Part shown: piece after piece, positions 1 to 64,000 of the stretch
Position numbering within the stretch: position 1 is the stretch's first letter
Layout of the letters: every line of letters starts with the position of its first letter
From: Patescibacteria group bacterium
GTDB lineage: Bacteria; Patescibacteriota; Patescibacteriia; Magasanikbacterales; GWA2-37-8
DNA length: 64,000 nucleotides
Direction: 5' to 3'
Assembly (NCBI GenBank): GCA_041661385.1
Contig: JBAZUP010000001.1
Span: 495,920-559,919, forward strand
Notes under the pieces: model-generated
Told to the model about the DNA's origin: nothing
Database searches by the model: none
The model's input: the letters and a program-made list of their open reading frames with translations, nothing else
Translations under genes and position numbers: made by a program

Positions 1-1711
1 CATCATGCATGAGCGTTGATTTGCCGGAGCCGGAAACACCGGTGAGACAAACGAACCGGCGCAACGGAATTTCTACATCAATATCTTTTAAATTATGTTC
101 AGAGGCTTTTTTAATTTTAATTTTTGGCGTCGCTCGGTCAACCTTGCGATATTCTTTTGGAATCGGAATGGACAATTCATTTCGCAAATATTTTCCGGTT
201 AGTGATTTTTTTGCGTCGCCTAATATTTTACAGCCGGTACTATCTTTTTTGGCGCTTCCCCCGAGTAACAAATCAAGCGGTCCGGAATAAACAACTTCAC
301 CCCCGTGTTTTCCGGCACCCGGGCCAATATCCACCACCCAATCACTGGTGAGTATGGTATCTTCGTCGTGTTCAACTATAATAATGGTGTTGCCGACATC
401 GCAAAGATTTCGTAAAGTTTTTACCAAGCGGTCATTATCACGCTGGTGCAAACCGATGGTTGGCTCGTCTAGCACATAAAGAGCGCCAACAAGGCGGGTG
501 CCGACCTGCGAAGCGAGACGAATGCGCTGAGCTTCACCGCCGGAAAGCGTGCCAGCCCGGCGGCCAAGACTAAGATAATGAAGACCGACATCGAACATGA
601 ATTGCAGACGGTTACTTATTTCTTTAAGCACTGTACCAGCGATTTCCCGTTCCGTATCCGGCAAATTCATATAGGTATTAGCAAAAAACTCGCGAGCTTC
701 TGCAATTGAAAGCGTCGTGACTTCCCAAATATTTTTTCCACCTACTTTTACACTTAACGCGGTTTCAGAAAGACGCTTGCCGTGACACTTCGGACATTCT
801 TCTTCGCTAAATAATTCTTTTGTACCAAGACCGGTACAAGCCTCGCAATATCCATACGGGCTATTAAAGCTAAACAAACGCGGTTCAATTTCTGGAAAAC
901 TAAAACCATCATTCGGACAAGAATATTCTGTACTATAAATATGTTCTTCACCGCTTGGATATTTTACGGTAGCAAGACCATTTGATAAATCAACCGCATT
1001 TTTTACCGCTTCATTCAAACGTTGATCGCCTTCTTTACTGTCCAAATACTTTCCATTCAGCGGTATTTTATCAACGATAATTTCCAAAGTGTGCTTATTA
1101 TTTTTAGATAAAATAATTCTTTCTTTTAGACTTTTTATTTCTCCGTCTACCCGAACTTCCAAATAACCGGAATTATAAATATCATAAAGCATCTGATAAT
1201 ATTCACCCTTTCGTCCGCGCACAATCGGCGAAAAAATTACCAATTCATTTTCAGTCTTTTTAATTTTTTTATCAATTTTTAAATTTTTTCTAACCTGCGC
1301 CACCATTTCATCCACCGTCAGCTTGGAAATTTTTGTTCCGTCTATCGGACAATGCGGTTCACCGACCCGCGCGTACAAGACCCGCATATAATCATATATC
1401 TCCGTAATTGTTGCGACAGTCGAGCGCGGATTGGCGCTGTGCGCTTTTTGATCAATAGAAATAGCCGGAGATAGCCCTTCGATTTCATCCACATCCGGTT
1501 TTTGCATACCGCCAAGAAACTGGCGCGCGTAAGCGGATAAACTTTCAATATATCGTCTTTGTCCTTCGGCAAAAATAGTATCAAAAGCAAGGCTCGATTT
1601 ACCGGAGCCGGACAGACCAGTGAACACAATCATTTTATTTCGCGGCAATTCGAGCGAAATATTTTTCAAATTATGCTCCCGCGCGCCTTTAATTACAATC
1701 TTTTCTTGCAT
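1..1711 (-). CDS. uvrA: UvrA-like excinuclease ABC subunit A, N-terminal half; second paralog, runs off the left edge
   Basis: Minus-strand frame starting at ATG 1709-1711 reads [65 protein letters not shown]..., including a Walker A (GSGKS). Downstream ABC signature is [13 protein letters not shown] second Walker A (GVSGSGKST) sits near position 1. The frame stays open to coordinate 1. The plus-strand ORFs 9-351 in the track overlap this gene and are spurious. Confidence 0.85.
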   Translation of the reverse strand, partial: MQEKIVIKGAREHNLKNISLELPRNKMIVFTGLSGSGKSSLAFDTIFAEGQRRYIESLSAYARQFLGGMQKPDVDEIEGLSPAISIDQKAHSANPRSTVATITEIYDYMRVLYARVGEPHCPIDGTKISKLTVDEMVAQVRKNLKIDKKIKKTENELVIFSPIVRGRKGEYYQMLYDIYNSGYLEVRVDGEIKSLKERIILSKNNKHTLEIIVDKIPLNGKYLDSKEGDQRLNEAVKNAVDLSNGLATVKYPSGEEHIYSTEYSCPNDGFSFPEIEPRLFSFNSPYGYCEACTGLGTKELFSEEECPKCHGKRLSETALSVKVGGKNIWEVTTLSIAEAREFFANTYMNLPDTEREIAGTVLKEISNRLQFMFDVGLHYLSLGRRAGTLSGGEAQRIRLASQVGTRLVGALYVLDEPTIGLHQRDNDRLVKTLRNLCDVGNTIIIVEHDEDTILTSDWVVDIGPGAGKHGGEVVYSGPLDLLLGGSAKKDSTGCKILGDAKKSLTGKYLRNELSIPIPKEYRKVDRATPKIKIKKASEHNLKDIDVEIPLRRFVCLTGVSGSGKSTLMHD

Positions 1712-1812
1712 GGAATTTGGTTAAAAAGGAAAAGGCCCCAACTTTATTTATATAGGGGGTATAGTTAATCTAGGATACTGTAAAAATCACACATTGTCAA
1801 TCGTTAATCACT

Positions 1813-2175
1813 CTCGCTGTCGCTCAATCAATTCATTCTTTTATCTTAATTTCTATTTCCCTAGCCCCGCGCGGGCGGCGGATACTTTCATAACTGAAAG
1901 TATCCAAAGGTTTTGGGGGTCGGCAGAACTCGTCGTGCGAACTCCTCAAACAGCTGGCGGCCCCCAAACCCCCGTTGGCTGGTCAACCAATCGCCCCTGA
2001 GCATTTGTGAAACGAGTTGCAAACTGTCCGGCGAAATTAGATTTTTTCAATACGACTATGATGATTTGAAAAAATCGTTTTGGTTTCGCCGTGACATTTG
2101 CCGAGTGGAACAACCGCTCGGCAGCTTTTGATTACTTTTCGCTGACGAAAAGTGATGCCAGCGCGGCGAGCGCTG
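1813..2175 (+). repeat. Structured repeat family, copy 1, about 360 nt; candidate ncRNA or structured MITE
   Basis: Components: start block ctcgctgtcgctcaatca; perfect 11-bp hairpin ggatactttca/taac/tgaaagtatcc at 1880-1905; stem-enclosed module 1912-1972; hairpin acttttcg/ctga/cgaaaagt at 2133-2152; closing hairpin cagcgc/ggcga/gcgctg at 2159-2175. The 5' hairpin and the 3' hairpin are imperfect inverted copies of one another. Confidence 0.75.
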
Positions 2176-2294
2176 TCATTTGGGTTAAAATGGGTGGAAC
2201 ACAGGATGCGGATAAAAAAATATGATTAAAAAGGAGGTATTGCCAAAAAAACAACTATAGATTATATTATGGATGTTATTTAATTATATAATAT

Positions 2295-2744
2295 ATGAAG
2301 AAAGCTACTGCTTTTTTAGTAACGGTTCTCGGAGTACTCGCCTTAACCGGCGCAGGCTGCAATAAAACCGAGGAAACAATTAATACAACCGAAGAAAAAG
2401 AAACTGCCACTAGTACCACAACCACCACCTCCGAAGAAAGTGGAGCTACTGAAGAAGCTTCTCAAATCGAAGCAACTGTTGAAGCCTTGGGAAACGGCGC
2501 AGTATCTGTTAAATGGACAGTTCCAGAAAACTTTGACCGCACCAAAAGCTTCCAGGTTCTACACAGCGCGAAACCAAATCCAGTTCACCCAACCGCTTTC
2601 TGGTTTCAATATATGAACGACACTCGCACTACCGAACTAAACAATGTAACTCCTGGTAAACGATACTTCCGCGTCTGTGCCTTTGATCTCACAAAAAATG
2701 AATGTGCCAGTTTTTCAAACGAAGTTGAGTTGGAAGTGAAATAA
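2295..2744 (+). CDS. Lipoprotein with a Thr/Glu-rich linker and an Ig/FN3-like C-terminal domain
   Basis: Signal peptide plus lipobox: MKKATAFLVTVLGVLALTGAGC. Low-complexity TTTTTSEESGATEE linker. Followed by a rho-independent terminator. Confidence 0.55.
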   Translation: MKKATAFLVTVLGVLALTGAGCNKTEETINTTEEKETATSTTTTTSEESGATEEASQIEATVEALGNGAVSVKWTVPENFDRTKSFQVLHSAKPNPVHPTAFWFQYMNDTRTTELNNVTPGKRYFRVCAFDLTKNECASFSNEVELEVK

Positions 2745-2781
2745 ACCTTTCGATTGCAAGCTCACTAGAAAATATAAATAA

Positions 2782-2816
2782 AAAAACCTCCGCTTTTAAC
2801 GGAGGTTTTTATTTTT
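2782..2816. terminator. Bidirectional rho-independent terminator
   Basis: aaaaaaacctccgcttttaacggaggtttttattttt. Stem cctccg/cggagg flanked by A-run and T-run. Sits between convergent genes. Confidence 0.75.
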
Positions 2817-2820
2817 AATT

Positions 2821-3450
2821 TTACTCCAGCACCATCGGTAATGGATGAGTAATTTTTATTTGCCACCAGGCCTTTAGTCTCGCTCCAACTTCTCTAAATT
2901 TCATCCAGGCCAAATCGCCGCCGTAACTATGTAAATCGGCCGCAACACCAATAGTTTTGATTCCGAAATTTTCGCAAAGATAAATAATTCTCGGCAGATG
3001 AAAAGCTTGGGAAACTGCAATAACCTCGGTAAATCCAAAAATATTTGCTTCGCGATAACAACTTTCATAAGTTCGGTAGCCATGCCGGTCTAAAATTATT
3101 TTATTTTCCGGCACCCCAAAACTCATCGCCGCCTTTTTCATCGCATCGACTTCATTTTGGTATCTTTTCCCGTCATCTCCGGTCATCATTAAAATACTTA
3201 CTTTACCGGTTTTATAAAGCGCCACTCCCTCCACAATCCGGTCAGTCAGCATTTCGTTCGGCGTACCATCTGCATTTAATCCCCCGCCAAATATCAATCC
3301 AACTGTTGAAGTTGGAACATCTGCCGGAAAAACAATTTTATCTGATTTTTTTATTATGACGAGATTAGCGTAGATTATAAAAATAAAAAAGACCCCCATT
3401 AAAGTTATTACCACGCTCAAGCTAATAAATTTCCAGTGATGTTTAAGCAT
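2821..3450 (-). CDS. DUF218 (YdcF/SanA/ElyC-like) family protein
   Basis: N-terminal TM, then GLIFGGGLNADGTPNEMLTDRIVEGVALYKTGKV...MMTGDDG, typical of DUF218. ATG at 3448-3450 overlaps the uvrB stop. Confidence 0.6.
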   Translation of the reverse strand: MLKHHWKFISLSVVITLMGVFFIFIIYANLVIIKKSDKIVFPADVPTSTVGLIFGGGLNADGTPNEMLTDRIVEGVALYKTGKVSILMMTGDDGKRYQNEVDAMKKAAMSFGVPENKIILDRHGYRTYESCYREANIFGFTEVIAVSQAFHLPRIIYLCENFGIKTIGVAADLHSYGGDLAWMKFREVGARLKAWWQIKITHPLPMVLE

Positions 3451-5554
3451 TTGGTTTAATTGGCTTAGTTTTTTTTATTTTTAATTTATCTTCGGCATCC
3501 CCGACTTTTTCTCGGGCTTTAAGTTCGCGCATTTCATCCCGAAGTATCGCCGCGAGTTCAAAGTCTAGATCATGCGCGGCCTGCTTCATCTGTACTTCCT
3601 TCTCCTTTATTATAACATTAAGCGAGCGTCCATCGCCAATGAGGTCGAGTTCGGTGGTGGTGGCAAGGCGGTCACGTCGCTTCTTGGCCTCGCGGTTCTT
3701 AGCCCGGTCCGGCGAAATACCAAACTCTTCCAAAATATTCCGAATGGATTTTTCAATAGTTTTAGGCGTGATACCATGTTTCTCATTATACGCGATCTGA
3801 ATTTTCCGGCGGCGGCTAGTTTCATCCATGGCTTTTTGCATTGAACCGGTAATATTGTCGGCATACAAAACAACCTGCCCGTTTACATTGCGGGCGGCGC
3901 GGCCAATGGTCTGAATCAAACTTACCTCACTACGCAAGAACCCTTCTTTGTCAGCATCAAGAATTGCGACAAGTGAGACTTCGGGCATATCAAGACCCTC
4001 ACGCAATAAGTTGACCCCAACTATCACATCATTTTTTCCTAGCCGGAGATTGGTAATTATTTCAATTCGATCGAGAGTATCAACATCACTATGCAAATAA
4101 GCCACTTTAATTTTTTTCTCTTTTAAATAATCAGTCAGATCCTCGGCCATTTTTTTGGTAAGAGTGGTGACCAAAACCCGCTCCTTCATTTTAATTCTTT
4201 CTTCAATGCGGATAATTAAATCTTCTACCTGAGAAAGTTGCTTGCCGTCTTTTTTTCCGACGATTGGACGAATAATAATTTCCGGATCAATAAGACCAGT
4301 CGGCCGGGCAATCTGCTCAGCAACGCGTTCACTTATCTTTAATTCGTACTCCGTAGGCGTGGCAGAAACATAAACCGCTTGACCAACTTTTTTATCAAAC
4401 TCTGTATAAGTGAGCGGCCGGTTGTCGCGCGCGCTTGGCAATCGAAAGCCGTGTTCAACTAACGTATTTTTGCGCGCTTGATCACCATTATACATGGCCC
4501 GAATTTGCGGCAAGGTAACATGGCACTCGTCGATGATGGTCAAAAAATTTGCTTGTCCACCGCCACTGCCGTGAATAAAATAATCTAGGAGGGTAAAGGG
4601 CGGTTCGCCGGCACCGCGCCCTTCAAAGTGCGCGGAATAATTTTCTATGCCGCTGCAATAACCGACATTTTTTATCATTTGTAAATCATACGCGACCCGA
4701 CGCTTTAATCGTTCGTACTCCAACACTTTGCCGTTCTTTTCAAAAAATGCGAGCTGATCCTGCAATTCTTTATTGATGGTATTAAAAGCCATTTTCCGAC
4801 TTTCTTCTCCTACTACATAATGGCGGGCCGGAAAAAACCAAGCGTCTTCGATAACTTTTTTTACGGTTCTGCTCACGCTATCCACGAGCTCAATATTATC
4901 GATATGATTAGAAATTTCAAACCGATAAATTGCGTCTTCATTCACGGGCATAATTTCAAACACCTGACCGCGTAATCGGAATGAGCCCCGCTTCATTTCG
5001 CTATTAGTGCGAGTGAATTGCATGGAGATAAGCTGCTCGAGCATCGCTCGTCGGTCGAGTTTGTCGCCCTTGCGTAAATGTAAAACAATTTTTTCATATT
5101 CAAATGGCGAGCCAAGGCCGTAGATAGCCGAGACAGATGCGACTATGATGACATCTTTACGCGTAAGAAGCGCCTGAGTGCAGGCGTGGCGGAGGCGGTC
5201 GATTTCTTCATTTATCATCGCTTCCTTCTCTATATATGTATCCGAATTTGGCATGTACGCCTCGGGCTGATAGTAATCATAATAAGAAACAAAATATTCC
5301 ACGGCGTTGTGTGGAAAGAATTCGCGGAACTCGTTGCAGAGCTGAGCAGCTAAGGTTTTGTTATGGGCGATAACGAGCGTTGCCTTTTGCGTTCGCTCTA
5401 TTACATTCGCCATGGTAAAGGTTTTGCCCGAGCCGGTAACGCCAAGCAGAGTCTGCCGACGCATACCTTTTTCTATTCCATCGACCAAATCATCAATCGC
5501 TTTCGGCTGGTCTCCGGCTGGAGTCATTTTTGAGACTATTTTAAATTTTGGCAT
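3443..5554 (-). CDS. uvrB: Excinuclease ABC subunit B
   Basis: 703 aa. N-terminus PAGDQPKAIDDLVDGIEKG...GVTGSGKTFTMANVI (helicase motif I), DECH-type motif IIDECHVT, C-terminal UVR coiled-coil AAILRDEMRELKAREK. Confidence 0.95.
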   Translation of the reverse strand: MPKFKIVSKMTPAGDQPKAIDDLVDGIEKGMRRQTLLGVTGSGKTFTMANVIERTQKATLVIAHNKTLAAQLCNEFREFFPHNAVEYFVSYYDYYQPEAYMPNSDTYIEKEAMINEEIDRLRHACTQALLTRKDVIIVASVSAIYGLGSPFEYEKIVLHLRKGDKLDRRAMLEQLISMQFTRTNSEMKRGSFRLRGQVFEIMPVNEDAIYRFEISNHIDNIELVDSVSRTVKKVIEDAWFFPARHYVVGEESRKMAFNTINKELQDQLAFFEKNGKVLEYERLKRRVAYDLQMIKNVGYCSGIENYSAHFEGRGAGEPPFTLLDYFIHGSGGGQANFLTIIDECHVTLPQIRAMYNGDQARKNTLVEHGFRLPSARDNRPLTYTEFDKKVGQAVYVSATPTEYELKISERVAEQIARPTGLIDPEIIIRPIVGKKDGKQLSQVEDLIIRIEERIKMKERVLVTTLTKKMAEDLTDYLKEKKIKVAYLHSDVDTLDRIEIITNLRLGKNDVIVGVNLLREGLDMPEVSLVAILDADKEGFLRSEVSLIQTIGRAARNVNGQVVLYADNITGSMQKAMDETSRRRKIQIAYNEKHGITPKTIEKSIRNILEEFGISPDRAKNREAKKRRDRLATTTELDLIGDGRSLNVIIKEKEVQMKQAAHDLDFELAAILRDEMRELKAREKVGDAEDKLKIKKTKPIKPNA

Positions 5555-5556
5555 AT

Positions 5557-5733
5557 TTTCAATCGTTACAATGGGGGTCTGGGGGCCGCCAGCTGTTTGA
5601 GGAGCTCGCGCGACGAGTTCTGCCGGCCCCTCAGAACCTTTTGATTACTTTTCAGTTATGAAAAGTGATGCCGCCGGCAGGGCTAACGAAAATTATATTA
5701 AAGAAATACTTGATTTGATTGAGCGACAGCGAG
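5557..5733 (-). repeat. Structured repeat family, copy 3; inverted orientation, 5' portion only, abuts the uvrB start
   Basis: Reverse complement reads ctcgctgtcgctcaatca...ggcatcacttttcataactgaaaagtaatc...ggggccggcagaactcgtcgcgcgagctcctcaaacagctggcggcccccagaccccc. This is collinear with copy 1 at 1813-1975. Confidence 0.7.
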
Positions 5734-5835
5734 AAAGTGGAATCTAAAGACACGTTGTCTTTTCCCTCTATTCTTGTTATTCTACAGGAAATTGAATGAT
5801 TTTAACACGAGGAAGAGAAAAAATCAATATAAGCT

Positions 5836-6348
5836 ATGAATATAGATGATTACGCGAAAATAAATATTAACCCAATCTTCGAGCCAATCAAAAGAATATT
5901 TGAATTCTATGTTCTTGGATCAATATTCGTTCCCCAGCATGAATTTCAAAAATTTGTTATACAGTCACACCCTGAACTTGCCGCCCTAATAAACGACTAC
6001 AACCATGAAGTTGACGTAAAAATTGAAAATCAAACCACGAAAACAAAAACAGCGTTATATTTCACAAGCATAGGCCGTCTGATGATAATTGCAGTTTTTG
6101 ATATTTTGCAATTTTCCAAATACCATAATAAAATAAAGAAGGATGAAATTTATAAATTTACCAAACATTTACGTAATGGAGCGGCTCATGATAATAAATT
6201 TGAAATTTCACCACCATTAAAAAAACCTATTTGTTGGCAAAACAAAACCATAACTAATTCTTTGAACGGCTCTACCGTTATTCCTGATTTTATTGACCCT
6301 ATTACTATAATTTACTTATTATCCGATATTACAGAGTTGATAAAATAA
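5836..6348 (+). CDS. Hypothetical protein with a possible HEPN-like R-x4-H motif
   Basis: 170 aa. Contains KHLRNGAAHDNKF (R-x4-H). No other recognisable motif. Family assignment is weak. Confidence 0.4.
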   Translation: MNIDDYAKININPIFEPIKRIFEFYVLGSIFVPQHEFQKFVIQSHPELAALINDYNHEVDVKIENQTTKTKTALYFTSIGRLMIIAVFDILQFSKYHNKIKKDEIYKFTKHLRNGAAHDNKFEISPPLKKPICWQNKTITNSLNGSTVIPDFIDPITIIYLLSDITELIK

Positions 6349-6425
6349 GAATAACATTTTGTGAAGTTCGACTAATTCACTCAAATAAAACCATACGAAA
6401 GAACTCCATACTGAAATACATATAA

Positions 6426-6956
6426 ATGCATCCCCAGAAAAAAGTAAAAGCCTACAATAATTTTATGATTACCATCAGATTACAAAAAATCAGCGACGCA
6501 AAACGCTTCTTTGAAATCCTCAAAAATCCTAATTTTATTTATTGGGATATTAGGCCAAAAACTATCAAGGATGAAGAAAAGTGGCTAAGAAAAAACCCCG
6601 AGCGACGCCGAAAAAATTCTGAGTTTAATTACTCTATTATTCACATTGGAGAAATAGTCGGAGCGGTAGGTGTAAAAATAAATTCCGGCCGTCCGCACAT
6701 TGGTGAAATTGGCTATTTTTTAGATGAAAAATACTGGGGACAAGGCATCACCACCACAGCAGTAAAATTACTGGAAACAATTTGCTTAAAAAAACTAAAA
6801 CTAAAGCGTCTGGAAATTGTCATGCAACCAGGAAATAAAGCAAGTGAAAAAGTCGCTATCAAATGCGGTTACAAAAAAGAAGGATTGTTAAAAAAATTAC
6901 TTAAACACCAAGATGGTAAATATCACGATAGTTACATGTACGCAAAAACTATTTAA
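6426..6956 (+). CDS. GNAT family N-acetyltransferase (RimJ/RimL-like)
   Basis: HIGEIGYFLDEKYWGQGITTTAVKLLETICLKKLKLKRLEIVMQPGNKASEKVAIKCGYKKEG fits the GNAT fold (acetyl-CoA Q/RxxGxG/A-like segment). Confidence 0.7.
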   Translation: MHPQKKVKAYNNFMITIRLQKISDAKRFFEILKNPNFIYWDIRPKTIKDEEKWLRKNPERRRKNSEFNYSIIHIGEIVGAVGVKINSGRPHIGEIGYFLDEKYWGQGITTTAVKLLETICLKKLKLKRLEIVMQPGNKASEKVAIKCGYKKEGLLKKLLKHQDGKYHDSYMYAKTI

Positions 6957-6966
6957 TAACATCTCT

Positions 6967-7416
6967 ATGAGCAAAGAAAAAGATTTATACCAAGTATCCT
7001 TAAAAGCTGTAATAAAAAATAATAACGGTGAAATTTTGTTGCTAAAAGCGTTGCTCAACGGCTCCCACGCTGGCTACTATGATTTACCCGGCGGGCGCAT
7101 TGATAAGGATGAATTTACCATTCCACTTACGGATATTTTAAAAAGAGAAATTTCGGAAGAAGTTGGGAATATTGATGTCGTAATAAAACCAACGCCTGTC
7201 GCAGTGGCTCGCCACTGTATACCCGGATCTATGACTAAAACCGGCAAAGACATTCATGTTCTATATATTTTATTTGAAGTCGAATATAAAGGAGGAAAAA
7301 TTGTAATCAGCAACGAACATACCGATTTCAAATGGGCGGATTTTTCAAAAGAAAATCCTGAAAATCTTCTTTCGTCCGGAAATTTGGAAGGTATTAAAAT
7401 GTATCTTGCGAAATAA
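6967..7416 (+). CDS. NUDIX hydrolase
   Basis: Nudix box GGRIDKDEFTIPLTDILKREISEEVGN (Gx5Ex7REUxEExGU). Start moved to ATG 6967 (MSKEKDLY) to avoid overlap with the upstream GNAT gene. Confidence 0.7.
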   Translation: MSKEKDLYQVSLKAVIKNNNGEILLLKALLNGSHAGYYDLPGGRIDKDEFTIPLTDILKREISEEVGNIDVVIKPTPVAVARHCIPGSMTKTGKDIHVLYILFEVEYKGGKIVISNEHTDFKWADFSKENPENLLSSGNLEGIKMYLAK

Positions 7417-7462
7417 TATGCTTTTCAACGAACACCTACAAAATAAAATTTAATTATTAAAT

Positions 7463-7723
7463 ATGGACAAAACCGAAATCAGACGTAAGTGGGACCTTTT
7501 ACCAAAAGAAAAAAGACTATCTTGTATTGAGGCAATCGTCACATTTTTTCAAGAAACCCGGGAAGAAAAAATCGGTATAATTGCCGCTGAAGATATCTTA
7601 GACTTCTTTTTGCGGGATATTAGAAAATATATTTATAATAAAGGTGTTGAGGATTCAAAAGAAATTTTAAAAAAAGGTTTTAATAGCTTGGATGTGGATC
7701 TTGCTATTTTACAAGATAAATAA
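7463..7723 (+). CDS. DUF2164-like small acidic protein
   Basis: 86 aa. EEKIGIIAAEDILDFFLRDIRKYIYNKGVEDSK resembles DUF2164, from memory of the family consensus. Confidence 0.45.
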   Translation: MDKTEIRRKWDLLPKEKRLSCIEAIVTFFQETREEKIGIIAAEDILDFFLRDIRKYIYNKGVEDSKEILKKGFNSLDVDLAILQDK

Positions 7724-7724
7724 T

Positions 7725-8030
7725 ATGTTCTACAACAAACTCGTCCGCGATAAAATCCCCGACATAATCAAAAGCAAAGGCGAAACGCCAGTGACGCATA
7801 TTGCGGATGAAAAAGAGTATGCCGAGGCGCTAGCCAAAAAGCTTCACGAAGAAACCGACGAATTTAATACTAAACCCTCGGTAGAAGAAGCGGCAGATAT
7901 TATGGAAGTACTAATGGCGGTCGCGAAGCTAAATAATATTGATTTGAGCGGTTTGGAAGAAGTTCGAAAGAAAAAAGCCACTGACCGCGGCGGGTTTGAA
8001 AAACGAATAATTTTGGACGAAACAAAATAA
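7725..8030 (+). CDS. MazG-like nucleoside triphosphate pyrophosphohydrolase domain protein
   Basis: MFYNKLVRDKIPDII...EEAADIMEVLMAVAKLNNIDL; all-alpha MazG/HisE-type EExxD motif. Start at ATG 7725. Confidence 0.55.
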   Translation: MFYNKLVRDKIPDIIKSKGETPVTHIADEKEYAEALAKKLHEETDEFNTKPSVEEAADIMEVLMAVAKLNNIDLSGLEEVRKKKATDRGGFEKRIILDETK

Positions 8031-8032
8031 TT

Positions 8033-8272
8033 ATGACTAAAAATATTTCGGAAATAATCGGCTGGTATGGAACTGCAGCGATACTACTCGCCTACGCTTT
8101 GTTAAGCTTCGGTGTCTTGTCTTCTAACAATATATTTTATCAACTCTTAAACATCACCGGCGCACTTGGCCTAGTGATAATATCCTTCCGGAAAAAAACC
8201 TACCAACCCGGTATTTTAAATATTATTTGGTCAATTATCGCGGCCATCGCGATAATTAAAATGTTTATATAA
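8033..8272 (+). CDS. Small membrane protein with 2-3 TM helices
   Basis: 79 aa, hydrophobic segments AAILLAYALLSFGVL, LGLVIISF, IIWSIIAAIAIIKMFI. Confidence 0.5.
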   Translation: MTKNISEIIGWYGTAAILLAYALLSFGVLSSNNIFYQLLNITGALGLVIISFRKKTYQPGILNIIWSIIAAIAIIKMFI

Positions 8273-8312
8273 ATAATTATTCTTTTGCACCCCTTTTGGC
8301 AAAAATAACCAT

Positions 8313-19793: not shown

Positions 19794-19830
19794 GGGCGTG
19801 TAACTCAGCGGTTAGAGTGCCACCTTTATA
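19794..19830 (+). other. 5' half of an interrupted tRNA (acceptor 5' strand, D-arm, anticodon stem 5' strand, loop start)
   Basis: gggcgtg ta actc agcggtta gagt g ccacc tttata. Acceptor strand is complementary, with one G-U pair, to catgccc in the 3' half at 20068-20074. Confidence 0.6.
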
Positions 19831-19875
19831 TTTACTAGGGACGAACGAAATACAAATGATTGGTGCGCCAAAAAC

Positions 19876-19948
19876 GCGCCTGTAACTCAGCGGTAAGAGT
19901 GCCACCCTTATAAGGTGGAAGTCGATGGTTCGATTCCATCCAGGCGCA
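19876..19948 (+). tRNA. tRNA, anticodon read as UAU (Ile, AUA-decoding), 73 nt, no encoded CCA
   Basis: gcgcctg/caggcgc acceptor; D-arm actc-agcggtaa-gagt; anticodon arm ccacc-cttataa-ggtgg; T-arm gatgg-ttcgatt-ccatc; discriminator A. Anticodon identity is from a manual fold. Confidence 0.7.
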
Positions 19949-19982
19949 CCGCTCATTTGCATTTCTGAGGCCCGACGTAAAT

Positions 19983-20038
19983 ATATCTGCTAGTGAGGAA
20001 AAAATGAATTAATTCGCTTTTTCCTCACTAGCAGATAT
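19983..20038. repeat. Perfect 21-bp inverted repeat with a 14-nt loop, immediately 5' of the tRNA 3' half
   Basis: atatctgctagtgaggaaaaa ...atgaattaattcgc... tttttcctcactagcagatat. All 21 pairs are Watson-Crick. Confidence 0.8.
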
Positions 20039-20039
20039 A

Positions 20040-20075
20040 AGGTGGAGGTCGATGGTTCGATTCCATCCATGCCCA
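20040..20075 (+). other. 3' half of the interrupted tRNA (anticodon stem 3' strand, variable loop, T-arm, acceptor 3' strand)
   Basis: a ggtgg aggtc gatgg ttcgatt ccatc catgccc a. 37 of 38 nt identical to the 3' part of the intact tRNA up to the acceptor. The rluD-like ATG follows 1 nt later. Confidence 0.6.
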
Positions 20076-20076
20076 C

Positions 20077-21054
20077 ATGAAAAATACTACCAAATTTATA
20101 ATTTCTGAACAAAACTCCGAACAACGGTTGGATATTTTTTTATTGGAAAAATTGAAAATTTCACGTTCTAAAGTTCAAAAACTAGTAGAAGATGGACTAA
20201 TCACACTAAATGGGAAAATTCCAAAAAAATCCGGAAATACTTTGAAATCTGGCAATATAATTATTGTTGAAAACACAGAGCAGCCCAAAAAAACTACAGT
20301 TAAAAAAAATACCAAAAAAACAACGGACGCAAAAATACCAGCTCAGCTAATTCCAAAAATAATATCCGAAAATCCTGATTATATTATCATTGAAAAACCT
20401 TCCGGACTCCTCACCCACCCCACCATGGCCAATGAAAAAATTAGCCTTTCTTCCTGGTTATCTGAAAAATACCCGGAAATAAAAAAAGTTGGAGACGACC
20501 CGCAAGTCAGACCCGGCATTGTTCATCGCCTTGATAAGGAAGCCTCCGGCCTTATGGTAATCGCGCGTACCCAAAAAATGTTCAATCATTTAAAAGATCA
20601 ATTTAAAAACCGCACAATCGAAAAAGAATACTTCGCGCTTGTCCACGGCCGGGTAGCAAGAGATTGGGAAATATTAACTTTTCCGATTGCCCGTTCGGAA
20701 AGCGGCGATCGGATGGCAGCGCGGCCGGTTATTAAGGGCAAAGTTGAAGGCGAAAAAGAAGCTAAGACCGAATTTTTTGTTGAAAGAAAATTTGTAAACT
20801 TTACCTTACTAAAAATCATTCTTCACACCGGACGCATGCATCAAATTCGTGTTCATTTCCTGGCTTACAACCACCCCCTGGTTGGCGACCCGCTTTATTT
20901 TCAAAAAAAGCGCAAACGTGTCTGGGATGATAAACTTGGACGGCTTTTCTTACACTCCGCCAAATTATCCTTTGTTGATTTACACGGAGAAAGACAAACT
21001 TTTGAATCAGTCTTGCCGAAAACCTTAAAGAACTTTCTGGAAGAATTAGCCTAA
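20077..21054 (+). CDS. RluA-family 23S rRNA pseudouridine synthase (S4 domain plus catalytic domain)
   Basis: HRLDKEASGLMVIARTQK (catalytic Asp motif), N-terminal S4-like domain. Confidence 0.8.
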   Translation: MKNTTKFIISEQNSEQRLDIFLLEKLKISRSKVQKLVEDGLITLNGKIPKKSGNTLKSGNIIIVENTEQPKKTTVKKNTKKTTDAKIPAQLIPKIISENPDYIIIEKPSGLLTHPTMANEKISLSSWLSEKYPEIKKVGDDPQVRPGIVHRLDKEASGLMVIARTQKMFNHLKDQFKNRTIEKEYFALVHGRVARDWEILTFPIARSESGDRMAARPVIKGKVEGEKEAKTEFFVERKFVNFTLLKIILHTGRMHQIRVHFLAYNHPLVGDPLYFQKKRKRVWDDKLGRLFLHSAKLSFVDLHGERQTFESVLPKTLKNFLEELA

Positions 21055-21061
21055 ATATTTT

Positions 21062-21628
21062 ATGAATAAAAATTTACTAGTCATAATTTCATCTCCTTCC
21101 GGCGGAGGTAAGGATACAGTAATAACCGAATTGCAAAAATTAATTCCTAATTCTGCAAAATTGGTTACCACTACCACCCGCCCTCCCCGCCCTGGCGATC
21201 AAGAGGGCGTCAGCTACTTCTTTGTATCTGAAGATGCTTTTAAAAGACGAATCGACGCTGGCGAACTGCTTGAATATAACTATTACGCCGGACATTACTA
21301 CGGTTCGGAAAAATCCGTATTAGAAACCGCCCGAACAAAATATGATGTGGTCTTTTCGAATATTGAAGTAAACGGCAAGCATAATTTAGACATTCTTGGA
21401 ATTCAAAATCTTTCTTTTTTCCTTTTTCCAGAATCAATTGATATTTTAAAAAAACGAATTGAAAAAAGGGGTGGTATTTCTCCTGAAATGATGGAAGAAA
21501 GATTAAAGATTGCTGAGGAGGAAATTGAAAAATCACAGGATTATGATTTTCGATTTGTTAATGCCGAAGGCAAAGTGGATGAAGTGGTAAAAAAGATCGA
21601 AAAAATCATTAAAGACCGCCAAAAATAG
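21062..21628 (+). CDS. gmk: Guanylate kinase
   Basis: LVIISSPSGGGKDT P-loop, TTRPPRPGDQEGVSYFFV. Confidence 0.8.
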   Translation: MNKNLLVIISSPSGGGKDTVITELQKLIPNSAKLVTTTTRPPRPGDQEGVSYFFVSEDAFKRRIDAGELLEYNYYAGHYYGSEKSVLETARTKYDVVFSNIEVNGKHNLDILGIQNLSFFLFPESIDILKKRIEKRGGISPEMMEERLKIAEEEIEKSQDYDFRFVNAEGKVDEVVKKIEKIIKDRQK

Positions 21629-21645
21629 AAAATACGGCTGTCTCT

Positions 21646-21674
21646 TGACAAAAACGGCAAAAAAGTCTAATATA
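21646..21674 (+). promoter_or_regulatory. Sigma70-type promoter for rplS
   Basis: TTGACA, 17 nt, TAATAT. The conserved leader module lies about 45 nt downstream inside the transcript. Confidence 0.55.
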
Positions 21675-21784
21675 TACCTCACTTAAATGAAATATAACTT
21701 TATAGGGGTAAAAACCTCATATATTCTCATTCGCTCGAGAATAATTAAAATCAATTTAAATTATTCCACTCACTCATTTCGAAT

Positions 21785-22138
21785 ATGGCTGAAGAAATTA
21801 AAGTAGCGGCTGCCCCCCAGTACAAACCTGGCATGGTAGTAAAAATTCACCAGAAAATTAAAGAATTCAACACCAAGGGTGAAGAAAAAGAACGTATCCA
21901 GGTCTTTGAAGGAACTATTATCGCAGTTAGGCACGGCAATGAAGTCGGCGCCACAATGACTGTTCGAAAAGTTTCTGACGGCGTAGGAGTTGAAAAAATC
22001 TATCCTTTGCTTTCTCCAATCATCGACAAGATCGAAATCGTCAAAACTCTCGAAGTAAGACGTGCCAAACTGCACTTCTTGCGCGGCAGTGATTTCAAGC
22101 GTAAAATGTCTGAAAAGAAAAAGATTGTAAAGAAGTAG
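21785..22138 (+). CDS. rplS: 50S ribosomal protein L19
   Basis: [13 protein letters not shown]...[21 protein letters not shown]...TMTVRK; L19 signature. Confidence 0.9.
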
Positions 22139-22149
22139 TTATATAAATA

Positions 22150-22179
22150 AAAAAAACCCGCCAACGAGGCGGGTTTTTT
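22150..22179. terminator. Bidirectional rho-independent terminator
   Basis: aaaaaaacccgccaacgaggcgggtttttt. Confidence 0.8.
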
Positions 22180-22190
22180 AATATTGAATT

Positions 22191-25031
22191 TTACAAATAC
22201 TTTCCGGTCCAGCTTTTTTTATTTTTCCGGATATCGGCCGGCGTGCCGACTGCAACTACTTCACCGCCACCTTTGCCACCCTCTGGACCCATATCAATAA
22301 TCCAATCTGCCGAGCGGATGACATCTAGATTGTGTTCAATGATCAAAACCGAGTTACCTTTCAGAACCAATTGACTAAGTACTTGGAGCAAGCGTTTGGT
22401 ATCTTCAAAATGCAAACCAGTCGTAGGTTCGTCTAAGATATACAAAGTATTGCCGGTTGAGGCGCGCGACAATTCCTGAGCGAGTTTAATACGCTGAGCC
22501 TCACCACCGGAAATGGTCGTAGCCGGCTGGCCTAATTCCACATAACCAAGACCAACTTCACGCAAGACATTTAACTTGTCGGAGATGGCTGGATATTCGT
22601 GGAAAAAAGTGTAAGCCTCTTCCACAGTCATTTTTAGAACATCCGCAATATGTTTGTTGTGATATTTAATTTCGAGCGCTTCCTGATTATAACGCAAACC
22701 ATTACACTCGCCGCATTCCACAAACACATCAGCTAAAAATTGCATTGGGATTCGCACATAACCTTCACCAGCACAGGCTTCACAGCGGCCGCCTTTTACA
22801 TTAAAACTAAATTTACCGGCATCATAACCGCGTAGGCGCGCTTCAGACAACGATGAGAAAAGGTCGCGAATCAAAGTAAAGACTCCCGTATAAGTAGCGG
22901 GGTTCGAGCGCGGCGTACGACCAATCGGCGATTGGTCAATTGCGATGACTTTATCAACATTTGAAACACCCTTAATACTTTTGTGAGCACCCGGTTCATC
23001 TTTTGCGCGATAAAAATATTTTGATAATGCCTTACTTAAAATATCAATTATCAAAGTTGATTTACCGGATCCAGAAACACCAGTCACTGCCACTAATTTT
23101 TGCAACGGAATTTCAACATCAATGTTTTTTAAATTAAATGCTTTGGCACCAGTAATAATAATCGATTTTTTAGCTTTAGGTTGTACTTTTGACCGTGGTC
23201 CTTTACGGCGGAATTCTTCACTAATATCAATTCTTCCGGACAAATACTCAGCCGTTAAAGATTTTTTATTTTTCTTAAAATCCGGTAAAGTTCCGGCAGC
23301 AATCACCTCGCCGCCATACACACCGGCGCCGGGACCAATATCAATAAGATAATCAGCTTCGAGCATCATCGCTGGATCGTGTTCAACTACAATCACTGTA
23401 TTACCAAGATCGCGCAAATATTTAAGTGTGTGAATAAGTTTTTGGTTATCACGGGGGTGCAGACCAACCGAGGGCTCGTCGAGAATATAAATAACACCAG
23501 TGAGACCCGCCGAAAGCTGGCTGGCAAGACGCACACGTGTTACTTCACCGCCCGAAAGCGTATTCATGGCCCGGCTAAGATTAAGATAGCCAAGGCCGAC
23601 CTGCTCAAGATTCTGTAGACGCGGCAAAATTTCACGAATAATCGGCTCGACAATTTTAGAGGATTTTTTATAATTTTCAGCTTTATCGTTTTTTGTTTTT
23701 ATATCAATCCCAAACATTTTTACCAAAAAAGTCCGGCTCTCTTCAATACTCATACCGGCCATATCCGAAATTGTATACTCGCCTACTCGAACCGAGAGTG
23801 ATTCTTGACGCAGACGTTTGCCCTGACAAATCGGACAAATTTTTTCGCGCATGTATTGTTCAATTTCTTTACGGACATATTCAGAATTTGTTTCGAGGTG
23901 CTTTTGCATCAGATCCGGTATTACACCAGGATAAGAAACTTTTTTTCCATCGACATCAAACCTTTCACTGCCGCTTCCGTACAAAATAATATTAAGAGTC
24001 TTGGCTTGTAATTCTGCGACCGGAGTATGTACAGAAAAACCATAAAGCTCTGCCACTTTGGTCAGAATCTTTTGATACCAGCTCTGGTTTCCGGTGATTC
24101 GGGTCCAAGGCTGAATCGCGCCTTCGGCAAGCGTTAATTTACTATTTGGTATTACTAATGTTGGATCTACTTCCATGGTCACACCAAGACCGGTACAGCG
24201 CTGGCAAGCACCATAGGGGCTATTAAAACTAAAGCTGCGCATGTCGAGCGTCGGCATTATGCGACCACAGCGCGGACAAAGTCCAACCGTAGAAAAAAGT
24301 TGAGATTTGTCACCGGTCACAATTTTAACGAGACCATTGCTAAGGTCCTCAGCGGTTTCAACCGGTTTTGTGAGGTCATCTTTTTTTACATTCATTATTT
24401 TTCCGACCAGCAAATCTACATCATAAGGCTGCTCATCAAAAAATTTGTATTCTGCAAGTTCATTTATTTTTAAAAGTTCACCGTTTACTCTCACCCATTC
24501 ATAACCGGACTTCTCTATTTTTTCAATCAAATCCTTTGATTCCACCATGGAATCACGCACCAGCGGCGCATATATTTCCACCAATACCGCTTTGCGCGCC
24601 AGTTCACGTACTTTCTCTACTATCTTTCCAACTGAAAAAACTTCTACCGGAATATGGCAGTCTGGACAGTGCTGAGTACCGGAACGTGCAAAAAGCAAAC
24701 GCAAGTAATCATAAATTTCAGTAACCGTTCCGACAGTTGAACGTGGATTCTGAGTAGAAACTTTTTGGTCAATCGCGATAGTCGGTGAAAGACCGTCAAT
24801 GGAATCGACGTCGGGCTTATCTTGCACATCCATAAACTGCCTGGCGTAAGATGAAAGCGATTCGGCATAACGGCGCTGGCCTTCGGCGTAAATAGTATCA
24901 AAGGCAAGACTGGATTTACCGGAACCCGAAAGACCGGTGATTACCACCAGTTTATTCTTCGGAATTTCCAGGCTAATATTTTTTAAGTTGTGCGCCCGAG
25001 CTCCTTTAATTATCAATTTCTGATTTGGCAT
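22191..25031 (-). CDS. uvrA: Excinuclease ABC subunit A, full length
   Basis: 946 aa. Two ABC modules ([25 protein letters not shown]), signature [12 protein letters not shown], zinc-finger Cys clusters. Confidence 0.95.
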
Positions 25032-25045
25032 AATTAAATTATTTT

Positions 25046-26401
25046 TTATTGCAAGTTAAATCCTCCAATATCAATATTTACCATCGCGCCATTCTGAAAA
25101 TCTAATGCTGAAAATAAAGATGATGAAGATAATGAGGCTGCGTTATAGATCCAAAAACGATCACTGCCATTATGCCCCATTTTACCAAGACTATAACCAA
25201 ATTTATCAACTGCTACATTATCCGCTCCGTTGCAATTTCTATATAATGCGAAACCAAGCGCGTAGCCAAGAAATTGTTCTCCCTCCCCGGCGCATGTCTC
25301 GGAAGTATCAAGCAACCTCATAAAAAAGAATCCTGTAGTATTATCCTTCGCATTAGGAACAGTATTTATTGCTGCACTTGCGGGATATAAATTAGGTGAT
25401 ATTGGATTGTTTGGGTTTCGACATACCTTATATATTTTATTATGATCCCAGTCGTAGAGGCTTACAGTCGGGGATTGTGCCTGGTCATAAATAAACGGAA
25501 AAGAGTACCCGGCGATTACTCCGCAAATCGGTTGAATAAGATAAGTCGCTCTCATCCGTCCGAACAAAATGCCAGATTCACAACTATAATTCATATCTGT
25601 CGGAGCGCTGAAATGCATGTTTACGCATGATTTGCCGTCTGGACATTTTACACCATAACAGGTTGACCCTCCGCCGCCTTTATAATAATATCTTGCTCCG
25701 CAATTTGTTTCATCTGGAACAACTACATTATTATAAGTCATATTCCAATCAATCTGTTCCGGTATTGTTAGGCTTGATTTTTGATCACCAGTCGCTGGAG
25801 CCGCAAAAGAAAACAACTTTTCGATTTTTTTATTATCCTCTGTTACCTGTACCAATGAACAATAATTAGGAATTTCGCTAAACGGTCTGACCATGTATAC
25901 TTTTGGCATTTTCAAATTTACCAGATCCGGATTTATCGTGTTCAGAATAAAAAATGAACTATAAGCGATAAATAATCCGATTACCGCATTGCCAATTCGA
26001 TGTTTCGCAGTAGAAATTACTTCGCTATTCCCACCAGACATTGTCCACTGAAAACCCGACATTATTATGACAATGACCGCGAGAATTGCCGCTACGGTAA
26101 TTGCAAAATTATAATTTTTTGAAATAAATTCACCAATACTACCAAACTCCCTTACCCCACCGAATGATATAGCAGTTACCGCCTTTCCGGCTGGCAAACA
26201 CACTCCCCATTGATCAGGGCCTTCTCCACCCACACAGCCAGCTTCACCGGGCGCAAAACCGTTATGAGTCTTGTTTATTTTTTCACAGGCGGCTTTTTTC
26301 CAACAAATATCATTAAAATCCGGTGGAATAGCTGCGAGTGCCGATCCAGCTGCGAATAGATTCAAAGCAATTATCGCCGTTAAAAAGAGTTTACGTAACA
26401 T
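25046..26401 (-). CDS. Cys-rich secreted/membrane protein, hypothetical
   Basis: Signal peptide, about 20 Cys, internal TM AITVAAILAVIVIIM. Convergent neighbour of a DsbA-like gene. Confidence 0.5.
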   Translation of the reverse strand: MLRKLFLTAIIALNLFAAGSALAAIPPDFNDICWKKAACEKINKTHNGFAPGEAGCVGGEGPDQWGVCLPAGKAVTAISFGGVREFGSIGEFISKNYNFAITVAAILAVIVIIMSGFQWTMSGGNSEVISTAKHRIGNAVIGLFIAYSSFFILNTINPDLVNLKMPKVYMVRPFSEIPNYCSLVQVTEDNKKIEKLFSFAAPATGDQKSSLTIPEQIDWNMTYNNVVVPDETNCGARYYYKGGGGSTCYGVKCPDGKSCVNMHFSAPTDMNYSCESGILFGRMRATYLIQPICGVIAGYSFPFIYDQAQSPTVSLYDWDHNKIYKVCRNPNNPISPNLYPASAAINTVPNAKDNTTGFFFMRLLDTSETCAGEGEQFLGYALGFALYRNCNGADNVAVDKFGYSLGKMGHNGSDRFWIYNAASLSSSSLFSALDFQNGAMVNIDIGGFNLQ

Positions 26402-26420
26402 AACACAAATTTAAGAAAAG

Positions 26421-27173
26421 TCAAGGGTTAACACTATCAAAATACATTTTCCAAATATCAAATGTTACCGCCCCTTCCACTTTTTGACCGTTTATAAAAA
26501 ATGTCGGCGTGCCCCGCACTCCTGCTTCTACACCATCAAAATAATCTTTATTAACCTCAATTTTAGTTTGCGGATCGGCAAGGCAATTTTTTAACACCGA
26601 AAGCGATAAACCGGTATCAGAAACAATACTATCTAAACTATCTTCGGTGAATGGATGAGGCAGGGTGTCGTATTTTTCAAAAATATAATCGTGCACCGGC
26701 CAAAACCGGCTCTGCTTCCAACTGCACCAGGCAATTTCAGAAAGAAAATCCGAATCCTCATGCCCTGGAATTGATACGGCGGGAAATTGACGGATGATAA
26801 CTTTTGCCCGGTTGCCATACAATGCGGCAACCTTATCAATATCTTTATATACCATCCGGCAATTCGGACAATTATAATCAACAAACTCAACAATCGTAAT
26901 TTCTGCGCCGTTACTTTTTCCGCGATATGGGTGGCTTCCTCCCTCTAAAAAATTACGGTCAAAACTTGTTAATGAGTTTGCCTCACCGTCAGACGTAAAA
27001 TTCTTTGGATTATCTAAAACAATCTTTTTACCCTGTTTAATTTGTACAAAGTACCAAGCGGTGGTGGCAAAGTATCCGCCAAGCAATAAAATTAAGACAA
27101 AAATAATTCCAATTATTAATATCTTTTTCCCATTATGACTTTGGGGCTTTTGTAGAAAACCACGATCCCGCAT
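26421..27173 (-). CDS. DsbA-like thiol:disulfide oxidoreductase
   Basis: N-terminal TM anchor, thioredoxin CxxC motif DYNCPNCRMV. Confidence 0.75.
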   Translation of the reverse strand: MRDRGFLQKPQSHNGKKILIIGIIFVLILLLGGYFATTAWYFVQIKQGKKIVLDNPKNFTSDGEANSLTSFDRNFLEGGSHPYRGKSNGAEITIVEFVDYNCPNCRMVYKDIDKVAALYGNRAKVIIRQFPAVSIPGHEDSDFLSEIAWCSWKQSRFWPVHDYIFEKYDTLPHPFTEDSLDSIVSDTGLSLSVLKNCLADPQTKIEVNKDYFDGVEAGVRGTPTFFINGQKVEGAVTFDIWKMYFDSVNP

Positions 27174-27401
27174 AGAACAAAATAATTCCCTTTCACTATA
27201 TCACAAAAAATGGGCTTTTTCTAGCCCTAACCCCTTATTTCTTAAATTAACAGTATTGACGAAAACCGGCTCTTATGCTATATTATGCATGCTTTACAAC
27301 TTCCAACCCTCCTCCACTTTGACCGTTATATCGACGATATAATCTAATTCGCTTGGAAATATCTAAATACCTTTATAAATTTCACTCACTCATTGACGAT
27401 T

Positions 27402-27617
27402 ATGAAAGAGACAGTCTATAATATAATTCAATTGACGCTATCAGTTATATTGATTGTAATTATACTATTGCAACAAAAGGGAGCCGGCTTATCCGGCATT
27501 TTTGGTGGATCCAGCAATGTTTACAGCACCAAAAGAGGTGTTGATAAATTTCTCCACTGGGGAACCATCATTCTTTCCATTATCTTCTTCGGCGTCGCAC
27601 TTCTGAGACTTATCTAA
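27402..27617 (+). CDS. secG: Preprotein translocase subunit SecG
   Basis: ILIVIILLQQKGAGLSGIFGGSS; SecG signature. ATG 27402 preferred over the track's TTG 27393. Confidence 0.8.
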   Translation: MKETVYNIIQLTLSVILIVIILLQQKGAGLSGIFGGSSNVYSTKRGVDKFLHWGTIILSIIFFGVALLRLI

Positions 27618-27655
27618 ATTTTAGGCGTCATTTAAAATCGACTAATTATTTCGTC

Positions 27656-29575
27656 ATGCTTCGGTTTTTTCTTCGTCCAACCAAGGACCGGCGCTCCATT
27701 AGCGCACTTGATTACAAACTCGTAAAGCAAGCGCAAAATGGCGGCCTTCCTAGCCCGGCCCAAATAAAATACTTATTTCGTTTTCTTTCAACAAAAGAAA
27801 AAAACTTTTTTTTCTTATTTTTTTTCACCGCCATATTCGGAGCGCTTTCACTTTTTGGAGTCTTTGTAAGCAAACATATTAGTTTAGTGCCGGCTGAAGG
27901 CGGAGAATACAGCGAAGCTCTTATCGGCCAGCCTAAATACATCAATCCTATCTATGCGAGTATAAATGATGTTGACCAAGACCTTGCCTCTCTCACCTAT
28001 TCCGGCCTTTTCCGATTTAATGATAATCAGATTTTAGAACCCGATATTGCCGAAAGCTTTTCGATTAGCACTGACACAAAGAGTTATTTAATAAAAATAA
28101 AAACCGGCGTCAAATTCGCGGACAATCAACCTTTAACAGCGAATGATGTAGTTTACACTTTTGATTTAATTCAGAACCCGGAAGTTGCCAGCCCGCTTTC
28201 AGCCGCTTTTCATGGTGTTAAGGTGGAAAAAATAAGTGAGTTTGAAGTTAAATTTACTCTTAAAGAACCCTTTGCCCCATTTTTAGACAGTTTGACCGTT
28301 GGTATTTTACCGGAACATATTTGGTCAGAAATCAGTCCAAATGGCATTCGTCTTGCAAAAAATAATCTTCAACCGGCTGGGGCAGGTCCTTGGCAATTTG
28401 GAAAAATTATCAAAGACGCCACCGGTCGAATTGACAGCATTACCCTCAATCGCAATGAATATTATTTTAAAAACAAACCGTTTATTAGAAATTTACGTTT
28501 TAAATTCTTTGATGAATACGGAAGTGCAATTGAAGCTTTAAAAAGCCAAAATGTCGATACTCTCAGTTTTATACCAAACTACGCGAGCCTTAAATTGAAT
28601 AATAAAAATTTGAATTTCTTTGATTTACGTTTTCCAGAATATACCGCTTTATTTTTTAATCAAACCTTTCAGCCGTTTTTAAAAGATTCCGATCTGCGGC
28701 TCGCTCTTTTGAAAGCCTTAGACAAAAATTACTTGTCTGAAACAGTTTTGAGCGGACACGCCACGCCAATTGATTCACCGTTTTTGCCGGGCAGCCTAGG
28801 TTATTCACCGGATCTTAAAAAAATCACCTTTAACCCGTCTGATGCAAACACCCTGCTTGATAAAAAATGGACCCGGTTGCAACCGGAAGAATATTTTACA
28901 CTGCGCCGGAATGCTCTCATTAAAGAATTAGGAATAAATAAACCCACCAGCACGATAGCTACTTCGACAATGAACGCTGATGATGAAAAAAGAATTTCTG
29001 ATATTATCAGATCGGAAATGGAAGCTGACCAGCCATTTTATCGCCGTGATAAAGATAATAATATTCTTCAGCTAAATATAACTACTGCCGATACCGAAGA
29101 GTACGGGAAAGTAGCAAATGAAATTGCTAAATATTGGAAAAAAGTCGGCATTCGCACTACGATTGAACGCACCAATGCCGGAAGACTTTTGCGCGACTCT
29201 GTAAAAAACCGCACTTATGATGTTTTACTTTATAGCGAAATTACCGGCAGTGACCCTGACCCATATCCATTTTGGCACTCTTCTCAGATCGATTATCCCG
29301 GATTAAATCTTTCTGGATTCAGCGACCGTAACGCCGATAAATTGCTTGAAGATTCTCGCGTAACAGTCGACCCTAAAATTCGAGCCGAAAATTATCTAAA
29401 ATTTCAAAATATTCTGATTGATGAAGTCCCAGCTATTTTTCTTTATACTCCTTGGCATTCAATGGCCGTAAACAAAGAAGTAAAAGGAGTAAATGTTTCA
29501 GTCCTGAATGTTCCGACTGACAGATTTTCTGGACTTTCCAATTGGTATCTAAAAACAAAATTTAAGTGGAAATAA
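27656..29575 (+). CDS. ABC transporter substrate-binding protein, family 5 (peptide/oligopeptide type)
   Basis: 639 aa. N-terminal TM/signal. SBP_bac_5-like blocks: YSGLFRFND, FKIKTGVKFADNQPLTANDVVYTF. Confidence 0.7.
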   Translation: MLRFFLRPTKDRRSISALDYKLVKQAQNGGLPSPAQIKYLFRFLSTKEKNFFFLFFFTAIFGALSLFGVFVSKHISLVPAEGGEYSEALIGQPKYINPIYASINDVDQDLASLTYSGLFRFNDNQILEPDIAESFSISTDTKSYLIKIKTGVKFADNQPLTANDVVYTFDLIQNPEVASPLSAAFHGVKVEKISEFEVKFTLKEPFAPFLDSLTVGILPEHIWSEISPNGIRLAKNNLQPAGAGPWQFGKIIKDATGRIDSITLNRNEYYFKNKPFIRNLRFKFFDEYGSAIEALKSQNVDTLSFIPNYASLKLNNKNLNFFDLRFPEYTALFFNQTFQPFLKDSDLRLALLKALDKNYLSETVLSGHATPIDSPFLPGSLGYSPDLKKITFNPSDANTLLDKKWTRLQPEEYFTLRRNALIKELGINKPTSTIATSTMNADDEKRISDIIRSEMEADQPFYRRDKDNNILQLNITTADTEEYGKVANEIAKYWKKVGIRTTIERTNAGRLLRDSVKNRTYDVLLYSEITGSDPDPYPFWHSSQIDYPGLNLSGFSDRNADKLLEDSRVTVDPKIRAENYLKFQNILIDEVPAIFLYTPWHSMAVNKEVKGVNVSVLNVPTDRFSGLSNWYLKTKFKWK

Positions 29576-29581
29576 TTTAGA

Positions 29582-29666
29582 GCGGACGTGGCGGAACTGG
29601 TATACGCGTACGTCTCAGAAGCGTATGGAGCAATCCTTGAGGGTTCGAGTCCCTCCGTCCGCACCA
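29582..29666 (+). tRNA. tRNA-Leu(CAG), type II with long variable arm, CCA encoded
   Basis: gcggacg...tacgt-ctcagaa-gcgta, variable arm ggagcaatcc, T-arm gaggg-ttcgagt-ccctc, cgtccgc-a-cca. Confidence 0.8.
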
Positions 29667-29758
29667 GAGTGTAGCGACACATTTGTATGCGTCCCACAAT
29701 CCCTCCTTTTCTTTTTTAGGACTGGAATTAATTTATTATTTATTCTTCGTAACCAATT

Positions 29759-31618
29759 ATGTTACTGAACTCAAAAACTGGCGGTACTGTGCTTTCACCT
29801 CCCCCGCCAAAGATCACCGCCGAAACCCAGAAACAATTTCAGGGTCGTCGCCGCTCTTACTCAACCGGAGGTAGGCAACAACAGCAAAAAAGTATCCGTC
29901 GAACGGATCCGCATGATCCGGCACCAGGATACGGCCCCGTAACTTTGCCAAATGGCAATCCAAAATTGCGCGTCATCGTGCTTGGCGGTCTTGAAGAAAT
30001 CGGACGCAACTGTACCGTCATTGAATATGGCAATGATATTATTCTCATTGACCTTGGTTTGCAATTTCCAGAAGAAGACATGCCCGGTATTGATTACATC
30101 ATTCCGAACATGGGTTATCTCAAGGGCAAAGAAAAGAATATCCGGGGTGTTATTATTACCCACGGCCACTACGACCATATCGGTGGCATCCCTCACTTGA
30201 TTCCCGATCTTGGCTACCCGCCAATTTATGGTTTACCAATCACTAACGCCATTATTAAAAAACGCCAAGAAGATTACAAAGGCGTGAAACCACTTAAAAT
30301 TCATAACGTTGGTATTGAAGACAAATTACAAATGGGAAAATTGCAAGTCGAATTCTTTCACTTGAACCACAATATCCCCGATGCAATGGGTCTCATTATT
30401 CATTCTCCAGAAGGAACAATAATTCATACTGGAGATTGGAAATTTGACTATGCACCAGTAGGTGAAGCCCCGGCCGACCTACAAAAAGTTGCCCGTATCG
30501 GCAGCGAAGGTGTCATGGCCTTACTCTCTGATTCGACAAACGCGAGCCAACCCGGTCACCAAGTTTCAGAAAGTGAAATCGGCGTAAACCTTGAAGACCT
30601 CATTGCCAAATCTCCAGGACGCATGATCATTGGAACTTTTTCCTCTTTACTATCTCGTGTTAAACAAATTATTGAAGTCTCGGAAAAAATGGGTAAGGTG
30701 GTAGCCCTGGGCGGATTTAGCATGAAAAGCAATGTAGAAATCGCCAAAGAACTTGGTTACATCAAGTGCAACCCAAAAACAATTGTCGATTTACGCCAAA
30801 TTGATAATTACCCTAACAATAAAGTTGTTATTATTTGTACCGGCGCTCAAGGCGAAAAAAACGCCACTCTAATGCGCATTGCAAATGGTGAACATCGTGA
30901 AGTTAAAATTATTGAAGGTGACACTGTCGTCTTTTCCTCGTCAGTAATTCCCGGTAACGAACGTACAGTTCAGCGTCTTAAAGATACCCTATTCCGCCGC
31001 GGCGCCGAAGTAATTCACTATGAAATGATGGACGTACACGCCGGTGGCCACGCCAAACAAGAAGATGTAAAACTCATGTTACGCCTCCTAAATCCAAAAT
31101 ACTTTGTACCAATCCATGGCAACCATTTCTTGCTCCGCTATAACGGCCGCATTGCAACCGGCATGGGCTTTCCAAAAGAAAATGTTTTTATTGCGGACAA
31201 TGGCCAAGTCATGGAATTCCAAAAAGGAGTTGGAACACTTACCAAACTAAAAGTTCCTTCTGATTATGTATTCGTTGACGGCCTTGGTGTGAGCGACGAA
31301 ACCAATGTCGTGCTCCGCGACCGACAAGTTCTCGCCGAAGACGGAATGGTAGTAGTTATCGCGACCGTCGACAGCAAAACTGGTAAATTAATTCAGAATC
31401 CGGACATTATCTCCCGCGGCTTTGTCTTTCTAAAAACTCATAAGGAACTAATCGAAGATCTGCGTCACCGAGTAAAAAAACTTATTATTGAATCAGATCC
31501 GCTGAACTGGGCCGACACCAACTATATCCGTAATAAAATTCGCGATTATGTTGGCCAATTCCTATTCACTAAAACCGAGAAACGTCCGATGATTCTGCCG
31601 GTCGTAATCGAAGTCTAA
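29759..31618 (+). CDS. rnj: Ribonuclease J (MBL / beta-CASP)
   Basis: LGGLEEIGRNCTV, ITHGHYDHIGG, beta-CASP region. N-terminal roughly 70 aa is a low-complexity extension, so the start is uncertain. Confidence 0.85.
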   Translation: MLLNSKTGGTVLSPPPPKITAETQKQFQGRRRSYSTGGRQQQQKSIRRTDPHDPAPGYGPVTLPNGNPKLRVIVLGGLEEIGRNCTVIEYGNDIILIDLGLQFPEEDMPGIDYIIPNMGYLKGKEKNIRGVIITHGHYDHIGGIPHLIPDLGYPPIYGLPITNAIIKKRQEDYKGVKPLKIHNVGIEDKLQMGKLQVEFFHLNHNIPDAMGLIIHSPEGTIIHTGDWKFDYAPVGEAPADLQKVARIGSEGVMALLSDSTNASQPGHQVSESEIGVNLEDLIAKSPGRMIIGTFSSLLSRVKQIIEVSEKMGKVVALGGFSMKSNVEIAKELGYIKCNPKTIVDLRQIDNYPNNKVVIICTGAQGEKNATLMRIANGEHREVKIIEGDTVVFSSSVIPGNERTVQRLKDTLFRRGAEVIHYEMMDVHAGGHAKQEDVKLMLRLLNPKYFVPIHGNHFLLRYNGRIATGMGFPKENVFIADNGQVMEFQKGVGTLTKLKVPSDYVFVDGLGVSDETNVVLRDRQVLAEDGMVVVIATVDSKTGKLIQNPDIISRGFVFLKTHKELIEDLRHRVKKLIIESDPLNWADTNYIRNKIRDYVGQFLFTKTEKRPMILPVVIEV

Positions 31619-31624
31619 AAAATT

Positions 31625-31660
31625 TAAAACCACTCCGGTAGTACTTGGGTGGTTTTTTAA
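31625..31660 (+). terminator. Rho-independent terminator after rnj
   Basis: aaaaccactccggtagtacttgggtggtttttt. Confidence 0.6.
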
Positions 31661-31708
31661 TTGTTTTTGATATATAATGATATAATTATATATCTATTAC
31701 GATTATTT

Positions 31709-32716
31709 ATGTCTAAAAAGAGCGCAATTACTTTTTACGGAATTTGGCCGGAAATGAAAGAATACGTTGAAAAGAAAATGAAGAAATTTTCCTGTGAAAT
31801 TTTAAGTGAAAAATTATTACCGGAAAACGTCCAGCCTGATACAGAAATTTTGGCTTCATTTGTTGAGTCACCAATTAATAAAGCCGTTCTTGATAAAATG
31901 ATAAATTTAAAATTAATCGCAACCCTTAGCACTGGTTATGATCATATTGATCTTAAAGAATGTAAAAAACGAGGCATCATTGTAGAAAATGTACCGACCT
32001 ATGGTGAAAATACCGTTGCCGAACAAAGCATGGCACTACTGCTTGGCCTGACTAGAAAACTTTTTCGCTCTGTAAAAAGAGTAAAAGAAGGACGTTACGA
32101 TTTTCATGGTCTCAGAGGAGTTGATCTTGCTGGTAAAACCGTGGGTATAATCGGCACCGGGCACATTGGCGCTCATTTTATTAAAATGATCAGCGGTTTT
32201 GATGTTAAAATAATTGCTTACGATAAATTCAAAAATAAAGATTTGATAAAAAAATATGGCATAAAATATTTACCGCTAAATTCTCTACTGAAAAAAAGCG
32301 ACATTATAAGTCTCCATACTCCGCTACTTCCTAGTACATTTCACCTGATCAACAAAACCAATATTAAACTCACAAAACCGGGCGCATTTTTAATTAACAC
32401 CGCCCGTGGCGCTCTCATTGAAACAGAGGCCATTGTTTGGGCACTCCAAAACGAACACCTGGCCGGTGTTGGGCTTGATGTTCTTGAAGACGAAAACTTA
32501 ATTCAGAATTTTGAACGAGTGATCGGCAATGACCAGAAACAAATCAAGACTACTCTTCTCAACGAAATGATTATTAACCACCCCAATGCCATAGTTACAC
32601 CGCACAACGCCTTCAATAGCACTGAGGCGTTACAGCGGATTATTGATGTAACAATTGATAATATTCAAAAATTTGGCGCCGGCAAAATTCAAAACGAAGT
32701 AAAGATTTTAAAATAG
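31709..32716 (+). CDS. D-isomer-specific 2-hydroxyacid dehydrogenase (LdhA/PdxB-like)
   Basis: GKTVGIIGTGHIGAHF Rossmann motif; catalytic R/E/H region (NTARGALIE...TPHNA). ATG 31709 preferred over TTG 31661. Confidence 0.8.
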   Translation: MSKKSAITFYGIWPEMKEYVEKKMKKFSCEILSEKLLPENVQPDTEILASFVESPINKAVLDKMINLKLIATLSTGYDHIDLKECKKRGIIVENVPTYGENTVAEQSMALLLGLTRKLFRSVKRVKEGRYDFHGLRGVDLAGKTVGIIGTGHIGAHFIKMISGFDVKIIAYDKFKNKDLIKKYGIKYLPLNSLLKKSDIISLHTPLLPSTFHLINKTNIKLTKPGAFLINTARGALIETEAIVWALQNEHLAGVGLDVLEDENLIQNFERVIGNDQKQIKTTLLNEMIINHPNAIVTPHNAFNSTEALQRIIDVTIDNIQKFGAGKIQNEVKILK

Positions 32717-32796
32717 GCCCTTCGGGCATATAATCGTCGCTCGCTCGTAAATGAATAAATTCATTTCACTCACTTTGCTAGATTATAAACATAAAT

Positions 32797-32824
32797 CAAA
32801 AACCCGCCTTGCGGCGGGTTTTTT
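32797..32824. terminator. Bidirectional terminator; 3' end of rnpB on the minus strand
   Basis: aaaaacccgccttgcggcgggtttttt. Confidence 0.75.
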
Positions 32825-32825
32825 A

Positions 32826-33217
32826 GTCTAAAGTTATAAGCCGAATTCTGTCAAGCCTCCCTTTCGGAAGACAGGGATAATCATTTATCTGGGATGGTTG
32901 TTACCAACCACCTCTAGCGAGCGAACTTTTCGAATCCGTTTTACCGGAAACGCTGCTCTTGCATCAGGTAGGGTTTAGCACACTCGTAAATCGCTTTACA
33001 AGGAGTATAGTGGCTTTGATCTAGAACCAAAACCTCCATACACTTTTCACCTTTCATCCCGACTAAATCGGAACTAGTATTGTCTCTGTGCCACTTTCCC
33101 GACTGCCGTATCACTACGGGAGTGGTGGGCGTTACCCACTACCACTTTCCGCCTTGCGACGGAGATGTTCGGACTTTCCTCCCCATGCGAAGCATGGAGC
33201 GATTATCTACTTTAGAC
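32826..33217 (-). ncRNA. rnpB: RNase P RNA
   Basis: Minus-strand motifs: GGAAAGUCCGAAC (P4 5' strand), GAAAGUGGCACAGAGACAA, ACAGAAUUCGGCUUAU (P4 3' strand). P1 pairs gucuaaagu (5') with acuuuagac (3'). Confidence 0.85.
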
Positions 33218-33224
33218 GGTAAAT

Positions 33225-33253
33225 ATTATAACATAAAAACTTGTTTTTGTCAA
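33225..33253 (-). promoter_or_regulatory. Consensus sigma70 promoter for rnpB
   Basis: Minus strand reads TTGACA, 17 nt, TATAAT. Transcript 5' end lies about 7 nt downstream at the P1 helix. Confidence 0.7.
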
Positions 33254-33287
33254 TCCGGCGCTGATGCAAATATTTTTAAAAAAGAAA

Positions 33288-33309
33288 GCCAGCCGACGGT
33301 GCGGCTGGC
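33288..33309 (-). terminator. Terminator for the 33336-34502 gene
   Basis: gccagccg/acggtg/cggctggc followed on the minus strand by a T-run. Confidence 0.65.
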
Positions 33310-33335
33310 GATCCTTTGATAATTATTACCTATAC

Positions 33336-34502
33336 CTATTGCTCACGGGCGTTTTTCCAGACTCCTGAGTCTGTGACACTTGCACTTTTGACTTGTTTTA
33401 CATAGTCGGAAGTACTCATGTTCACATCCCTTGAATTCTGGGCTTTGGCCTGGGAGAGCGGCCTCCCCGAATGCCAGACGGAAATCACATCGTCGGGGTT
33501 GTGCTTATAGGTTTGAAGCAGTTTCCGAATCTGGAACAACGCAACTTTTCGGTAGACGTCCGGCTCACGAATGAGCAATTCCGGCGTATACCGAATTCCG
33601 GTCGCTTCTTCAGACCACTGAGGGATATTTTCTCCCATGATTTGAGCCATTCCATAGGCTCTATCATAGGGGACTCCCTTCACCACCTTGATCCAAGGAT
33701 TGTAGGGTCCTGGCTTGTTAACCAAGATCATTGTGGGTTTGCCCCACACGTTTTTCTTTTGAACCCAGACCTTCATCTGAACCCATGGACCATAGGCCTT
33801 TATGCGACCCGAACTTTCACGAACCGTGAGTTGCTCCAAAAGAAGCAAAGCTTCAACATCGTCACGATTCAAGTGCGCAACAGCATCCTTTACGATCCCT
33901 TCCCGATCCTTTCCGCCGGATTTCTCCAGCTTCTGTTGAACCAGGTCAAGCTCGTCAACGAGAGCGGTCTTTTCACTGCGCTCCTTTTGCGCCTCGTTTT
34001 CGGCCTTCGTCTTGGCCTTACTCAGATCCAAGATCACTCTTTGCTGAGCGATGTTGTCAGCTTTCATCTTCTTGAAGATCGGGGCATCCTGTGCAATCAC
34101 GAGGCCTGCTTCCTTGATGGTTGCAGTAACCTCTTGACGAATCGATGCGGCGAGCTCCGGAGAGATCTTCGCGTCAATCGGCACAATCACGTTCTGTGAG
34201 GAGTTCTCGCGAACGACCTTGCCGATATCGGCCAGAAAATCATTCTTGAGTTCCTTGAAGTCCGTGATGGAAGGAATTTTCCTTCCGATTATGAAGGCGG
34301 CAACGAGACCAGCGACCAGAGCGATTCCGAAAAAGTGCGCATAGGCCTTGAAAAAGCTCTTGCGAGCCGGCGTAAAGTACCTCTTTGGGACTCGGTTGAT
34401 CGGCCGAGCAAGCTTTCTGGCTTCACTAACCACGATGGGTTGTTCCGGTTGGGAACTTGCGTTCACCACACGAAGAAAATTTCGAGCCGGGAGTTGGTCC
34501 AC
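33336..34502 (-). CDS. Membrane-anchored protein with a C-terminal muramidase/lytic-transglycosylase-like domain; GC-rich, GTG start
   Basis: GTG start at 34500-34502 preceded by AAGGAGG. One TM (FFGIALVAGLVAAFIIG), a coiled-coil, C-terminal RAYGMAQIMGEN motif. Codon usage favours AAG/CTG, unlike neighbouring genes. Confidence 0.45.
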   Translation of the reverse strand: MDQLPARNFLRVVNASSQPEQPIVVSEARKLARPINRVPKRYFTPARKSFFKAYAHFFGIALVAGLVAAFIIGRKIPSITDFKELKNDFLADIGKVVRENSSQNVIVPIDAKISPELAASIRQEVTATIKEAGLVIAQDAPIFKKMKADNIAQQRVILDLSKAKTKAENEAQKERSEKTALVDELDLVQQKLEKSGGKDREGIVKDAVAHLNRDDVEALLLLEQLTVRESSGRIKAYGPWVQMKVWVQKKNVWGKPTMILVNKPGPYNPWIKVVKGVPYDRAYGMAQIMGENIPQWSEEATGIRYTPELLIREPDVYRKVALFQIRKLLQTYKHNPDDVISVWHSGRPLSQAKAQNSRDVNMSTSDYVKQVKSASVTDSGVWKNAREQ

Positions 34503-34748
34503 TTTGTCCTCCTTGGGACAGGTTGGGCAGCCCCCCGGCTTTTAGGCGAAAGGCTGGCGCTAGGTAATATTTCAAAGGACATTGTTTAAAACAACTACAA
34601 CTAATATAGCATGTCGTAAACGTAATATAATACCTTAAATTGGCCATTTTGTCAAGGCTTTATTTTACCCAATTTGTTGACTTTGGCCTATTTTTAGCAT
34701 AAAATATGGCTATTAAGCCATTTTATCCAAAACCCATACCGTCATAAT

Positions 34749-36167
34749 ATGAAACGTTTTGAGCTAGTTTTCGCTTTTATTCAACTACCTTTGGATTTAG
34801 TTCTTATTTTGCTTGCCGGAGCCTCAGCCTACTCTTTACGCTATGCAAGTTTCATTACTGAAATTCGGCCAATTCTTTTTAATCTTTCTTGGGATAAATT
34901 TTTTCCCGCCCTACTTCTTACTGCTTTCGGCTGGATTATTATTTACGCGCTTTCCGGCCTCTATACTACTAACCCAAATCGTAAACTAGCCTCCGACCTC
35001 ATGAGAGTAATTTCTGCTAGTTCGTCTGGCTTCGCTGCTATTACCATTTACGTTTTTTTTACCTTACAAAAATTTGATTCGCGTTTTTTGGTTCTGGCTG
35101 GTTGGATTATTGCCATGATTTATGTAATTATCGGACGCATTGCCATGCGCGGCATCAAAGGCCTTCTTTATCGCAAAGGTATCGGCCTGCGCTCCACAAT
35201 AATTATCGGATCAGACACCGTAGCAAACCTGATTAAATCCACCCTCAACAATGAACCACAATTTGGTTTTAAAATAATCGCTAGTTTCAATAAATTTGGC
35301 AAAGAAGAAGAGGATCAAATATTAAAATTAAACCCCGACGAAATAATTTTCAGCCACGCTCGCGGCAGTGAAAGCGAAGCGATCCAAGCGATTGGCTTTG
35401 CCAATCGCCACCATATCGCGTTTAAATATTCCGCTGACCTGTTTGAAACAATTTCCAGTAACATGACTATTTCAACCATTGGCGGCATACCGCTCGTCGA
35501 GCTCGGCCGAACTAGCCTCGCGGGCTGGGGTCGAATGGTTAAAAGATTTACCGACATTTTTTTAGGAATATTTTTCTTAATTTTATTCTCGCCTTTTTTT
35601 CTAATCATTTCAATCATTATTTACTTTGAAACCGGTTCGCCAATAATTTATAAAAATGAAAGAGTCGGACAAAAAAACAAGAAATTCTACACTTTAAAAT
35701 TTCGAACCATGTACCAGAATGTTTCGACCGGCGAGCAATTTGGAAAATCTGGTGAAAAAGCGCTCGAGCTTGAAAAAGAATTAATCAACAACAATGGCAT
35801 AAAAAATGGACCGGTTTATAAAATAAAAAACGACCCGCGCGTAACCAAGTTTGGACATTTTTTGCGCCGGTTTAGTCTTGATGAATTACCGCAATTTTGG
35901 AATATTGTCCGTGGCGATATGAGCCTGGTCGGTCCGAGACCTCATCAACCTCGCGAAGTTGAAAAATACGCGAACGAACATTCAGTTTTATTTGCAATCA
36001 AACCCGGCCTCACCGGACTTGCTCAAATTTCCGGACGCAGTCATCTTACCTTTGAAGAAGAAGCAAAACTCGATACTTTTTACGTAGAGAATTGGCAACC
36101 TTATCTTGATTTTATTATTTTAATAAAAACCCCATTTATTGTGCTTTGGGGTAAGGGCGCATTATAA
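34749..36167 (+). CDS. Polyprenyl-phosphate sugar phosphotransferase (WbaP / bacterial sugar transferase family)
   Basis: Multi-TM N-terminus. C-terminal [23 protein letters not shown] signature. Confidence 0.85.
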
Positions 36168-36170
36168 CAC

Positions 36171-37295
36171 ATGAAAATAGCATTGGTTCACGATTACTTG
36201 GCGCAAGATGGTGGCGCCGAACGAGTTCTAAAAGCCTTCCATGAAATTTGGCCTGAGGCGCCGATTTTTGTTTTATTTCATGATCAGGAAAAAATCACCG
36301 GCTTTAATGAAGAAAATATCCGTGAATCATTTTTATCTAAATTTCCATTTGTCCGCTCAAATTTTCAGTGGTACCTGCCGCTTATGCCCGGAGCAACCGA
36401 AAGACATAACTTAGAAAATTTTGACGTCGTGCTTTCTTCCAGCAGCGCTTTTGCGAAAGGTGTAATTACTTCCCCAGCTACTTTACACATTTCATATTGC
36501 CACACTCCGGCGCGATATCTTTGGAGCGACACTCACAACTATATTGCCGATCTACCTTACAACAAATTAGTAAAAATGTTTTTACCACGGCTTATTTCGC
36601 GCTTACGCCTCTGGGACAAAATGAGCGCCGATCGAGTGGATCACTTTATCGCCAATTCACAAACCGTTCAGTATCGTATTCAAAAATATTATCGTCGTGA
36701 AAGCGACATCATTCATCCGCCAGTAGATTTTAAAAGATTTAGCACCGCAAAAACTTTAGGTAATTATTTTATCGCCGGTGGCCGCCTCGTGCCCTATAAA
36801 AATTTCGATCTGCTCATCCGTACTTTTAACCGCATAGGGAGACCGCTAAAAATTTTTGGTTTAGGACCGGAATTTGATCGTCTTAAAAAGATTGCCAAAC
36901 CCAACATAGAATTTTTGGGCCGAATAACAGATGAACAAAAAGCGGACTTGCTTGCTGGTGCACTTGCCTTTGTTCATCCACAAATCGAGGATTTTGGCAT
37001 TACTCCGCTCGAGGCCATGGCAAGTGGCCGGCCGGTCATTGCCTATGCTTCCGGTGGCGCAACTGAAACTGTCATACCAAATGAAACCGGAATATTTTTT
37101 AGTGAACAAAGCTGGGAATCGCTTTTTGAGGCAATAACACATTTCGATCAAAATCTCTGGGATAGCGAAAAGATACGCGACCATGCCGCCAAATTTCGTA
37201 CTGAAAATTTTAAATCTACCGTTGAAAATTACGTAAACAGCCGTTTTGAGGAATTTCAAAAGGGACTTCGCCAGCCAGCCCTGCTACAACTATAA
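36171..37295 (+). CDS. GT4-family glycosyltransferase
   Basis: EDFGITPLEAMASGRPVIA (EX7E motif). Confidence 0.8.
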   Translation: MKIALVHDYLAQDGGAERVLKAFHEIWPEAPIFVLFHDQEKITGFNEENIRESFLSKFPFVRSNFQWYLPLMPGATERHNLENFDVVLSSSSAFAKGVITSPATLHISYCHTPARYLWSDTHNYIADLPYNKLVKMFLPRLISRLRLWDKMSADRVDHFIANSQTVQYRIQKYYRRESDIIHPPVDFKRFSTAKTLGNYFIAGGRLVPYKNFDLLIRTFNRIGRPLKIFGLGPEFDRLKKIAKPNIEFLGRITDEQKADLLAGALAFVHPQIEDFGITPLEAMASGRPVIAYASGGATETVIPNETGIFFSEQSWESLFEAITHFDQNLWDSEKIRDHAAKFRTENFKSTVENYVNSRFEEFQKGLRQPALLQL

Positions 37296-37343
37296 ACTAT
37301 ATATGGGCTTCGCCACATATATTCTCATTCATTCATTTCGAAT

Positions 37344-38477
37344 ATGAACATCGGCGTGGACTTACGTTGTTTGCAGTCGCCCTACCGCACGGGTGTTGGC
37401 GAATACGCCTTTGAACTTATTACCGCCATCCTAAAAACTGACCGACAAAATCAATATTTTTTGTTTTATAATTCGCTTTTTACTCCAACCTTGCCGGAAT
37501 TTAATTTTCCAAATGTAACGATAGCTAAATTTTCTTTCCCAAACAAACTTCTTAATTTATCATCACTTTTTTTTAAATATCCTAAAATTGACCTGCTAAT
37601 TAGAAATAAATTTAAACTTTCAAAACTTGATTACTTTTTTTCTCCCAATCTAAATTTCACTTCACTCTCATCAGAAACCAAACACCTGCTTACTATTCAC
37701 GACCTGACCTTCGAACTGTTTCCAAATTATCTTACTGCAAAACAACTAATTTGGCATCGTCTCGCCAATACTCGCCGACAATGCGAAGAAGCTAAAATTA
37801 TATTTACTCCCTCGAGTAATACTAAACGTGATTTAATAGAATATTTTAATTTACCCGCTGAAAAAGTAAAGACTATTTACCCGGGTTTATCTTCTGTTTT
37901 CCAAAAAACCAATACTTCTGAAATTGTAAAGAAAAATAATTTACCCGAAAAATTTATTTTATTTTTAGGAACTTTAGAACCGCGAAAAAATATTACCTCA
38001 ATTATTCGCGCCTTTGAAATGTCGCAAAATAGCTTATCGGATAAATATGATTTGGTCATTGCCGGCGCGCCCGGCTGGAAAAATAGTAAAATTAAAATGC
38101 TTTCGCAAAAAAGTATTTTAAAAAACCGCATTCATTTTGTTGGCTATATAAATGATTCAGATAAACCTGAACTATATAAAAAATCTGCATTATTTATTTA
38201 TCCCAGTTTTTATGAGGGTTTTGGTTTTCCGGTTCTTGAAGCGATGGCGTCGGGGGTTCCCGTAATTACTTCCAACCGTTCTTCATTGCCAGAAATTACC
38301 GACGGGGCGGCACACCTCGTGAACCCGCACCGCATAGATGAAATAACTAACGGGATTATAAAAATTCTGAGTAACCAAGAATACCGGAATGAAATGATAA
38401 AAAATGGCCTTGAAAGATCAAAAGTTTTCCATAATGAAAAAGCGGCTCGGGAATGGCTTTCAGTAATTTTAGCTTAG
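37344..38477 (+). CDS. GT4-family glycosyltransferase
   Basis: EGFGFPVLEAMASGVPVITS. Confidence 0.8.
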   Translation: MNIGVDLRCLQSPYRTGVGEYAFELITAILKTDRQNQYFLFYNSLFTPTLPEFNFPNVTIAKFSFPNKLLNLSSLFFKYPKIDLLIRNKFKLSKLDYFFSPNLNFTSLSSETKHLLTIHDLTFELFPNYLTAKQLIWHRLANTRRQCEEAKIIFTPSSNTKRDLIEYFNLPAEKVKTIYPGLSSVFQKTNTSEIVKKNNLPEKFILFLGTLEPRKNITSIIRAFEMSQNSLSDKYDLVIAGAPGWKNSKIKMLSQKSILKNRIHFVGYINDSDKPELYKKSALFIYPSFYEGFGFPVLEAMASGVPVITSNRSSLPEITDGAAHLVNPHRIDEITNGIIKILSNQEYRNEMIKNGLERSKVFHNEKAAREWLSVILA

Positions 38478-38519
38478 CCATTTTTATCGCTTATCTAAGC
38501 AGTTTTTTAGTTGACTATC

Positions 38520-38548
38520 TTGACAAAACGCTTAAAAAGATGTATAAT
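38520..38548 (+). promoter_or_regulatory. Perfect consensus sigma70 promoter
   Basis: TTGACA, 17 nt (aaacgcttaaaaagatg), TATAAT. Confidence 0.7.
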
Positions 38549-38570
38549 TCTTTGTTGTGCGAATGATTTT

Positions 38571-38611
38571 CGCGACGCTTTAATTCGGAAATATTCTGGA
38601 TTAAAGCGTCG
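38571..38611 (+). promoter_or_regulatory. 13-bp perfect stem-loop in the 5' leader of the 38643 gene
   Basis: gcgacgctttaat/tcggaaatattctgg/attaaagcgtcgc. Confidence 0.6.
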
Positions 38612-38642
38612 CAGAAAATCTCAACAACTAACAGGAGAAGTC

Positions 38643-38966
38643 ATGACCAAAAAGAAGGACGAAGGCAAGATTGCGGCACTCAAGGAAAAGATTCAGGCCA
38701 ACAAGGAAAAGCTGGCGCACAAGCGCCGGCTACAAGAACGCAATCTGATCTACGTGTCACAGTTCGGAAACCTCGAGGTCATGGCGACCCTTGCAGGCCA
38801 CTTGGTTCTTCGGAACAAGGTCGGCGGGTCGGAAATTACGATTCGTCTTCGAGGCAGCGTCTTCATAGTGAAGACACCGCGCGGCACGCTTCAGGTCGAC
38901 AAGATGTGGTTCAGAATCACAAACGATCTAGAAGACAGCGACGAGTCCGAAAGTCCCACCACGTAA
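38643..38966 (+). CDS. Small GC-rich hypothetical protein, 107 aa
   Basis: AGGAGA Shine-Dalgarno 5 nt before ATG 38643. AAG- and GC3-rich codons unlike the host genes. The track's 38511 start is a TTG lying inside the -35 box. Terminator follows. Confidence 0.55.
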   Translation: MTKKKDEGKIAALKEKIQANKEKLAHKRRLQERNLIYVSQFGNLEVMATLAGHLVLRNKVGGSEITIRLRGSVFIVKTPRGTLQVDKMWFRITNDLEDSDESESPTT

Positions 38967-38967
38967 A

Positions 38968-39003
38968 AAAAGCCGTCTCGCTACACGCGGGACGGCTTTC
39001 ACA
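38968..39003 (+). terminator. Rho-independent terminator
   Basis: aaaaaaagccgtctcgctacacgcgggacggctttc. Confidence 0.6.
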
Positions 39004-39017
39004 TTTATATAGGAATT

Positions 39018-40268
39018 TTACAAGAAAATTTTACCCAGCAAAGTAGCTCCTACCACCAAAGTAATAACAACTGCCGCGAGCCGAATAAACCAGCCGCCGA
39101 TTCCTTTGGTTGCGTACTCGCCCATTATCTCTTTGCTTTCGGAAAAAGTAATTAAAAAATAAAATATTACTGGCAGCATTGCGCCGTTTAAATAATCCGC
39201 GTAAAGAGTAAGCTTAAATAAATTAATTTGAGGAAACAGAGTTACAAAAACTCCAAAAACTAACTGGATAATAAAAATTATATAAAAAGCCCGGCCCGTT
39301 TTAAAATTTGCATTTAAAGTCCGCTCATAACCAAACAATTCCGAAAATGCGTATGAAGTGGCGAGTGGAACTATAGTAAGCCCGAGTAGTGACGCCCCAA
39401 ATAAACCGCCGGCAAAAAGCGCACTAGCGAACTGACCGGCGAACGGCCGAATAGCGAGCGCCGCCGCATAGCCATCTTCAACTCGTATACTATGAACAAA
39501 TAATGTATACGTGACGCTAAGCGCAATAATCCAAGAAAAAAAATTAGTTAAAAATGCCCCGGCATAAATTTCAACTTTTTCGTCTTTCAAATTTTCTACC
39601 GTGAGCCCTTTGTCGACAATAAAACTACTAATAAAAAATTGCCCCCAAGCTGTAACAGTCGTACCAAGCACGGCAATGAGCGAAAACCAATAACCCACAT
39701 CCCAAATATTTATTTTTCTCGGGAAAATCAGACTTTCCTGCAACGCTTCTCCCCAGTTCGGATGAGCTAAAATTGCGGAAAATACATAAGCAAAATAAAA
39801 CAAAATCATTATTAAAAATATTCTTTGCAGTTTTTTAAAATTAAGCGTGATGACAACAATACTAAGAAATGCCGAAGTAAAAATTAAGGCTGCTTGCCAC
39901 GGCAAATTAAATAATTGAAATGAAGATTTTAACCCGCTAACATTTTGTAAAACAACACCTTGGTTTACTACAAAATAAAATAAAAAAATAACGACCGATA
40001 ATCGGACACCGAATTTTTTTCTAATTAATTCACCCAGCCCCTGACCGGTAACGATAGAAATTTTGGCGCCAAGCCCTTGAGTTAAGGCGAGTAAAATTGT
40101 CGTCGGAATAATAAAATACTGTGAAGCCATACCATAGGTTGCGGCAGCGACAGTATAGGTCGCAACCCCGCCCGCGTCATTATCGGCGACCGCGGTAATA
40201 ATGCCGGGACCAATCACAGCTAAGAGTAGGATCAATCTTTTTTTATATTTTTTCCACCAATTCTGCAT
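39018..40268 (-). CDS. mntH: NRAMP-family divalent metal transporter
   Basis: IGPGIITAVADNDAGGVATYTVAAATYG, with about 11 TM helices. Confidence 0.85.
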   Translation of the reverse strand: MQNWWKKYKKRLILLLAVIGPGIITAVADNDAGGVATYTVAAATYGMASQYFIIPTTILLALTQGLGAKISIVTGQGLGELIRKKFGVRLSVVIFLFYFVVNQGVVLQNVSGLKSSFQLFNLPWQAALIFTSAFLSIVVITLNFKKLQRIFLIMILFYFAYVFSAILAHPNWGEALQESLIFPRKINIWDVGYWFSLIAVLGTTVTAWGQFFISSFIVDKGLTVENLKDEKVEIYAGAFLTNFFSWIIALSVTYTLFVHSIRVEDGYAAALAIRPFAGQFASALFAGGLFGASLLGLTIVPLATSYAFSELFGYERTLNANFKTGRAFYIIFIIQLVFGVFVTLFPQINLFKLTLYADYLNGAMLPVIFYFLITFSESKEIMGEYATKGIGGWFIRLAAVVITLVVGATLLGKIFL

Positions 40269-40271
40269 ATT

Positions 40272-41591
40272 TTAAGCATTCGGATCAACAAATCTCATAA
40301 TATCATCAAGAGTAACAACCCCGGCCATTTTTTCATTCTCATCAAGCACTGCCGCGCCATAAAGATTGTATTTAGTCATAATTCGGATGATTTCATTCAC
40401 TTTCTGATCAATTTTTAATATTGACCCTTCTGGCATTTTTTTCATCACATCCTTCACAAGTTCACTATGATCCGAAATAATTAGCGAGCGAAGCGAAATT
40501 ACACCTTTTAAATTATCCTCTTTGTCTACAACGTAGACATATAAAATACTGTGCAATGTGGTCGAAAGTTTTTTAATTTCTTCAATTACCATTTTTACCG
40601 ACCATTCCGGTTCCGCCTCAACATAATCGGTAGTCATAATACCACCGGCAGAATCTTCAGTATATTTAAATAAATGTTCAATTTTTTTGGATTTTGAAGT
40701 TTGTAATCGTTCCAAAAATCTTCTGGCCTCGTCTTCGGGTAAACTTTTTAATAAATCAACCGTCTCATCAACCGACATTTTTTCCACGATATCAGCGGCT
40801 TTTTCCGGACCAAGATAATGCATAATCATGGTTTGAATTTCCGGATCCATTTCTTCAACTACCGCGGCGGCGGCGCCAGGAGCGAGCGAATCTACTAAAG
40901 TACTACCCTGCTTGATAGAAAGATCTTCAATAATATTGGCTAAATCTGCCGGATGAAGATGCTTTAACTCTTCCGCTACGGTCGTAAGCTGCAGCTTGCC
41001 GTTCATTTGCTTGGCGTTCCGCCAATCAATAAGGGTAATTGGTAATAAATTAAAAACATCCAGCCACTCAAGGCCGAGTCGGCGCAAGATCCCTCTAAAG
41101 CTAACATCAATTCCAAGCACACACATTTTGTCCTCAAAAGGACCAACCTTAAGATCATTGACGCGCACCACTCTCGCCCCCTTCGTGTCCACAATCTGTT
41201 CGTCAAGTATTTCCTTCGCGAGCCAAAGATAATTATTTTCCGGTGTTACAGCCGGAATATTTATTTCTAAATGTTTCAGTGCAATCCAACGTTTGCCGAA
41301 ATTCGCTACAAACTCAACCGGAACAAAAAACTCTTTCTTGTTTTTTTTATTTTTTATGAATAAAAAATAAAGCGGAGCATAAGTGCCACTCTGCGGTTTT
41401 ATCAGAATGTCTTTGAGCTGACCGATAACTCTTTCTGACCGGTCCTTAACTGAGACATTCAGAATTTCACTGAGATAAATCATAATGATAATTATTTTGA
41501 ATTTTATCATATTTTTAGTGAGCCAACAAGCGAAAATTTTATCTCCCATTTTAAAAAACACAGAATTGCTGCCTTTTTTTAAGATTGTCAA
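40272..41591 (-). CDS. Soluble MgtE-N plus tandem CBS protein (MgtE cytoplasmic sensor module with no channel domain)
   Basis: MgtE N-domain block (PEDEARRFLERL...), two CBS motifs; ends ...DDIMRFVDPNA with no TM segment. The track start is a TTG lying in the opposing promoter's -35; the true start is likely an internal ATG. Confidence 0.6.
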   Translation of the reverse strand: MTILKKGSNSVFFKMGDKIFACWLTKNMIKFKIIIIMIYLSEILNVSVKDRSERVIGQLKDILIKPQSGTYAPLYFLFIKNKKNKKEFFVPVEFVANFGKRWIALKHLEINIPAVTPENNYLWLAKEILDEQIVDTKGARVVRVNDLKVGPFEDKMCVLGIDVSFRGILRRLGLEWLDVFNLLPITLIDWRNAKQMNGKLQLTTVAEELKHLHPADLANIIEDLSIKQGSTLVDSLAPGAAAAVVEEMDPEIQTMIMHYLGPEKAADIVEKMSVDETVDLLKSLPEDEARRFLERLQTSKSKKIEHLFKYTEDSAGGIMTTDYVEAEPEWSVKMVIEEIKKLSTTLHSILYVYVVDKEDNLKGVISLRSLIISDHSELVKDVMKKMPEGSILKIDQKVNEIIRIMTKYNLYGAAVLDENEKMAGVVTLDDIMRFVDPNA

Positions 41592-41611
41592 AACCCCCTA
41601 ATTTCAGTATA

Positions 41612-41640
41612 ATAACGATGTTTTAAGCTAACCTGGCGCT
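41612..41640 (+). promoter_or_regulatory. Sigma70-type promoter for the 41690 GT4 gene
   Basis: TTGTCA, 16-17 nt, TATAAT. Confidence 0.55.
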
Positions 41641-41689
41641 TTGGCATTATTCCAAATAAAAGCTGCCTAGCAGGATTACAACAAATTAT

Positions 41690-42805
41690 ATGAGAATTGG
41701 AATAGATGCTCGCCTTTATGGCCCGAAACAAGGCGGTCTTGGCCGGTATTTAGAACAATTAATTAGCCACTTGGAAAAAATGAACTTGCCCGCAGAATTT
41801 GTTATATTTATGCGGCGAGAAAATTGGGGCGATTATGAACCCAAACGGCCAAATTTTAAAAAAGAACTTGCCAATATCCATTGGTACGGTCTTCAAGAAC
41901 AACTTTTTTTACCAAGAATAATTAAACGCCAAAAACTTGATTTGATGCATTTCCCCCACTGGAACGTGCCACTTCTTTATAATCAAAATTTTATTGTTAC
42001 TATTCACGATTTGATTCCTTATCATTATCCGCGTAATAAAAATACCACGCTTGGACCTCTGATCTTTAGCATCAAACAGATTGGATTTAAAATGACTCTA
42101 AAACATGCCGCTCAGGCTGCTAAAAAAATTATTACTATCAGCCAATTTTCTAAAAATGACATTGGAAAAACTCTTGGCGTACCGCTCAATAAAATCGAAG
42201 TGACTTATCTAGCTCCCCAACGTTTCCCCAAAAATTCACACACCGTTGTTAAACGCTTTGATATAAAAAAACCTTACGCGCTGTATGTCGGAGTCGCGTA
42301 CTCACACAAAAACCTGCCATTTTTACTTTCTGCCTGGTCAAAATTTTGCGAAAAAAATAAAAATTCTTATCAATTGGTTCTTTCCGGAAAAAGAAACTTT
42401 TTTTATGAACGTTTGTTTAAACAATTTAAACCCTTATTCGAAAATGAAAGTGTTATTTTTACCGACTACCTAGATGACGAATTACTCGGTACACTTTATG
42501 CCCATTCTCAATTACTTGTTTATCCAAGTTTGCACGAAGGATTTGGCTTACCACCGCTCGAAGCAATGTCAGCCGGTATTCCGGTTGTCACCTCAAAAAG
42601 CAGTTGCTTGCCGGAAGTATTGGGCGACGCCGCTATCTACTTTGATCCAACGAATGAAAATGAGCTGGTAACAGCGCTTGAAAGCGGCTTTTCTGATAAC
42701 AAACTTCGTAATGAACTAATTGCTAAAGGCAAAATTATTTCCCAAAAATACGACTGGCACAATACCGCAAAAGAGACTTGGGAAGTCTACAAAAATAGTG
42801 TATAA
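41690..42805 (+). CDS. GT4-family glycosyltransferase
   Basis: [20 protein letters not shown]. Confidence 0.8.
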
Positions 42806-42809
42806 TAGT

Positions 42810-42829
42810 ACTATCTATTGATAGTACAA
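42810..42829. promoter_or_regulatory. Perfect 8-bp palindrome (gtactatc-tatt-gatagtac) immediately before ATG 42832
   Basis: Seen directly in sequence. No following U-run, so more operator-like than a terminator. Confidence 0.4.
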
Positions 42830-42831
42830 CA

Positions 42832-45282
42832 ATGTCTTCTAAACGCCCTCAACTCCGACGTTGTGGACTCTGCCACAATACCGGACACAACAAGGCAACT
42901 TGCCCAGAAGGAAAAGTTCTTTCGGCTAAACCCATGCCAGCTGCACCGCTGAAATTTTTTGTTCATCATGTTAATACCCCACCACCAACTTCGGCACACG
43001 TTGTAAATTTAAAATCAGAAAAATCTGAAGTATGGAAAACAGTTGATACGTCTGCTCCGGACATTTCTGCTCCCTCACTATTTCAAACTTATCACAATAT
43101 AAAAAACAGCGACGAAACAGAGCCGCCAATTAACTCAAAACTTTTTTCAGATTTGCACGGCGCAAAAAAATCTATTGATCCAATCGTTCCTAAACTCAAT
43201 TTAAAACCAATCCAAGAAAAAAAAGTTAAACTAAAAAAACCTTCCCGCGAAAACTTTAAATTTGTCACTGCAAAATTAGTTCCCTCGCGACTCGCCATGG
43301 CAACAGTTTTGATTTTTACTTTAGCATTAGTTATTCCCGGACCGCTGCAAGGTTATTTTGAAAGCCTGGCCCAAACAAAAGATACCATTACTGAAAACAG
43401 TACCGCTGGTTTTATGGCCCTTCAGGAATCTGCAACCGCCTTAAAATCTGCCAACCTGACATCTGCAGAATTAGCCACTACAGCGGCACTTAGTAAATTT
43501 AATAACGCGCTCGAAACCCTTACTACAAAACACACCGTCTTACAGTCAGTTGTAAAAGTCGTGCCGTTCTTAGGCGGTCAAATTATCGGCCGGGAAAGAA
43601 TTTTGCTGGCCGGAGAACAAATCGCGCTTGGCAATTCTTACCTTCTTTCCGGTCTAAAGGCAATTGAAAATAATAGTGGCCAGCCTGTCACAGACAAACT
43701 AAATACATTAGTTGAGGCGCTGCGTCTTGCCAATCCAAATTATAAGCAAGCTGCTGAAAATTTAAGTGCAGTAGATGAAAATATCTTACCATTTGAATAT
43801 CGCCAGCAGTTTGTTGATTTTCGAAAACTATTTGTTGGATTAGTGCCAGATTTTGAACGAATTACCGGTTTAAACGACACTTTGCAAGAAATTTTTGGTG
43901 GCAAAGGTTTGCGCCGCTATATCCTGGTATTTCAGAATCCCGCCGAACTTCGACCGACGGGCGGATTTATGGGCAGTTTTGCTGTTCTTGATATTAAAGA
44001 CGGAAAAATCATTAATTTAGATGTACCAGCGGGCGGAACCTATGATCTCCAGGGTCAGCTTTCAGAATATATCATTCCGCCATTACCTCTCACAATAAAC
44101 AACAAACGCTGGGAATTTCAAGATGCCAATTGGTTCCCGGATTTCCCGGCCAGTGCTAAAAAAATTCTGTGGTTTTATAACCACAGCCGAAATGTGACTG
44201 CCGATGGGGTAATTACAATTAATGCAACGGTTCTTGAAAAAATCCTTTCCATTATTGGACCAGTTACGGATTCCTCACGAAACCTAACTCTGACTTCTTC
44301 TACCGCTCTAACCGCAATTCAAACAGTTGTTGAAACCGGATCGGAAAAACAAATTAATAAACCAAAACAAATTTTAGCCGATCTTGCTCCGCAGATTATT
44401 TCTTTAATTCAAAATTCAACGGGAAAAAACTTACTACCGCTTCTTGGATCACTCGAAGAAGCCCTGGAAGAAAAAGAAATTCAAGCCTATTTTACCGACA
44501 CGGCCGTACAAAAACAAATTTTGACTTCTGGTTGGGCTGGAGCAATTATTGATTCTGGAAAAAATACCGACTATTTGTTGGTTGTGAATACAAATTTACA
44601 AGGACAAAAAAGTGACGCTCGTATCAAACAAACTATTAGTCACCAAGCTGTAGTAGACGACGAAGGAAATGTAATTGATACCGTCTCAATTAGCCGTGAA
44701 CACATCGGTGAACCAACTGAACAATTTTACGGTAGCGTTAATGTGGACTTTATGAGAATTTATGTGCCTGAAGGAAGCACACTTATTTCTGCCAACGGCT
44801 TTTCCTGGCCCGATGAAAAAAACTTTCGCGCTCCAGAAAATTGGTACAAGGTAGATTCAAATCTTTCTCAAATAGAACAAGAAGTCGGTATTGAACAAAA
44901 CTCCGGCACCAGAATTACCAATGAATTTGGAAAAACTGCTTTTGGTAATTGGGTAGTGACTGAACCGGGGAAAATTAGCAGAATAGATATTTCTTATCGA
45001 CTTCCTTTTAAAGTTTCTCCAAACTCTTCAACGAGCGATACGGTTTGGAAAAAAATCATGTCTTCTTTTGATGAGCAGACTGTTCATTATCAACTAGTGG
45101 TCCAGAAACAATCCGGCATAACCAGTAATTTTGAAAGCCAAATTATTTTCCCTGCCTCCTGGCAACCAGACTGGGTAAGCGGTGACAATGTTTCTTTGGC
45201 TAGAAATGGCTTAAATATTATTTCTTCCCCTCTTTTACGAGATTCGGTTTGGGGAATTTTAATGAAAAAACCTAACCAATAA
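42832..45282 (+). CDS. DUF4012-like membrane-anchored protein with an N-terminal CCHC zinc knuckle
   Basis: N-terminal CGLCHNTGHNKATC (C-x2-C-x4-H-x4-C). TM around residues 150-175. FQNPAELRPTGGFMGSFAVLD matches DUF4012, from memory of the family consensus. Confidence 0.6.
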   Translation: MSSKRPQLRRCGLCHNTGHNKATCPEGKVLSAKPMPAAPLKFFVHHVNTPPPTSAHVVNLKSEKSEVWKTVDTSAPDISAPSLFQTYHNIKNSDETEPPINSKLFSDLHGAKKSIDPIVPKLNLKPIQEKKVKLKKPSRENFKFVTAKLVPSRLAMATVLIFTLALVIPGPLQGYFESLAQTKDTITENSTAGFMALQESATALKSANLTSAELATTAALSKFNNALETLTTKHTVLQSVVKVVPFLGGQIIGRERILLAGEQIALGNSYLLSGLKAIENNSGQPVTDKLNTLVEALRLANPNYKQAAENLSAVDENILPFEYRQQFVDFRKLFVGLVPDFERITGLNDTLQEIFGGKGLRRYILVFQNPAELRPTGGFMGSFAVLDIKDGKIINLDVPAGGTYDLQGQLSEYIIPPLPLTINNKRWEFQDANWFPDFPASAKKILWFYNHSRNVTADGVITINATVLEKILSIIGPVTDSSRNLTLTSSTALTAIQTVVETGSEKQINKPKQILADLAPQIISLIQNSTGKNLLPLLGSLEEALEEKEIQAYFTDTAVQKQILTSGWAGAIIDSGKNTDYLLVVNTNLQGQKSDARIKQTISHQAVVDDEGNVIDTVSISREHIGEPTEQFYGSVNVDFMRIYVPEGSTLISANGFSWPDEKNFRAPENWYKVDSNLSQIEQEVGIEQNSGTRITNEFGKTAFGNWVVTEPGKISRIDISYRLPFKVSPNSSTSDTVWKKIMSSFDEQTVHYQLVVQKQSGITSNFESQIIFPASWQPDWVSGDNVSLARNGLNIISSPLLRDSVWGILMKKPNQ

Positions 45283-45286
45283 TTTT

Positions 45287-47227
45287 ATGCCTGAAGATAC
45301 CCTGCCGACTGATTTTGAGCAGCCGGAAAATGAGCCAACTAAACCAGAAGAAACTCCTGAAGAAATTCCAGAAATAATTCCGCCTAAAAAAAGAATTACG
45401 CGGCACCGTTTGAGTGAAAAAGTGAAAACCTCTATTCCCACTCCGGCCGAAAAAAAACAAGAAAAAATGGAAATTAATGAGGTGCTAACAAACCTTTACG
45501 GCGATCAGGAAAATTCTTCAAATGTTCAGGAAATAACCATGAAACAACCGGGTTTGTTTTTTCGCCTTCTTCCGATTATTGGCGTTGCCTTAGTCTTTGT
45601 CGGTGTTGTTTGGGCGGGCTTTATATTTTTACCTCAAAAGAGTCAAAGCCAAGTTGACCTTTCTATTTCTGGACCAAAAGAACTAAGTCTCGGAGCCACC
45701 ACGACTTATTCTATTGCTTTTGAAAATAATTCAAATGTAAATTTAAGCAATGTTGTATTAAATGCCTATTATCCAGAAGGTTTTGTTTTTCTCGAAAGCA
45801 ACCCTAAACCAAACAACGCCGGCCACAATGAATGGAATCTTTCTACTCTCGACGCTTACGAAAAAGGCTCAGTTACAATTACCGGCTTAACCTACGGATC
45901 AATTAACGACCAAAAATCCTGGCGAGTTTTCTTAAATTATTCTCCGGAAAATTTTAATTCTGAACTTCAAAAAGCCGCGACCTTAACCACCGTTATTGTG
46001 AACTCCCCGGTTAAATTAACAATCAGCGGACCAGATAAAGCCTCCGTCGGCAGTGACGCTACATATACTTTTACTCTACAAAAAAATCTTGCTTGGAAAG
46101 GCTTAATGTCAGTTGTACCCCAAGTTCCGGCAAATTTTACCATCACCTCATCATCTCCCGCTCTCGACAGAAAAACCAACCAGTGGTTAATTCCTGCCTT
46201 AGTGACTTCAACAAAAGAATCAGCCAACAAAACATTTACACTCACGGGCAAGTTTACTTCTGCGCCAAGTGAATCAAATCCAATTAAGGGGGTTGTGCTT
46301 ATACCCGCTTCACCCGGACAAAACTACCAAATTGCCTCAGCACAAATTTCAACAGAACTCTTAAACAATGACGTTAGTGTGAGTCTCGCCATAAATGGCA
46401 CAGTGGCAGATTTTGATAGCCGACCCGGTGATGTTCTAAATATAACAATTCGAGTTAAAAATCAAAGCGCAAACGATATCACGGGAGTTATTCCAAAAAT
46501 TACCTTAACTGCCCCATCGGACAAAAAAATCAGTTTACTAAAATGGGCAGAAATAGTTGATAAAAATGAAAATACTATTGTCGGCGAACAAGTCGACGAT
46601 ACGACGCGGCGCGGTATTATTTCCTGGAATTCCGATCAAATTGCCGCTTTATCTAAAATTAAGGCTGGCTCCGATGTAACAATCGACATTCAGCTGCCAA
46701 TAAAAAATGCCAAAGAATTTAAGCTAGAAAATATCAAGTCGCCGCTTATTACCGCCGTGGCTGAAGTTAAATATAAAGATATTACCAAAGTTAGCCAAAT
46801 TGTCGGAACCAAACCCATTGCTATTACTTTAAATTCTGATTTATCTTTTTCAAGCGACGACACTATTTCTGACCCTGGCACCGATTCAGAAAAACACACC
46901 ATAAATTGGACTCTGAACAATAATTTTCACGCCTTAAAAGATATTCAAATTGTCGCGACGACCTTCGGTGACATCAACTTTACTTTACTAAATAAAGCGG
47001 CTGGAGATTTTGTTTATAGTGAAAACGATAATAAAATTACCTGGAAATTAACAGACATGCCGGAAAGTGCTGATGTTTTGAACACGTCATTTTCACTTAC
47101 GCTTCAAAAACGTAATCCGACCCAAACCTTGTTATTATCTAAAGCCCATCTAACAGCGACTGATGCCGTTACCGGAAAAACTATTGATTTAGCCGGCGAA
47201 GAAATACCAGTTACAAATCAACAATAA
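45287..47227 (+). CDS. Large cell-surface repeat-domain protein, hypothetical
   Basis: 646 aa. N-terminal Pro/Glu-rich region, one TM, then repeated beta-rich segments (DUF11/CARDB-like by composition). No catalytic motif. Confidence 0.5.
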   Translation: MPEDTLPTDFEQPENEPTKPEETPEEIPEIIPPKKRITRHRLSEKVKTSIPTPAEKKQEKMEINEVLTNLYGDQENSSNVQEITMKQPGLFFRLLPIIGVALVFVGVVWAGFIFLPQKSQSQVDLSISGPKELSLGATTTYSIAFENNSNVNLSNVVLNAYYPEGFVFLESNPKPNNAGHNEWNLSTLDAYEKGSVTITGLTYGSINDQKSWRVFLNYSPENFNSELQKAATLTTVIVNSPVKLTISGPDKASVGSDATYTFTLQKNLAWKGLMSVVPQVPANFTITSSSPALDRKTNQWLIPALVTSTKESANKTFTLTGKFTSAPSESNPIKGVVLIPASPGQNYQIASAQISTELLNNDVSVSLAINGTVADFDSRPGDVLNITIRVKNQSANDITGVIPKITLTAPSDKKISLLKWAEIVDKNENTIVGEQVDDTTRRGIISWNSDQIAALSKIKAGSDVTIDIQLPIKNAKEFKLENIKSPLITAVAEVKYKDITKVSQIVGTKPIAITLNSDLSFSSDDTISDPGTDSEKHTINWTLNNNFHALKDIQIVATTFGDINFTLLNKAAGDFVYSENDNKITWKLTDMPESADVLNTSFSLTLQKRNPTQTLLLSKAHLTATDAVTGKTIDLAGEEIPVTNQQ

Positions 47228-47230
47228 AAA

Positions 47231-47262
47231 AAATAGCTCTTCTTATGAAAGTGAAGAGCTAT
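47231..47262. terminator. Bidirectional rho-independent terminator
   Basis: aaaaaaatagctcttcttatgaaagtgaagagctatttttttt. Confidence 0.75.
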
Positions 47263-48200
47263 TTTTTTTGAAGAAATTCTTTTATTAACTTCTTTGATTT
47301 TTCGTAATCGGTTTTATTTATCCAATTTATTCTCTTATCCCGACGGAACCACGTCAATTGGCGTTTTGCATATCGCCTAGTGTCCCTTTTGATTATTTCT
47401 AAAACCTCTTTTTCATTACTTTCACCGCGCAAATAATAACCTACCTGCCGATAACCTATACCGCTAAGACTCGGGAGATCAAAACTATAACGCTGTTTTA
47501 ACAAGCTTTTTACTTCTTCACACAAACCATTTTTCCACTGCGCTTCGGAACGCCGGTTTATTCTTTCGTACAATTCGGAAAGCGGCCAAGAAAGTCCGAT
47601 TTGAAGCGCTTCCACGACCGGCTCAGATTTTGAACGTTGCTTGGTAAATGATTCGCCGGTTGAAATCGCTACTTCGAGAGCGCGAATTAATCTTCGCTTA
47701 TTCTTTTTATCTACCATAACAAATGCTTCAGGGTCAACCGATTCAAGCAAAGCCAAAAGCTCTTCTATGCTTTTACTTTCAAAACTTAATCGTAATTTTT
47801 TTATTGGCGGTCTTTTTGGTATGACTAAATTATCCACCACTGCCCAAACATATAGCCCGGTTCCACCAACTAGAAAGGGAACTTTTTTGCGGCTGGTTAT
47901 ATCTTTTATTTTTTGAAATGCCAACTGCTGAAAATCTGCTAAGGTAAAAGTTTTGCCAGGATCAACAATATCCATTGCGTAATGCGGTATTCCATCCACG
48001 ATAAATTTTTTTTCCTTATCAATGGTTTTCCATTTGCCTTCCGGCTTCGCTGTACCAATATTCATTTTTGTATATACCTGCCGAGAATCAACGGATATTA
48101 TTTCACCGTTAAACTCTTTAGCCAATCTCAAAGCCAGGTCGGTTTTACCCGAAGCAGTTGGCCCAAGAATTACGACGACTTTATTTAACCCATTTTTCAC
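47259..48200 (-). CDS. miaA: tRNA dimethylallyltransferase
   Basis: VVILGPTASGKTDLAL P-loop, ISVDSRQVY. GTG start, 4-nt overlap with thrS. Confidence 0.85.
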   Translation of the reverse strand: MKNGLNKVVVILGPTASGKTDLALRLAKEFNGEIISVDSRQVYTKMNIGTAKPEGKWKTIDKEKKFIVDGIPHYAMDIVDPGKTFTLADFQQLAFQKIKDITSRKKVPFLVGGTGLYVWAVVDNLVIPKRPPIKKLRLSFESKSIEELLALLESVDPEAFVMVDKKNKRRLIRALEVAISTGESFTKQRSKSEPVVEALQIGLSWPLSELYERINRRSEAQWKNGLCEEVKSLLKQRYSFDLPSLSGIGYRQVGYYLRGESNEKEVLEIIKRDTRRYAKRQLTWFRRDKRINWINKTDYEKSKKLIKEFLQKK

Positions 48201-49942
48201 AGTCGCTCTTTAATTTCTTTTAAGACTTTATTTGTAAACTCTTGTTTACTCATTACTAATTGATCCTTTTCTCCCCTCACTCTGATCATCCAATTTTCAC
48301 CAGCCGCTTCTTTATCGCCGACTACCACCACATATGGTATTTTCTGACCGACAGAATTGCGAATTTTTTTGCCGACCGACTCATCGGCATCATCTATACC
48401 GACCCGAATTCCCAAATTTTCGAATTTCTTCATTATTTCTTTGGTTACCTCTACATGTTTTTCCGAAACCGGCATAAATAGAACTTGGACCGGTGAAAGC
48501 CAAACCGGGAACACTCCGCCAAAATGTTCGATTACAATACCAAGAAAACGCTCAGTCGAGCCTAGAATAGCGCGGTGAATTACCACCGGTCTTTGGCGCG
48601 AACCATCGACTGATACATATTCGAGATCAAAACGTTGTGGTAAATTCATATCGAGCTGAATGGTTGAAAGCTGCCATTCTCGACCAATCACATCCTTAAC
48701 CATGAAGTCGAGCTTTGGACCATAAAAAGCCGCCTCTCCCACACCAACTTCATTTTTCCATCCTCGAGCTTCAATTAATTTTGACAGCGATTTTTCACTT
48801 TGTTCCCATACTGCAGGGTCACCAATATACTTTTCTTTATTTTTTGGATCATGCGTCGAGATACGGACCCAAAAATTATTGAACTGAAATACCTTGTATA
48901 CTTCTCCAATCATATCAAGCATAATATTAATCTCATTCTCAATCTGATCCGGACGGGCAAAAACATGACAATCATCTTGTGTTAACGAACGCACCCTGGT
49001 AAGACCAGACAATTCACCGCTTTTTTCATAGCGATAATTAGTGGTTGTGCAGGTCCAGCGCATCGGCAATTCGCGGTAAGAATGAAGATTGGTTTTATAA
49101 AGCATCATGAAATGCGGACAGTTCATCGGTTTTAAATAATACGAAGCTTCATCTTTAAGCTCCATCGGCGGATACATCGCATCATACTTATCCAGATGTC
49201 CCGAAATCTCATAAAGTTTACCTTTGGTAATATGTGGGATCCATATTGGTTCGTAGCCGCGCTTTTCCTGCAATTCCGCAATAAAATTCTCAAGCGTTCT
49301 ACGTAAAACCGCACCTTTTGGATAAAACAGTGGTAACCCGGAACCAATTTCATCGATGATGGTAAATAACCCGAGCTCCTTTCCAAGCTTGCGATGATCG
49401 CGTTTTTTGGCTTCTTCCAGCTGAGTTAAATATGTCTGTAGTTCATCTTTGGTTGGAAAACAAGTACCGTAAATGCGAGTTAACATCTTATTCTTTTCAT
49501 CTCCGCGCCAATAAGCGCCAGCAACGCTCATAAGCTTGAAGTGCTTTAATTCTTTACTTGGGTTTTCACAATGTCCACCCCTACATAAATCAGTAAAAGT
49601 ACCCGCGGTATATAATGTCAAAGTTTGGCCGTCTTTACCAAATTCATTAATTAATTCTCGTTTATAATCATTACCTTTAAATTTCTTCAGGGCATCAGCG
49701 ACACTGACCTCGCTTCGCTCGAAACTTTTCCATTCGCCCACAATTAAACGCATTCTCTCTTCAATCTCCTTTAAGTCACTCTCGTTAATTACAAGGCCTT
49801 CGAAGTCAATATCGTAATAGAATCCGTTTTCGATTGGTGGACCAATTGTCAACCTTGCATTACGATATTTTTCGATACTCAAAACAGCTGCGGCAAGCAG
49901 ATGGGCGCAGGAATGACGTAAGTTATCAAGTTGTTCGCTCAT
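48197..49942 (-). CDS. thrS: Threonyl-tRNA synthetase (lacks the N-terminal TGS domain)
   Basis: HSCAHLLAAAV (editing-domain HxxxH), class II motifs (FRLEMSGA-like region, GxGxGxxR), C-terminal anticodon-binding domain. Confidence 0.9.
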   Translation of the reverse strand: MSEQLDNLRHSCAHLLAAAVLSIEKYRNARLTIGPPIENGFYYDIDFEGLVINESDLKEIEERMRLIVGEWKSFERSEVSVADALKKFKGNDYKRELINEFGKDGQTLTLYTAGTFTDLCRGGHCENPSKELKHFKLMSVAGAYWRGDEKNKMLTRIYGTCFPTKDELQTYLTQLEEAKKRDHRKLGKELGLFTIIDEIGSGLPLFYPKGAVLRRTLENFIAELQEKRGYEPIWIPHITKGKLYEISGHLDKYDAMYPPMELKDEASYYLKPMNCPHFMMLYKTNLHSYRELPMRWTCTTTNYRYEKSGELSGLTRVRSLTQDDCHVFARPDQIENEINIMLDMIGEVYKVFQFNNFWVRISTHDPKNKEKYIGDPAVWEQSEKSLSKLIEARGWKNEVGVGEAAFYGPKLDFMVKDVIGREWQLSTIQLDMNLPQRFDLEYVSVDGSRQRPVVIHRAILGSTERFLGIVIEHFGGVFPVWLSPVQVLFMPVSEKHVEVTKEIMKKFENLGIRVGIDDADESVGKKIRNSVGQKIPYVVVVGDKEAAGENWMIRVRGEKDQLVMSKQEFTNKVLKEIKERL

Positions 49943-50128
49943 ATTTTATAAATTAATAATTTTAAAAAAAATACCCCGACACGCTAAGATTACAGCGCAT
50001 CGGGGTCTTAAAGTTATATTTAAGACGGTTCCACCCGAATATTTCTCTTTATTAAATTTGTTGCATACTCCGAGAATGGTACCATGCCTTACGGCTGGGC
50101 TGGCTCTCGTACGAACGTATGCAAAAGC
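49943..50128 (-). promoter_or_regulatory. Candidate T-box leader (tRNA-Thr-sensing antiterminator) upstream of thrS
   Basis: Minus strand: AAUAUUCGGGUGGAACCGUC matches the T-box consensus AAUUAGGGUGGNACCGCG. Fold: A1 uucggg/cccga, 7-nt bulge UGGAACC, A2 gucuuaaa/uuuaagac. The A1 3' strand overlaps the 5' strand of the terminator accccgaugcgc...gcgugucggggu plus U8 (49965-50007). ACC followed by A lies in the upstream stem region. Confidence 0.5.
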
Positions 50129-50131
50129 TAC

Positions 50132-50159
50132 TTTATACCTTCTTTTCTCTCATGTCAAG
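50132..50159 (-). promoter_or_regulatory. Sigma70-type promoter for the thrS leader
   Basis: Minus strand: TTGACA, 16 nt, TATAAA. Confidence 0.45.
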
Positions 50160-50167
50160 ACTCTACA

Positions 50168-51307
50168 CTACTTTATATTCCGAAGAATTATCGTAATTCG
50201 ATCCGAAGCAGCTGGCGCAGTAGAAACCCAAACTGGGGAAAATTTTACATCAACCCCGGCCACATGCTTTAACCCCATAATATATCTTTCAATCTCTTCT
50301 TTTTTCTTTCCAAAAAATTTGTCCGGTGAAAGCAGTTCGCTGTTAGAATCTAGACTGACCGCTACTTCTTGCCTAACATTTAGAGTAGCTGTTCCTTCGT
50401 TCGCATTATAGGTAGAAACTATAACCTTTGGATCGCTAGTAAGCGATGAATACCATTCTGATTTAGAATCAATTTGTCCGGCTGTTTCATTATTTACAAG
50501 CGCGGTTAAATTATCTTTTTTAAATTCAACAATAACTACCGTGCTAGTACCATAAACTTTAAATGATGATACAGTTTCGCCCGTTGAACGATCTGATAAA
50601 ATATTTTCATCAACAAGAGAAAGCAATCTCACAACACCGGTTTCAGCTTCCGGCAAGGTTTTTATAAATTCCGCCTGCATTTTTTGTCGATATTCATTTT
50701 TTGCATTATCAATATCATCAGCACTTAGACTGCCAATCGATTTCATACCGCCAGACATTGGCAAAAAGCTTTCCGCATAAATTACTTTTTGTTTATCCGG
50801 AGTGAGCCCAGGAATTGTAAATTTAGATGGTCCAATATTACTGATTGACCCTTTTTTATCAGCGTAAACGTCGGCTTGAACTTCACCGTTCGCAGGAATT
50901 ACTATCTGATTTGTTAGTCGAAATAAAACCCCTTCAGCATTTACAAGACGCGTTGTTTTAACCAAGGTTTGAGCGACCGCCATCTTATTATAAACTGTCA
51001 CTTTTCCAGTTGCCACATCTTCAATTTGTGAATTACCGGTCGGAGTAAAATTTGCCGAATATGAAAAAGCGGAAGTATAAACTTTACCGCCAATGGCGCG
51101 TTCGCCCTGCTCTGTTCCGGCGGTTACTGTAAATGTAATAGGTTCTGGATCTTGTTTAGTTAAAACCGTAATCGTAACTTTTTTTGATGTAATAAAAATG
51201 ACCACTCCAAGAAGAATAATGGTCAGGAATAGAAATGATAAAGCAATACCTTTATAAAAACGCACTGGCGGCTCCGGTGCCTGCGTACTCATACGATGTA
51301 TAATCAT
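50168..51307 (-). CDS. Hypothetical membrane-anchored protein carrying the conserved leader module
   Basis: 379 aa. N-terminal TM IALSFLFLTIILLGVVIFI. Adjacent to the PilB-like ATPase gene. Confidence 0.45.
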   Translation of the reverse strand: MIIHRMSTQAPEPPVRFYKGIALSFLFLTIILLGVVIFITSKKVTITVLTKQDPEPITFTVTAGTEQGERAIGGKVYTSAFSYSANFTPTGNSQIEDVATGKVTVYNKMAVAQTLVKTTRLVNAEGVLFRLTNQIVIPANGEVQADVYADKKGSISNIGPSKFTIPGLTPDKQKVIYAESFLPMSGGMKSIGSLSADDIDNAKNEYRQKMQAEFIKTLPEAETGVVRLLSLVDENILSDRSTGETVSSFKVYGTSTVVIVEFKKDNLTALVNNETAGQIDSKSEWYSSLTSDPKVIVSTYNANEGTATLNVRQEVAVSLDSNSELLSPDKFFGKKKEEIERYIMGLKHVAGVDVKFSPVWVSTAPAASDRITIILRNIK

Positions 51308-51432
51308 ATTTGAAATGAATGAGAAAAATGAAAAATATTTTTTATTTCTAAGCGAATGAGAATATATGCGGTAAAGCCCATCTATTTTATTTTTTCGTCA
51401 TTATTATAACACAAAATTTCACCTGCTGCCAT

Positions 51433-53145
51433 TTATTCTGACACCCGGAATACTTCATCAAGAGAAGTAATCTTTTCCAAAGCTTTTAAAACACCATCCT
51501 GCGCAGTAGTAACCATGCCATCTTTTTTAGCAATTTCTTCAATTGCGTGAGCAGAAACCTGACCACCCAAAACTACCGCTTCAATTTCTTTAGTCATGAC
51601 GAAAATTTCATAAATACCGATTCGCCCCTTATAACCAAGTCCGCTGCATTTTTCACAGCCTTTACCTTTATAAAAATGAATGTTATTAAAATCAACATTG
51701 GGCTTTTCGGCCGGCGGTAAAGTTTCGAGAAGTTTCATCGCTTTATCCAATTTTTCACCTTTTTGCAGATCTTCCTCAATACAATTTTCACAAATGCGGC
51801 GAACTAAACGCTGGCCAACAATCGTATTTAAGGCCGGAGCAAGAAGAAAAGGCTTAACACCCATTGAAACGAGACGAGGCAAAGCCCCGGCAGCACTATT
51901 GGTATGAATTGTTGATAAAATTAAATGCCCGGTTAAAGCGGACTGAATTGAAATCTCCGCAGTTTCGAGATCGCGAATTTCACCGACCATACAAATATCC
52001 GGGTCCTGACGAAGAAGACTGCGCAACCCTTTGGCAAAAGTATAATCCCGGCTTGGGTCAACCTGACTTTGATTCAAACCTTCCATTTTAATTTCAATCG
52101 GATCTTCCAAGGTAATTATTTTTACCCCTGGTTTATTTAAAGTTCTAATAATCGCGTAAAGCGTGGTAGTTTTACCACAGCCAGTTGGACCCGTAGTTAC
52201 AATCATGCCATTCGGTCTTTCTACTTCGCGTTTTAAGCGATTGAAAGCATCTCCGCGCAAACCAAGCTCATCAAATGTCACGCCCTTATTTCCGCTGCGC
52301 AAAATACGCATTACCACACTCTCTCCCCACATCGTCGGCATGGTAGACACACGCAAATCGAGACTGTCTTTTGATAGGTGCAGAGTAACCCGGCCATCCT
52401 GCGGCCGATCAGTAACATTAATTTTTAATGCGGCGAGAATTTTAATACGCGAAACAAATTGTTTCCATTGTTGGCGCGGCAACATCGCAAGATCGTGCAA
52501 AACTCCATCGATACGATACCGCACCGCAACGCCGTTTTCTTCCGCTTCTACGTGCACGTCAGACGCACCCATTTTTAAAGCCGTCGCAATCATAAGAGTT
52601 ACCACATCGCTTATTGATACGCCCTTAAAAGCGTCTTGAACCTCCTTAAGATTGTTTATGCCGGCTTCAAAACGATTTAATTCTTCGTCGGTAATATTAA
52701 TATCCTTATTAACTAATTTTACAATTGGCAAAGTCGCATACAGTTTTAAAACATGCTCAAAACTATGGCTTGAAATCAAATAAGTTGCCGCGTGAGCCTG
52801 AAATCTTTTACTTAATTCTTCGACAAATTTTAAAACCTCTACCGACGGATCCATGATGCCGATTCTTATTTCATCTGAACTAAAATAAAAACAAGCGACG
52901 CCATAATCTTTGGCTTCTTGTTCCGAAAGAGATTTAAGAGCTTCCGCCGATACCGGAAAACTTGCGAGATCAATATATGGCATATTCAGCTCTTCCGCTC
53001 TTTTTGCCACATTTTTTTCTAACTCTTTAAACCCAATTTCCTCCATTTTTTGAGTAAAAGCCGCCTGAGTCGGTGGCTCATCACTTTTTTTCACTGTCTT
53101 GCCCGAAGACAAGATATCATTAATTGAAGGAAAATCAGAAGACAT
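51433..53145 (-). CDS. Type II secretion / type IV pilus assembly ATPase (GspE/PilB family)
   Basis: VTTGPTGCGKTTTLYA Walker A, Asp box, His box, C-terminal CxxC...CxxC zinc motif (CENCIEED...CEKCSGLGYKGR). Confidence 0.85.
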   Translation of the reverse strand: MSSDFPSINDILSSGKTVKKSDEPPTQAAFTQKMEEIGFKELEKNVAKRAEELNMPYIDLASFPVSAEALKSLSEQEAKDYGVACFYFSSDEIRIGIMDPSVEVLKFVEELSKRFQAHAATYLISSHSFEHVLKLYATLPIVKLVNKDINITDEELNRFEAGINNLKEVQDAFKGVSISDVVTLMIATALKMGASDVHVEAEENGVAVRYRIDGVLHDLAMLPRQQWKQFVSRIKILAALKINVTDRPQDGRVTLHLSKDSLDLRVSTMPTMWGESVVMRILRSGNKGVTFDELGLRGDAFNRLKREVERPNGMIVTTGPTGCGKTTTLYAIIRTLNKPGVKIITLEDPIEIKMEGLNQSQVDPSRDYTFAKGLRSLLRQDPDICMVGEIRDLETAEISIQSALTGHLILSTIHTNSAAGALPRLVSMGVKPFLLAPALNTIVGQRLVRRICENCIEEDLQKGEKLDKAMKLLETLPPAEKPNVDFNNIHFYKGKGCEKCSGLGYKGRIGIYEIFVMTKEIEAVVLGGQVSAHAIEEIAKKDGMVTTAQDGVLKALEKITSLDEVFRVSE

Positions 53146-53151
53146 AATAAT

Positions 53152-54108
53152 TTAATCGCGTTTAAACCTAAGCAGATGTAGAATACTGCTTCCCACTCCT
53201 TCGTGATCCATTTTCATAAACATATACATCCAAGCCGCGGTTGCAAATGCGTTGAGTATTCCACCAACCAGCGCCGCCACAACAAAAAATAAAATCACGG
53301 AAGACATTAAACCGGTCATAATAAAGGTGGTTGAACCGGTAAAACCGCCGATAATAGTAAATGAAACAAACGGCAACAAGAACCAAGTCGAAGCCGCCAT
53401 AAACAACAGCACGACACCCATTTGAATGGCTAAAAGTAAAAGACTTAATTCCAAAGATACCAAGATGTGTTCTTTAAATAAAATTGACGCTTTTTTAACC
53501 GAATCCAAAATCGATATTTCTCGCTCCACCACGTAACCGGCGGCAAAAATTCCAATCGTCGCTATCGCGAGCGCGAGAAGTATACCGGTCATCACTACCA
53601 AAACAAGCATCGTTGTTTCAAAAACACCTTTTGTTGGAGTTAAATTATTAATGGTCGAATTAACTATCACCAATAACGAAACTAATAAAAACTTTTTTGA
53701 AACATGCACGACCAATAACCTTTTAAAATGTTTTACACCTTTTTGCCATGACTCATCAATTTTTATTTCCTTGACTCCCTTATACCAACTCGTTGCCGCG
53801 GCAATAAGCGCACCTTCAGAAACAACCGCAAGTAAGATTACTAAAACCGAAATTGTCACGAGTACCAATGTTAACCAAAGTGACCAAAAAATATTCGAAC
53901 CGGTCCAAATGTTTGACCACGGAATTGCTAAAAAGTATGAAGAGAAACTAGCTTCTTCGTTTGAGAATATTGTGAGGCTGCCAATAAAATTATTCCAACC
54001 AAGCTGTCCGAGAAGCAGTGACAACACACCAAAAATCCAAAGAATTTTATGGTGTAAAACTAGCTGCAAGGCTTTTTTCAAAGATCGCTGATAAATTGGT
54101 TCCCGCAT
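53152..54108 (-). CDS. Polytopic membrane protein, hypothetical
   Basis: 318 aa, 6 or more hydrophobic helices. No GspF/PilC motif recognised. Confidence 0.4.
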   Translation of the reverse strand: MREPIYQRSLKKALQLVLHHKILWIFGVLSLLLGQLGWNNFIGSLTIFSNEEASFSSYFLAIPWSNIWTGSNIFWSLWLTLVLVTISVLVILLAVVSEGALIAAATSWYKGVKEIKIDESWQKGVKHFKRLLVVHVSKKFLLVSLLVIVNSTINNLTPTKGVFETTMLVLVVMTGILLALAIATIGIFAAGYVVEREISILDSVKKASILFKEHILVSLELSLLLLAIQMGVVLLFMAASTWFLLPFVSFTIIGGFTGSTTFIMTGLMSSVILFFVVAALVGGILNAFATAAWMYMFMKMDHEGVGSSILHLLRFKRD

Positions 54109-54161
54109 ATTAAAAAATGGGTTTAATAACCCCTATATTATAGCATAAAATCGCCTCAATT

Positions 54162-54190
54162 AAAAAACCCCTCAGATTTTGAGGGGTTTT
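54162..54190 (-). terminator. Rho-independent terminator after ftsH
   Basis: Minus strand: aaaacccctcaaaatctgaggggtttttt. Confidence 0.75.
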
Positions 54191-54194
54191 GACT

Positions 54195-56072
54195 TTATTC
54201 AGCGATTTCAATACCAGTATTTTCAGGATGAATTTTGGCTTGTTTTACACCCATTACTGCGACAATCTCTTCTTGTTCAATGGTTTCTTTTTCGAGTAAA
54301 ACTGCAACCATTTTTTCTAATTTTTCACGATTTTTTACTACAATCTCTTTAGCAAGTTTTTCCGCTTCCACTATTAAGCTTTTTACTTCCTCATCAATTT
54401 GCTCAGAAGTTTTTTCACTATAATCCTTTTCTTCTCCGGTACGGCCGCCAAGGAATACATTATCTCCAAAATCACCAAAAGTTCGTGGTCCTAAATTTTG
54501 ACTCATACCATAACGCACAATCATTTCGTGTGCAATATGAGTAGCGCTTTTTAAATCACTAGAAGGTCCGGTAGAAATTTGATCCTCACCAAATACTAAT
54601 TTTTCTACCACATAACCGCCAAGTGACATTGCGAGTTCGGCTTTAAATTGAGCAAGTGTGTGATAGTGTTGGTCTTCAGTTGGCATTTTCAAAGTATAAC
54701 CACCGGCGCGTCCGCGGGAAATAATAGAAACTTTGCGAACCGGATCGCATTCCGGCAAAAGATAACCAACAACCGCATGACCGGCTTCGTGATAAGCGGT
54801 CATTTTTTTATCTTTATCACTTATAATTCGTCCCCTGCGTTCTGGTCCAAGCAATACTTTTTCTACACTTTCAAGTATTTCATTCTGACCAATTTCTTTA
54901 AGTTCTCGGCGCACAGCGAGAATTGCCGCTTCATTTAAAAGATTGGCAAGATCCGCTCCTGAAAAACCCGGAGTTCGTTCAGCAAGTTTTCTAATATTAA
55001 CTTCAGTACTAAACGGTTTACCTTTAGCATGAATTGTTAAAATTTCTTCACGATCCTGAATATCAGGCATATCAATAGTCACTCGCCTGTCAAAGCGTCC
55101 CGGACGAAGCAAGGCCGGATCAAGTACATCGGGCCGGTTGGTAGCTGCCATTACAATTACCCCAAGATTCGGCTCAAAACCATCCATTTCAACCAAAATT
55201 TGATTCAGGGTTTGTTCGCGTTCATCATGTCCGCCGCCCATACCTGTACCGCGCCTGCGGCCTACCGCATCAATTTCATCAATAAATACAATCGCGGGAG
55301 CGGCACGTTTTGCTTTACCAAATAAATCACGAACCCTTGAAGCTCCAACGCCAACAAACATTTCGACAAACTCAGAACCGCTCATGTGGAAAAAAGGAAC
55401 GTTGGCCTCACCGGCGACCGCCTTGGCAAGCAAAGTTTTACCAGTACCAGGCAAACCCATCAGCAGGACTCCCTTTGGAATTTTCGCACCCATGTGTGAA
55501 AACTTTTTCTGATCTTTCAAAAAATCGACTACTTCGCGTAATTCTTCTTTCGCTTCACGCGCACCAGCAACATCCGCAAAGGTTTTTTGATCTTTATCGT
55601 CCGGTTTCACCTGGCGCGGATTACTTTGACCAAAACCCATGGCTTTATTATTTGCACCCTGTACGCCACGAGTCATAAAATAAAAGAAAATAATTATTAT
55701 AATAAGCGGAAGCACTGTCGGAACAATTACTGCCATCCAAACTTTCCAACTGCTCTCGCCCACAACTTCTACCTGTAAATTTTTCTGAGCCGCATCAGTC
55801 ACTCCGTAATTTTTCATGATATTACCAAAAGAATCTTGTGTCTCTTTGGTAACTTGCTGAGCCGGAGCTTTCGCATCTTTCAATTCTACTTCCAAGGTAT
55901 CGCCCTTCACGACAACTTTTTTTACTTGTCCGGCATTAATTTCTTCAACTAATTTTCCTACTCCAATTACTTGTGGGGCACTGCTGCTACCGCTTTTAAT
56001 CATGCCAAGAGTTGCCGCTACGAGCAAAAGAACTAAAAAAATCACGATAAAATTCTTCAAAAAACTTTTCAT
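54195..56072 (-). CDS. ftsH: ATP-dependent zinc metalloprotease FtsH
   Basis: [21 protein letters not shown] Walker A, second region of homology, HEAGHAVV zinc motif. Confidence 0.95.
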
Positions 56073-56144
56073 AGGGTAAAATAATCAATAAATATAGTTA
56101 AGTTATACTACCCGAAAATCGAAATAAAATCAAGGCTTTATAAC

Positions 56145-56178
56145 AAAAAACCCTCCGTTAGGAACGGAGGGTTTTAAA
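56145..56178 (-). terminator. Rho-independent terminator after rpsA
   Basis: Minus strand: aaaaccctccgttcctaacggagggtttttt. Confidence 0.75.
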
Positions 56179-56182
56179 AGAC

Positions 56183-57412
56183 CTATTCTTTGGATTCAGC
56201 CTTCTTTTTATGAACTTTTTTTGGTTTTTCTTCTTTCGCTTCAGTTTCTTTTTTTTCTTCTGACTTTTCTTCTTTTTTCTCCGTCTTTTTTTCATCGCTT
56301 GCTACGGTACGTCCTTTTTTACCTTTTACACCAGCGAGCTTAAGACCGAGGCGGTGTTCAGCTGGTTCGAGTGAAACAACTTCAAAATCATATTCATGAC
56401 CAAGCTTGAATTTTTCATTCAAATTGGCAATTGGTTGATCGGAAAGTTCAGAAATGTGAGCAAGACCGTGGATGTCTTTATCAAGTCCAACCATCAGGCC
56501 GAAAGATTCAACTTTCAAAACCTTGCCTTTTACGGTATCTCCTACTTTATATTTATCCTTTACGCTCTTCCACGGATCATCCACAATGCGTTTCATTGAG
56601 AGATAAATCTTGGAATGATCGAGCTGGATAATTTGAGCTTTTACCGAATCACCAACTTTCAAAACATCCTTTGGGTGATCAATACGCTGCCAAGCGATTT
56701 CCGAAATGTGAATTAGACCCTCAAGGCCCTGACCAAATTTCATGAAGGCGCCAAATGAGGTAAGAGCGCTAATTTCACCATCAACTATATCGCCTACCTT
56801 GTATGATTCAAGAACTGCTTTTTGAGAATCTTCCCAAACTGCGCGCTCGGAAGCGATAATTTTTTCTTCGTTTTCATCAACATCAATAAGTTTTACTTCG
56901 AGATCGCGACCAACCATTTCTTTTAGCTTGTCGAGAATGCGATTTTTATCGCCACCCGCTACGCGCGGATAATTATCCGGGCTAAGTTGAGAAACAGGCA
57001 TAAAAGCATTCAATGCTTCAAGCTGTAGAAGCAAACCGCCTTTGTTAGCTGATAAAATTTTGGCTTTTAAGGTCAAACCGTCTTTCATCCATTTCTTCAT
57101 GTTGTCCCAAGCCTTGCGATAACCAGCAATGCGGAATGACAATTCCATTTCACCGTTTTCATTTTCTAATTCCAAAACGGTTGCTTCAACTTCATCACCA
57201 ACTTTTAAACCTGAATATTCGCTGCTTTCAACAAAAAGTTCCTGACCGCGAACAACACCAATAGTCATGCCGGCGACATCGATATGAATTTCACCGCGTT
57301 CGACCGAAATAACTTTGCCTTTGATGACATCACTTAATTTCGGCACGTCCATGGCGTACGCCTGAATCAATGATTTAAAATCATCATCTTTAACCTTTTT
57401 TTCTTCTGACAT
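56183..57412 (-). CDS. rpsA: 30S ribosomal protein S1 (four S1 domains, Lys/Glu-rich tail)
   Basis: Repeated S1 OB-fold blocks (GKVISVERGEIHIDV, GKVLKVESFGLMVGL...). Start placed at ATG 57410-57412; the track's 57418 is TTG. Leader has hairpins and no Shine-Dalgarno. Confidence 0.8.
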   Translation of the reverse strand: MSEEKKVKDDDFKSLIQAYAMDVPKLSDVIKGKVISVERGEIHIDVAGMTIGVVRGQELFVESSEYSGLKVGDEVEATVLELENENGEMELSFRIAGYRKAWDNMKKWMKDGLTLKAKILSANKGGLLLQLEALNAFMPVSQLSPDNYPRVAGGDKNRILDKLKEMVGRDLEVKLIDVDENEEKIIASERAVWEDSQKAVLESYKVGDIVDGEISALTSFGAFMKFGQGLEGLIHISEIAWQRIDHPKDVLKVGDSVKAQIIQLDHSKIYLSMKRIVDDPWKSVKDKYKVGDTVKGKVLKVESFGLMVGLDKDIHGLAHISELSDQPIANLNEKFKLGHEYDFEVVSLEPAEHRLGLKLAGVKGKKGRTVASDEKKTEKKEEKSEEKKETEAKEEKPKKVHKKKAESKE

Positions 57413-57508
57413 AAACAAAAAAAATTTGCTTATCCCCTCCGCTTAAAGCGGACAGAGTGCCTTTCTCTAAAAACGGAAAGGCTTAATTAATCTAAATGTC
57501 TGGTGCCA

Positions 57509-57537
57509 ATTGTATATTATAATGAGTAATTTGTCAA
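57509..57537 (-). promoter_or_regulatory. Sigma70-type promoter for rpsA
   Basis: Minus strand: TTGACA, 17 nt, TACAAT. Followed by leader hairpins gcctttc/gaaaggc and tccgc/gcgga. Confidence 0.45.
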
Positions 57538-57615
57538 GACGGCTATAAAATTCATGACTTTTTTAATTTCTTCTAAATATAATATATAATGACTTATACT
57601 TAAATATGTGATAAA

Positions 57616-58575
57616 ATGACAATAAATATGGATAATTATTTACTGCGAATTGAAAAAATGAAAAAAAGCCTCACAATCCTTCAAAAGGAGAATTTTAAAA
57701 TTGCTTCTAACGGAACGCATCATAAAGTATATATTTCAAATAAATATGTTATCAGATTTCGAGACGATAACCAAAAAATTTTAGCTAGAGAAGTTAAATT
57801 ATTAAAACAACTCAATCATCCTCTGATACCAAGGGTTTTGTGGTCTGGCTATATTAATAAATCATTTGTAATGCTTGAAAACAGACTCCCTGGTAAAACG
57901 TTAGATTTACTCTGGAAGATACTTCCGAAAAAAAATCAATTAAATATTATTAATCAAATTATTCAGTTTTTGCAATATATAAAAACTCAAAATTATAATT
58001 ATGTTTATTCGGTCAATACTGGTAAAAAATATAATAATTTTAAAGGCTATCTCACCAACAATATCAAGCAAAAAGTTGCAAGCATAAAAAAAATTAAACA
58101 AACGAACGATATTTTGAAGGAATTAATTTTAGTTATTAAAAAACCCGAGGTTCAAAAATTCTTTTCTAACCAAGAAAAAATAACACTTGTTCACGGCGAT
58201 CTTATTATTCATAATCTACTCTCAGATGGCAAAAATTTAACCGGCGTTATAGATTGGGAGTTGGCTTTATACGGCGTACCTGACTACGACCTTTTTCGCC
58301 TTTTTTATTATGAAGAGTGTGCTAAAGCTTACCAAGAACAAGACACCGATGAATCCTTTGAAGCAGAGTTCCTAAATATGCTTAACGTAAAAATTTTAAA
58401 ATCAAATCTTATTAAAAGCAAAAAAAAGTTTCAAAAAAAATATCAACTTGTGAATGCCATATTTTTTCTTAACGCCCTTTATTGGGCGGTAAATTCCGAT
58501 AACCGAAATGAAAATATAAACGAGCTAAAAATGCTATGGAAAAAAAGAAGTGGGGTTAAGTACATATGTACTTAA
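57616..58575 (+). CDS. APH/choline-kinase-family phosphotransferase (protein-kinase-like fold)
   Basis: VHGDLIIHNLL (Brenner HGDxxxxN) and IDWELA (DxE). Very AT-rich gene. Confidence 0.65.
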   Translation: MTINMDNYLLRIEKMKKSLTILQKENFKIASNGTHHKVYISNKYVIRFRDDNQKILAREVKLLKQLNHPLIPRVLWSGYINKSFVMLENRLPGKTLDLLWKILPKKNQLNIINQIIQFLQYIKTQNYNYVYSVNTGKKYNNFKGYLTNNIKQKVASIKKIKQTNDILKELILVIKKPEVQKFFSNQEKITLVHGDLIIHNLLSDGKNLTGVIDWELALYGVPDYDLFRLFYYEECAKAYQEQDTDESFEAEFLNMLNVKILKSNLIKSKKKFQKKYQLVNAIFFLNALYWAVNSDNRNENINELKMLWKKRSGVKYICT

Positions 58576-58590
58576 CCCCACGAACTGCAA

Positions 58591-58686
58591 CTACTTGCAG
58601 CGGGTCCGCTTTCCAGACATGGCAACGCCCGATTTCATCGGGGTAACCTTGCGGATTGCGACCTTTTTGATAGCAATCTTCTTCAT
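58591..58686 (-). CDS. 31-aa basic peptide co-transcribed 15 nt downstream of the radical SAM gene
   Basis: AGGGGG Shine-Dalgarno 8 nt before ATG. MKKIAIKKVAIRKVTPMKSGVAMSGKRTRCK, single Cys at residue 30. Below the ORF-track size cutoff; found by manual translation. Confidence 0.4.
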   Translation of the reverse strand: MKKIAIKKVAIRKVTPMKSGVAMSGKRTRCK

Positions 58687-58701
58687 TTAAATCACCCCCT
58701 T

Positions 58702-60150
58702 TCACACACCGCACGTGTGACGCTTCACAACCGTTGAAGCACCGTTTGACCGAAGATATTCCAATGCAAGAGCATCCGTGACCGAGCGGTAAAAATCACA
58801 CATATCGGCAAAAAGACTTTGCCGCTGATCCCCTACCAATTGTGCATCAACTTCTCTTGTCACATGACATTGACCGCCGCACGGACCTTCAATAACACAA
58901 CCTTTACAGTAGGCATCTGCTCCAGGAAAACGCTCCTGGACAATTTTGAACAATCCGCCGGACCTGTTGAACATCTCATCAAAACGATCCACGTGCCCAA
59001 TAGATGTACATGTATGGCCACAAACCTTTATACTTCCATCAACATTAAATTCAACCGATTTTCCCTGGACGGCGGCGCAAAAGGCATGACTACCTGTGAG
59101 GAGGCTCACTGATGTTAGGTTGCGAAATGCACTATCCCAAGTACCGAAGAAATCAATCCCCAAATCATTTGCGTATCTCTTCAGCACCATCAGCTTTTCA
59201 ACTCTCGTTGGTATCGGCACATCAATCAGGCTAATAAGGTCGTAGTCAAAAGCAAGAGATACCATGCCTCTTGCGGCGGCAAGATCGATGATATCTACAT
59301 CCACAAAATCGAAATTTCTCTTGGTCACAGTAATACTGAAACCATCCAGCGGATAACCAATTTCAGCCAAGAGATCAAACTTCTTGAGCAAAAGCGCGAA
59401 TGTGCCTTTTCCACCCTTGGTAACGCGAATCACATCATTAGCCTGGGCAGTTCCATCTAGCGAGGTCGCAATTACCACCCTATACTCCTTAAGGGTTTCA
59501 GCAATTTCGCGCGTCATCAAAGAAAGATTTGTATTGATTGCGAATTCAAACTTTAAACCACTCATCTGACTACAATAGACCAGCACATTTTTTATGACCG
59601 GCCAGTTTATGAGGGGTTCAGCATTTCCGAAATGAATTTTACCATCCGAACACTCATTCTTTCGCATTAACAATATGTATTGGTCAATGCATTGCTTTGC
59701 CGTTTCCCAACTCATATTGCGAGATAATTCATTGTTCGAATTGGATTGAAGTACAATACCTCCACTATTGAACGACTGCCGATGAAGACAATGGGAACAC
59801 CCAAAATTACAAAGGTCGCTAATTGCAAGGCCCATACGGTCAACTGTCTGCCCCTGCTTGATTTGCGACAAGTGTTGAGCCTTCTGAGATCTAAGAAACA
59901 TCTTCTCATCGAAACCTGGTTCAACAAGAAATAAAATCTCCTCGAACTCCTTAATAATTTCTTCCGGATTTTCGTCACACGCTTTCGCAATTTCTTCCTG
60001 AGTCACTGGATACTTAAACAAATCCAAAAATTGTCTGGCTTCATCATTGACAATCCGAGGATTGCCGTACAAAGTATGATAAGCCATAGACGTTTCGAAT
60101 TCGGGATTTGCAATAAAGCGAACATTCGGCGACAACATGTATTTTTTCAT
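58702..60150 (-). CDS. Radical SAM / SPASM-domain enzyme with an N-terminal extension of about 105 aa (peptide- or protein-modifying maturase type)
   Basis: CNFGCSHC (Cx3Cx2C) roughly 105 aa from the start. C-terminal Cys-rich SPASM-like region (CGHTC...CKGCVIEGPCGGQC...C). Start set to ATG 60148-60150 (MKKYML), which has an AAGGAGA Shine-Dalgarno. Confidence 0.75.
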   Translation of the reverse strand: MKKYMLSPNVRFIANPEFETSMAYHTLYGNPRIVNDEARQFLDLFKYPVTQEEIAKACDENPEEIIKEFEEILFLVEPGFDEKMFLRSQKAQHLSQIKQGQTVDRMGLAISDLCNFGCSHCLHRQSFNSGGIVLQSNSNNELSRNMSWETAKQCIDQYILLMRKNECSDGKIHFGNAEPLINWPVIKNVLVYCSQMSGLKFEFAINTNLSLMTREIAETLKEYRVVIATSLDGTAQANDVIRVTKGGKGTFALLLKKFDLLAEIGYPLDGFSITVTKRNFDFVDVDIIDLAAARGMVSLAFDYDLISLIDVPIPTRVEKLMVLKRYANDLGIDFFGTWDSAFRNLTSVSLLTGSHAFCAAVQGKSVEFNVDGSIKVCGHTCTSIGHVDRFDEMFNRSGGLFKIVQERFPGADAYCKGCVIEGPCGGQCHVTREVDAQLVGDQRQSLFADMCDFYRSVTDALALEYLRSNGASTVVKRHTCGV

Positions 60151-60360
60151 TGTCAATTTCTCCTTATTTGGGTTATATGTCAATCTTTTTCGACATGTGA
60201 ATCGTCATCATCAAAAAAATAACTTCTACTTTGTAAAAGAGCGAGCAGTATTCTCTGCTTCATTTTTAACTTAAAAAGTTATACATTTAAGCAAAAAATG
60301 AAATAAATAATAACAACCAAAAATACCATATTTAATGATTAATGTCAATAGTATAAAGAA

Positions 60361-60394
60361 GACCCGCGGGGCGCCGAAAGGCACCACGCGGGTC
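60361..60394 (-). terminator. Hairpin terminator after the Ig-like lipoprotein gene
   Basis: gacccgcg...cgcgggtc 8-bp stem. Confidence 0.5.
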
Positions 60395-60413
60395 TGTTGA
60401 AAAGAACTACTGA

Positions 60414-61385
60414 CTACTGGTTGATGGGGACCAGCCTGCCATCTGCGCTCATTGACATGAGCTGACTAGTCGCGGGCTGAGCGCCGCAAGAAGTAATCAC
60501 AGTTGCCGTGAGCAGTTGGACCTCGCCGGGCCTAAGCGACACGGTATTCGGAGACACCGAAACGCTCACAACCTTGTCCGTCACAGTGACGGCAGCGACA
60601 GATGACTTGGTGACATCGGCCTTGCTGACCGCCACTATGTGGTAAATGCCGGCGATTGCCGGAGCGGTGTAGAGACCAGTGGCGGAGATTGTTCCGCCCG
60701 CTGCTCCCTCCTGAATGGACCAGGTGACACCGGTGTTACTGGTGCCGCTAATAATTGTGCCAAACTGATACGTGAGGCACGAATTGATTGCGGCTGTTGC
60801 CGGCGAAACTGCGATGCTGACCACCGGATTAACGACAATCGGCGAATTGACGGCAACCGCGGCGGTTGCTGACTTTCTGTTTTTTACGACCGTGGTCGCA
60901 ATCACATGAAAGTTACCAGCATTGGCCGGCGCAGAGTACAAACCAGTTGCGGAAATGGTCCCGCCACCGGTTTCCGTGACAGACCAACTGACAGAAGTAT
61001 CTGTTGGACCAGTCACAGTAGCCACGAACTGAATGTTGCCACCGACGAGAACCTGCGCCGAAGAAGGGCTGACAGAAATGACTGTCCTTCGCACCTTTAC
61101 GGCCGCACTGCCGACCAGCGAATTGCTGGTTGTTCGCAGCACATGGTATGTGCCATCACTTGCCGGCGCTGTGTAAAGACCGGTCGAAGAAATGGTTCCA
61201 CCATTGGTCTCCATGACTGACCAGGTACCTGCCTCGGCTGAGACAAATTGCTGGCTGTCGCCAACTTCGAGTTCAGCCGAAGCTGGACTCACGGTAACTG
61301 GTGTGACTGTCACCACCTGAGAGGTGGTAATCTCGGCCGGAACGCAACCGACCAGAAGAAACAGCATGACCATGAAACTCTTCAT
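60414..61385 (-). CDS. Lipoprotein with three Ig-like (Big_2-type) repeats; GC-rich
   Basis: Start at ATG 61383-61385: MKSFMVMLFLLVGC lipobox. Three repeats of about 90 aa (...GGTISATGLY.AP...G.YHV.A.S...). GC clearly higher than flanking genes. Confidence 0.65.
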   Translation of the reverse strand: MKSFMVMLFLLVGCVPAEITTSQVVTVTPVTVSPASAELEVGDSQQFVSAEAGTWSVMETNGGTISSTGLYTAPASDGTYHVLRTTSNSLVGSAAVKVRRTVISVSPSSAQVLVGGNIQFVATVTGPTDTSVSWSVTETGGGTISATGLYSAPANAGNFHVIATTVVKNRKSATAAVAVNSPIVVNPVVSIAVSPATAAINSCLTYQFGTIISGTSNTGVTWSIQEGAAGGTISATGLYTAPAIAGIYHIVAVSKADVTKSSVAAVTVTDKVVSVSVSPNTVSLRPGEVQLLTATVITSCGAQPATSQLMSMSADGRLVPINQ

Positions 61386-61390
61386 GGAGA

Positions 61391-61819
61391 TTACGCCGCC
61401 CTTCCTGGACGACGGAACATCCGCCAGTTCGGATGGGTTAGCGCGTAATCGCGGCAAGCCATCTTGGAGCAATACAAATTGCCATCAGCCTCGAGCCAAT
61501 CCTTCGGATTGTTGGTCGTGTCGTCACATCGAAGACACTGATAGGCCAAATGACCCAAAGGCTTCTCGCCCGCAACTGCAAGCTGATTCGAGATCTTCTC
61601 GACATTGCTGACCTTCTTGTCAGTCCGATTGGCGAGACCGCGCCGGTGTCGACACGGGCTCGAATTGCAATAGTGCTTATCGCCAACGATATCCCAATTT
61701 CTCGGGAAGTACTTTGAACCGACCGGAATGGCCGACTTGTTCTTGCAATTCTCTTCATCGCAACTGAATTGCTGAAACTTTGCTCCACTGCCAGTGGTTT
61801 GGATGGTAGCGTCGAACAT
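61391..61819 (-). CDS. 8-Cys protein (four CxnC pairs; two predicted zinc-ribbon-like sites); GC-rich
   Basis: GGAGGA Shine-Dalgarno 6 nt before ATG. CDEENC, CNSSPC, CLRC, CSKMAC. No signal peptide. Confidence 0.55.
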   Translation of the reverse strand: MFDATIQTTGSGAKFQQFSCDEENCKNKSAIPVGSKYFPRNWDIVGDKHYCNSSPCRHRRGLANRTDKKVSNVEKISNQLAVAGEKPLGHLAYQCLRCDDTTNNPKDWLEADGNLYCSKMACRDYALTHPNWRMFRRPGRAA

Positions 61820-62032
61820 TGTCTGTCCTCCGCACGCTCAGTTTTTATTTCGCGTGCCCTTAAGAGGCACGGTAAACTGAGCTTATTCTCAATTCCCTGC
61901 CTCGTTTATAGCTTTTTATCAATAAAATAAGCCAAAAATAAGACAGGGAAAATTGTTAAAGAACTCCTAAATATATCAGCTTTTGACCAATTTGTCAAGG
62001 CATTTGAATCATTTTTGATCTGGGTTTTCCAC

Positions 62033-62061
62033 TTGCTACAAACCAAAAAAAATGCTAAAAT
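62033..62061 (+). promoter_or_regulatory. Sigma70-type promoter for the 62077 gene
   Basis: TTGCTA, 17 nt, TGcTAAAAT (extended -10). Confidence 0.5.
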
Positions 62062-62076
62062 ATATCAAGTTTTATC

Positions 62077-62712
62077 ATGATTTTTGTCAAAAATATGCAC
62101 ATTTCTTGGCTTGGCCAAACCTGTATCCGGCTTCAGACTCGCTTCAACGACGAAGATGTTATTACCATCATTGACCCCTATCGCCCTGAAACCGGTGAAT
62201 TCCCCCGCTCCCTTGCACCTTCAATTGCCCTACTTTCTTCCGGCGAAAAAGATAGTATTACTCTTTCGCAAAATCCATTTGTTTTAAGCACGCTTGGTGA
62301 ATGCGAAAAAAAGGAAGTCATGATTACCGCTTTTCCGTCTTTAAACGGTAACCTAATTTTCAAAATTAACGCCGAACAAATTTCGGTAGTTCACCTCGGT
62401 CGCCTAAACAAAAAACCGGACATTTCCGAATTAGAAAAAATTGGCACGATCGACATTCTGATAATTCCAGTTGGCGACAACAAACAATACTTAAATGCCG
62501 AAGATGCCGCCAGTATTGTCACCGCACTTGAACCAAGAATTGTTATTCCCATGGCCTACCAATGTGATACTGATAAAGATGTAAAACCCCTTGGAGATTT
62601 TATTAAAGAATCCGGAATGAAGCCAGCTTCGACTGAAAAAAAACTTATTATCAAGAAAAAAGATCTACCTCAAGATGAAACCCGTTTGATTGTACTTGAG
62701 AAAAACGTTTAA
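62077..62712 (+). CDS. MBL-fold protein (Lactamase_B_3-like) with a degenerate HxHxDH motif
   Basis: MHISWLGQTCIRLQ...IIDPY and ...DILIIPVGDNKQYLNAEDAASIVTALEPRIVIPMAY match the fold. The canonical His cluster is replaced by Q/T/C. Confidence 0.45.
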   Translation: MIFVKNMHISWLGQTCIRLQTRFNDEDVITIIDPYRPETGEFPRSLAPSIALLSSGEKDSITLSQNPFVLSTLGECEKKEVMITAFPSLNGNLIFKINAEQISVVHLGRLNKKPDISELEKIGTIDILIIPVGDNKQYLNAEDAASIVTALEPRIVIPMAYQCDTDKDVKPLGDFIKESGMKPASTEKKLIIKKKDLPQDETRLIVLEKNV

Positions 62713-62742
62713 ATATTTCTCGACACGATTTTGTTTAACGCT

Positions 62743-63225
62743 ATGGCGAAAAAAAATAAAAAAAATAAACCCGCCGAAACAAATCCGATGCCGAGTTTGG
62801 TTTTTCACGAAGGCTCTCTGAAAAATGAAAATTCCGAAACCACTCCAAATGCCGACCAAATTGAAAAAGAATTACAGCTTTCGCCTCGGCCACCCTCCCT
62901 CTCCCATCTTGCCAGCTATAACGAATCTGCTTATCGTTTAATGTGGTTAGGAGTGATTTCTGTCGCCGTTATTATTTGCGCGATGTGGTCTTGGTCAATA
63001 TATTCACAGCTTTCACTGGTAAAAATTTCTGCCACTTCAGAAAAAAGTTTTGTTGATGACACCAAAGCAAATTGGCAAAAAGCTTTTAACGATTCAAATG
63101 AAAAAAATCTCGAAACCAACACGCAAGTTAATAAAATAAAAGAAGGTTTATCAAAATTATTCGCTGGAGCCGCCGCCAGTTCTAGTACCACTACTTCAAC
63201 CCCAGGCGTCTCTTCTACTCCCTAA
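62743..63225 (+). CDS. Hypothetical membrane protein
   Basis: One TM (LGVISVAVIICAMWSW), Ser/Thr-rich C-terminus. ATG 62743 preferred over TTG 62731. Confidence 0.4.
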   Translation: MAKKNKKNKPAETNPMPSLVFHEGSLKNENSETTPNADQIEKELQLSPRPPSLSHLASYNESAYRLMWLGVISVAVIICAMWSWSIYSQLSLVKISATSEKSFVDDTKANWQKAFNDSNEKNLETNTQVNKIKEGLSKLFAGAAASSSTTTSTPGVSSTP

Positions 63226-63231
63226 ATAATT

Positions 63232-64000
63232 ATGCCAGAAAAACTACCGTTGCCGTATGTAAAAGGAGATATTGGAAAACTAACCCCAACACCAATCGTG
63301 GAAGAGGTTCGCCAATCTTATCTTGAATACGCCATGAGCGTAATCGTTTCGCGCGCTTTGCCAGATGTCCGAGACGGACTTAAGCCTGTTCACCGCCGCA
63401 TTCTTTATGCGATGGGCAATATGGGCTTACGCCACAATACCCGCTTCCGTAAATCGGCTCACGTAGTCGGTGAAGTGATGGCCAAATACCATCCACATGG
63501 CGACTCCTCCATTTACGAAGCTATGGTCCGCATGGCTCAAGAGTTTTCCATGCGTCACCAATTGGTAGACGGCCAAGGTAACTTCGGTTCAATGGACGGT
63601 GACAGCGCCGCTGCGATGCGCTATACCGAAGCGCGCCTAAGATCTATTGCCGAAGAAATTCTGGCGGATATTGAAAAAAATACCGTCAGTTTTATTCCTA
63701 CTTATGACGGCTCACACAAAGAACCAACCGTTTTACCAACTCGTTTGCCCAATCTTTTACTCAACGGTACGATGGGCATTGCGGTCGGTATGGCGACAAG
63801 TATCCCTCCACACAACCTTGCTGAATTGGTAGACGCAATTATCGCTCTTATTGAAAAACCAAAAACTTCAATCGAAGAACTATGTGAAATTGTTAAAGGT
63901 CCGGACTTTCCGACCGGTGGTATTATTTATAACAAGAAAGATATTGCCGCGGCTTACGGCACCGGCAAAGGCGGCATTGTGATGCGCGCCAAAACTGAAA
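63232..64000 (+). CDS. gyrA: DNA gyrase subunit A, 5' part, runs off the right edge
   Basis: [32 protein letters not shown]...HPHGD, the canonical GyrA N-terminus. Confidence 0.9.

What the first reader, a model, noticed from the sequence alone, without database searches (positions are those of the whole stretch)
1813..2175. Roughly 360-nt structured repeat (copy 1) belonging to a three-copy family; helices kept by compensatory substitutions
Three loci share long near-identical blocks: 1813-2175, 8313-8693 and an inverted copy at 5557-5733. Shared blocks are the start ctcgctRtcgctcaatca, a perfect hairpin ggatactttca-taac-tgaaagtatcc, and a 58-nt 3' block holding the hairpin acttttcg-ctga-cgaaaagt. 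Where the copies differ, pairing is kept. The closing hairpin is cagcgc/gcgctg in copy 1 but agccc/gggct in copy 2. The stem enclosing the middle module is ggggtcggcag/ctggcggcccc in copy 1 but gatcgtcgatat/atatcgac in copy 2. That covariation argues for a transcribed structured RNA rather than neutral repeat DNA. The 5' and 3' hairpin blocks are also imperfect inverted copies of each other, which gives a MITE-like architecture. The element matches no RNA family I recognise. It lacks tmRNA, SRP and 6S hallmarks, and no IscB/TnpB-type ORF is adjacent.
Basis: seen in the sequence. Interest (0 to 1): 0.72.

Follow-up and report, generated by a model that had tools for sequence, protein, structure and literature searches.

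The report
Mosaic hairpin-rich mobile repeat in Patescibacteria
The three copies are real members of a small, undescribed family of hairpin-packed, non-coding repeats that come and go between related candidate-phyla-radiation genomes, so they look more like a miniature mobile DNA element than a conserved RNA gene.

Summary
Three copies sit at 1813-2175 (+), 8313-8695 (+) and 5733-5557 (-, truncated), and there are no others in about 70 kb. The host is a Patescibacteria MAG. I found about 11 further copies in relatives.

The element is a mosaic of modules:
- an 18-nt motif, CTCGCTRTCGCTCAATCA, followed by an AT-rich leader;
- imperfect terminal inverted repeats of about 50 nt, each made of two hairpins;
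- a GC rod;
- one of two alternative central rods;
- a terminator-like hairpin.

Base pairing is clearly conserved: 91% of cells are paired and 25 pairs show changes on both sides. Rfam gives no match.

Several results argue against a conserved RNA gene. Syntenic relatives have empty sites. Other relatives carry copies at different places. Modules occur in both orientations. Truncated and dimeric forms exist. A strand-symmetric count finds no excess of G·U over A·C (9 versus 12).

The best reading is a new MITE/BOX/BIME-like non-autonomous mobile repeat, with confidence about 0.55. It is probably co-transcribed with its neighbours: copy 3 must lie in the uvrB 5' UTR. A mobile structured-RNA gene is not excluded (about 0.25). 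Copies lie next to uvrA or uvrB unusually often, and this is unexplained.

The parts
1804..2208 (+). Copy 1, full length. It lies between the divergent promoters of uvrA (ATG at 1711, - strand) and a 149-aa gene (2295, + strand).
   Evidence: nhmmer extent comes and the sequence. The syntenic relative L130 has only 22 nt between the same two promoters. The same junction appears in two further read sets, whose contigs break inside the repeat.
1813..1830 (+). M motif CTCGCTGTCGCTCAATCA, the outer end of the element. In L124 and L125 it is also present, inverted, at the far end.
1831..1861 (+). AT-rich leader. It carries a -10-like hexamer (CTTAAT, 1845-1850) at a position kept in all copies that have a leader. 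The promoter role is inferred only.
   Evidence: Read from the sequences. The consensus promoter scan does not report it.
1864..1905 (+). Left inverted-repeat block: short GC hairpin S5 (1864-1876) plus the 11-bp hairpin H5 (1880-1905).
1915..1965 (+). GC rod P3: GGGGGTCGGCAG...CTGGCGGCCCCC. It encloses the conserved loops AACTCG / CTCAAACAG.
2019..2101 (+). Central long imperfect hairpin ('rod'). The segment TGTC/GACA here is TGCC/GGCA in L125 and TTCC/GGAA in L123.
2100..2129 (+). Hairpin GCCGAG..CTCGGC followed by CTTTTG, which is terminator-like.
2131..2175 (+). Right inverted-repeat block: hairpin H3 (2131-2156) plus GC hairpin S3 with loop GGCGA (2159-2175).
8313..8695 (+). Copy 2, full length, between the convergent 3' ends of a 79-aa ORF and ftsW/rodA. 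The ftsW stop codon TAG (8692-8694, - strand) is formed at the element end GGGC|TA.
   Evidence: Relatives end ftsW with TAA followed by their own terminator.
8557..8593 (+). In copy 2 the central rod is replaced by an inverted copy of the CAGAACTCG..CTCAAACAGCTG module.
   Evidence: Sequence. The L127 copy has the same arrangement.
5557..5733 (-). Copy 3, a truncated unit (M, leader, S5, H5, P3). It is in the same orientation as uvrB and ends 23 nt before the uvrB ATG.
   Evidence: It is 93% identical to the L123 copy from another metagenome but only 83% and 61% identical to copies 1 and 2.
3443..5554 (-). uvrB. Its mRNA must read through copy 3, because there is no room for a promoter between the element and the ATG. 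A promoter-like site, TTGATT-17-TAAAAT, lies upstream at 5827-5799.
   Evidence: Transcription through copy 3 is an inference.
5836..8272 (+). Low-GC block of six small genes (unknown 170 aa, GNAT, NUDIX, DUF2164, MazG-like, 79 aa). It is bracketed by copies 3 and 2 in inverted orientation with their M ends facing the block. The block is absent in L130 and only partly present in L129.

Best explanation
The three loci belong to a previously undescribed family of non-autonomous, mosaic, palindrome-rich mobile DNA repeats. The family is of the MITE/BOX/BIME kind and is confined to a narrow Patescibacteria lineage related to Magasanikbacteria.

**Architecture.** A basic unit of about 125 nt consists of a GC hairpin, an 11-13-bp hairpin and a GC rod. 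Full-length forms of 320-440 nt add:
- a linker;
- one of two alternative central rods;
- a terminator-like hairpin;
- an inverted copy of the two-hairpin end block, which gives imperfect terminal inverted repeats of about 50 nt;
- often an outer 18-nt motif with an AT-rich leader.

**Proposed mechanism (inferred).** A trans-acting transposase or recombinase encoded elsewhere recognises the hairpin-bearing ends and moves or copies the element into intergenic DNA. Recombination between copies then shuffles modules.

**Pairing.** Stem pairing is kept because the arms must stay complementary at the DNA level, as single-strand hairpins or cruciforms or through arm-to-arm correction.

**Consequences once inserted (inferred).** The element is co-transcribed with its neighbours and becomes part of their UTRs. 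Copy 3 forms the uvrB 5' UTR. Copy 2 abuts the ftsW stop codon.
For: **Presence and absence at the same sites.**
- Syntenic relatives with 85-89% UvrB identity (L129, L130, L131), and more distant ones (L135-L138), have no copy within +/-10 kb.
- In L130 the uvrA and 149-aa promoters are 22 nt apart, where the window carries the roughly 440-nt copy 1.
- ftsW ends with its own TAA and terminator in L129 and L130.
- Other relatives carry copies at different sites: L120 after DUF218 and after uvrA, and L127 after uvrA2, where the window has none.

**Inverted repeats and variant forms.**
- Terminal inverted repeats score far above shuffles. L133A also carries a perfect 19-nt inverted pair, ACCGCCTACGCGGCGGGCG, near its ends, read from the sequence.
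- There are truncated units (copy 3, L120a), an inverted dimer of units (L122) and nested or alternative modules. These include a 36-38-nt hairpin splitting the M motif in L119, L121 and L123, and an inverted P3 module in copy 2 and L127.
- Orientation relative to flanking genes is not fixed.

**Conservation pattern.**
- Between genomes the element is 78-90% identical in DNA. The highly conserved uvrA and uvrB coding DNA of the same genomes is 68-81% identical.
- Copy 3 is closer to copies in another metagenome (93%) than to copies 1 and 2 of its own genome.

**No sign of an RNA strand or a coding function.**
- There is no strand bias of wobble pairs.
- There is no Rfam family.
- There is no conserved reading frame.
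- Short-read contigs break inside the repeat.
Against: - No target-site duplication could be shown. The empty sites are too diverged, and a TA at the core ends is only suggestive.
- No partner transposase was found in the window or beside any copy, and none with matching ends is known.
- Internal helices, not only the ends, are kept by compensatory change across diverged copies: 25 of 73 pairs, against 10.4 in shuffles and 4-7 in slid controls. Ordinary MITEs do not need this.
- Short unpaired blocks are also conserved, for example CCGAGCATTTGTGAAACGA and GAGTGGAACAAC.
- Seven of ten copies fold somewhat better on the 'canonical' strand.
- Copy number per genome appears low and clustered.
Confidence: 0.55

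Rival explanations
1. A mobile structured non-coding RNA gene. The M motif and leader act as a promoter. The core of about 270-320 nt, from about 1857 to the terminator-like hairpin at 2100-2129 or to 2175, is the RNA product. Its multi-helix fold is under selection, and the gene duplicates or transfers between genomes.
For: - Pairing is strongly conserved, with many double changes.
- Folding z-scores are very low, at -8.2.
- A -10-like hexamer is kept at a fixed distance from the M motif in an otherwise poorly conserved leader (sequences).
- A hairpin followed by a U-run lies on the same strand.
- The forward strand is the more stable one in 7 of 10 copies.
- Unpaired blocks are conserved.
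- DNA conservation exceeds that of uvrA and uvrB coding sequence.
Against: - The symmetric count shows no G·U excess over A·C (9 versus 12), and reverse-strand folds are nearly as good.
- The P3 module and the end block occur in both orientations within elements.
- Units without any leader exist (L120a, L122).
- The element is not conserved at orthologous loci.
- There is no acceptable -35, and the promoter scan finds nothing in the leader.
- There is no Rfam relative.
Confidence: 0.25
2. Recombination sites that bound gene cassettes. The copies would mark the borders of segments that are exchanged or relocated: uvrB-DUF218, and the low-GC block 5836-8272. A site-specific or homologous recombination system would act on them, rather than the copies being transposable units themselves.
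For: - In L133 two direct copies with near-identical 3' halves flank uvrB-DUF218. There the pair sits after rpsL-rpsG-fusA instead of after ftsW.
- In the window, copies 1 and 3 are inverted around uvrB-DUF218-149aa with identical M motifs outermost.
- Copies 3 and 2 are inverted around a low-GC block that is missing in L130.
Against: - L131 has uvrB-DUF218 beside the tuf/rpsJ genes, away from ftsW, without any copy.
- L129 and L130 have the same gene order as the window without copies.
- Six or more copies lie in unrelated contexts with no cassette-like neighbour.
- No integrase or recombinase was found.
Confidence: 0.08
3. A cis-regulatory leader or operator for nucleotide-excision-repair genes, for example a damage-responsive RNA or protein-binding site, that has been duplicated.
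For: Copies lie next to uvr genes unusually often:
- 5' of uvrA1 (copy 1);
- 5' of uvrB (copy 3 and L133A, in two different genomic contexts, both in sense orientation);
- 3' of uvrA1 (L120b);
- 3' of uvrA2 (L127);
- 3' of the uvrB operon (L120a, L133B).

Against: - Five relatives have uvrA and uvrB without any copy.
- Many copies are 3' of genes or antisense to them.
- Six copies are next to unrelated genes.
- No LexA-type palindrome was seen.
- Sampling was biased towards uvrB loci.
Confidence: 0.05

Closest known systems
MITEs of bacteria (e.g. Correia/NEMIS elements of Neisseria, RUP of Streptococcus pneumoniae)
   Same: - Short and non-coding.
- Imperfect terminal inverted repeats.
- Intergenic location, with insertion polymorphism between related genomes.
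- Co-transcription with neighbours as hairpin-forming UTR sequence.
- Possible TA at the ends.
- No transposase of its own.
   Different: - No target-site duplication has been demonstrated.
- No parent IS with the same ends is known.
- The ends are themselves pairs of hairpins.
- Internal helices are maintained by compensatory change.
- Copy number appears low, and copies are clustered.
BOX elements (S. pneumoniae) and BIMEs (E. coli): mosaic intergenic repeats
   Same: - Built from a small set of hairpin-forming modules.
- The modules vary in number, order and orientation between copies.
- Truncated and composite forms exist.
- Located between genes, including between convergent 3' ends.
   Different: - The sequences are unrelated.
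- The units are larger (125 to about 440 nt).
- The host is a candidate-phyla-radiation lineage with a small genome.
- No known binding proteins.
REP/REPIN elements mobilised by RAYT (TnpA-REP) transposases
   Same: - Palindromic units whose stems covary.
- Inverted doublets forming one long hairpin (L122 resembles a REPIN).
- Likely action as single-strand hairpins.
   Different: - The unit is several times longer than a REP.
- No conserved GTAG-type 5' tetranucleotide.
- No RAYT gene was seen in the window or in any locus.
Large structured bacterial ncRNAs and transposon-derived guide RNAs (OLE, ROOL, GOLLD, HEARO/omega RNA)
   Same: - Size of 300-400 nt.
- Many helices, low folding energy and conserved pairing.
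- Some of these RNAs are multi-copy and associated with mobile DNA.
   Different: - No Rfam match even at E = 10.
- No adjacent IscB, TnpB or any other partner ORF.
- Not conserved at orthologous loci.
- Modules are inverted between copies.
- No strand-specific wobble signal.

Membership tests
MITE (miniature inverted-repeat transposable element) | Short (under about 600 bp) with no coding capacity | tested here: met
   Copies are 125-440 nt. All six frames contain stops, and the frame shifts between copies.
MITE (miniature inverted-repeat transposable element) | Terminal inverted repeats | tested here: met
   Local alignment of the 5' block against the reverse-complemented 3' block scores 13-23, against 6.5-7.1 +/- 1.3 in shuffles. 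L133A also has a perfect 19-nt inverted pair near its ends, seen in the sequence. In L124 and L125 the M motif is inverted at both ends.
MITE (miniature inverted-repeat transposable element) | Insertion polymorphism: filled versus empty sites | tested here: met
   L129, L130 and L131 are syntenic and empty. L120, L127 and L133 are filled at other sites.
MITE (miniature inverted-repeat transposable element) | Target-site duplication flanking the insertion | tested here: inconclusive
   The empty sites come from genomes with only about 72-77% DNA identity, so the junctions are blurred. TA is seen at some core ends (TA|GCCC...GGGC|TA in copy 2) but not at all.
MITE (miniature inverted-repeat transposable element) | An autonomous IS with the same ends encoding the transposase | not tested
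   None is present in the 64-kb window or the loci held.
REP/REPIN-RAYT | A 20-40-nt imperfect palindrome with a conserved 5' tetranucleotide, plus a RAYT gene flanked by REPs | tested here: not met
   Units are at least 125 nt with several different hairpins. No Y1-transposase domain appears in any ORF scanned. A RAYT elsewhere in the genome cannot be excluded.
Structured ncRNA gene (Rfam-type family) | Match to a curated family | tested here: not met
   There are no hits at gathering thresholds. On copy 1 the E<=10 scan gave only seven chance-level hits, all far below their gathering scores. The copy 2/3 region gave none at E<=1. L133A gave three chance-level hits below gathering at E<=1.
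Structured ncRNA gene (Rfam-type family) | Conserved secondary structure supported by covariation | tested here: met
   91% of cells are paired, against 83.6% in shuffles. 25 pairs have double changes, against 10.4 in shuffles and 4-7 in slid controls. The figures are partly inflated by non-homologous module swaps in copy 2 and L127.
Structured ncRNA gene (Rfam-type family) | Strand-specific signal (G·U tolerated, A·C avoided) and a fixed module orientation | tested here: not met
   In pairs that are Watson-Crick in most sequences, G·U occurs 9 times and A·C 12 times. Reverse-strand alifold gives -46.9 against -54.3. The P3 module and the end block occur in both orientations.
Structured ncRNA gene (Rfam-type family) | Conservation at orthologous loci, and a discrete transcript | tested here: not met
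   The orthologous sites are empty in relatives. Transcript ends cannot be tested with these tools.
IS200/IS605-type omega-RNA or IscB/TnpB-associated RNA | An adjacent or overlapping TnpB/IscB gene, or a match to its RNA family | tested here: not met
   The neighbours are uvrA, uvrB, DUF218, ftsW and small housekeeping genes. There is no Rfam hit.

The most novel reading that the evidence does not exclude
The element could be a mobile gene for a large, multi-helix RNA, or an element whose transcript is functional. It would be specific to a Patescibacteria lineage and preferentially associated with nucleotide-excision-repair genes. For example, it might supply promoter and UTR control of uvrB and uvrA, or use repair-gene flanks as a landing site. 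That would make it a new class of mobile regulatory RNA in ultra-small bacteria.
Probability: 0.2. Interest if true: 0.7.

Novelty: new member of a known kind. Interest (0 to 1): 0.4.

Why it matters
Candidate-phyla-radiation bacteria have very small, streamlined genomes. In the literature searches made here I found no description of interspersed mosaic repeats in them.

A repeat family that inserts between promoters, at stop codons and in front of uvrB would be a source of regulatory change and genome rearrangement in these organisms. It would also cause assembly breaks in their MAGs.

If the minority reading is right, and the element is a functional mobile RNA tied to DNA-repair genes, it would be a new RNA class. 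On the majority reading it is a tidy but unsurprising addition to the MITE/BOX/BIME kind.

Tried and rejected
- **Genome-contig scan.** It returned only matches at the number expected by chance (about 70 for 17 specified bases in 596 Gb) plus an unrelated high-copy Saprospiraceae repeat.
- **Spurious ORFs as protein baits.** ORFs lying on the element found only one new locus (P0001, giving L127/L128) and, for the L133 ORF, nothing but itself.
- **Viral contigs.** Three element patterns gave 0 hits.
- **Strand assignment.** Comparison by MFE, alifold energy, internal G·U counts and a symmetric G·U/A·C count gave no consistent asymmetry.
- **Target-site duplications.** The search at filled and empty sites was inconclusive.
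- **Possible promoter link.** The M motif resembles the window's 'ATATTCTCATTCGCTCAAAA' motif upstream of nusG and rplK. The shared 8-mer TCGCTCAA occurs about as often as chance predicts, so I dropped the link.
- **Families considered and rejected:**
  - tmRNA, SRP RNA, 6S RNA, group I intron and known ribozymes, because Rfam gives no hits;
  - integron attC array, because there are no repeats between the block genes;
  - DGR or retron, because there is no reverse transcriptase;
  - protein-coding, because every frame contains stops and the frame shifts between copies.
- **Literature.** Three searches found no description of such repeats in Patescibacteria.

Full report

Yes. The 18-mer CTCGCTRTCGCTCAATCA occurs exactly three times in the window: at 1813 (+), 8313 (+) and 5733 (-). 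Shuffles give 0.05 expected matches even with three mismatches allowed. The 3' hairpin block occurs three times, with 0 expected. The repeat finder recovers the shared 5' and 3' blocks at 90-98% identity.

Copies 1 and 2 are full length. They share their 5' third and their 3' quarter, but their centres differ. Copy 3 lies on the minus strand. It is a truncated unit that stops 23 nt before the uvrB start codon.

nhmmer and a covariance model find no further copy in the window or in 6.5 kb of extra flank. Copy 1 folds much better than shuffled sequence on both strands, with z = -8.2 and -4.8.

**2. Host and context**

The window is part of ENA contig ERZ27249449:k141_161267 (217 kb). Its UvrB is identical to NCBI proteins annotated 'MAG: Patescibacteria group bacterium'. 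Relatives at about 72% identity are Magasanikbacteria.

- Copy 1 lies between the divergent promoters of uvrA and a 149-aa gene.
- Copy 3 lies directly upstream of uvrB, in the sense orientation.
- Copy 2 lies between the convergent 3' ends of a 79-aa ORF and ftsW/rodA. The ftsW stop codon TAG is formed at the element's last bases (sequences).

No transposase, integrase, reverse transcriptase, TnpB or IscB is encoded anywhere in the 64 kb.

**3. More copies elsewhere**

One metagenome scan with the hairpin pattern returned seven loci, all from JGI Ga0172379. A spurious ORF lying on the element led to another copy in two ENA assemblies, L127 and L128. uvrB-centred loci of relatives gave two more diverged copies in three NCBI MAGs, L132-L134.

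Together these define the architecture. Reading from the 5' end, the modules are:
- an outer motif M, (AT)CTCGCTRTCGCTCAA, which in three copies is split by a 36-38-nt GC hairpin;
- an AT-rich leader of about 38 nt;
- a short GC hairpin S with loop GGCGA/TCGCC;
- an 11-13-bp hairpin H;
- a GC rod, P3, enclosing the conserved loops AACTCG and CTCAAACAG;
- a small linker hairpin;
- the conserved block CCGAGCATTTGTGAAACGA;
- a long central rod of one of two unrelated types;
- a hairpin GCCGAG..CTCGGC followed by CTTTTG;
- H and S again, in inverted orientation.

The H-S blocks therefore form imperfect terminal inverted repeats of about 50 nt. They score 13-23 against 6.5-7.1 +/- 1.3 for shuffles. 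L133A also carries a perfect 19-nt inverted pair near its ends.

Several variant forms occur:
- L124 and L125 also carry M inverted at the far end.
- L120a and copy 3 are single units of about 125 nt.
- L122 is an inverted dimer of two such units without a leader.
- In copy 2 and in L127 the central rod is an inverted copy of the P3 module.
- Copies A and B of L133 share near-identical 3' halves but have different 5' halves.

This is a mosaic of modules, not one fixed molecule.

**4. Mobility**

Three relatives whose UvrB is 85-89% identical have no copy within +/-10 kb. Two of them, L129 and L130, have the same gene order as the window: ftsW, uvrB, DUF218, 149-aa gene, then uvrA where the contig extends that far. 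The third is L131. More distant relatives, L135 and L136-L138, have none either. This holds by nhmmer and by the covariance model.

In L130 the two divergent promoters, TTGCCA and TTGACT-17-TATCCT, are 22 nt apart. In the window about 440 nt containing copy 1 lie between them. In L129 and L130, ftsW ends with TAA and its own terminator.

Conversely, other genomes carry copies where the window has none. L120 is syntenic with the window and has copies after DUF218 and directly after the uvrA stop codon, but none at the copy 1 site. L127 has a copy after uvrA2, where the window has only a terminator.

Between genomes the element is 78-90% identical in DNA, while uvrA and uvrB coding DNA is 68-81% identical. 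Copy 3 is 93% identical to a Ga0172379 copy but only 83% and 61% identical to copies 1 and 2. Two Logan assemblies break exactly inside copy 1, as repeats cause.

I could not demonstrate a target-site duplication. The available empty sites are too diverged. A TA at the core ends is only suggestive.

**5. RNA or DNA?**

Pairing is clearly conserved. On seven full-length copies RNAalifold predicts 73 pairs, of which 25 show changes on both sides. For that structure 91% of cells pair, against 83.6% in shuffles and 34-47% when partners are slid. The number of double-change pairs is 25, against 10.4 in shuffles and 4-7 in the slid controls.

Examples:
- TGTC/GACA, TGCC/GGCA and TTCC/GGAA in the central rod;
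- CAGCGC/GCGCTG, AGCCC/GGGCT and CAGTCC/GGACTG in the closing hairpin.

Some of the count comes from aligning non-homologous rods in copy 2 and L127.

This signal does not single out an RNA strand.
- The forward strand has the lower energy in 7 of 10 copies.
- The alifold energy is -54.3 forward against -46.9 reverse.
- Internal G·U counts are 36 forward and 53 reverse.
- In a strand-symmetric test on pairs that are Watson-Crick in most sequences, the minority cells are G·U 9 times and A·C 12 times. As I understand it, a functional RNA normally shows a strong excess of G·U.

No Rfam family matches above chance level: nothing at gathering thresholds, and only chance-level hits below gathering at E up to 10 for copy 1 or E up to 1 for the other copies.

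A -10-like hexamer sits at a conserved distance from M in the leader, and a terminator-like hairpin lies on the same strand. No acceptable -35 is present, however, and the leader is missing from some units.

Copy 3 must nevertheless be transcribed. Only 23 nt separate it from the uvrB ATG. The nearest promoter-like site, TTGATT-17-TAAAAT at 5827-5799, lies upstream of the element. This is an inference.

**6. Verdict**

The best-supported explanation, at confidence about 0.55, is a new family of non-autonomous, mosaic, palindrome-rich mobile repeats. It is of the MITE/BOX/BIME kind and belongs to a narrow Patescibacteria lineage. Its copies are co-transcribed with neighbouring genes.

The main rival, at about 0.25, is a mobile gene for a large structured RNA. 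Conservation of internal helices and of some unpaired blocks keeps it alive.

Two minor rivals are recombination sites bounding relocatable cassettes and a cis-regulatory element of uvr genes.

**7. Unexplained: the link with uvr genes**

Seven of about fourteen distinct copies lie directly beside uvrA1, uvrA2, uvrB or the uvrB-DUF218 operon. In two lineages the element sits just upstream of uvrB although uvrB is in different genomic neighbourhoods: after ftsW in the window and after fusA in L132-L134.

Sampling was biased towards uvrB loci, and five relatives have uvr genes without copies. I therefore record this as a lead, not a finding.

In the window, copies 1 and 3 are inverted around uvrB-DUF218-149aa, with identical M motifs outermost. 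Copies 3 and 2 are inverted around a low-GC six-gene block that L130 lacks.

Noticed in passing
window 19793-20076: Two halves of a tRNA-Ile(UAU)-like gene flank about 205 nt of other sequence. The 5' half is at 19793-19830 and ends in the anticodon loop. The 3' half is at 20036-20076. Their acceptor arms are complementary. The intervening sequence holds an intact, 91-93% similar tRNA-Ile(UAU) (19876-19948) and a 58-nt, 93%-complementary palindrome (19982-20039). ARAGORN and Rfam call only the inner tRNA, and there is no group I intron hit.
   Followed up: partly
window 13997-14035, 14676-14714, 21748-21786, 37321-37346, 51335-51307 (-): A conserved motif of about 25 nt, TTCTCAYTCATTTCGAATATG, runs into the start codon of nusG, rplK, rplS, a glycosyltransferase and a 379-aa gene. 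A partial second copy, ATATATTCTCATTCGCTC, often lies 30-40 nt upstream. No Shine-Dalgarno sequence is present. It may be a shared promoter or leader signal.
   Followed up: partly
window 5836-8272: A low-GC block (0.28-0.37) of six small same-strand genes: unknown 170 aa, GNAT, NUDIX, DUF2164, MazG-like and 79 aa. It lies between ftsW and uvrB. L130 lacks it and L129 has only the MazG-like gene. The ftsW-uvrB spacer is a variable hot spot.
   Followed up: partly
L120 2004-2335; L129 8997-9227; L130 9661-9864: In relatives, unrelated small GC-rich ORFs (67-110 aa) occupy the same variable intergenic spots near uvrA and uvrB. They contrast with the AT-rich surroundings and look like separate insertions.
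   Followed up: no
window 1-1711 and 22191-25031: There are two uvrA paralogues, about 50% identical in protein. The second is followed by a 451-aa unknown gene and a DsbA-like gene. The arrangement is conserved in L127.
   Followed up: no
L131, L132-L134 versus window, L129, L130, L135, L136: The uvrB-DUF218 pair sits among the rpsL-rpsG-fusA / tuf-rpsJ ribosomal genes in some close relatives and after ftsW in others. The pair has therefore been relocated within this lineage.
   Followed up: no
L001-L118 (genome contigs), e.g. L004 1436-1453: Saprospiraceae MAGs carry a high-copy repeat of about 60-70 nt in which CTCGCTYTCGCTCAATCA lies between the inverted arms AAAATTTYC and GRAAATTT. It is unrelated to the Patescibacteria element beyond that 18-mer.
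   Followed up: no
window 32821-33218 (-): Bacterial RNase P RNA class A, scoring 176 bits. It is an ordinary housekeeping RNA.
   Followed up: no

What the first reader, a model, noticed from the sequence alone, without database searches (positions are those of the whole stretch)
5557..5733. Truncated inverted repeat copy fused to the uvrB start; family members sit in 5' leaders
Copy 3 lies on the minus strand in the same direction as uvrB. It ends 3 nt from the uvrB ATG (5554), inside its conserved ccccRaaccccc-Rttg block, which places the element in the 5' untranslated leader of uvrB. Copy 1 is likewise oriented toward the lipoprotein gene at 2295. Copies 3 and 2 bracket the 5836-8272 gene block. 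This placement fits either a cis-acting leader element or insertion-site preference.
Basis: partly seen in the sequence, partly recalled or inferred. Interest (0 to 1): 0.5.

Follow-up and report, generated by a model that had tools for sequence, protein, structure and literature searches.

The report
Repeat-element insertion in uvrB leader
A 166-base piece of a dispersed, hairpin-rich, non-coding repeat has been inserted between the promoter and start codon of the DNA-repair gene uvrB in one Patescibacteria genome; the insertion is ordinary, but one hairpin loop in it recurs almost letter for letter in many bacterial phyla and matches no Rfam RNA family.

Summary
The repeat is real. There are three copies in the first 9 kb of the window and none in the other 55 kb. 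They are copy 1 (1812-2174, +), copy 2 (8312-8693, +) and copy 3 (5569-5734, -).

Copy 3 runs in the uvrB direction. Detectable homology ends at 5569, which is 14 nt before the ATG, not 3 nt.

The closest relatives by UvrB (85-89% identical) lack the element at the same sites. A promoter-like block conserved in one of them (L003) lies upstream of copy 3. So copy 3 is an insertion into the inferred uvrB 5' leader, not a conserved leader element.

Copy 1 sits between divergent promoters and copy 2 between convergent gene ends, so the family is not leader-associated.

Each unit has four parts:
- a terminal box, TCTCGCTRTCGCTCAA;
- an AT-rich spacer;
- a small hairpin, H1;
- a long hairpin, H2, with apical loop AACTCGTCG-N5/6-CTCCTCAAACA.

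One relative has the box at both ends as an inverted repeat.

The exact H2 loop occurs in more than 118 loci from many phyla, on covarying stems, with no recurring neighbour gene and no Rfam match.

Best reading: a decayed unit of a MITE/REPIN-like mobile repeat, passively co-transcribed with uvrB.

The parts
5569..5734 (-). Copy 3: one unit of the repeat (box + spacer + H1 + H2), inserted between the uvrB promoter-like site and the start codon.
   Evidence: BLASTN against copy 1 gives 82.5% over 171 nt, E=7e-36; nhmmer agrees; alignment A1. The element is absent from the orthologous site in L002, L003 and L004.
5719..5734 (-). Terminal box TCTCGCTGTCGCTCAA of copy 3.
   Evidence: The same box heads copies 1 and 2 (exact matches to the box pattern, which allows R at position 8). 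In L128 it forms both termini as a 29-nt, 90% inverted repeat.
5644..5669 (-). H1 hairpin of copy 3 (ATCACTTTTC-ataact-GAAAAGTAAT).
   Evidence: Read from the sequence and present in the fold. H1-type hairpins also precede H2 in Saccharibacteria, Magasanikbacteria and Bacteroidales loci.
5575..5638 (-). H2 hairpin of copy 3. The stem is GGGGCCGGCAG / CTGGCGGCCCC and the apical loop is AACTCGTCGCGCGAGCTCCTCAAACA (5594-5619).
   Evidence: Covariance model hit of 39.3 bits, E=5e-11 at 5580-5633. Exact loop match. Helix covariation measured on 64 instances.
5555..5568 (-). A/U-rich junction (TAACGATTGAAAAT) between the end of the repeat and the uvrB ATG. It is predicted to be unpaired.
5799..5827 (-). 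uvrB promoter-like site TTGATT-17-TAAAAT with an extended TG. It lies upstream of copy 3.
   Evidence: Promoter scan. It aligns with TTGAAA-17-TAAACT (TG) in L003, 49 nt before that gene's ATG.
3443..5554 (-). uvrB coding sequence (703 aa).
1812..2174 (+). Copy 1, a double unit in the uvrA-lipoprotein spacer. Its parts are: box 1812-1827, H1 1880-1905, H2 1909-1970 (loop 1927-1952), inner hairpins 2030-2124, inverted H1' 2130-2157, and GC hairpin 2160-2174.
   Evidence: It is an insertion relative to L003 and L002.
8312..8693 (+). Copy 2, a double unit abutting the rodA stop codon. Its parts are: box 8312-8327, H1 8381-8406, a left H2 with a non-canonical loop (about 8410-8478), an inverted H2 with a variant loop at 8551-8600 (-), inverted H1' 8649-8676, and GC hairpin 8679-8693.
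   Evidence: Covariance model hit of 14.9 bits, E=0.015 on the minus strand.

Best explanation
Copy 3 is one unit of a non-coding, hairpin-rich dispersed repeat. The unit is terminal box + AT-rich spacer + hairpin H1 + hairpin H2. The repeat resembles MITEs and REPINs.

The unit was inserted into the 5' untranslated region of uvrB in this lineage. That lengthened the leader from roughly 40-50 nt to roughly 240 nt. The original promoter stays upstream, and an unstructured A/U-rich stretch remains in front of the ATG.

The unit is most likely transcribed passively with uvrB and is tolerated there. It was not selected as a uvrB regulator.

The full elements (copies 1 and 2) are two such units in inverted orientation.

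The recurring strand-specific word CTCG-Nx-CGCTC(CTC)AAWCA occurs at the element terminus (the box) and in the apical loop of H2. I infer that this word is the recognition site of whatever machinery moves or maintains the element, probably acting on folded single-stranded DNA.

What is shown and what is inferred:
- Shown: the homology, the insertion polymorphism, the positions relative to conserved promoter-like blocks, and the hairpins with their covariation.
- Inferred: that transcription runs through the element, that the element is mobile, and what reads the motif.
For: - Three copies at 78-93% identity lie within 9 kb, and there are none elsewhere in the window.
- The uvrB-upstream site is empty in the closest relatives L002, L003 and L004, and the uvrA-lipoprotein site is empty in L002 and L003, the only two that cover it.
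- The promoter-like block lies upstream of the insertion and aligns with its counterpart in L003.
- No terminator-like or promoter-like site lies on the uvrB strand within 5555-5734.
- The start-codon region is predicted to be unpaired.
- There is no conserved ORF or Pfam hit in the element.
- Inverted termini are seen in relatives: L128 has 29 nt at 90%, including the box; L006 has 26 nt at 92%.
- A solo H1+H2 unit also exists in L124.
- The H2 stem covaries: 71.9% of cells are paired against 42.8% in shuffles, and the covariation score is 0.692 against at most 0.294 in slid controls. There are 76 distinct 8-nt arms among 103 instances.
- The flanks are strongly strand-asymmetric, for example TCCTCG 33 versus 1.
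- No gene family recurs next to the module, and orientation relative to neighbouring genes is unbiased.
Against: - The window copies lack the right-hand inverted box, so terminal inverted repeats are seen only in relatives.
- No target-site duplication was found.
- No transposase or autonomous partner was found.
- A 25-nt loop identical across phyla is not what ordinary, lineage-specific MITEs or REPs show. It hints at a conserved function at the RNA or single-stranded DNA level.
- A related element also sits 88 nt upstream of uvrB, in the same orientation, in a genome with different synteny (L005/L006). That leaves room for a uvr-linked role or an insertion hotspot.
- No transcript data are available.
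Confidence: 0.6

Rival explanations
1. The units are genes or domains of a structured non-coding RNA. The pyrimidine-rich H2 loop (…GCUCCUCAAACA) would act in trans or in cis, for example by pairing with purine-rich ribosome-binding sites or by binding a universal RNA-binding factor. Copy 3 would then modulate uvrB mRNA.
For: - The loop is invariant across phyla while the stems covary.
- The flanks are strongly strand-asymmetric.
- The folding energy of full copies is well below shuffles, z = -7.1 and -5.7.
- From memory only: the loop resembles the NusB/NusE boxA word GCUCUUUAACAA and contains an anti-Shine-Dalgarno-like CUCCU. These resemblances were not tested.
Against: - No promoter or terminator is conserved around the units (and inspection).
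- Orientation relative to neighbouring genes is random.
- The element is present or absent between close relatives.
- There is no Rfam match even at E<=5.
- No complementary target was found in the window.
- The leader fold of copy 3 is only modestly better than shuffles, z = -2.3.
Confidence: 0.17
2. The elements are domesticated punctuation marks for transcription, acting as terminators or insulators or as mRNA-end stabilisers, as is known for REP/BIME sequences. Copy 3 would attenuate or stabilise the uvrB transcript.
For: - Terminator-like sites (a GC hairpin followed by the T-run of H1) face inward at both ends of the L006 element.
- Similar sites occur in copy 1 (2098-2124, +) and copy 2 (8695->8677, -).
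- Copy 2 and L127 lie at gene 3' ends.
Against: - No terminator-like site was called on the uvrB strand in copy 3.
- The conserved loop and box are not explained by a terminator role.
- Copy 1 lies between divergent promoters.
Confidence: 0.13
3. It is a dedicated cis-regulatory leader of nucleotide-excision-repair genes, for example a damage-responsive operator or riboregulator shared by uvrA and uvrB.
For: - Copies lie next to uvrA and uvrB in this genome.
- A related element lies upstream of uvrB in L005/L006.
Against: - The element is absent upstream of uvrB in L002, L003 and L004 and absent from the uvrA spacer in L002 and L003.
- Copy 1 lies upstream of the uvrA promoter-like site and points away from uvrA.
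- L127, L128 and L124 carry the element next to unrelated genes.
- The second uvrA paralogue (22191-25031) has no copy.
Confidence: 0.05

Closest known systems
MITEs (miniature inverted-repeat transposable elements), e.g. Correia/NEMIS elements of Neisseria
   Same: Both are small (about 170-450 nt), non-coding, multi-copy and fold into long hairpins. Both show insertion polymorphism between close relatives and can land in 5' leaders, where they are co-transcribed. Inverted termini are present in the relatives L128 and L006.
   Different: No target-site duplication or partner transposase was found. The window copies lack one terminus. The elements are mosaics of modules. One module carries a strand-specific 25-nt loop that is identical across phyla, whereas MITE families are normally confined to a lineage.
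REP / BIME / REPIN elements mobilised by RAYT (Y1 HUH) transposases
   Same: Both have hairpin units that occur singly or as inverted doublets. Both have strand-specific motifs, an intergenic location, terminator-like side effects and a mosaic organisation.
   Different: The units here are much longer (100-170 nt against 20-40 nt). No RAYT gene was seen near any copy. REP sequences differ between genera, while the H2 loop here does not.
BOX and RUP elements of Streptococcus pneumoniae; ERIC/IRU of enterobacteria
   Same: These are modular (boxA/B/C-like) or long imperfect palindromes found in intergenic regions. They are often transcribed within UTRs, and their mobility mechanism is unclear.
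   Different: There is no sequence similarity, and those elements have a narrow taxonomic range.
IS200/IS605-type ends and integron attC sites (folded single-strand recombination substrates)
   Same: In both, function is read from one strand of a hairpin. The stems can vary while specific unpaired bases are conserved.
   Different: In those systems the conserved bases lie at the hairpin foot or as extrahelical bases, not in a 25-nt apical loop. No cognate enzyme gene lies nearby. This is an analogy only.

Membership tests
MITE (non-autonomous DNA transposon) | Small size and no coding capacity. | tested here: met
   The elements are 166-450 nt. ORFs are not shared between copies and there is no Pfam hit.
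MITE (non-autonomous DNA transposon) | Several dispersed copies, with presence/absence polymorphism at orthologous sites. | tested here: met
   There are three copies in the window. Sites are empty in L002, L003 and L004.
MITE (non-autonomous DNA transposon) | Terminal inverted repeats. | tested here: inconclusive
   Met in L128 (29 nt at 90%) and in L006 (26 nt at 92%). The window copies have the box at one end only.
MITE (non-autonomous DNA transposon) | Target-site duplication. | tested here: inconclusive
   No matching flanks were seen at five left ends and four right ends. The ends are decayed, so exact boundaries are uncertain.
MITE (non-autonomous DNA transposon) | An autonomous partner with the same ends that encodes a transposase. 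| tested here: inconclusive
   None was found among ORFs within 2.5 kb of about 120 module instances or in the gene block. Whole genomes were not searchable.
REP/REPIN | A short (20-40 nt) palindromic unit with a conserved 5' tetranucleotide. | tested here: not met
   The units are 100-170 nt with two different hairpins.
REP/REPIN | An associated RAYT (Y1 transposase) gene flanked by units. | not tested
   Only 8-kb stretches were held. No recurrent neighbour family was found, but no RAYT-specific search was run.
cis-regulatory 5' leader RNA of uvrB | Conserved upstream of orthologous genes. | tested here: not met
   It is absent in L002, L003 and L004, whose UvrB is 85-89% identical.
cis-regulatory 5' leader RNA of uvrB | Lies between the promoter and the start codon, in the sense orientation. 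| tested here: met
   This holds for copy 3 only, and by inference from the conserved promoter-like block. It does not hold for copies 1 and 2.
Any Rfam 15 RNA family | A covariance-model match. | tested here: not met
   No hit falls on the element or module, either at gathering score or at E<=1-5.
Intrinsic terminator / attenuator in the uvrB leader | A GC-rich hairpin followed by a U-tract on the transcribed strand. | tested here: not met
   No site was called on the minus strand within 5555-5734. H2 is followed by AGACCCCCAUUG.

The most novel reading that the evidence does not exclude
The H2 module, often preceded by H1, is a hairpin whose stem is free to vary and whose 25-26-nt apical loop, AACUCGUCGCUnyGCUCCUCAAACA, is kept letter for letter. 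It would be an undescribed structured nucleic-acid element, spanning many phyla, read on one strand as RNA or single-stranded DNA.

The taxa that carry it include Pseudomonadota, Bacteroidota, Clostridia, Aerophobetes, Saccharibacteria, Kazan and Magasanikbacteria.

In this reading it is recognised by a factor common to very different bacteria. It would ride on, or constitute, a new class of non-autonomous mobile element. The uvrB leader copy would be one incidental landing.
Probability: 0.3. Interest if true: 0.8.

Novelty: new variant of a known kind. Interest (0 to 1): 0.5.

Why it matters
For uvrB itself the result is modest. It is a natural example of a repair gene whose leader was lengthened about five-fold by a structured repeat, apparently without losing its promoter or start site.

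The wider point is the module inside the repeat. A 20-base pattern expected about twice by chance in the species-representative genome collection was found in more than 118 loci from very different phyla. It is always the loop of a hairpin with covarying stems, has no associated gene, and has no entry in Rfam.

If this is not already described elsewhere, it marks either a very broad-host mobile repeat or a conserved RNA or single-stranded DNA signal whose reader is unknown. Several cultured bacteria carry it, so the question is experimentally accessible.

Tried and rejected
- Rfam, at gathering score and at permissive E-values, on the window and on 17 + 9 module-bearing loci: nothing falls on the element.
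- Full-text search for the loop strings: only unrelated primers. Keyword searches for MITEs or structured repeats in the candidate phyla radiation: nothing relevant.
- BLAST of elements against E. coli genomes, plasmids and phages: no meaningful hit.
- Clustering of proteins encoded within 2.5 kb of about 120 module instances: only housekeeping families, each in at most 6 loci, and no transposase.
- Pfam on the gene block 5836-8272 and on ORFs inside the repeats: GNAT, NUDIX and DUF2164, with no mobility gene.
- Composite-transposon reading of copies 3 and 2: rejected. The box ends face inward, the outer end of copy 3 is truncated, and the MazG-like gene is ancestral at the locus.
- Target-site duplications: none recognisable.
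- A promoter inside the element driving uvrB: none called.
- An antisense target of the loop in the window: none.
- A weak covariance-model hit in L004 (5389-5437): it lies inside a coding region and was dismissed.
- Four of the six metagenome hits to the box (L126, L129, L130, L131) are not this element.

Full report
**Source and gene map**

The window is part of a 217-kb metagenome contig (ENA ERZ27249449, k141_161267). It belongs to a Patescibacteria bacterium; the nearest named UvrB proteins are from Candidatus Magasanikbacteria. GC content is 40.6%.

The gene order around the finding, in window coordinates, is:
- uvrA on the minus strand, starting near 1711 and running off the left end of the window;
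- a lipoprotein gene, 2295-2744 (+);
- a DUF218 gene, 2821-3450 (-);
- uvrB, 3443-5554 (-);
- six small genes, 5836-8272 (+);
- rodA/ftsW, 8692-9822 (-);
- gyrB further on.

**1. The observation**

A repeat family is really present. There are two full copies: copy 1 (1812-2174, +) and copy 2 (8312-8693, +). There is one short copy on the minus strand, copy 3.

Copy 3 matches the first 166 nt of copy 1 at 82.5% identity (E=7e-36; nhmmer E=7e-25).

A word-7 BLAST, a pattern search with mismatches and a covariance model run without filters all find no further copy in the other 55 kb.

Copy 3 points the same way as uvrB. The N-terminus MPKFKIVSK is conserved in relatives, so ATG 5554 is the true start.

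Homology ends with '…cccccagacccccattg' at 5569. That is 14 nt before the ATG, not 3 nt.

**2. Anatomy**

Each unit has four parts in a fixed order:
- a terminal box, TCTCGCTRTCGCTCAA (copy 3: 5734->5719);
- an AT-rich spacer of about 35-40 nt;
- a small hairpin, H1, with a T-run and an A-run in its stem (copy 3: 5669->5644), followed by AAAGG;
- a long GC-rich hairpin, H2 (copy 3: 5638->5575), whose apical loop is AACTCGTCG-N6-CTCCTCAAACA (5619->5594).

Copy 3 is exactly one such unit.

Copies 1 and 2 are two units in inverted orientation around a variable centre. Their 3' hairpin H1' is the reverse complement of H1 (family D1 and pair I4).

Copy 2 carries its best H2 loop on the opposite strand, at 8551-8600. 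Its left H2 has a different loop on a different but still complementary stem, GTCGATAT/ATATCGAC.

No ORF is shared by the copies, and element ORFs have no Pfam match.

**3. It is an insertion**

The three closest relatives by UvrB identity are L002 (89%), L003 (86%) and L004 (85%). None has the element.

L002 and L003 keep the same gene order as the window.
- In L003 the rodA-uvrB spacer is 415 bp and the lipoprotein-uvrA spacer 157 bp. In the window these are 3.1 kb and 584 bp.
- Alignment of the uvrB upstream regions (A3) shows a block, GTTAAAatCATTCAATTTatTGTAGAATA, shared by the window and L003.
- In L003 this block ends about 30 nt before the ATG. In the window it lies upstream of copy 3.

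The consensus scan calls a promoter-like site at the same aligned place in both:
- window: TTGATT-17-TAAAAT with an extended TG, at 5827->5799 (-);
- L003: TTGAAA-17-TAAACT with TG, at 9924-9952.

The simplest history is therefore an insertion between the promoter and the start codon. It stretched the leader from about 40-50 nt to about 240 nt.

On the uvrB strand no promoter-like or terminator-like site is called within 5555-5734. In the predicted fold of the leader, H1 and H2 form and the start-codon region stays open. Transcription through the element is an inference; there are no transcript data.

**4. The family is not leader-associated**

- Copy 1 lies between the uvrA promoter-like site (TTGACA-17-TATCCT, 1800->1772, -) and the lipoprotein promoter-like site (TTGCCA-17-TATATT, 2240-2268, +). 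The latter is conserved in L002 and L003. So copy 1 is upstream of both promoters.
- Copy 2 lies between two converging genes, and its last base abuts the rodA stop codon.
- A metagenome scan with the box found two true relatives. L127 lies after the terminator of a gene I read as a NiFe-hydrogenase large subunit (from its translation only, no domain search). L128 lies between two unrelated genes.
- A solo H1+H2 unit lies upstream of a gene that reads like idi (by eye from the sequence) in a Magasanikbacteria genome (L124).
A 409-nt related element ends 88 nt upstream of uvrB in the same orientation, and a second copy follows the DUF218 gene. Whether the first lies in that gene's leader cannot be told.

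**5. Ends and mobility**

- In L128 the box is present at both ends as a 29-nt, 90% inverted repeat: GGCaTATaTTCTCGCTATCGCTCAAAcAC … GTCTTTGAGCGATAGCGAGAAAATAGGCC.
- In L006 the termini are a 26-nt, 92% inverted repeat.
- The window copies have only the left box. They are decayed or incomplete.
- I found no target-site duplication and no transposase.
- The gene block 'bracketed' by copies 3 and 2 encodes GNAT, NUDIX, DUF2164 and MazG-like proteins. Its MazG-like gene is 80% identical to one at the same place in L002, which has no repeats. The block is therefore a variable region, not cargo of a composite transposon.

**6. The unexpected part: the H2 loop across phyla**

I scanned the GTDB species-representative genome collection for AACTCGTCG-N5/6-CTCCTCAAACA. 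By my own arithmetic, 20 fixed bases on both strands of 596 Gb with two gap lengths should give about 2 chance hits.

The loci come from Halopseudomonas, Pseudomonas abyssi, Marinobacterium, Neptuniibacter, Thauera, Uliginosibacterium, Bacteroidales, Aerophobetes, Clostridia, Peptococcaceae, Saccharibacteria, Kazan, Microgenomates, Magasanikbacteria and others. There are often several per genome. A few hits lie in coding sequence and are probably chance (for example L010, L062, L074).

In the rest, the motif is the apical loop of a hairpin whose stem differs from lineage to lineage.
- 48 of 103 distinct instances have 8 of 8 closing pairs.
- 72% have at least 7 of 8 pairs, against 20% when arms are paired with the wrong partner.
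- There are 76 different 8-nt left arms.

On a fixed-register alignment of 64 instances:
- 71.9% of cells pair, against 42.8% in shuffles (0 of 500 shuffles reach the observed value);
- the covariation score is 0.692, against at most 0.294 when partners are slid;
- all 8 pairs show changes on both sides.

The 'variable' middle of the loop is itself mostly CTnyG.

The flanks are strongly strand-asymmetric: TCCTCG occurs 33 versus 1 times and TGCTCG 35 versus 3. One strand therefore carries the information.

An H1-type hairpin precedes H2 in Saccharibacteria, Magasanikbacteria and Bacteroidales as well.

No protein family recurs nearby. Orientation relative to neighbouring ORFs shows no bias (the ORF calling is crude in high-GC genomes).

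Rfam 15 has no match to the module even at E<=5.

By my own reading of the sequences, not a statistical test, the terminal box looks like a compact version of the loop word: CTCG-N4-CGCTCAATCA against AACTCG-N8-12-CGCTC(CTC)AAACA. L128's H2 loop, AACTCGcgccgcgaggCGCTCAAACA, is intermediate. In L126 the box itself sits in a hairpin loop.

**7. Mechanism**

Most likely (about 0.6): copy 3 is a single, partly decayed unit of a non-autonomous, hairpin-forming mobile repeat. It landed in the uvrB leader and is carried along in the transcript. The shared word at the terminus and in the H2 loop is the site read by the mobilising or maintaining machinery, probably on folded single-stranded DNA. I infer this from the strand asymmetry and from the loop presentation.

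Rivals:
- a structured RNA whose pyrimidine-rich loop acts on ribosome-binding sites or binds a universal factor (0.17);
- REP-like terminator or stabiliser elements (0.13), supported by inward-facing terminator-like ends in L006 and in copies 1 and 2, but not by copy 3 on the uvrB strand;
- a dedicated uvr regulator (0.05), which the comparative data largely exclude.

**8. Relation to known kinds**

The element behaves like a MITE or REPIN. It is small, non-coding, multi-copy, polymorphic, hairpin-forming and inverted-ended in some members. However, several defining tests are unmet or inconclusive:
- no target-site duplication;
- no partner transposase or RAYT;
- units far longer than REPs.

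The loop conserved across phyla has no counterpart in those families that I know of. I therefore class the finding as a new variant of a known kind. Separately, with probability about 0.3, the H1/H2 module may be an undescribed class of structured element.

**Verdict**

- The leader placement of copy 3 is supported by comparative evidence.
- The 'family of leader elements' reading is not supported.
- The insertion itself is ordinary.
- The conserved loop inside it deserves follow-up.

Noticed in passing
L008-L125 (e.g. L038 5845-5869, L034 1089-1113, L018 584-609): The H2 loop AACTCGTCG-N5/6-CTCCTCAAACA occurs in more than 118 loci from many phyla. It is always a hairpin loop on covarying stems, is often multi-copy, has no Rfam match and has no recurrent neighbour gene.
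   Followed up: partly
window 22191-25031 (-): A second UvrA-like gene (946 aa; Pfam UvrA_inter, UvrA_DNA-bind) is present in addition to the 859-aa uvrA at the left edge of the window. No repeat copy lies next to it.
   Followed up: no
window 5836-8272: The rodA-uvrB spacer is a variable, low-GC (0.28-0.37) region. It holds six small genes here (unknown, GNAT, NUDIX, DUF2164, MazG-like, 79-aa ORF with a hydrophobic sequence (my reading)), two in L002 and one in L003. The MazG-like gene is 80% identical to the one in L002.
   Followed up: partly
L003 about 13230-13250 (empty site of copy 1): The empty uvrA-lipoprotein site in L003 reads ACTCTCTCG|AATGGG, where the window has CACTCTCG|CTGTCGCTC… and later AAATGGGTGG (2187-2197). 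This could be an excision or deletion footprint, or chance.
   Followed up: no
L128 5445-5512: The only box-to-box element has two left boxes 28 nt apart: an outer TCTCGCTATCGCTCAA and an inner TCTCGCTGTCGCTCAATCAA.
   Followed up: no
L130 about 8100-8300: There are tandem repeats of about 56 nt, each containing a box-like CTCGCTnTnGCTC word, in an unrelated metagenome contig.
   Followed up: no
L126 about 5500-5560: The 20-nt box lies in the loop of a hairpin, GTTGGGTTA…TAACCCAAC, in an unrelated contig. This mirrors how the H2 loop is presented.
   Followed up: no
L006 7465-7484 and 7835-7873; window 2098-2124 (+), 8677-8695 (-): The element ends combine a GC hairpin with the T-run of H1. 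This gives terminator-like sites that face into the element from both sides.
   Followed up: partly
L006 7410-7460: A lone H1-like hairpin (ACTACTTTTagcggcAAAAAGTGAT) sits just outside the left terminus of the full element. It may be a remnant of another unit.
   Followed up: no
L038 3489-3539 (-) and 3833-3905 (+): There are two xanthine (NMT1) riboswitch matches on opposite strands, 300 nt apart, in Pseudomonas abyssi. They are unrelated to the repeat.
   Followed up: no
window 32821-33218 (-), 19876-19948 (+), 29582-29663 (+), 2782-2810: The window also holds an RNase P RNA (class A), two tRNA genes, and a bidirectional terminator-like hairpin between the lipoprotein and DUF218 genes.
   Followed up: no

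What the first reader, a model, noticed from the sequence alone, without database searches (positions are those of the whole stretch)
33288..34560. GC-rich membrane-anchored muramidase-like gene with GTG start and AAGGAGG Shine-Dalgarno, wedged between rnpB and the polysaccharide locus
Codon usage and GC differ from neighbouring genes. The start is GTG preceded by a textbook Shine-Dalgarno, a pattern typical of high-GC Gram-positives. The C-terminal domain carries a RAYGMAQIMGEN motif reminiscent of lytic transglycosylase or N-acetylmuramidase catalytic regions. If this organism is an episymbiont, a horizontally acquired cell-wall hydrolase is a plausible host-interaction factor. That is speculative.
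Basis: partly seen in the sequence, partly recalled or inferred. Interest (0 to 1): 0.5.

Follow-up and report, generated by a model that had tools for sequence, protein, structure and literature searches.

The report
Membrane-anchored phage-type lytic transglycosylase gene
A GC-rich gene inserted next to the RNase P RNA gene of a Magasanikbacteria (CPR/Patescibacteria) genome encodes a membrane-tethered cell-wall-cutting enzyme whose nearest relatives are phage virion proteins. It is a real, horizontally gained peptidoglycan glycosidase, but whether it cuts the bacterium's own wall or a host's wall is untested.

Summary
Window 33336..34502 (-) is a 388-aa gene with a GTG start, AAGGAGG 5 nt upstream, its own promoter and its own terminator. 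Its GC3 is 0.58 against a window mean of 0.37. It lies between rnpB and a Bac_transf/GT4 polysaccharide locus.

The protein has four parts:
- a basic N-terminal tail;
- one TM helix (53-73);
- a roughly 130-aa helical stalk;
- a C-terminal lysozyme-like domain.

The remote relatives are mostly phage structural-module proteins, and the best viral contigs have 63-68% GC. Only 7 close homologues exist. All those with readable flanks occupy the same slot, and sister species have an empty slot. This points to one gain in a subclade.

The gene evolves fast (55% identity versus 80-94% for its flanks) and keeps both its high GC and its SD in every orthologue. Native genes lack SD.

The core of the interpretation (LT-like enzyme, horizontal origin) is supported. 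The host-interaction role is untested. I rate it a new variant of a known kind, of moderate interest.

The parts
34627..34655 (-). Sigma-70-type promoter of the gene (TTGACA, 17 nt, TATTAT)
   Evidence: 11 of 12 consensus matches. TTGACA and the -10 box are conserved in all five orthologous loci.
34503..34620 (-). 5' UTR of about 118 nt with two conserved hairpins; the second (GC-rich, ...AAAGCCGGGGGGCTGCC) lies just before the SD
   Evidence: RNAalifold on 4 orthologues gives 31 pairs, 4 of them with compensatory changes. See also alignment A4. The TSS position is inferred from the -10 box.
34508..34514 (-). Shine-Dalgarno AAGGAGG, 5 nt before the GTG
   Evidence: Read from the sequence. AAGGAGGAC is conserved in window, L002, L085 and L003, with TAGGAGGAC in L001. 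It is the only full SD among 47 ORFs.
33336..34502 (-). CDS of 388 aa, GTG start, stop at 33336-33338
   Evidence: ORF list. Seven homologues with E from 1e-251 to 2e-42.
34347..34502 (-). Residues 1-52: basic tail predicted to be cytoplasmic (11 K/R, 3 D/E)
   Evidence: The sequence is poorly conserved between orthologues.
34284..34346 (-). Residues 53-73: single transmembrane helix (AYAHFFGIALVAGLVAAFIIG)
   Evidence: Kyte-Doolittle maximum 2.24, the only window scoring above 1.6. Orthologues have a hydrophobic stretch at the same place.
33888..34283 (-). Residues 74-205: helical, charged stalk or linker (possibly coiled coil)
   Evidence: Helices 79-100, 115-139 and 141-194 in a low-confidence full-length model, pLDDT 45-66. 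This part has the highest GC3 of the gene, 0.65. The structure is inferred only.
33339..33887 (-). Residues 206-388: GH23/SLT-like lysozyme-fold catalytic domain with an extended beta-hairpin insertion (about residues 240-280)
33813..33818 (-). Glu229-Ser230, the predicted catalytic acid (motif I, 'ES')
   Evidence: Codons verified. Glu is invariant in 155 of 155 family sequences and Ser/Thr is present in 153 of 155. It aligns to the Glu-Ser of Slt70.
33627..33662 (-). RAYGMAQIMGEN (residues 281-292), the motif II equivalent of GLMQ
   Evidence: G284, Q287, M289 and N292 are invariant or nearly invariant in 155 sequences.
33465..33476 (-). W343-H-S-G346, the variant of motif III (AYNxG)
   Evidence: W343 and G346 are invariant in 155 of 155 sequences. 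It aligns to AAYN of Slt70.
33288..33309 (-). Intrinsic terminator of the gene (8-bp stem with 7 GC pairs, then TTTCTTTTTT)
   Evidence: The region is conserved in L085.
32821..33253 (-). Neighbouring rnpB with its own perfect promoter (33225-33253); it marks the left edge of the insertion slot
   Evidence: Rfam RF00010, 176 bits. Promoter matches 12 of 12.

Best explanation
The locus is a self-contained, monocistronic, horizontally gained gene. It was inserted as a block of about 1.4 kb between the rnpB promoter and the promoter of the Bac_transf polysaccharide gene, in the ancestor of a small subclade of Candidatus Magasanikbacteria.

It encodes a bitopic (N-in, C-out) membrane protein:
- a basic cytoplasmic tail;
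- one TM helix;
- a helical stalk of about 130 residues;
- an extracytoplasmic GH23-type (family-1 lytic-transglycosylase fold) domain.

The domain belongs to an unannotated, phage-dominated branch of the lysozyme-like superfamily. That branch consists of virion or tail-associated wall-cutting proteins, corresponding to PHROGs 24990, 35176 and 6654.

Proposed mechanism. Glu229, at the end of the first helix of the domain, acts as the single general acid/base on the MurNAc-beta-1,4-GlcNAc bond of peptidoglycan. The product would be either a 1,6-anhydro-MurNAc end (lytic transglycosylase) or a hydrolysed end (muramidase). The conserved G-x-x-Q-I-M and W-H-S-G motifs line the cleft.

Proposed role. 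Because the enzyme is tethered to the producer's membrane on a stalk, I think it most likely cuts the producer's own sacculus locally, as an accessory remodelling or space-making enzyme. This would be a domesticated phage wall-cutter.

Shown: gene structure, fold, motif conservation, phage kinship, presence/absence pattern and composition. Inferred: topology, catalysis, substrate and biological role.
For: Gene unit. Promoter, UTR, SD and terminator are identified.

Protein anatomy. TM helix and charge asymmetry.

Fold and motifs.
- AF2 pLDDT 95.1 for residues 206-378.
- The top 27 Foldseek-PDB hits are all lytic transglycosylases or the SLT-domain lysozyme DslA.
- E229, G284, Q287, M289, W296, W343, G346, D359 and Y367 are invariant or nearly so in 155 sequences.
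- hhalign places the ES, GLMQ and AYN motifs in register with Slt70.
- Pfam SLT is hit by 10 of 40 remote members.

Phage kinship.
- 1826 remote relatives.
- Relatives sit in phage structural modules alongside SU10_adaptor and Gp10_C.
- 455 IMG/VR contigs carry the family.
- Streptomyces-phage minor tail protein/glycosylase, E 1e-7.
- BFVD top hits at E 6e-8 to 9e-6.
- PHROG hits in 34 of 40 members.

Gain.
- The host is Magasanikbacteria.
- L010, L012 and L013 have rnpB adjacent to Bac_transf.
- The gene is present only where Bac_transf is at least 66% identical to the window copy and absent where it is 62% or less.
- The locus is the same in L001, L002, L084 and L085.

Purifying selection. 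The C-terminal domain is 76-79% identical among orthologues while four-fold sites are near saturation.

Accessory status. Native wall genes (FtsW/RodA and YceG/MltG) with native composition lie in the same window, so the organism makes peptidoglycan and this enzyme is an extra.
Against: - No enzymatic or expression data exist.
- The window protein does not reach any Pfam, NCBIfam or PDB sequence threshold by itself.
- Foldseek-PDB E-values are not significant (0.2-2).
- Motif III is W-H-S-G rather than A-Y-N-x-G.
- The stalk structure comes from a low-confidence model.
- No integrase, repeats or other mobile-element scars flank the gene, so the route of entry is unknown.
- The own-wall role is an argument from tethering only. 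A fully extended stalk of about 130 residues (up to about 20 nm) could also present the domain at the cell surface.
Confidence: 0.7

Rival explanations
1. Same enzyme, but used on another cell. The stalk presents the domain at the surface of the episymbiont, where it opens the wall of a host bacterium for attachment, nutrient uptake or killing.
For: - The ancestry is from phage virion proteins whose job is to breach a foreign wall from outside.
- The gene is accessory, restricted to a subclade, and evolves much faster than its flanks: 55% versus 80-94% identity. A variable beta-hairpin insertion sits next to the cleft. Both features fit an interaction interface.
- The best viral relatives and the only cultured-phage hits point to high-GC, Actinobacteria-type walls.
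- In Saccharibacteria, peptidase and lysozyme homologues next to virB4 are reported to be essential for epibiotic growth (PMC12102498, read).
Against: - The protein has an uncleaved TM anchor and no secretion-system or pilus partner next to it. The nearest T2SSE/PilB-like gene is 17 kb away, and a borderline T4SS_pilin-like gene is 7 kb away.
- The lifestyle and host of Magasanikbacteria are unknown.
- Most of the fast evolution lies in the tail and stalk rather than the catalytic domain.
Confidence: 0.2
2. Decaying prophage or mobile-element remnant (a lysis or virion gene left behind) with no present cellular function.
For: - The family is phage-type.
- Composition and SD are foreign.
- It lies next to a stable-RNA gene, a classic integration neighbourhood.
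- L008 carries a different GC-rich gene in the same slot.
Against: - The ORF is intact in six independent genomes at the same locus.
- Promoter, UTR hairpins and SD are conserved.
- Catalytic motifs are invariant, and the domain is 76-79% identical while four-fold sites are near saturation.
- No other phage genes, integrase or att-like repeats are nearby.
Confidence: 0.05
3. The high GC and the SD are not marks of foreign origin. They would be maintained by a gene-specific force such as selection on mRNA structure or translation, or GC-biased gene conversion at a recombination hot spot beside the surface-polysaccharide locus.
For: - All six orthologues keep GC3 at 0.58-0.75 against flanks at 0.37-0.44, although four-fold sites of the flanking genes are almost randomised (identity 0.33-0.41).
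- The SD and a GC-rich hairpin are conserved.
- Between L001 and L085, the LT gene is much less diverged at four-fold sites (0.56) than the adjacent Bac_transf (0.29). This suggests allele exchange by recombination.
- A second GC-rich, SD-led small gene flanks the other end of the same three-gene cassette in both the window and L001.
Against: - The presence/absence pattern shows the gene really was inserted.
- The relatives are phage proteins from GC-rich contigs.
- A rough calculation leaves about 30-40% of an initial GC3 excess un-ameliorated. A donor with GC3 near 0.9 (as in the islands of L001 and L008) would therefore still give 0.55-0.65 today, without any special force.
- The polysaccharide genes themselves are not GC-rich.
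Confidence: 0.15
4. The domain binds glycan strands but is not catalytic (a wall anchor or sensor).
For: - Motif III deviates from the canonical form.
- No direct hit to curated SLT models.
- No activity data.
Against: The catalytic Glu-Ser, the G-x-x-Q-x-M motif and the aromatic cleft residues are invariant across 155 sequences spanning phage and cellular members. This is the pattern expected of an active enzyme.
Confidence: 0.05

Closest known systems
Family-1 lytic transglycosylases of glycoside hydrolase family GH23 (Slt70, P. aeruginosa Slt, C. jejuni Cj0843c, N. meningitidis LtgA, MltC, MltE; Pfam SLT PF01464)
   Same: - Single catalytic Glu followed by Ser at the end of a helix.
- GLMQ-type second motif and an aromatic-x-x-Gly third motif, all in register.
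   Different: - Only 12-19% identity, and no hit of the window protein to PF01464.
- W-H-S-G instead of A-Y-N-x-G.
- A longer four-stranded beta insertion between motifs I and II.
- Anchored by an N-terminal TM helix and a long helical stalk, rather than being a periplasmic or lipoprotein enzyme of a diderm.
Phage virion- or tail-associated wall-cutting proteins of PHROGs 24990, 35176 and 6654 (unannotated). Examples are the 'minor tail protein/glycosylase' of Streptomyces phages Immanuel3, Manuel and FlowerPower, and proteins of about 200 aa in SU10-like podovirus structural modules
   Same: - True sequence homologues: profile E down to 1e-23; 35-49% identity over the core.
- Same invariant residues.
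- Best structural matches: BFVD E 6e-8, TM 0.64.
   Different: - The phage proteins are soluble, sit among virion genes, and are often fused to CHAP or to very long tail or ejection proteins.
- The window protein is a solitary cellular gene with a tail, a TM helix, a stalk and a larger beta-hairpin.
VirB1-like hydrolases of monoderm type IV secretion systems (PrgK of pCF10, TraG of pIP501, TcpG)
   Same: - N-terminal membrane anchor plus an SLT-like domain acting outside a monoderm membrane (own knowledge, and PMC12102498 read).
- Remote relatives of this family combine the domain with CHAP, as TraG does.
   Different: - No CHAP or LytM domain in this protein.
- No virB4, T4CP or other T4SS gene in the 64-kb window, apart from a borderline T4SS_pilin-like ORF 7 kb away.
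Coiled-coil peptidoglycan hydrolases controlled by FtsEX (PcsB, CwlO, RipC, EnvC)
   Same: A long helical N-terminal region followed by a C-terminal wall hydrolase domain. This is a resemblance recalled from my own knowledge.
   Different: - Their catalytic domains are CHAP, NlpC/P60 or LytM, not GH23.
- They are secreted rather than TM-anchored.
- No FtsEX is seen in the window.
- Not tested further.
SAR (signal-arrest-release) endolysins such as P1 Lyz and phage 21 R
   Same: An N-terminal Gly/Ala-rich hydrophobic helix ahead of a lysozyme-fold domain of phage origin (own knowledge).
   Different: - Here a 52-residue basic tail precedes the helix and a 130-residue stalk follows it.
- The gene is solitary, syntenic and conserved in cellular genomes, and is not part of a lysis cassette.

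Membership tests
GH23 / family-1 lytic transglycosylase (SLT superfamily) | Lysozyme-like alpha+beta fold superimposable on the Slt70-type catalytic domain | tested here: met
   [not shown]
GH23 / family-1 lytic transglycosylase (SLT superfamily) | Motif I: catalytic Glu followed by Ser at the C-terminal end of a helix | tested here: met
   E229-S230 lies at the end of helix 214-231 of the protein (model H9-26). Glu is present in 155 of 155 sequences and Ser/Thr in 153 of 155.
GH23 / family-1 lytic transglycosylase (SLT superfamily) | Motif II: G-L-M-Q | tested here: met
   Present in variant form as G284-M-A-Q287-I-M289. G and Q are invariant and M289 is present in 154 of 155 sequences. It aligns to SGLMQIM.
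GH23 / family-1 lytic transglycosylase (SLT superfamily) | Motif III: A-Y-N-x-G | tested here: inconclusive
   W343-H-S-G346 sits at the aligned position. W and G are invariant, but the Tyr-Asn pair is replaced.
GH23 / family-1 lytic transglycosylase (SLT superfamily) | Significant match to the curated model (Pfam PF01464 or related clan members) | tested here: not met
   The window protein has no hit even at E <= 10. The link is transitive only: 10 of 40 remote relatives hit SLT (best E 2.6e-6), 2 hit Phage_lysozyme2 and 1 hits SLT_3.
GH23 / family-1 lytic transglycosylase (SLT superfamily) | Non-hydrolytic cleavage giving 1,6-anhydro-MurNAc (as opposed to muramidase hydrolysis) | not testable with these tools
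   Needs muropeptide analysis. GH23 contains both lytic transglycosylases and goose-type lysozymes.
Phage virion-associated wall-cutting proteins (PHROG 24990 / 35176 / 6654) | Sequence membership in the PHROG profiles | tested here: inconclusive
   The window protein scores phrog_35176 at E 3.9e-4 and phrog_24990 at E 0.016. Its remote relatives match strongly: 34, 32 and 30 of 40 members, with E down to 2.5e-27. The profile-to-relative link has E 1.6e-23.
Phage virion-associated wall-cutting proteins (PHROG 24990 / 35176 / 6654) | Encoded within a phage structural (tail or ejection) module | tested here: not met
   The flanks are rnpB, RNase J, a 2-hydroxyacid dehydrogenase and polysaccharide genes. 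No close relative is found in IMG/VR.
T4SS VirB1-like hydrolase of monoderms | Genetic linkage to virB4 or other T4SS genes | tested here: not met
   Pfam scans of the other ORFs of at least 120 aa in the window found no VirB4, T4CP or VirB6. There is only a sub-threshold T4SS_pilin match at 25046-26401.
T4SS VirB1-like hydrolase of monoderms | Two-domain SLT + CHAP (or LytM) architecture | tested here: not met
   No second catalytic domain is detected in the window protein.

The most novel reading that the evidence does not exclude
In these Magasanikbacteria, native genes start without a Shine-Dalgarno. Part of the Parcubacteria is reported to lack the anti-SD altogether (PMC9297842). Against this background, a small set of GC-rich, SD-led genes would form a separate, maintained class of xenogenes with their own mode of translation control:
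- this transglycosylase;
- the 107-aa gene at 38643-38966;
- the Cys-rich gene at 61391-61819;
- GC3 0.89 genes in L001 and L008.

Within that class, this membrane-tethered phage-type transglycosylase would be the tool with which the episymbiont opens the wall of a high-GC Gram-positive host.
Probability: 0.12. Interest if true: 0.7.

Novelty: new variant of a known kind. Interest (0 to 1): 0.4.

Why it matters
Patescibacteria have tiny genomes, and how they handle their own wall and that of their hosts is largely unknown. This gene has three points of interest.

- **Domesticated phage enzyme.** It is a clear case of a phage virion wall-cutter converted into a membrane-tethered cellular enzyme and then kept for a long time in one lineage.
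- **Annotation gap.** It gives a name (GH23-like lytic transglycosylase/muramidase) to a large family that was previously unannotated: 1826 representatives, three PHROGs of unknown function, and phage 'minor tail proteins'.
- **Translation signals.** It exposes a sharp contrast between SD-less native genes and SD-led GC-rich imports. That contrast could be used to study translation initiation and gene flow in CPR bacteria.

The enzyme class itself is ordinary.

Tried and rejected
Searches and analyses that led nowhere:
- Direct searches with the protein gave nothing usable. Pfam gave only DUF5727 at E 0.19, NCBIfam gave nothing, and PDB phmmer gave only chance hits. The PDB search with the narrow profile also gave nothing.
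- The broad profile against PDB sequences hit only Mycoplasma adhesin P1 (E 5e-4 over 46 residues) and no transglycosylase. I treat this as unexplained and probably chance.
- AF2 of the full-length protein with 7 sequences was poor (pLDDT 44.5). Only the domain model built with 40 sequences was usable.
- GTDB species representatives hold no relative of the close family. IMG/VR holds no close relative either. The one metagenome scan returned only the contig already known.
- The afdb50 fold library was not available.
- The search for mobile-element scars found only a 12-nt imperfect inverted repeat (33321-33332 / 34561-34572) bracketing the GC-rich block and short chance-level direct repeats. 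It is not conserved in an obvious way in orthologues, so I do not rely on it.
- The antisense ORF 33471..34199 (+, 242 aa) is taken as a by-product of high GC. All homology, conservation and structure support belong to the minus-strand frame.
- The anti-SD question could not be tested, because no 16S rRNA is present in the window or in any fetched locus.

Ideas considered and rejected:
- SAR endolysin: rejected on architecture and on the solitary, syntenic position of the gene.
- VirB1-like T4SS hydrolase: rejected for lack of linkage to T4SS genes.
- FtsEX-type coiled-coil hydrolase: a resemblance from memory, not tested.
Full report
**1.

The longest ORF in the flagged interval is 33336..34502 on the minus strand. 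It is 388 aa and starts with GTG. AAGGAGG lies 5 nt upstream of the GTG.

Rfam places bacterial RNase P RNA at 32821..33218 (-), at 176 bits. The divergent neighbour at 34749 is a Bac_transf sugar transferase, followed by two GT4 glycosyltransferases.

The gene has GC 0.508 and GC3 0.584. The 48 long ORFs of the window average GC3 0.371 with sd 0.071. A fine-scale profile shows the GC-rich block between about 33375 and 34570. The RAYGMAQIMGEN peptide is encoded at 33627-33662.

**2. The transcription unit**

The gene is self-contained:
- a promoter at 34655-34627 (-), TTGACA-17-TATTAT, 11 of 12 matches;
- an intrinsic terminator at 33309-33288 (-).

rnpB has its own perfect promoter at 33253-33225.

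In five orthologous loci the promoter is conserved, as is a 5' UTR of about 120 nt with two hairpins (4 pairs with compensatory changes among 4 sequences). The SD, which reads AAGGAGGAC in four of the orthologous loci (window, L002, L085, L003), is conserved too. Orthologues start with ATG at the same position, which fixes the start codon.

**3. The protein**

- One hydrophobic helix spans residues 53-73, and it is the only segment above the Kyte-Doolittle threshold.
- It follows a tail with 11 K/R against 3 D/E. By the positive-inside rule the tail is cytoplasmic and the rest is outside. This is an inference.
- Residues 79-209 are predicted helical, but only at pLDDT 45-66.
- There are no cysteines.

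**4. The C-terminal domain**

The protein on its own matches nothing in Pfam, NCBIfam or the PDB sequences. Only seven proteins among 5.8 billion are close homologues, and none carries a Pfam domain.

A profile of the conserved C-terminal part found 1826 representatives at E <= 1e-3, covering a core of about 100 residues. In an alignment of 155 of them, E229 is invariant and S230 is Ser/Thr in 153. G284, Q287, M289, N292, W296, W343, G346, D359 and Y367 are invariant or nearly so.

Links to known families:
- Ten of 40 diverse members reach Pfam SLT (best E 2.6e-6). Two reach Phage_lysozyme2 and one reaches SLT_3.
- Some full-length relatives add a CHAP domain.
Even so, it puts VRES on RQES, AYGMAQIM on ASGLMQIM, and WHS on AYN.

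Structure:
- With the 40-sequence alignment, AlphaFold2 gave pLDDT 95.1 for residues 206-378.
- The top 27 Foldseek-PDB hits are lytic transglycosylases or the SLT-domain lysozyme DslA, though with non-significant E-values.

Whether the chemistry is lytic transglycosylation or hydrolysis cannot be told from sequence.

**5. Where the family lives**

- The remote relatives are mostly unnamed proteins of about 200 aa on contigs of about 40 kb.
- Two that I looked up sit in phage structural modules next to SU10_adaptor, Gp10_C and Phage_stabilise genes.
- 455 IMG/VR contigs encode a relative.
- They correspond to PHROGs 24990, 35176 and 6654, all of unknown function.
- Among cultured phages, only Streptomyces phages match. 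Their proteins are annotated minor tail protein or glycosylase, at 35% identity and E 1e-7.
- The best structural matches in BFVD are uncultured Caudovirales proteins and a Streptomyces-phage minor tail protein, with E from 6e-8 to 9e-6.
- The best-matching viral contigs have 63-68% GC, and the median of the best 80 is 55%.

**6. Host and history of the locus**

RNase J from the window finds Candidatus Magasanikbacteria MAGs as nearest genomes, at up to 85% identity. The order tRNA-Leu, RNase J, rnpB is conserved in that group.

All close homologues with readable flanks sit in the same slot:
- L001, L084 and L085 sit beside Bac_transf, with rnpB DNA also matching downstream of the gene in L084 and L085;
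- L002 is next to rnpB and RNase J.

In L010, L012 and L013, rnpB abuts Bac_transf directly. None of the 80 Patescibacteria RNase J neighbourhoods contains the domain.

Presence tracks relatedness. The gene occurs where Bac_transf is 82, 79 or 66% identical to the window copy. It is absent where Bac_transf is 62% identical or less. One gain in a subclade is the simplest reading.

L008 carries a different GC-rich (GC3 0.894), SD-led gene of 199 aa in the same slot, so the slot may be a repeated landing site. No integrase or convincing repeats flank the window gene.

**7. Composition and the SD**

All six orthologues have GC3 of 0.58-0.75, against 0.37-0.44 for their flanks.

The gene also evolves fast. 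It is 55% identical between the window and L001 or L002, where the flanking proteins are 80-94% identical. Most of the change is in the tail and stalk. The catalytic domain stays 76-79% identical.

Four-fold sites of flanking genes are close to random between these genomes, at 0.33-0.41 identity. My rough estimate from those numbers is that 30-40% of an initial GC3 excess would remain. A donor with GC3 near 0.9 could then still leave 0.55-0.65 today. That is a back-of-envelope inference, not a fit. The alternative, a gene-specific force keeping GC high, is not excluded.

One oddity remains. Between L001 and L085 the gene is much less diverged at four-fold sites (0.56) than the adjacent Bac_transf (0.29). 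This hints at allele exchange.

The SD contrast is sharp. Of 47 long ORFs in the window, only this gene has AAGGAGG. The only other real gene starts with an SD core are two further GC-rich genes, 38643-38966 and 61391-61819. Independent gene calls in L001, L002, L084 and L085 show the same pattern.

A published survey reports that the anti-SD motif is missing from the 16S rRNA of about half of Parcubacteria (PMC9297842, read). I could not check this organism, because no 16S rRNA is at hand.

**8. How it most likely works**

I propose a membrane-tethered, extracytoplasmic peptidoglycan glycosidase of the GH23 type, with Glu229 as the catalytic acid. It would derive from a phage virion wall-cutter and be kept under purifying selection.

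The organism makes peptidoglycan. FtsW/RodA and the native transglycosylase YceG/MltG are in the window with native composition. This enzyme is therefore an extra.

Because it stays anchored in the producer's membrane, I favour local cutting of the producer's own wall. A dead remnant and a non-catalytic binder are unlikely, given the conservation pattern.

**9. Comparison with what is known, and verdict**

The protein works like a family-1 lytic transglycosylase. It meets the fold and motif I and II criteria. Motif III is a variant, and the curated Pfam model is not matched directly. I therefore file it as a divergent GH23-like branch rather than a plain SLT member.

Its true sequence family is the unannotated phage group. 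From that group it differs by its cellular, solitary locus and by the tail, TM helix and stalk. It is not linked to T4SS genes.

The enzyme class is ordinary. The architecture, the phage-to-cell domestication in a CPR lineage and the GC/SD contrast are the new parts. Rating: new variant of a known kind, interest 0.4.

Noticed in passing
window 38643-38966 (+); L001 5467-5763 (-): A second GC-rich, SD-led small gene (107 aa, GC3 0.69) sits at the far end of the same three-gene Bac_transf/GT4/GT4 cassette. Its L001 counterpart (98 aa) has GC3 0.89 and is only 35% identical. Neither has a Pfam hit.
   Followed up: partly
window 60414-61385 (-) and 61391-61819 (-): This is another GC-rich block (GC 0.56). 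It holds a lipoprotein-like protein with Big_2 Ig-like repeats and, upstream of it, a Cys-rich 142-aa ORF preceded by GGAGG.
   Followed up: partly
whole window; L001, L002, L084, L085: Native genes have no Shine-Dalgarno upstream of their starts. Only one of the 46 other long ORFs shows even an SD core, while the GC-rich genes do have one. The anti-SD status of this organism could not be checked.
   Followed up: partly
window 14019, 14698, 21770, 37329 (+) and 51322 (-): An 18-nt motif, TCAYTYATTTMRAAT followed directly by ATG, precedes five genes, including nusG, rplK and a GT4 gene. There are 5 exact matches against 0.15 expected by chance. It may be a leader or initiation signal of native genes.
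   Followed up: partly
L008 11229-11828 (-): In a sister Magasanikbacteria genome, the rnpB-to-Bac_transf interval holds a different foreign-looking gene (199 aa, GC 0.66, GC3 0.894, GGAGG upstream, no Pfam hit). This suggests the interval is a repeated landing site.
   Followed up: partly
L001 10001-11095 vs L085 1444-2577: The transglycosylase genes of these two genomes are 0.56 identical at four-fold sites. The adjacent Bac_transf genes are only 0.29 identical, at similar protein identity (85% versus 86%). This may reflect allele exchange by recombination.
   Followed up: partly
window 34503-34620 (-): The 5' leader is conserved and carries two hairpins (31 predicted pairs, 4 with compensatory changes among 4 orthologues). 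No Rfam family matches it.
   Followed up: partly
window 19876-19950 (+): ARAGORN calls a tRNA-Ile with anticodon TAT, which is an uncommon way of reading AUA in bacteria.
   Followed up: no
window 25046-26401 (-): A 451-aa protein has a sub-threshold T4SS_pilin (VirB2-like) match of 25.0 bits against a cutoff of 26.6. A T2SSE/PilB-type ATPase lies at 51433-53145 (-).
   Followed up: no
family profile A3 vs PDB: The only PDB sequence hit of the broad family profile is Mycoplasma adhesin P1 (E 5e-4, 46 residues, covering the IPxW...YGN segment). It is probably chance but remains unexplained.
   Followed up: no
window 33321-33332 and 34561-34572: A 12-nt imperfect inverted repeat (AATTATTACCTA / TAGGTAATATTT) brackets the GC-rich block exactly. 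It is short enough to be chance.
   Followed up: partly

What the first reader, a model, noticed from the sequence alone, without database searches (positions are those of the whole stretch)
49943..50159. Candidate T-box riboswitch controlling thrS
The thrS leader on the minus strand contains AAUAUUCGGGUGGAACCGUC, close to the T-box consensus. It folds as a canonical antiterminator: helix A1 uucggg/cccga, a 7-nt bulge UGGAACC (UGGN pairing with the tRNA NCCA end), and helix A2 gucuuaaa-uauaac-uuuaagac. The competing intrinsic terminator (accccgaugcgc...gcgugucggggu plus U8) shares the cccga strand. An ACC(A) Thr specifier candidate lies in the upstream stem, and a TTGACA-16-TATAAA promoter sits at 50132-50159. 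The leader is only about 180 nt, short for a T-box, so Stem I may be reduced. T-boxes are mainly a Firmicutes and Actinobacteria feature.
Basis: partly seen in the sequence, partly recalled or inferred. Interest (0 to 1): 0.5.

Follow-up and report, generated by a model that had tools for sequence, protein, structure and literature searches.

The report
Stripped-down T-box leader before thrS
The RNA leader in front of the threonyl-tRNA synthetase gene of this ultra-small (Patescibacteria/CPR) bacterium is a conserved, much reduced relative of the T-box tRNA-sensing switch; it lacks several parts thought necessary in known T-boxes and standard annotation models do not detect it.

Summary
Between a conserved promoter (50158-50130) and thrS (ATG 49942), the minus strand encodes a ~160-nt leader. 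It has a short Stem I with ACC in an internal loop, an A-rich linker, a T-box sequence folding as A1/UGGAACC bulge/A2, and a terminator plus U8 that reuses the A1 3' strand. Rfam RF00230 scores 16.4 bits (gathering score 93), so the motif alone proves little. Comparison settles it. 28 non-redundant homologous leaders, all before thrS in low-GC CPR contigs, share the scaffold. In a 25-sequence alignment, helices are 85% paired versus 29-47% in shifted registers, and P2 is 100% paired with compensatory changes at all five pairs. A metagenome search with the triplet left free found only ACC (28) or ACU (1) among real hits, always with bulge UGGA. Other CPR thrS leaders show U-ACC-A in an apical loop. 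Most likely it is a tRNA-Thr-sensing transcription attenuator of T-box type. It is an undescribed minimal variant: no elbow-binding platform, Stem II or Stem III, G-C replacing the G•U sensor pair, and no K-turn in one subgroup. tRNA binding, charge sensing and the predicted U73 discriminator remain untested.

The parts
50153..50158 (-). -35 box TTGACA
   Evidence: Consensus scan. TTGACn-N16-18-TAnnnT ends 22-35 nt upstream of GCCCAG in 24 of 28 homologous leaders.
50130..50135 (-). -10 box TAAAGT (17-nt spacer); predicted transcription start about 50123, at the 5' end of P1
   Evidence: L081 has the same TAAAGT. The start site is inferred from spacing, not measured.
50117..50124 (-). Stem I helix P1, 5' strand UUGCAUAC
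   Evidence: Pairs with 50061-50068. In 17 window-type homologues the helix differs in sequence in nearly every one and stays complementary. All 8 pairs show changes on both sides.
50110..50116 (-). 7-nt 5' bulge GUUCGUA (consensus GUUUGNA), opposite GA at 50069-50070; a possible degenerate K-turn
   Evidence: The last A and the 3' GA are conserved, but the position that should be G in a K-turn is mostly U. The bulge-linker pairing idea was rejected.
50105..50109 (-). Stem I helix P2, 5' strand CGAGA
   Evidence: Pairs with 50071-50075. 140/140 cells are paired across 28 sequences, with compensatory changes at all 5 pairs. 100% paired in the tool count.
50099..50104 (-). Specifier loop, 5' strand (G)CCAGC
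   Evidence: Unpaired in the MFE fold. Part of the conserved ACCAGCCCAG block.
50082..50098 (-). Stem I helix P3: invariant CCA/UGG base, bulged A, then a hairpin (here CC-GUAA-GG) whose length varies from 9 to 35 nt among homologues
   Evidence: Distal pairs are 88% paired against 41% when slid, with compensatory changes. The distal part has no conserved sequence, so there is no T-loop platform.
50076..50081 (-). Specifier loop, 3' strand U-ACC-A-U; ACC (50080-50078) is the proposed Thr specifier and A50077 the purine that follows it
   Evidence: With the triplet left free in the metagenome search, real hits read ACC (28) or ACU (1). Unpaired probability is 0.96-1.0 here and 0.89 on average over 28 sequences. 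U-ACC-A recurs in apical loops of other CPR thrS leaders.
50071..50075 (-). P2, 3' strand UCUCG
50061..50070 (-). GA dinucleotide (50070-50069) and P1 3' strand GUAUGCAA (50068-50061)
50039..50060 (-). Single-stranded A-rich linker holding the purine string AAAGAGAAA (50050-50042; family consensus AAAAG-NN-AAA); there is no Stem II and no Stem III
   Evidence: RRRxG-N(0-4)-AA is present in 23 of 28 sequences, with only about 2 nt where Stem III should be, and no hairpin at that position in any member. The Rfam alignment deletes Stem III.
50000..50038 (-). Antiterminator (discriminator core): A1 UCGGG/CCCGA, T-box bulge UGGAACC (50033-50027), A2 GUCUUAAA/UUUAAGAC with loop UAUAAC
   Evidence: High-posterior match to the 3' end of RF00230. 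A2 is 84% paired against 51% when slid, with compensatory changes. The A2 base pair is G-C in 28/28. UGGA is unpaired with probability 0.97.
49964..50006 (-). Intrinsic terminator: 14-bp hairpin 50006-49973 plus U8 49971-49964. Its 5' strand contains the A1 3' strand and the last 2 nt of the A2 3' strand, so terminator and antiterminator exclude each other
   Evidence: -25.2 kcal/mol against -11.9 for the antiterminator. A terminator plus U-tract in the same overlapping position is found in all 28 homologues.
48197..49942 (-). thrS (threonyl-tRNA synthetase, 581 aa), the regulated gene
   Evidence: Pfam tRNA-synt_2b, HGTP_anticodon and tRNA_SAD. 100% identical to a 'threonine--tRNA ligase' of a Patescibacteria MAG.
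47259..48200 (-). miaA (tRNA isopentenyltransferase); its start overlaps the thrS stop, so it is probably co-transcribed and co-regulated
   Evidence: Pfam IPPT. thrS-miaA adjacency is conserved in L081, L083 and L093; in L094 and L091 miaA lies downstream after a gap or intervening genes.

Best explanation
This is a tRNA-Thr-responsive transcription attenuator of the T-box type, in a minimal form.

Proposed mechanism:
1. Transcription starts at about 50123.
2. The nascent RNA folds a 64-nt Stem I (P1-P2-P3) that displays the threonine codon ACC, followed by A, on the 3' side of an internal loop.
3. When uncharged tRNA-Thr(GGU) accumulates, its anticodon pairs with ACC.
4. Its free 3' end (predicted UCCA) pairs with UGGA in the 7-nt bulge of the downstream antiterminator. 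This stabilises helices A1 and A2.
5. Those helices hold the CCCCGA segment, so the stronger terminator hairpin (50006-49973 plus U8) cannot form, and RNA polymerase reads into thrS-miaA.
6. When tRNA-Thr is charged, the antiterminator is not stabilised, the terminator forms, and transcription stops about 22 nt before the thrS start codon.

Shown: the conserved promoter, the covarying helices, the loop-exposed Thr codon, the T-box bulge and the terminator overlap.
Inferred: tRNA binding and discrimination of charged from uncharged tRNA.

Compared with every described T-box, this class has no Stem I distal platform for the tRNA elbow, no Stem II or IIA/B, and no Stem III helix (only its flanking purine string remains). 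It has a G-C pair where the G•U aminoacyl sensor normally sits.
For: - The downstream gene is thrS.
- The 3' half aligns to the RF00230 antiterminator with high posterior probability, matching GGGUGGAACCG.
- Five leaders found through ThrRS protein homology alone (window, L003, L081, L083, L085) share the whole scaffold.
- A metagenome pattern scan with the triplet and the bulge base left free gave 29 low-GC hits. All read ACC or ACU, all have UGGA, and ThrRS is encoded downstream in 25 of them; the other 4 contigs end within about 60-720 nt.
- The 37 remaining hits are chance matches. They are GC-rich, mostly coding, and have no fold.
- Covariation is strong. P2 is paired in 140/140 cells with 5/5 compensatory pairs, and P1 covaries. 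On MAFFT alignment A1, 85.4% of cells are paired against 29-47% in slid registers, and the covariation score is 0.364 against 0.166 shuffled (0/500) and at most 0.10 slid.
- ACC is unpaired with probability 0.89 on average, and UGGA with 0.97.
- All 28 have a terminator plus U-tract overlapping A1.
- A promoter is conserved just upstream of Stem I in 24 of 28.
- Other CPR thrS leaders with different Stem I designs also expose U-ACC-A, in apical loops. L020 gets RF00230 E about 1e-3.
- Class model R1 finds held-out members at 76-95 bits and gives only one significant hit in the window.
- ACC fits the preference for C at the third specifier position noted in the T-box review.
- U73 occurs in 18% of bacterial tRNA-Thr, so UGGA is compatible with tRNA-Thr (PMC6097841).
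Against: - No experiment supports it, and no tRNA-Thr gene from any of these organisms could be retrieved. The anticodon match and the predicted U73 are therefore untested.
- RF00230 is far below threshold here (16.4 against 93 bits) and finds no other member.
- According to the review PMC7583486, Stem III is indispensable for tRNA 3'-end binding, transcriptional T-boxes generally need the elbow-binding platform, Stem II becomes essential when that platform is missing, and the G•U pair is the main aminoacyl sensor. All four are absent here. Either the class works differently or with help, or it does not discriminate charging.
- No same-scaffold leader with a different codon before another aaRS gene was found, so codon-amino-acid covariation across genes could not be shown.
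- The invariance of GCCCAG, AUGGU, the A after the codon and CGGGUGG.ACCG in the 23 pattern-only sequences was imposed by the search pattern.
Confidence: 0.8

Rival explanations
1. It is a T-box-derived attenuator that binds tRNA-Thr but does not sense aminoacylation by itself. It would either report tRNA-Thr abundance or depend on a protein partner (or an unrecognised RNA tertiary motif such as the conserved ACCAGCCCAG/AUGGU block) to replace the missing Stem III, platform, Stem II and G•U pair.
For: Stem III, the IDTM platform, Stem II and the G•U sensor pair are all absent, and the review calls them indispensable or essential in studied T-boxes. The base of A2 varies among CPR thrS leaders: G•U, G-C, U-A and A-U.
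Against: The purine string flanking the Stem III position and the full UGGNACC bulge are retained, which suggests the 3'-end pocket is still under selection. No candidate partner protein is encoded in the conserved neighbourhood.
Confidence: 0.1
2. It is an operator for ThrRS protein autoregulation by tRNA mimicry, as in E. coli thrS. The conserved UGGUA just 5' of ACC would mimic U33-GGU-A37 of the tRNA-Thr anticodon loop. ThrRS binding would favour termination.
For: AUGGUACCA contains the tRNA-Thr anticodon GGU flanked by U and A, and this block is present in all 5 independently found leaders. E. coli thrS is controlled this way (PMC9976931).
Against: GGU is not presented in a 7-nt hairpin loop. 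It forms the invariant base of P3 or flanks it. Other CPR thrS leaders keep ACC but have no GGU next to it (L094, L020, L060, L075). This model does not explain the conserved T-box bulge, antiterminator and purine string. The element ends in a terminator well upstream of the start codon and does not overlap a ribosome-binding site.
Confidence: 0.05
3. It is a leader-peptide (ribosome-mediated) attenuator, or simply the terminator of the upstream gene followed by a promoter, with no RNA sensor.
For: The conserved AUGGUACCA begins with AUG, and in the window it opens a 21-codon frame (read directly). A terminator-like hairpin lies in the intergenic region.
Against: The frame is not conserved. 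It stops after 6 codons in L081, has a different length in L083, and holds only one Thr codon (sequences). Substitutions are compensatory for RNA helices, not codon-like. The promoter lies upstream of the structure and the terminator downstream of it, so the terminator acts on the thrS transcript, not the upstream gene. There is no Thr_leader or other Rfam hit.
Confidence: 0.02

Closest known systems
Canonical transcriptional T-box leaders of Firmicutes (Rfam RF00230), e.g. Bacillus subtilis thrS/thrZ and tyrS
   Same: - Sits 5' of an aminoacyl-tRNA synthetase gene.
- A codon for the matching amino acid, followed by a purine, is on the 3' side of a Stem I internal loop.
- T-box sequence GGGUGGNACCG forms A1, a 7-nt bulge and A2.
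- The purine string RRRxG...AA precedes A1.
- An intrinsic terminator shares a strand with the antiterminator.
- From my own knowledge, B. subtilis thrS also uses ACC.
   Different: - Total sensing core is about 125 nt.
- No distal interdigitated T-loop platform, AG bulge or S-turn consensus in Stem I.
- No Stem II or IIA/B pseudoknot.
- No Stem III helix.
- G-C instead of G•U at the base of A2.
- Scores 16 bits against a gathering score of 93.
- The host is Patescibacteria.
glyQ/glyQS T-boxes (Oceanobacillus, Geobacillus, Bacillus)
   Same: Transcriptional; they lack Stem II and IIA/B and join Stem I to the discriminator by a simple linker. They are the simplest well-studied T-boxes (PMC7583486).
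   Different: glyQS keeps the long Stem I with the elbow-binding platform, the K-turn, Stem III and the G•U pair. Its all-G-C codon-anticodon duplex is given as the reason Stem II is dispensable. Here the duplex ACC/GGU has one A-U pair, and the platform and Stem III are missing as well.
Actinobacterial ileS T-boxes with intermediate or ultrashort Stem I (Mycobacterium, Nocardia)
   Same: Stem I is truncated above the specifier, so there is no elbow contact. The specifier sits in a side bulge (intermediate type) or an apical loop (ultrashort type). The latter resembles the CPR leaders L020, L060, L075 and L094.
   Different: Those act on translation by sequestering the Shine-Dalgarno sequence. 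They depend on the Stem II S-turn plus the IIA/B pseudoknot and a K-turn to compensate, and they keep Stem III and the G•U pair. The window's class terminates transcription and has none of these compensating modules.
E. coli thrS operator (ThrRS-binding tRNA-Thr mimic)
   Same: Cis-regulatory leader of thrS that uses tRNA-Thr-related sequence logic.
   Different: It is protein-binding, translational, built from anticodon-arm-like hairpins that overlap the ribosome-binding site, and has no T-box bulge or terminator. The features were compared and do not match.

Membership tests
T-box leader (RF00230 and the literature definition) | A specifier codon that matches the amino acid of the regulated gene, exposed in a Stem I loop and followed by a purine | tested here: met
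   ACC-A lies on the 3' side of the P2/P3 internal loop. The triplet was left free in the search, and all 29 real hits read ACC or ACU; thrS is downstream in the 25 with enough sequence. Unpaired probability is 0.89. Both flanking helices covary.
T-box leader (RF00230 and the literature definition) | T-box sequence forming helix A1, a 7-nt bulge UGGNACC and helix A2 | tested here: met
   UCGGG / UGGAACC / GUCUUAAA...UUUAAGAC / CCCGA at 50038-50000. It aligns to the model's 3' domain with high posterior probability. A2 covaries.
T-box leader (RF00230 and the literature definition) | Antiterminator and terminator (or sequestrator) mutually exclusive | tested here: met
   The terminator 5' strand (50006-49993) includes the A1 3' strand. 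This holds in all 28 homologues.
T-box leader (RF00230 and the literature definition) | The fourth bulge base covaries with the discriminator base (N73) of the cognate tRNA | not testable with these tools
   The bulge is UGGA in every CPR thrS leader seen, which predicts U73. No CPR tRNA-Thr gene is present in any sequence I could fetch. U73 occurs in 18% of bacterial tRNA-Thr.
T-box leader (RF00230 and the literature definition) | Stem I distal interdigitated T-loop platform (IDTM) that stacks on the tRNA elbow; generally required in transcriptional T-boxes | tested here: not met
   Above the CCA/UGG base, P3 is a hairpin of 9-35 nt with no conserved sequence.
T-box leader (RF00230 and the literature definition) | K-turn (GA motif) at the base of Stem I | tested here: inconclusive
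   In window-type members the 3' strand reads G-A followed by a C-G closing pair, and the 5' bulge ends in A. However, the 1b position is mostly U and the bulge is 7 nt. Seven members (L098, L100, L108, L112, L127, L134, L143) have no P1 or bulge at all, and their transcripts start at P2.
T-box leader (RF00230 and the literature definition) | Stem II with S-turn plus the IIA/B pseudoknot (absent only in Gly T-boxes; essential when the platform is missing) | tested here: not met
   Only 21-39 nt of A/U-rich, unstructured linker lie between P1 and A1.
T-box leader (RF00230 and the literature definition) | Stem III flanked by the purine string 5'-RRRxG...AA-3' | tested here: not met
   The purine string is present (AAAAG-NN-AAA; strict match in 23 of 28), but about 2 nt replace the Stem III helix, and no hairpin occurs at that position in any of the 28. 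The Rfam alignment deletes Stem III.
T-box leader (RF00230 and the literature definition) | Conserved G•U wobble pair at the base of helix A2 (steric sensor of the 3'-aminoacyl group) | tested here: not met
   G-C in 28/28 (25/25 in A1). The more canonical CPR leaders L020 and L075 do have G•U.
T-box leader (RF00230 and the literature definition) | Score at or above the Rfam gathering threshold (93 bits) | tested here: not met
   16.4 bits, E=0.18. No hit at gathering in the window or in 36 related loci.
T-box leader (RF00230 and the literature definition) | Direct binding of uncharged tRNA and discrimination against charged tRNA | not testable with these tools
   This needs biochemistry.
E. 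coli-type thrS operator (ThrRS-binding anticodon-arm mimic) | Hairpin(s) with a 7-nt anticodon-like loop carrying a Thr anticodon, overlapping the ribosome-binding site | tested here: not met
   GGU lies in or next to the base of P3, not in a 7-nt hairpin loop. The element ends about 22 nt upstream of the AUG in a terminator.
Leader-peptide attenuators (e.g. Thr_leader) | A conserved short ORF enriched in the regulatory codon | tested here: not met
   No Rfam hit. The only AUG-initiated frame differs in length and content between homologues (sequences).

The most novel reading that the evidence does not exclude
Patescibacteria carry a naturally minimal transcriptional T-box, with a sensing core of about 125 nt (less in the subgroup that lacks P1). 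It recognises tRNA-Thr and reads its charging state using essentially two contacts: codon-anticodon pairing and NCCA-bulge pairing. It does this without the elbow platform, Stem II, Stem III, the G•U sensor pair and, in some members, any K-turn. Alternatively, a so far unknown RNA motif or protein replaces those parts. Either way this would be the first described RNA regulator of amino-acid status in this radiation, and it would redefine which parts of a T-box are truly necessary.
Probability: 0.5. Interest if true: 0.78.

Novelty: new variant of a known kind. Interest (0 to 1): 0.64.

Why it matters
Structural and biochemical work on T-boxes has concluded that Stem III is indispensable, that transcriptional T-boxes need the elbow-binding platform, and that Stem II is essential when the platform is missing. 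The same review (PMC7583486) asks whether any T-box can work without a K-turn. A natural, widely conserved class that lacks all of these gives a direct test of those conclusions. It is also a compact scaffold for engineering tRNA-responsive switches.

For Patescibacteria, whose gene regulation is described as virtually unknown (PMC11665869), it would show that these reduced, host-dependent cells monitor tRNA-Thr charging to set ThrRS levels.

Practically, Rfam-based pipelines, including the approach used for TBDB, miss these elements. T-box distribution outside Firmicutes and Actinobacteria is therefore probably underestimated.

Tried and rejected
1. Rfam RF00230 as the arbiter. It fails here (16.4 bits) and on every relative. 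I did not treat this as refutation, because covariation supports the structure independently.
2. A pseudoknot or alternative pairing between the 5' bulge (GUUUGUA) and the linker (UACAAAU). Mean best duplex is 4.4 nt against 4.0 in shuffles, so it was rejected.
3. Looking for the same scaffold with other codons before other aaRS genes. All 37 non-ACC/ACU hits of the metagenome scan are GC-rich (most 57-74%), mostly inside open reading frames, and lack the fold, so they are chance matches.
4. A second T-box-like site in L020 (bulge UGGU, about 1724). It lies inside a 770-aa ORF, so it is chance.
5. Other T-boxes or aaRS genes in the window. There are none.
6. Finding a tRNA-Thr to test the anticodon and discriminator predictions. 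None is present in the window, in about 1.1 Mb of fetched loci, or in two look-ups of proteins near the window edges, which returned loci from related contigs.
7. A leader-peptide reading of the conserved AUG. The frame is not conserved.
8. Literature search for T-boxes in CPR, Patescibacteria, Parcubacteria or Saccharibacteria. Nothing is in the held library. This is absence in that library, not proof of absence.

Full report
**What is there**

- the T-box-like sequence AAUAUUCGGGUGGAACCGUC (50043-50024);
- helix A1, UCGGG/CCCGA (50038-50034 with 50004-50000);
- the 7-nt bulge UGGAACC (50033-50027);
- helix A2 (50026-50005);
- a 14-bp terminator (50006-49973) with U8 (49971-49964);
- an ACC-A at 50080-50077.

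The whole leader folds well beyond shuffled controls (z = -5.3). In that fold ACC is unpaired, on the 3' side of an internal loop of an upstream stem.

**The single-sequence tests are weak**

Rfam's T-box model gives nothing at gathering on the window. On a 451-nt slice it gives only 16.4 bits, E = 0.18, against a gathering score of 93, and only its 3' antiterminator part aligns confidently. GGGTGGNACC occurs once against 0.22 expected. Promoter-like and terminator-like sites are at background level. From this window alone the case would remain open.

**Organism**

The ThrRS is 100% identical to a protein of a 'Patescibacteria group bacterium' MAG on a 778,751-bp contig. The nearest named relative is Candidatus Magasanikbacteria at 72%. 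The closest GTDB representatives are CPR lineages at about 55%. This is not a Firmicute or an Actinobacterium.

**Homologous leaders**

Loci fetched purely through ThrRS protein similarity (L003, L081, L083, L085) carry the same leader in the same place. The neighbourhood T2SSE - 379-aa ORF - leader - thrS - miaA is also conserved.

I then used the single metagenome scan with the pattern GCCCAG-N(5-35)-ATGGTNNNA-N(30-60)-CGGGTGGNACCG. The putative codon and the discriminator-pairing base were deliberately left free. The scan returned 66 hits:
- 29 are low-GC, read ACC (28) or ACU (1), and all have UGGA. ThrRS is encoded downstream in 25 of them (42-76% identity to the window's enzyme). The other four contigs end within about 60-720 nt of the leader.
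- 37 are GC-rich (most 57-74%), mostly inside open reading frames, and lack the fold. They are chance matches, about as many as the pattern should give.

After removing duplicates there are 28 leaders.

One caveat: in the 23 sequences found only through the pattern, the invariance of the anchor motifs was imposed by the pattern. The triplet, the bulge base and all helices were free.

**Structure**

The scaffold, 5' to 3', is as follows.
- **Promoter.** TTGACn-N16-18-TAnnnT ends 22-35 nt before GCCCAG in 24 of 28 leaders.
- **P1.** It differs in nearly every sequence and is always complementary.
- **5' bulge.** A 7-nt bulge lies opposite GA.
- **P2.** 140/140 cells are paired, and all five pairs show compensatory changes. 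A control slid by one position gives 56%.
- **Internal loop.** (A)CCAGC on the 5' side faces U-ACC-A on the 3' side.
- **P3.** The base is an invariant CCA/UGG. The distal hairpin varies from 9 to 35 nt, has no conserved sequence and covaries (88% paired against 41% slid).
- **Linker.** A/U-rich, with the motif AAAAG-NN-AAA.
- **Antiterminator.** A2 is 84% paired against 51% slid.
- **Terminator and U-tract.** Present in all 28, and overlapping the A1 3' strand.

On a plain MAFFT alignment of 25 sequences (A1), the pair-count tool gives the following:

| Measure | Proposed structure | Slid registers | Shuffles |
|---|---|---|---|
| Cells paired | 85.4% | 29-47% | - |
| Covariation score | 0.364 | at most 0.10 | 0.166 (0/500 reach the observed value) |

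ACC is unpaired with mean probability 0.89 (0.96-1.0 in the window), against 0.46 for Stem I overall. UGGA is unpaired with probability 0.97.

A covariance model of the class (R1) finds three members left out of its seed at 76-95 bits. It finds the related leaders L094, L089 and L002. It gives only one significant hit in the 64-kb window.

**Support from other CPR thrS leaders**

L020, L060, L075 and L094 have different Stem I designs. They still present ACC in an apical 7-nt loop, CUACCAA or CCACCAA. U-ACC-A is therefore the common denominator across architectures, as expected of a specifier. L020 and L075 also keep a Stem III hairpin and the G•U pair at the base of A2. RF00230 reaches 24.7 bits (E about 1e-3 in a 331-nt search) on L020 and nothing on L075. 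These look like intermediates between canonical T-boxes and the window's class.

**Mechanism**

The most likely mechanism is T-box-type attenuation.
- **Shown:** the architecture and its conservation.
- **Inferred:** uncharged tRNA-Thr(GGU) pairs with ACC. Its 3' end pairs with UGGA. This stabilises A1 and A2 (-11.9 kcal/mol on their own) against the terminator (-25.2 kcal/mol), and allows read-through into thrS and the overlapping miaA.

ACC fits the preference for C at the third specifier position. ACU, the only variant seen, is synonymous and can be read by the same GGU anticodon.

UGGA predicts discriminator U73. Bacterial tRNA-Thr is one of the few families split between A73 (82%) and U73 (18%) (PMC6097841). 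The prediction is therefore plausible and discriminating. I could not retrieve any tRNA-Thr from these organisms.

**Comparison with known T-boxes**

The comparison uses the review PMC7583486.
- **Shared features:** the specifier followed by a purine, the T-box bulge with A1 and A2, the purine string, and the terminator switch.
- **Missing features:** the elbow-binding distal platform of Stem I, Stem II and IIA/B, the Stem III helix (about 2 nt in its place), and the G•U wobble at the base of A2 (G-C in 28/28).
- **K-turn:** at best degenerate. Seven members have no P1 at all.

Each known reduced class keeps compensating parts.
- glyQS lacks Stem II but has the long Stem I and Stem III.
- Actinobacterial ileS T-boxes lack the platform, but they act on translation and depend on Stem II, the K-turn and Stem III.

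A transcriptional T-box lacking all of these is not described in the review or in any paper I could find. TBDB was built with Rfam-type models on reference collections, which would not detect it.

I therefore file it as working like a T-box and as evidently related in its discriminator half. It is a new structural variant, not a member of RF00230 as currently defined.

**Rivals**
- A T-box-derived element that needs a helper, or that senses tRNA abundance rather than charging (0.10). The missing sensor parts make this a real possibility.
- A ThrRS-binding mimic (0.05). It is suggested by UGGUA next to the codon. It does not explain the T-box bulge, and the leaders that keep ACC without GGU contradict it.
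- A leader peptide, or merely a terminator (0.02). The frame is not conserved, and the substitutions compensate RNA helices.

**Limits**

There are no experiments and no cognate tRNA sequence. No same-scaffold element for another amino acid was found. The anchor motifs are partly fixed by the search design. The absence of literature refers only to the held library.

Noticed in passing
L020:2500-2700, L060:2770-2960, L075:2750-2960, L094:1290-1430: Other Patescibacteria thrS leaders have a T-box-like discriminator (bulge UGGAACC), but they carry ACC in an apical 7-nt loop (CUACCAA or CCACCAA), an 'ultrashort Stem I' style. L020 and L075 keep Stem III and the G•U pair and end in terminators. Rfam does not detect them at gathering either.
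   Followed up: partly
L098:5736-5942, L114:1569-1733, L143:1214-1430: Three members of the class carry a conserved, GC-rich, apparently structured insertion (A2 interior 59-103 nt instead of 15-21) inside the loop of antiterminator helix A2 (CCUUCGCYCCUUYGGRGCUUCGG.CCGGCAAGC.GUC...). Its role is unknown.
   Followed up: no
L094:1354-2001: In one relative a GNAT acetyltransferase gene (1459-1995) lies between the T-box-like leader and thrS, so the leader would control an acetyltransferase-thrS pair.
   Followed up: no
L091:1895-2000: A close thrS relative (74% identical ThrRS) has a terminator-like hairpin resembling the family's (ACCCCGAUACGCUG...GGGGGAUUUUU) but no T-box sequence or Stem I. 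It may be a decayed leader.
   Followed up: no
window:50077-50085: The block around the codon, UGGUACCA, is a perfect palindrome. UGGUA equals U33-GGU-A37 of a tRNA-Thr(GGU) anticodon loop. It could matter for folding, dimerisation or ThrRS binding. I considered it only as a rival explanation.
   Followed up: partly
window:19876-19950: A tRNA-Ile gene with anticodon UAU. Most bacteria decode AUA with a CAU anticodon modified to lysidine, so this is an unusual decoding solution.
   Followed up: no
window:32821-33218: RNase P RNA, bacterial class A, minus strand, 176 bits. It has several insertions and deletions relative to the consensus.
   Followed up: no
window:47259-49942: The thrS stop overlaps the GTG start of miaA (48197-48200). 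The thrS-miaA pair is conserved in relatives, so a tRNA-modification enzyme is probably co-regulated with ThrRS. The ThrRS itself (581 aa) lacks the N-terminal TGS domain.
   Followed up: partly
window:50168-53145: Upstream neighbours are a 379-aa ORF with no Pfam family (weak Baseplate_J hits in relatives) and a type II/IV secretion ATPase (T2SSE). This pair is syntenic with the leader and thrS in several relatives.
   Followed up: no
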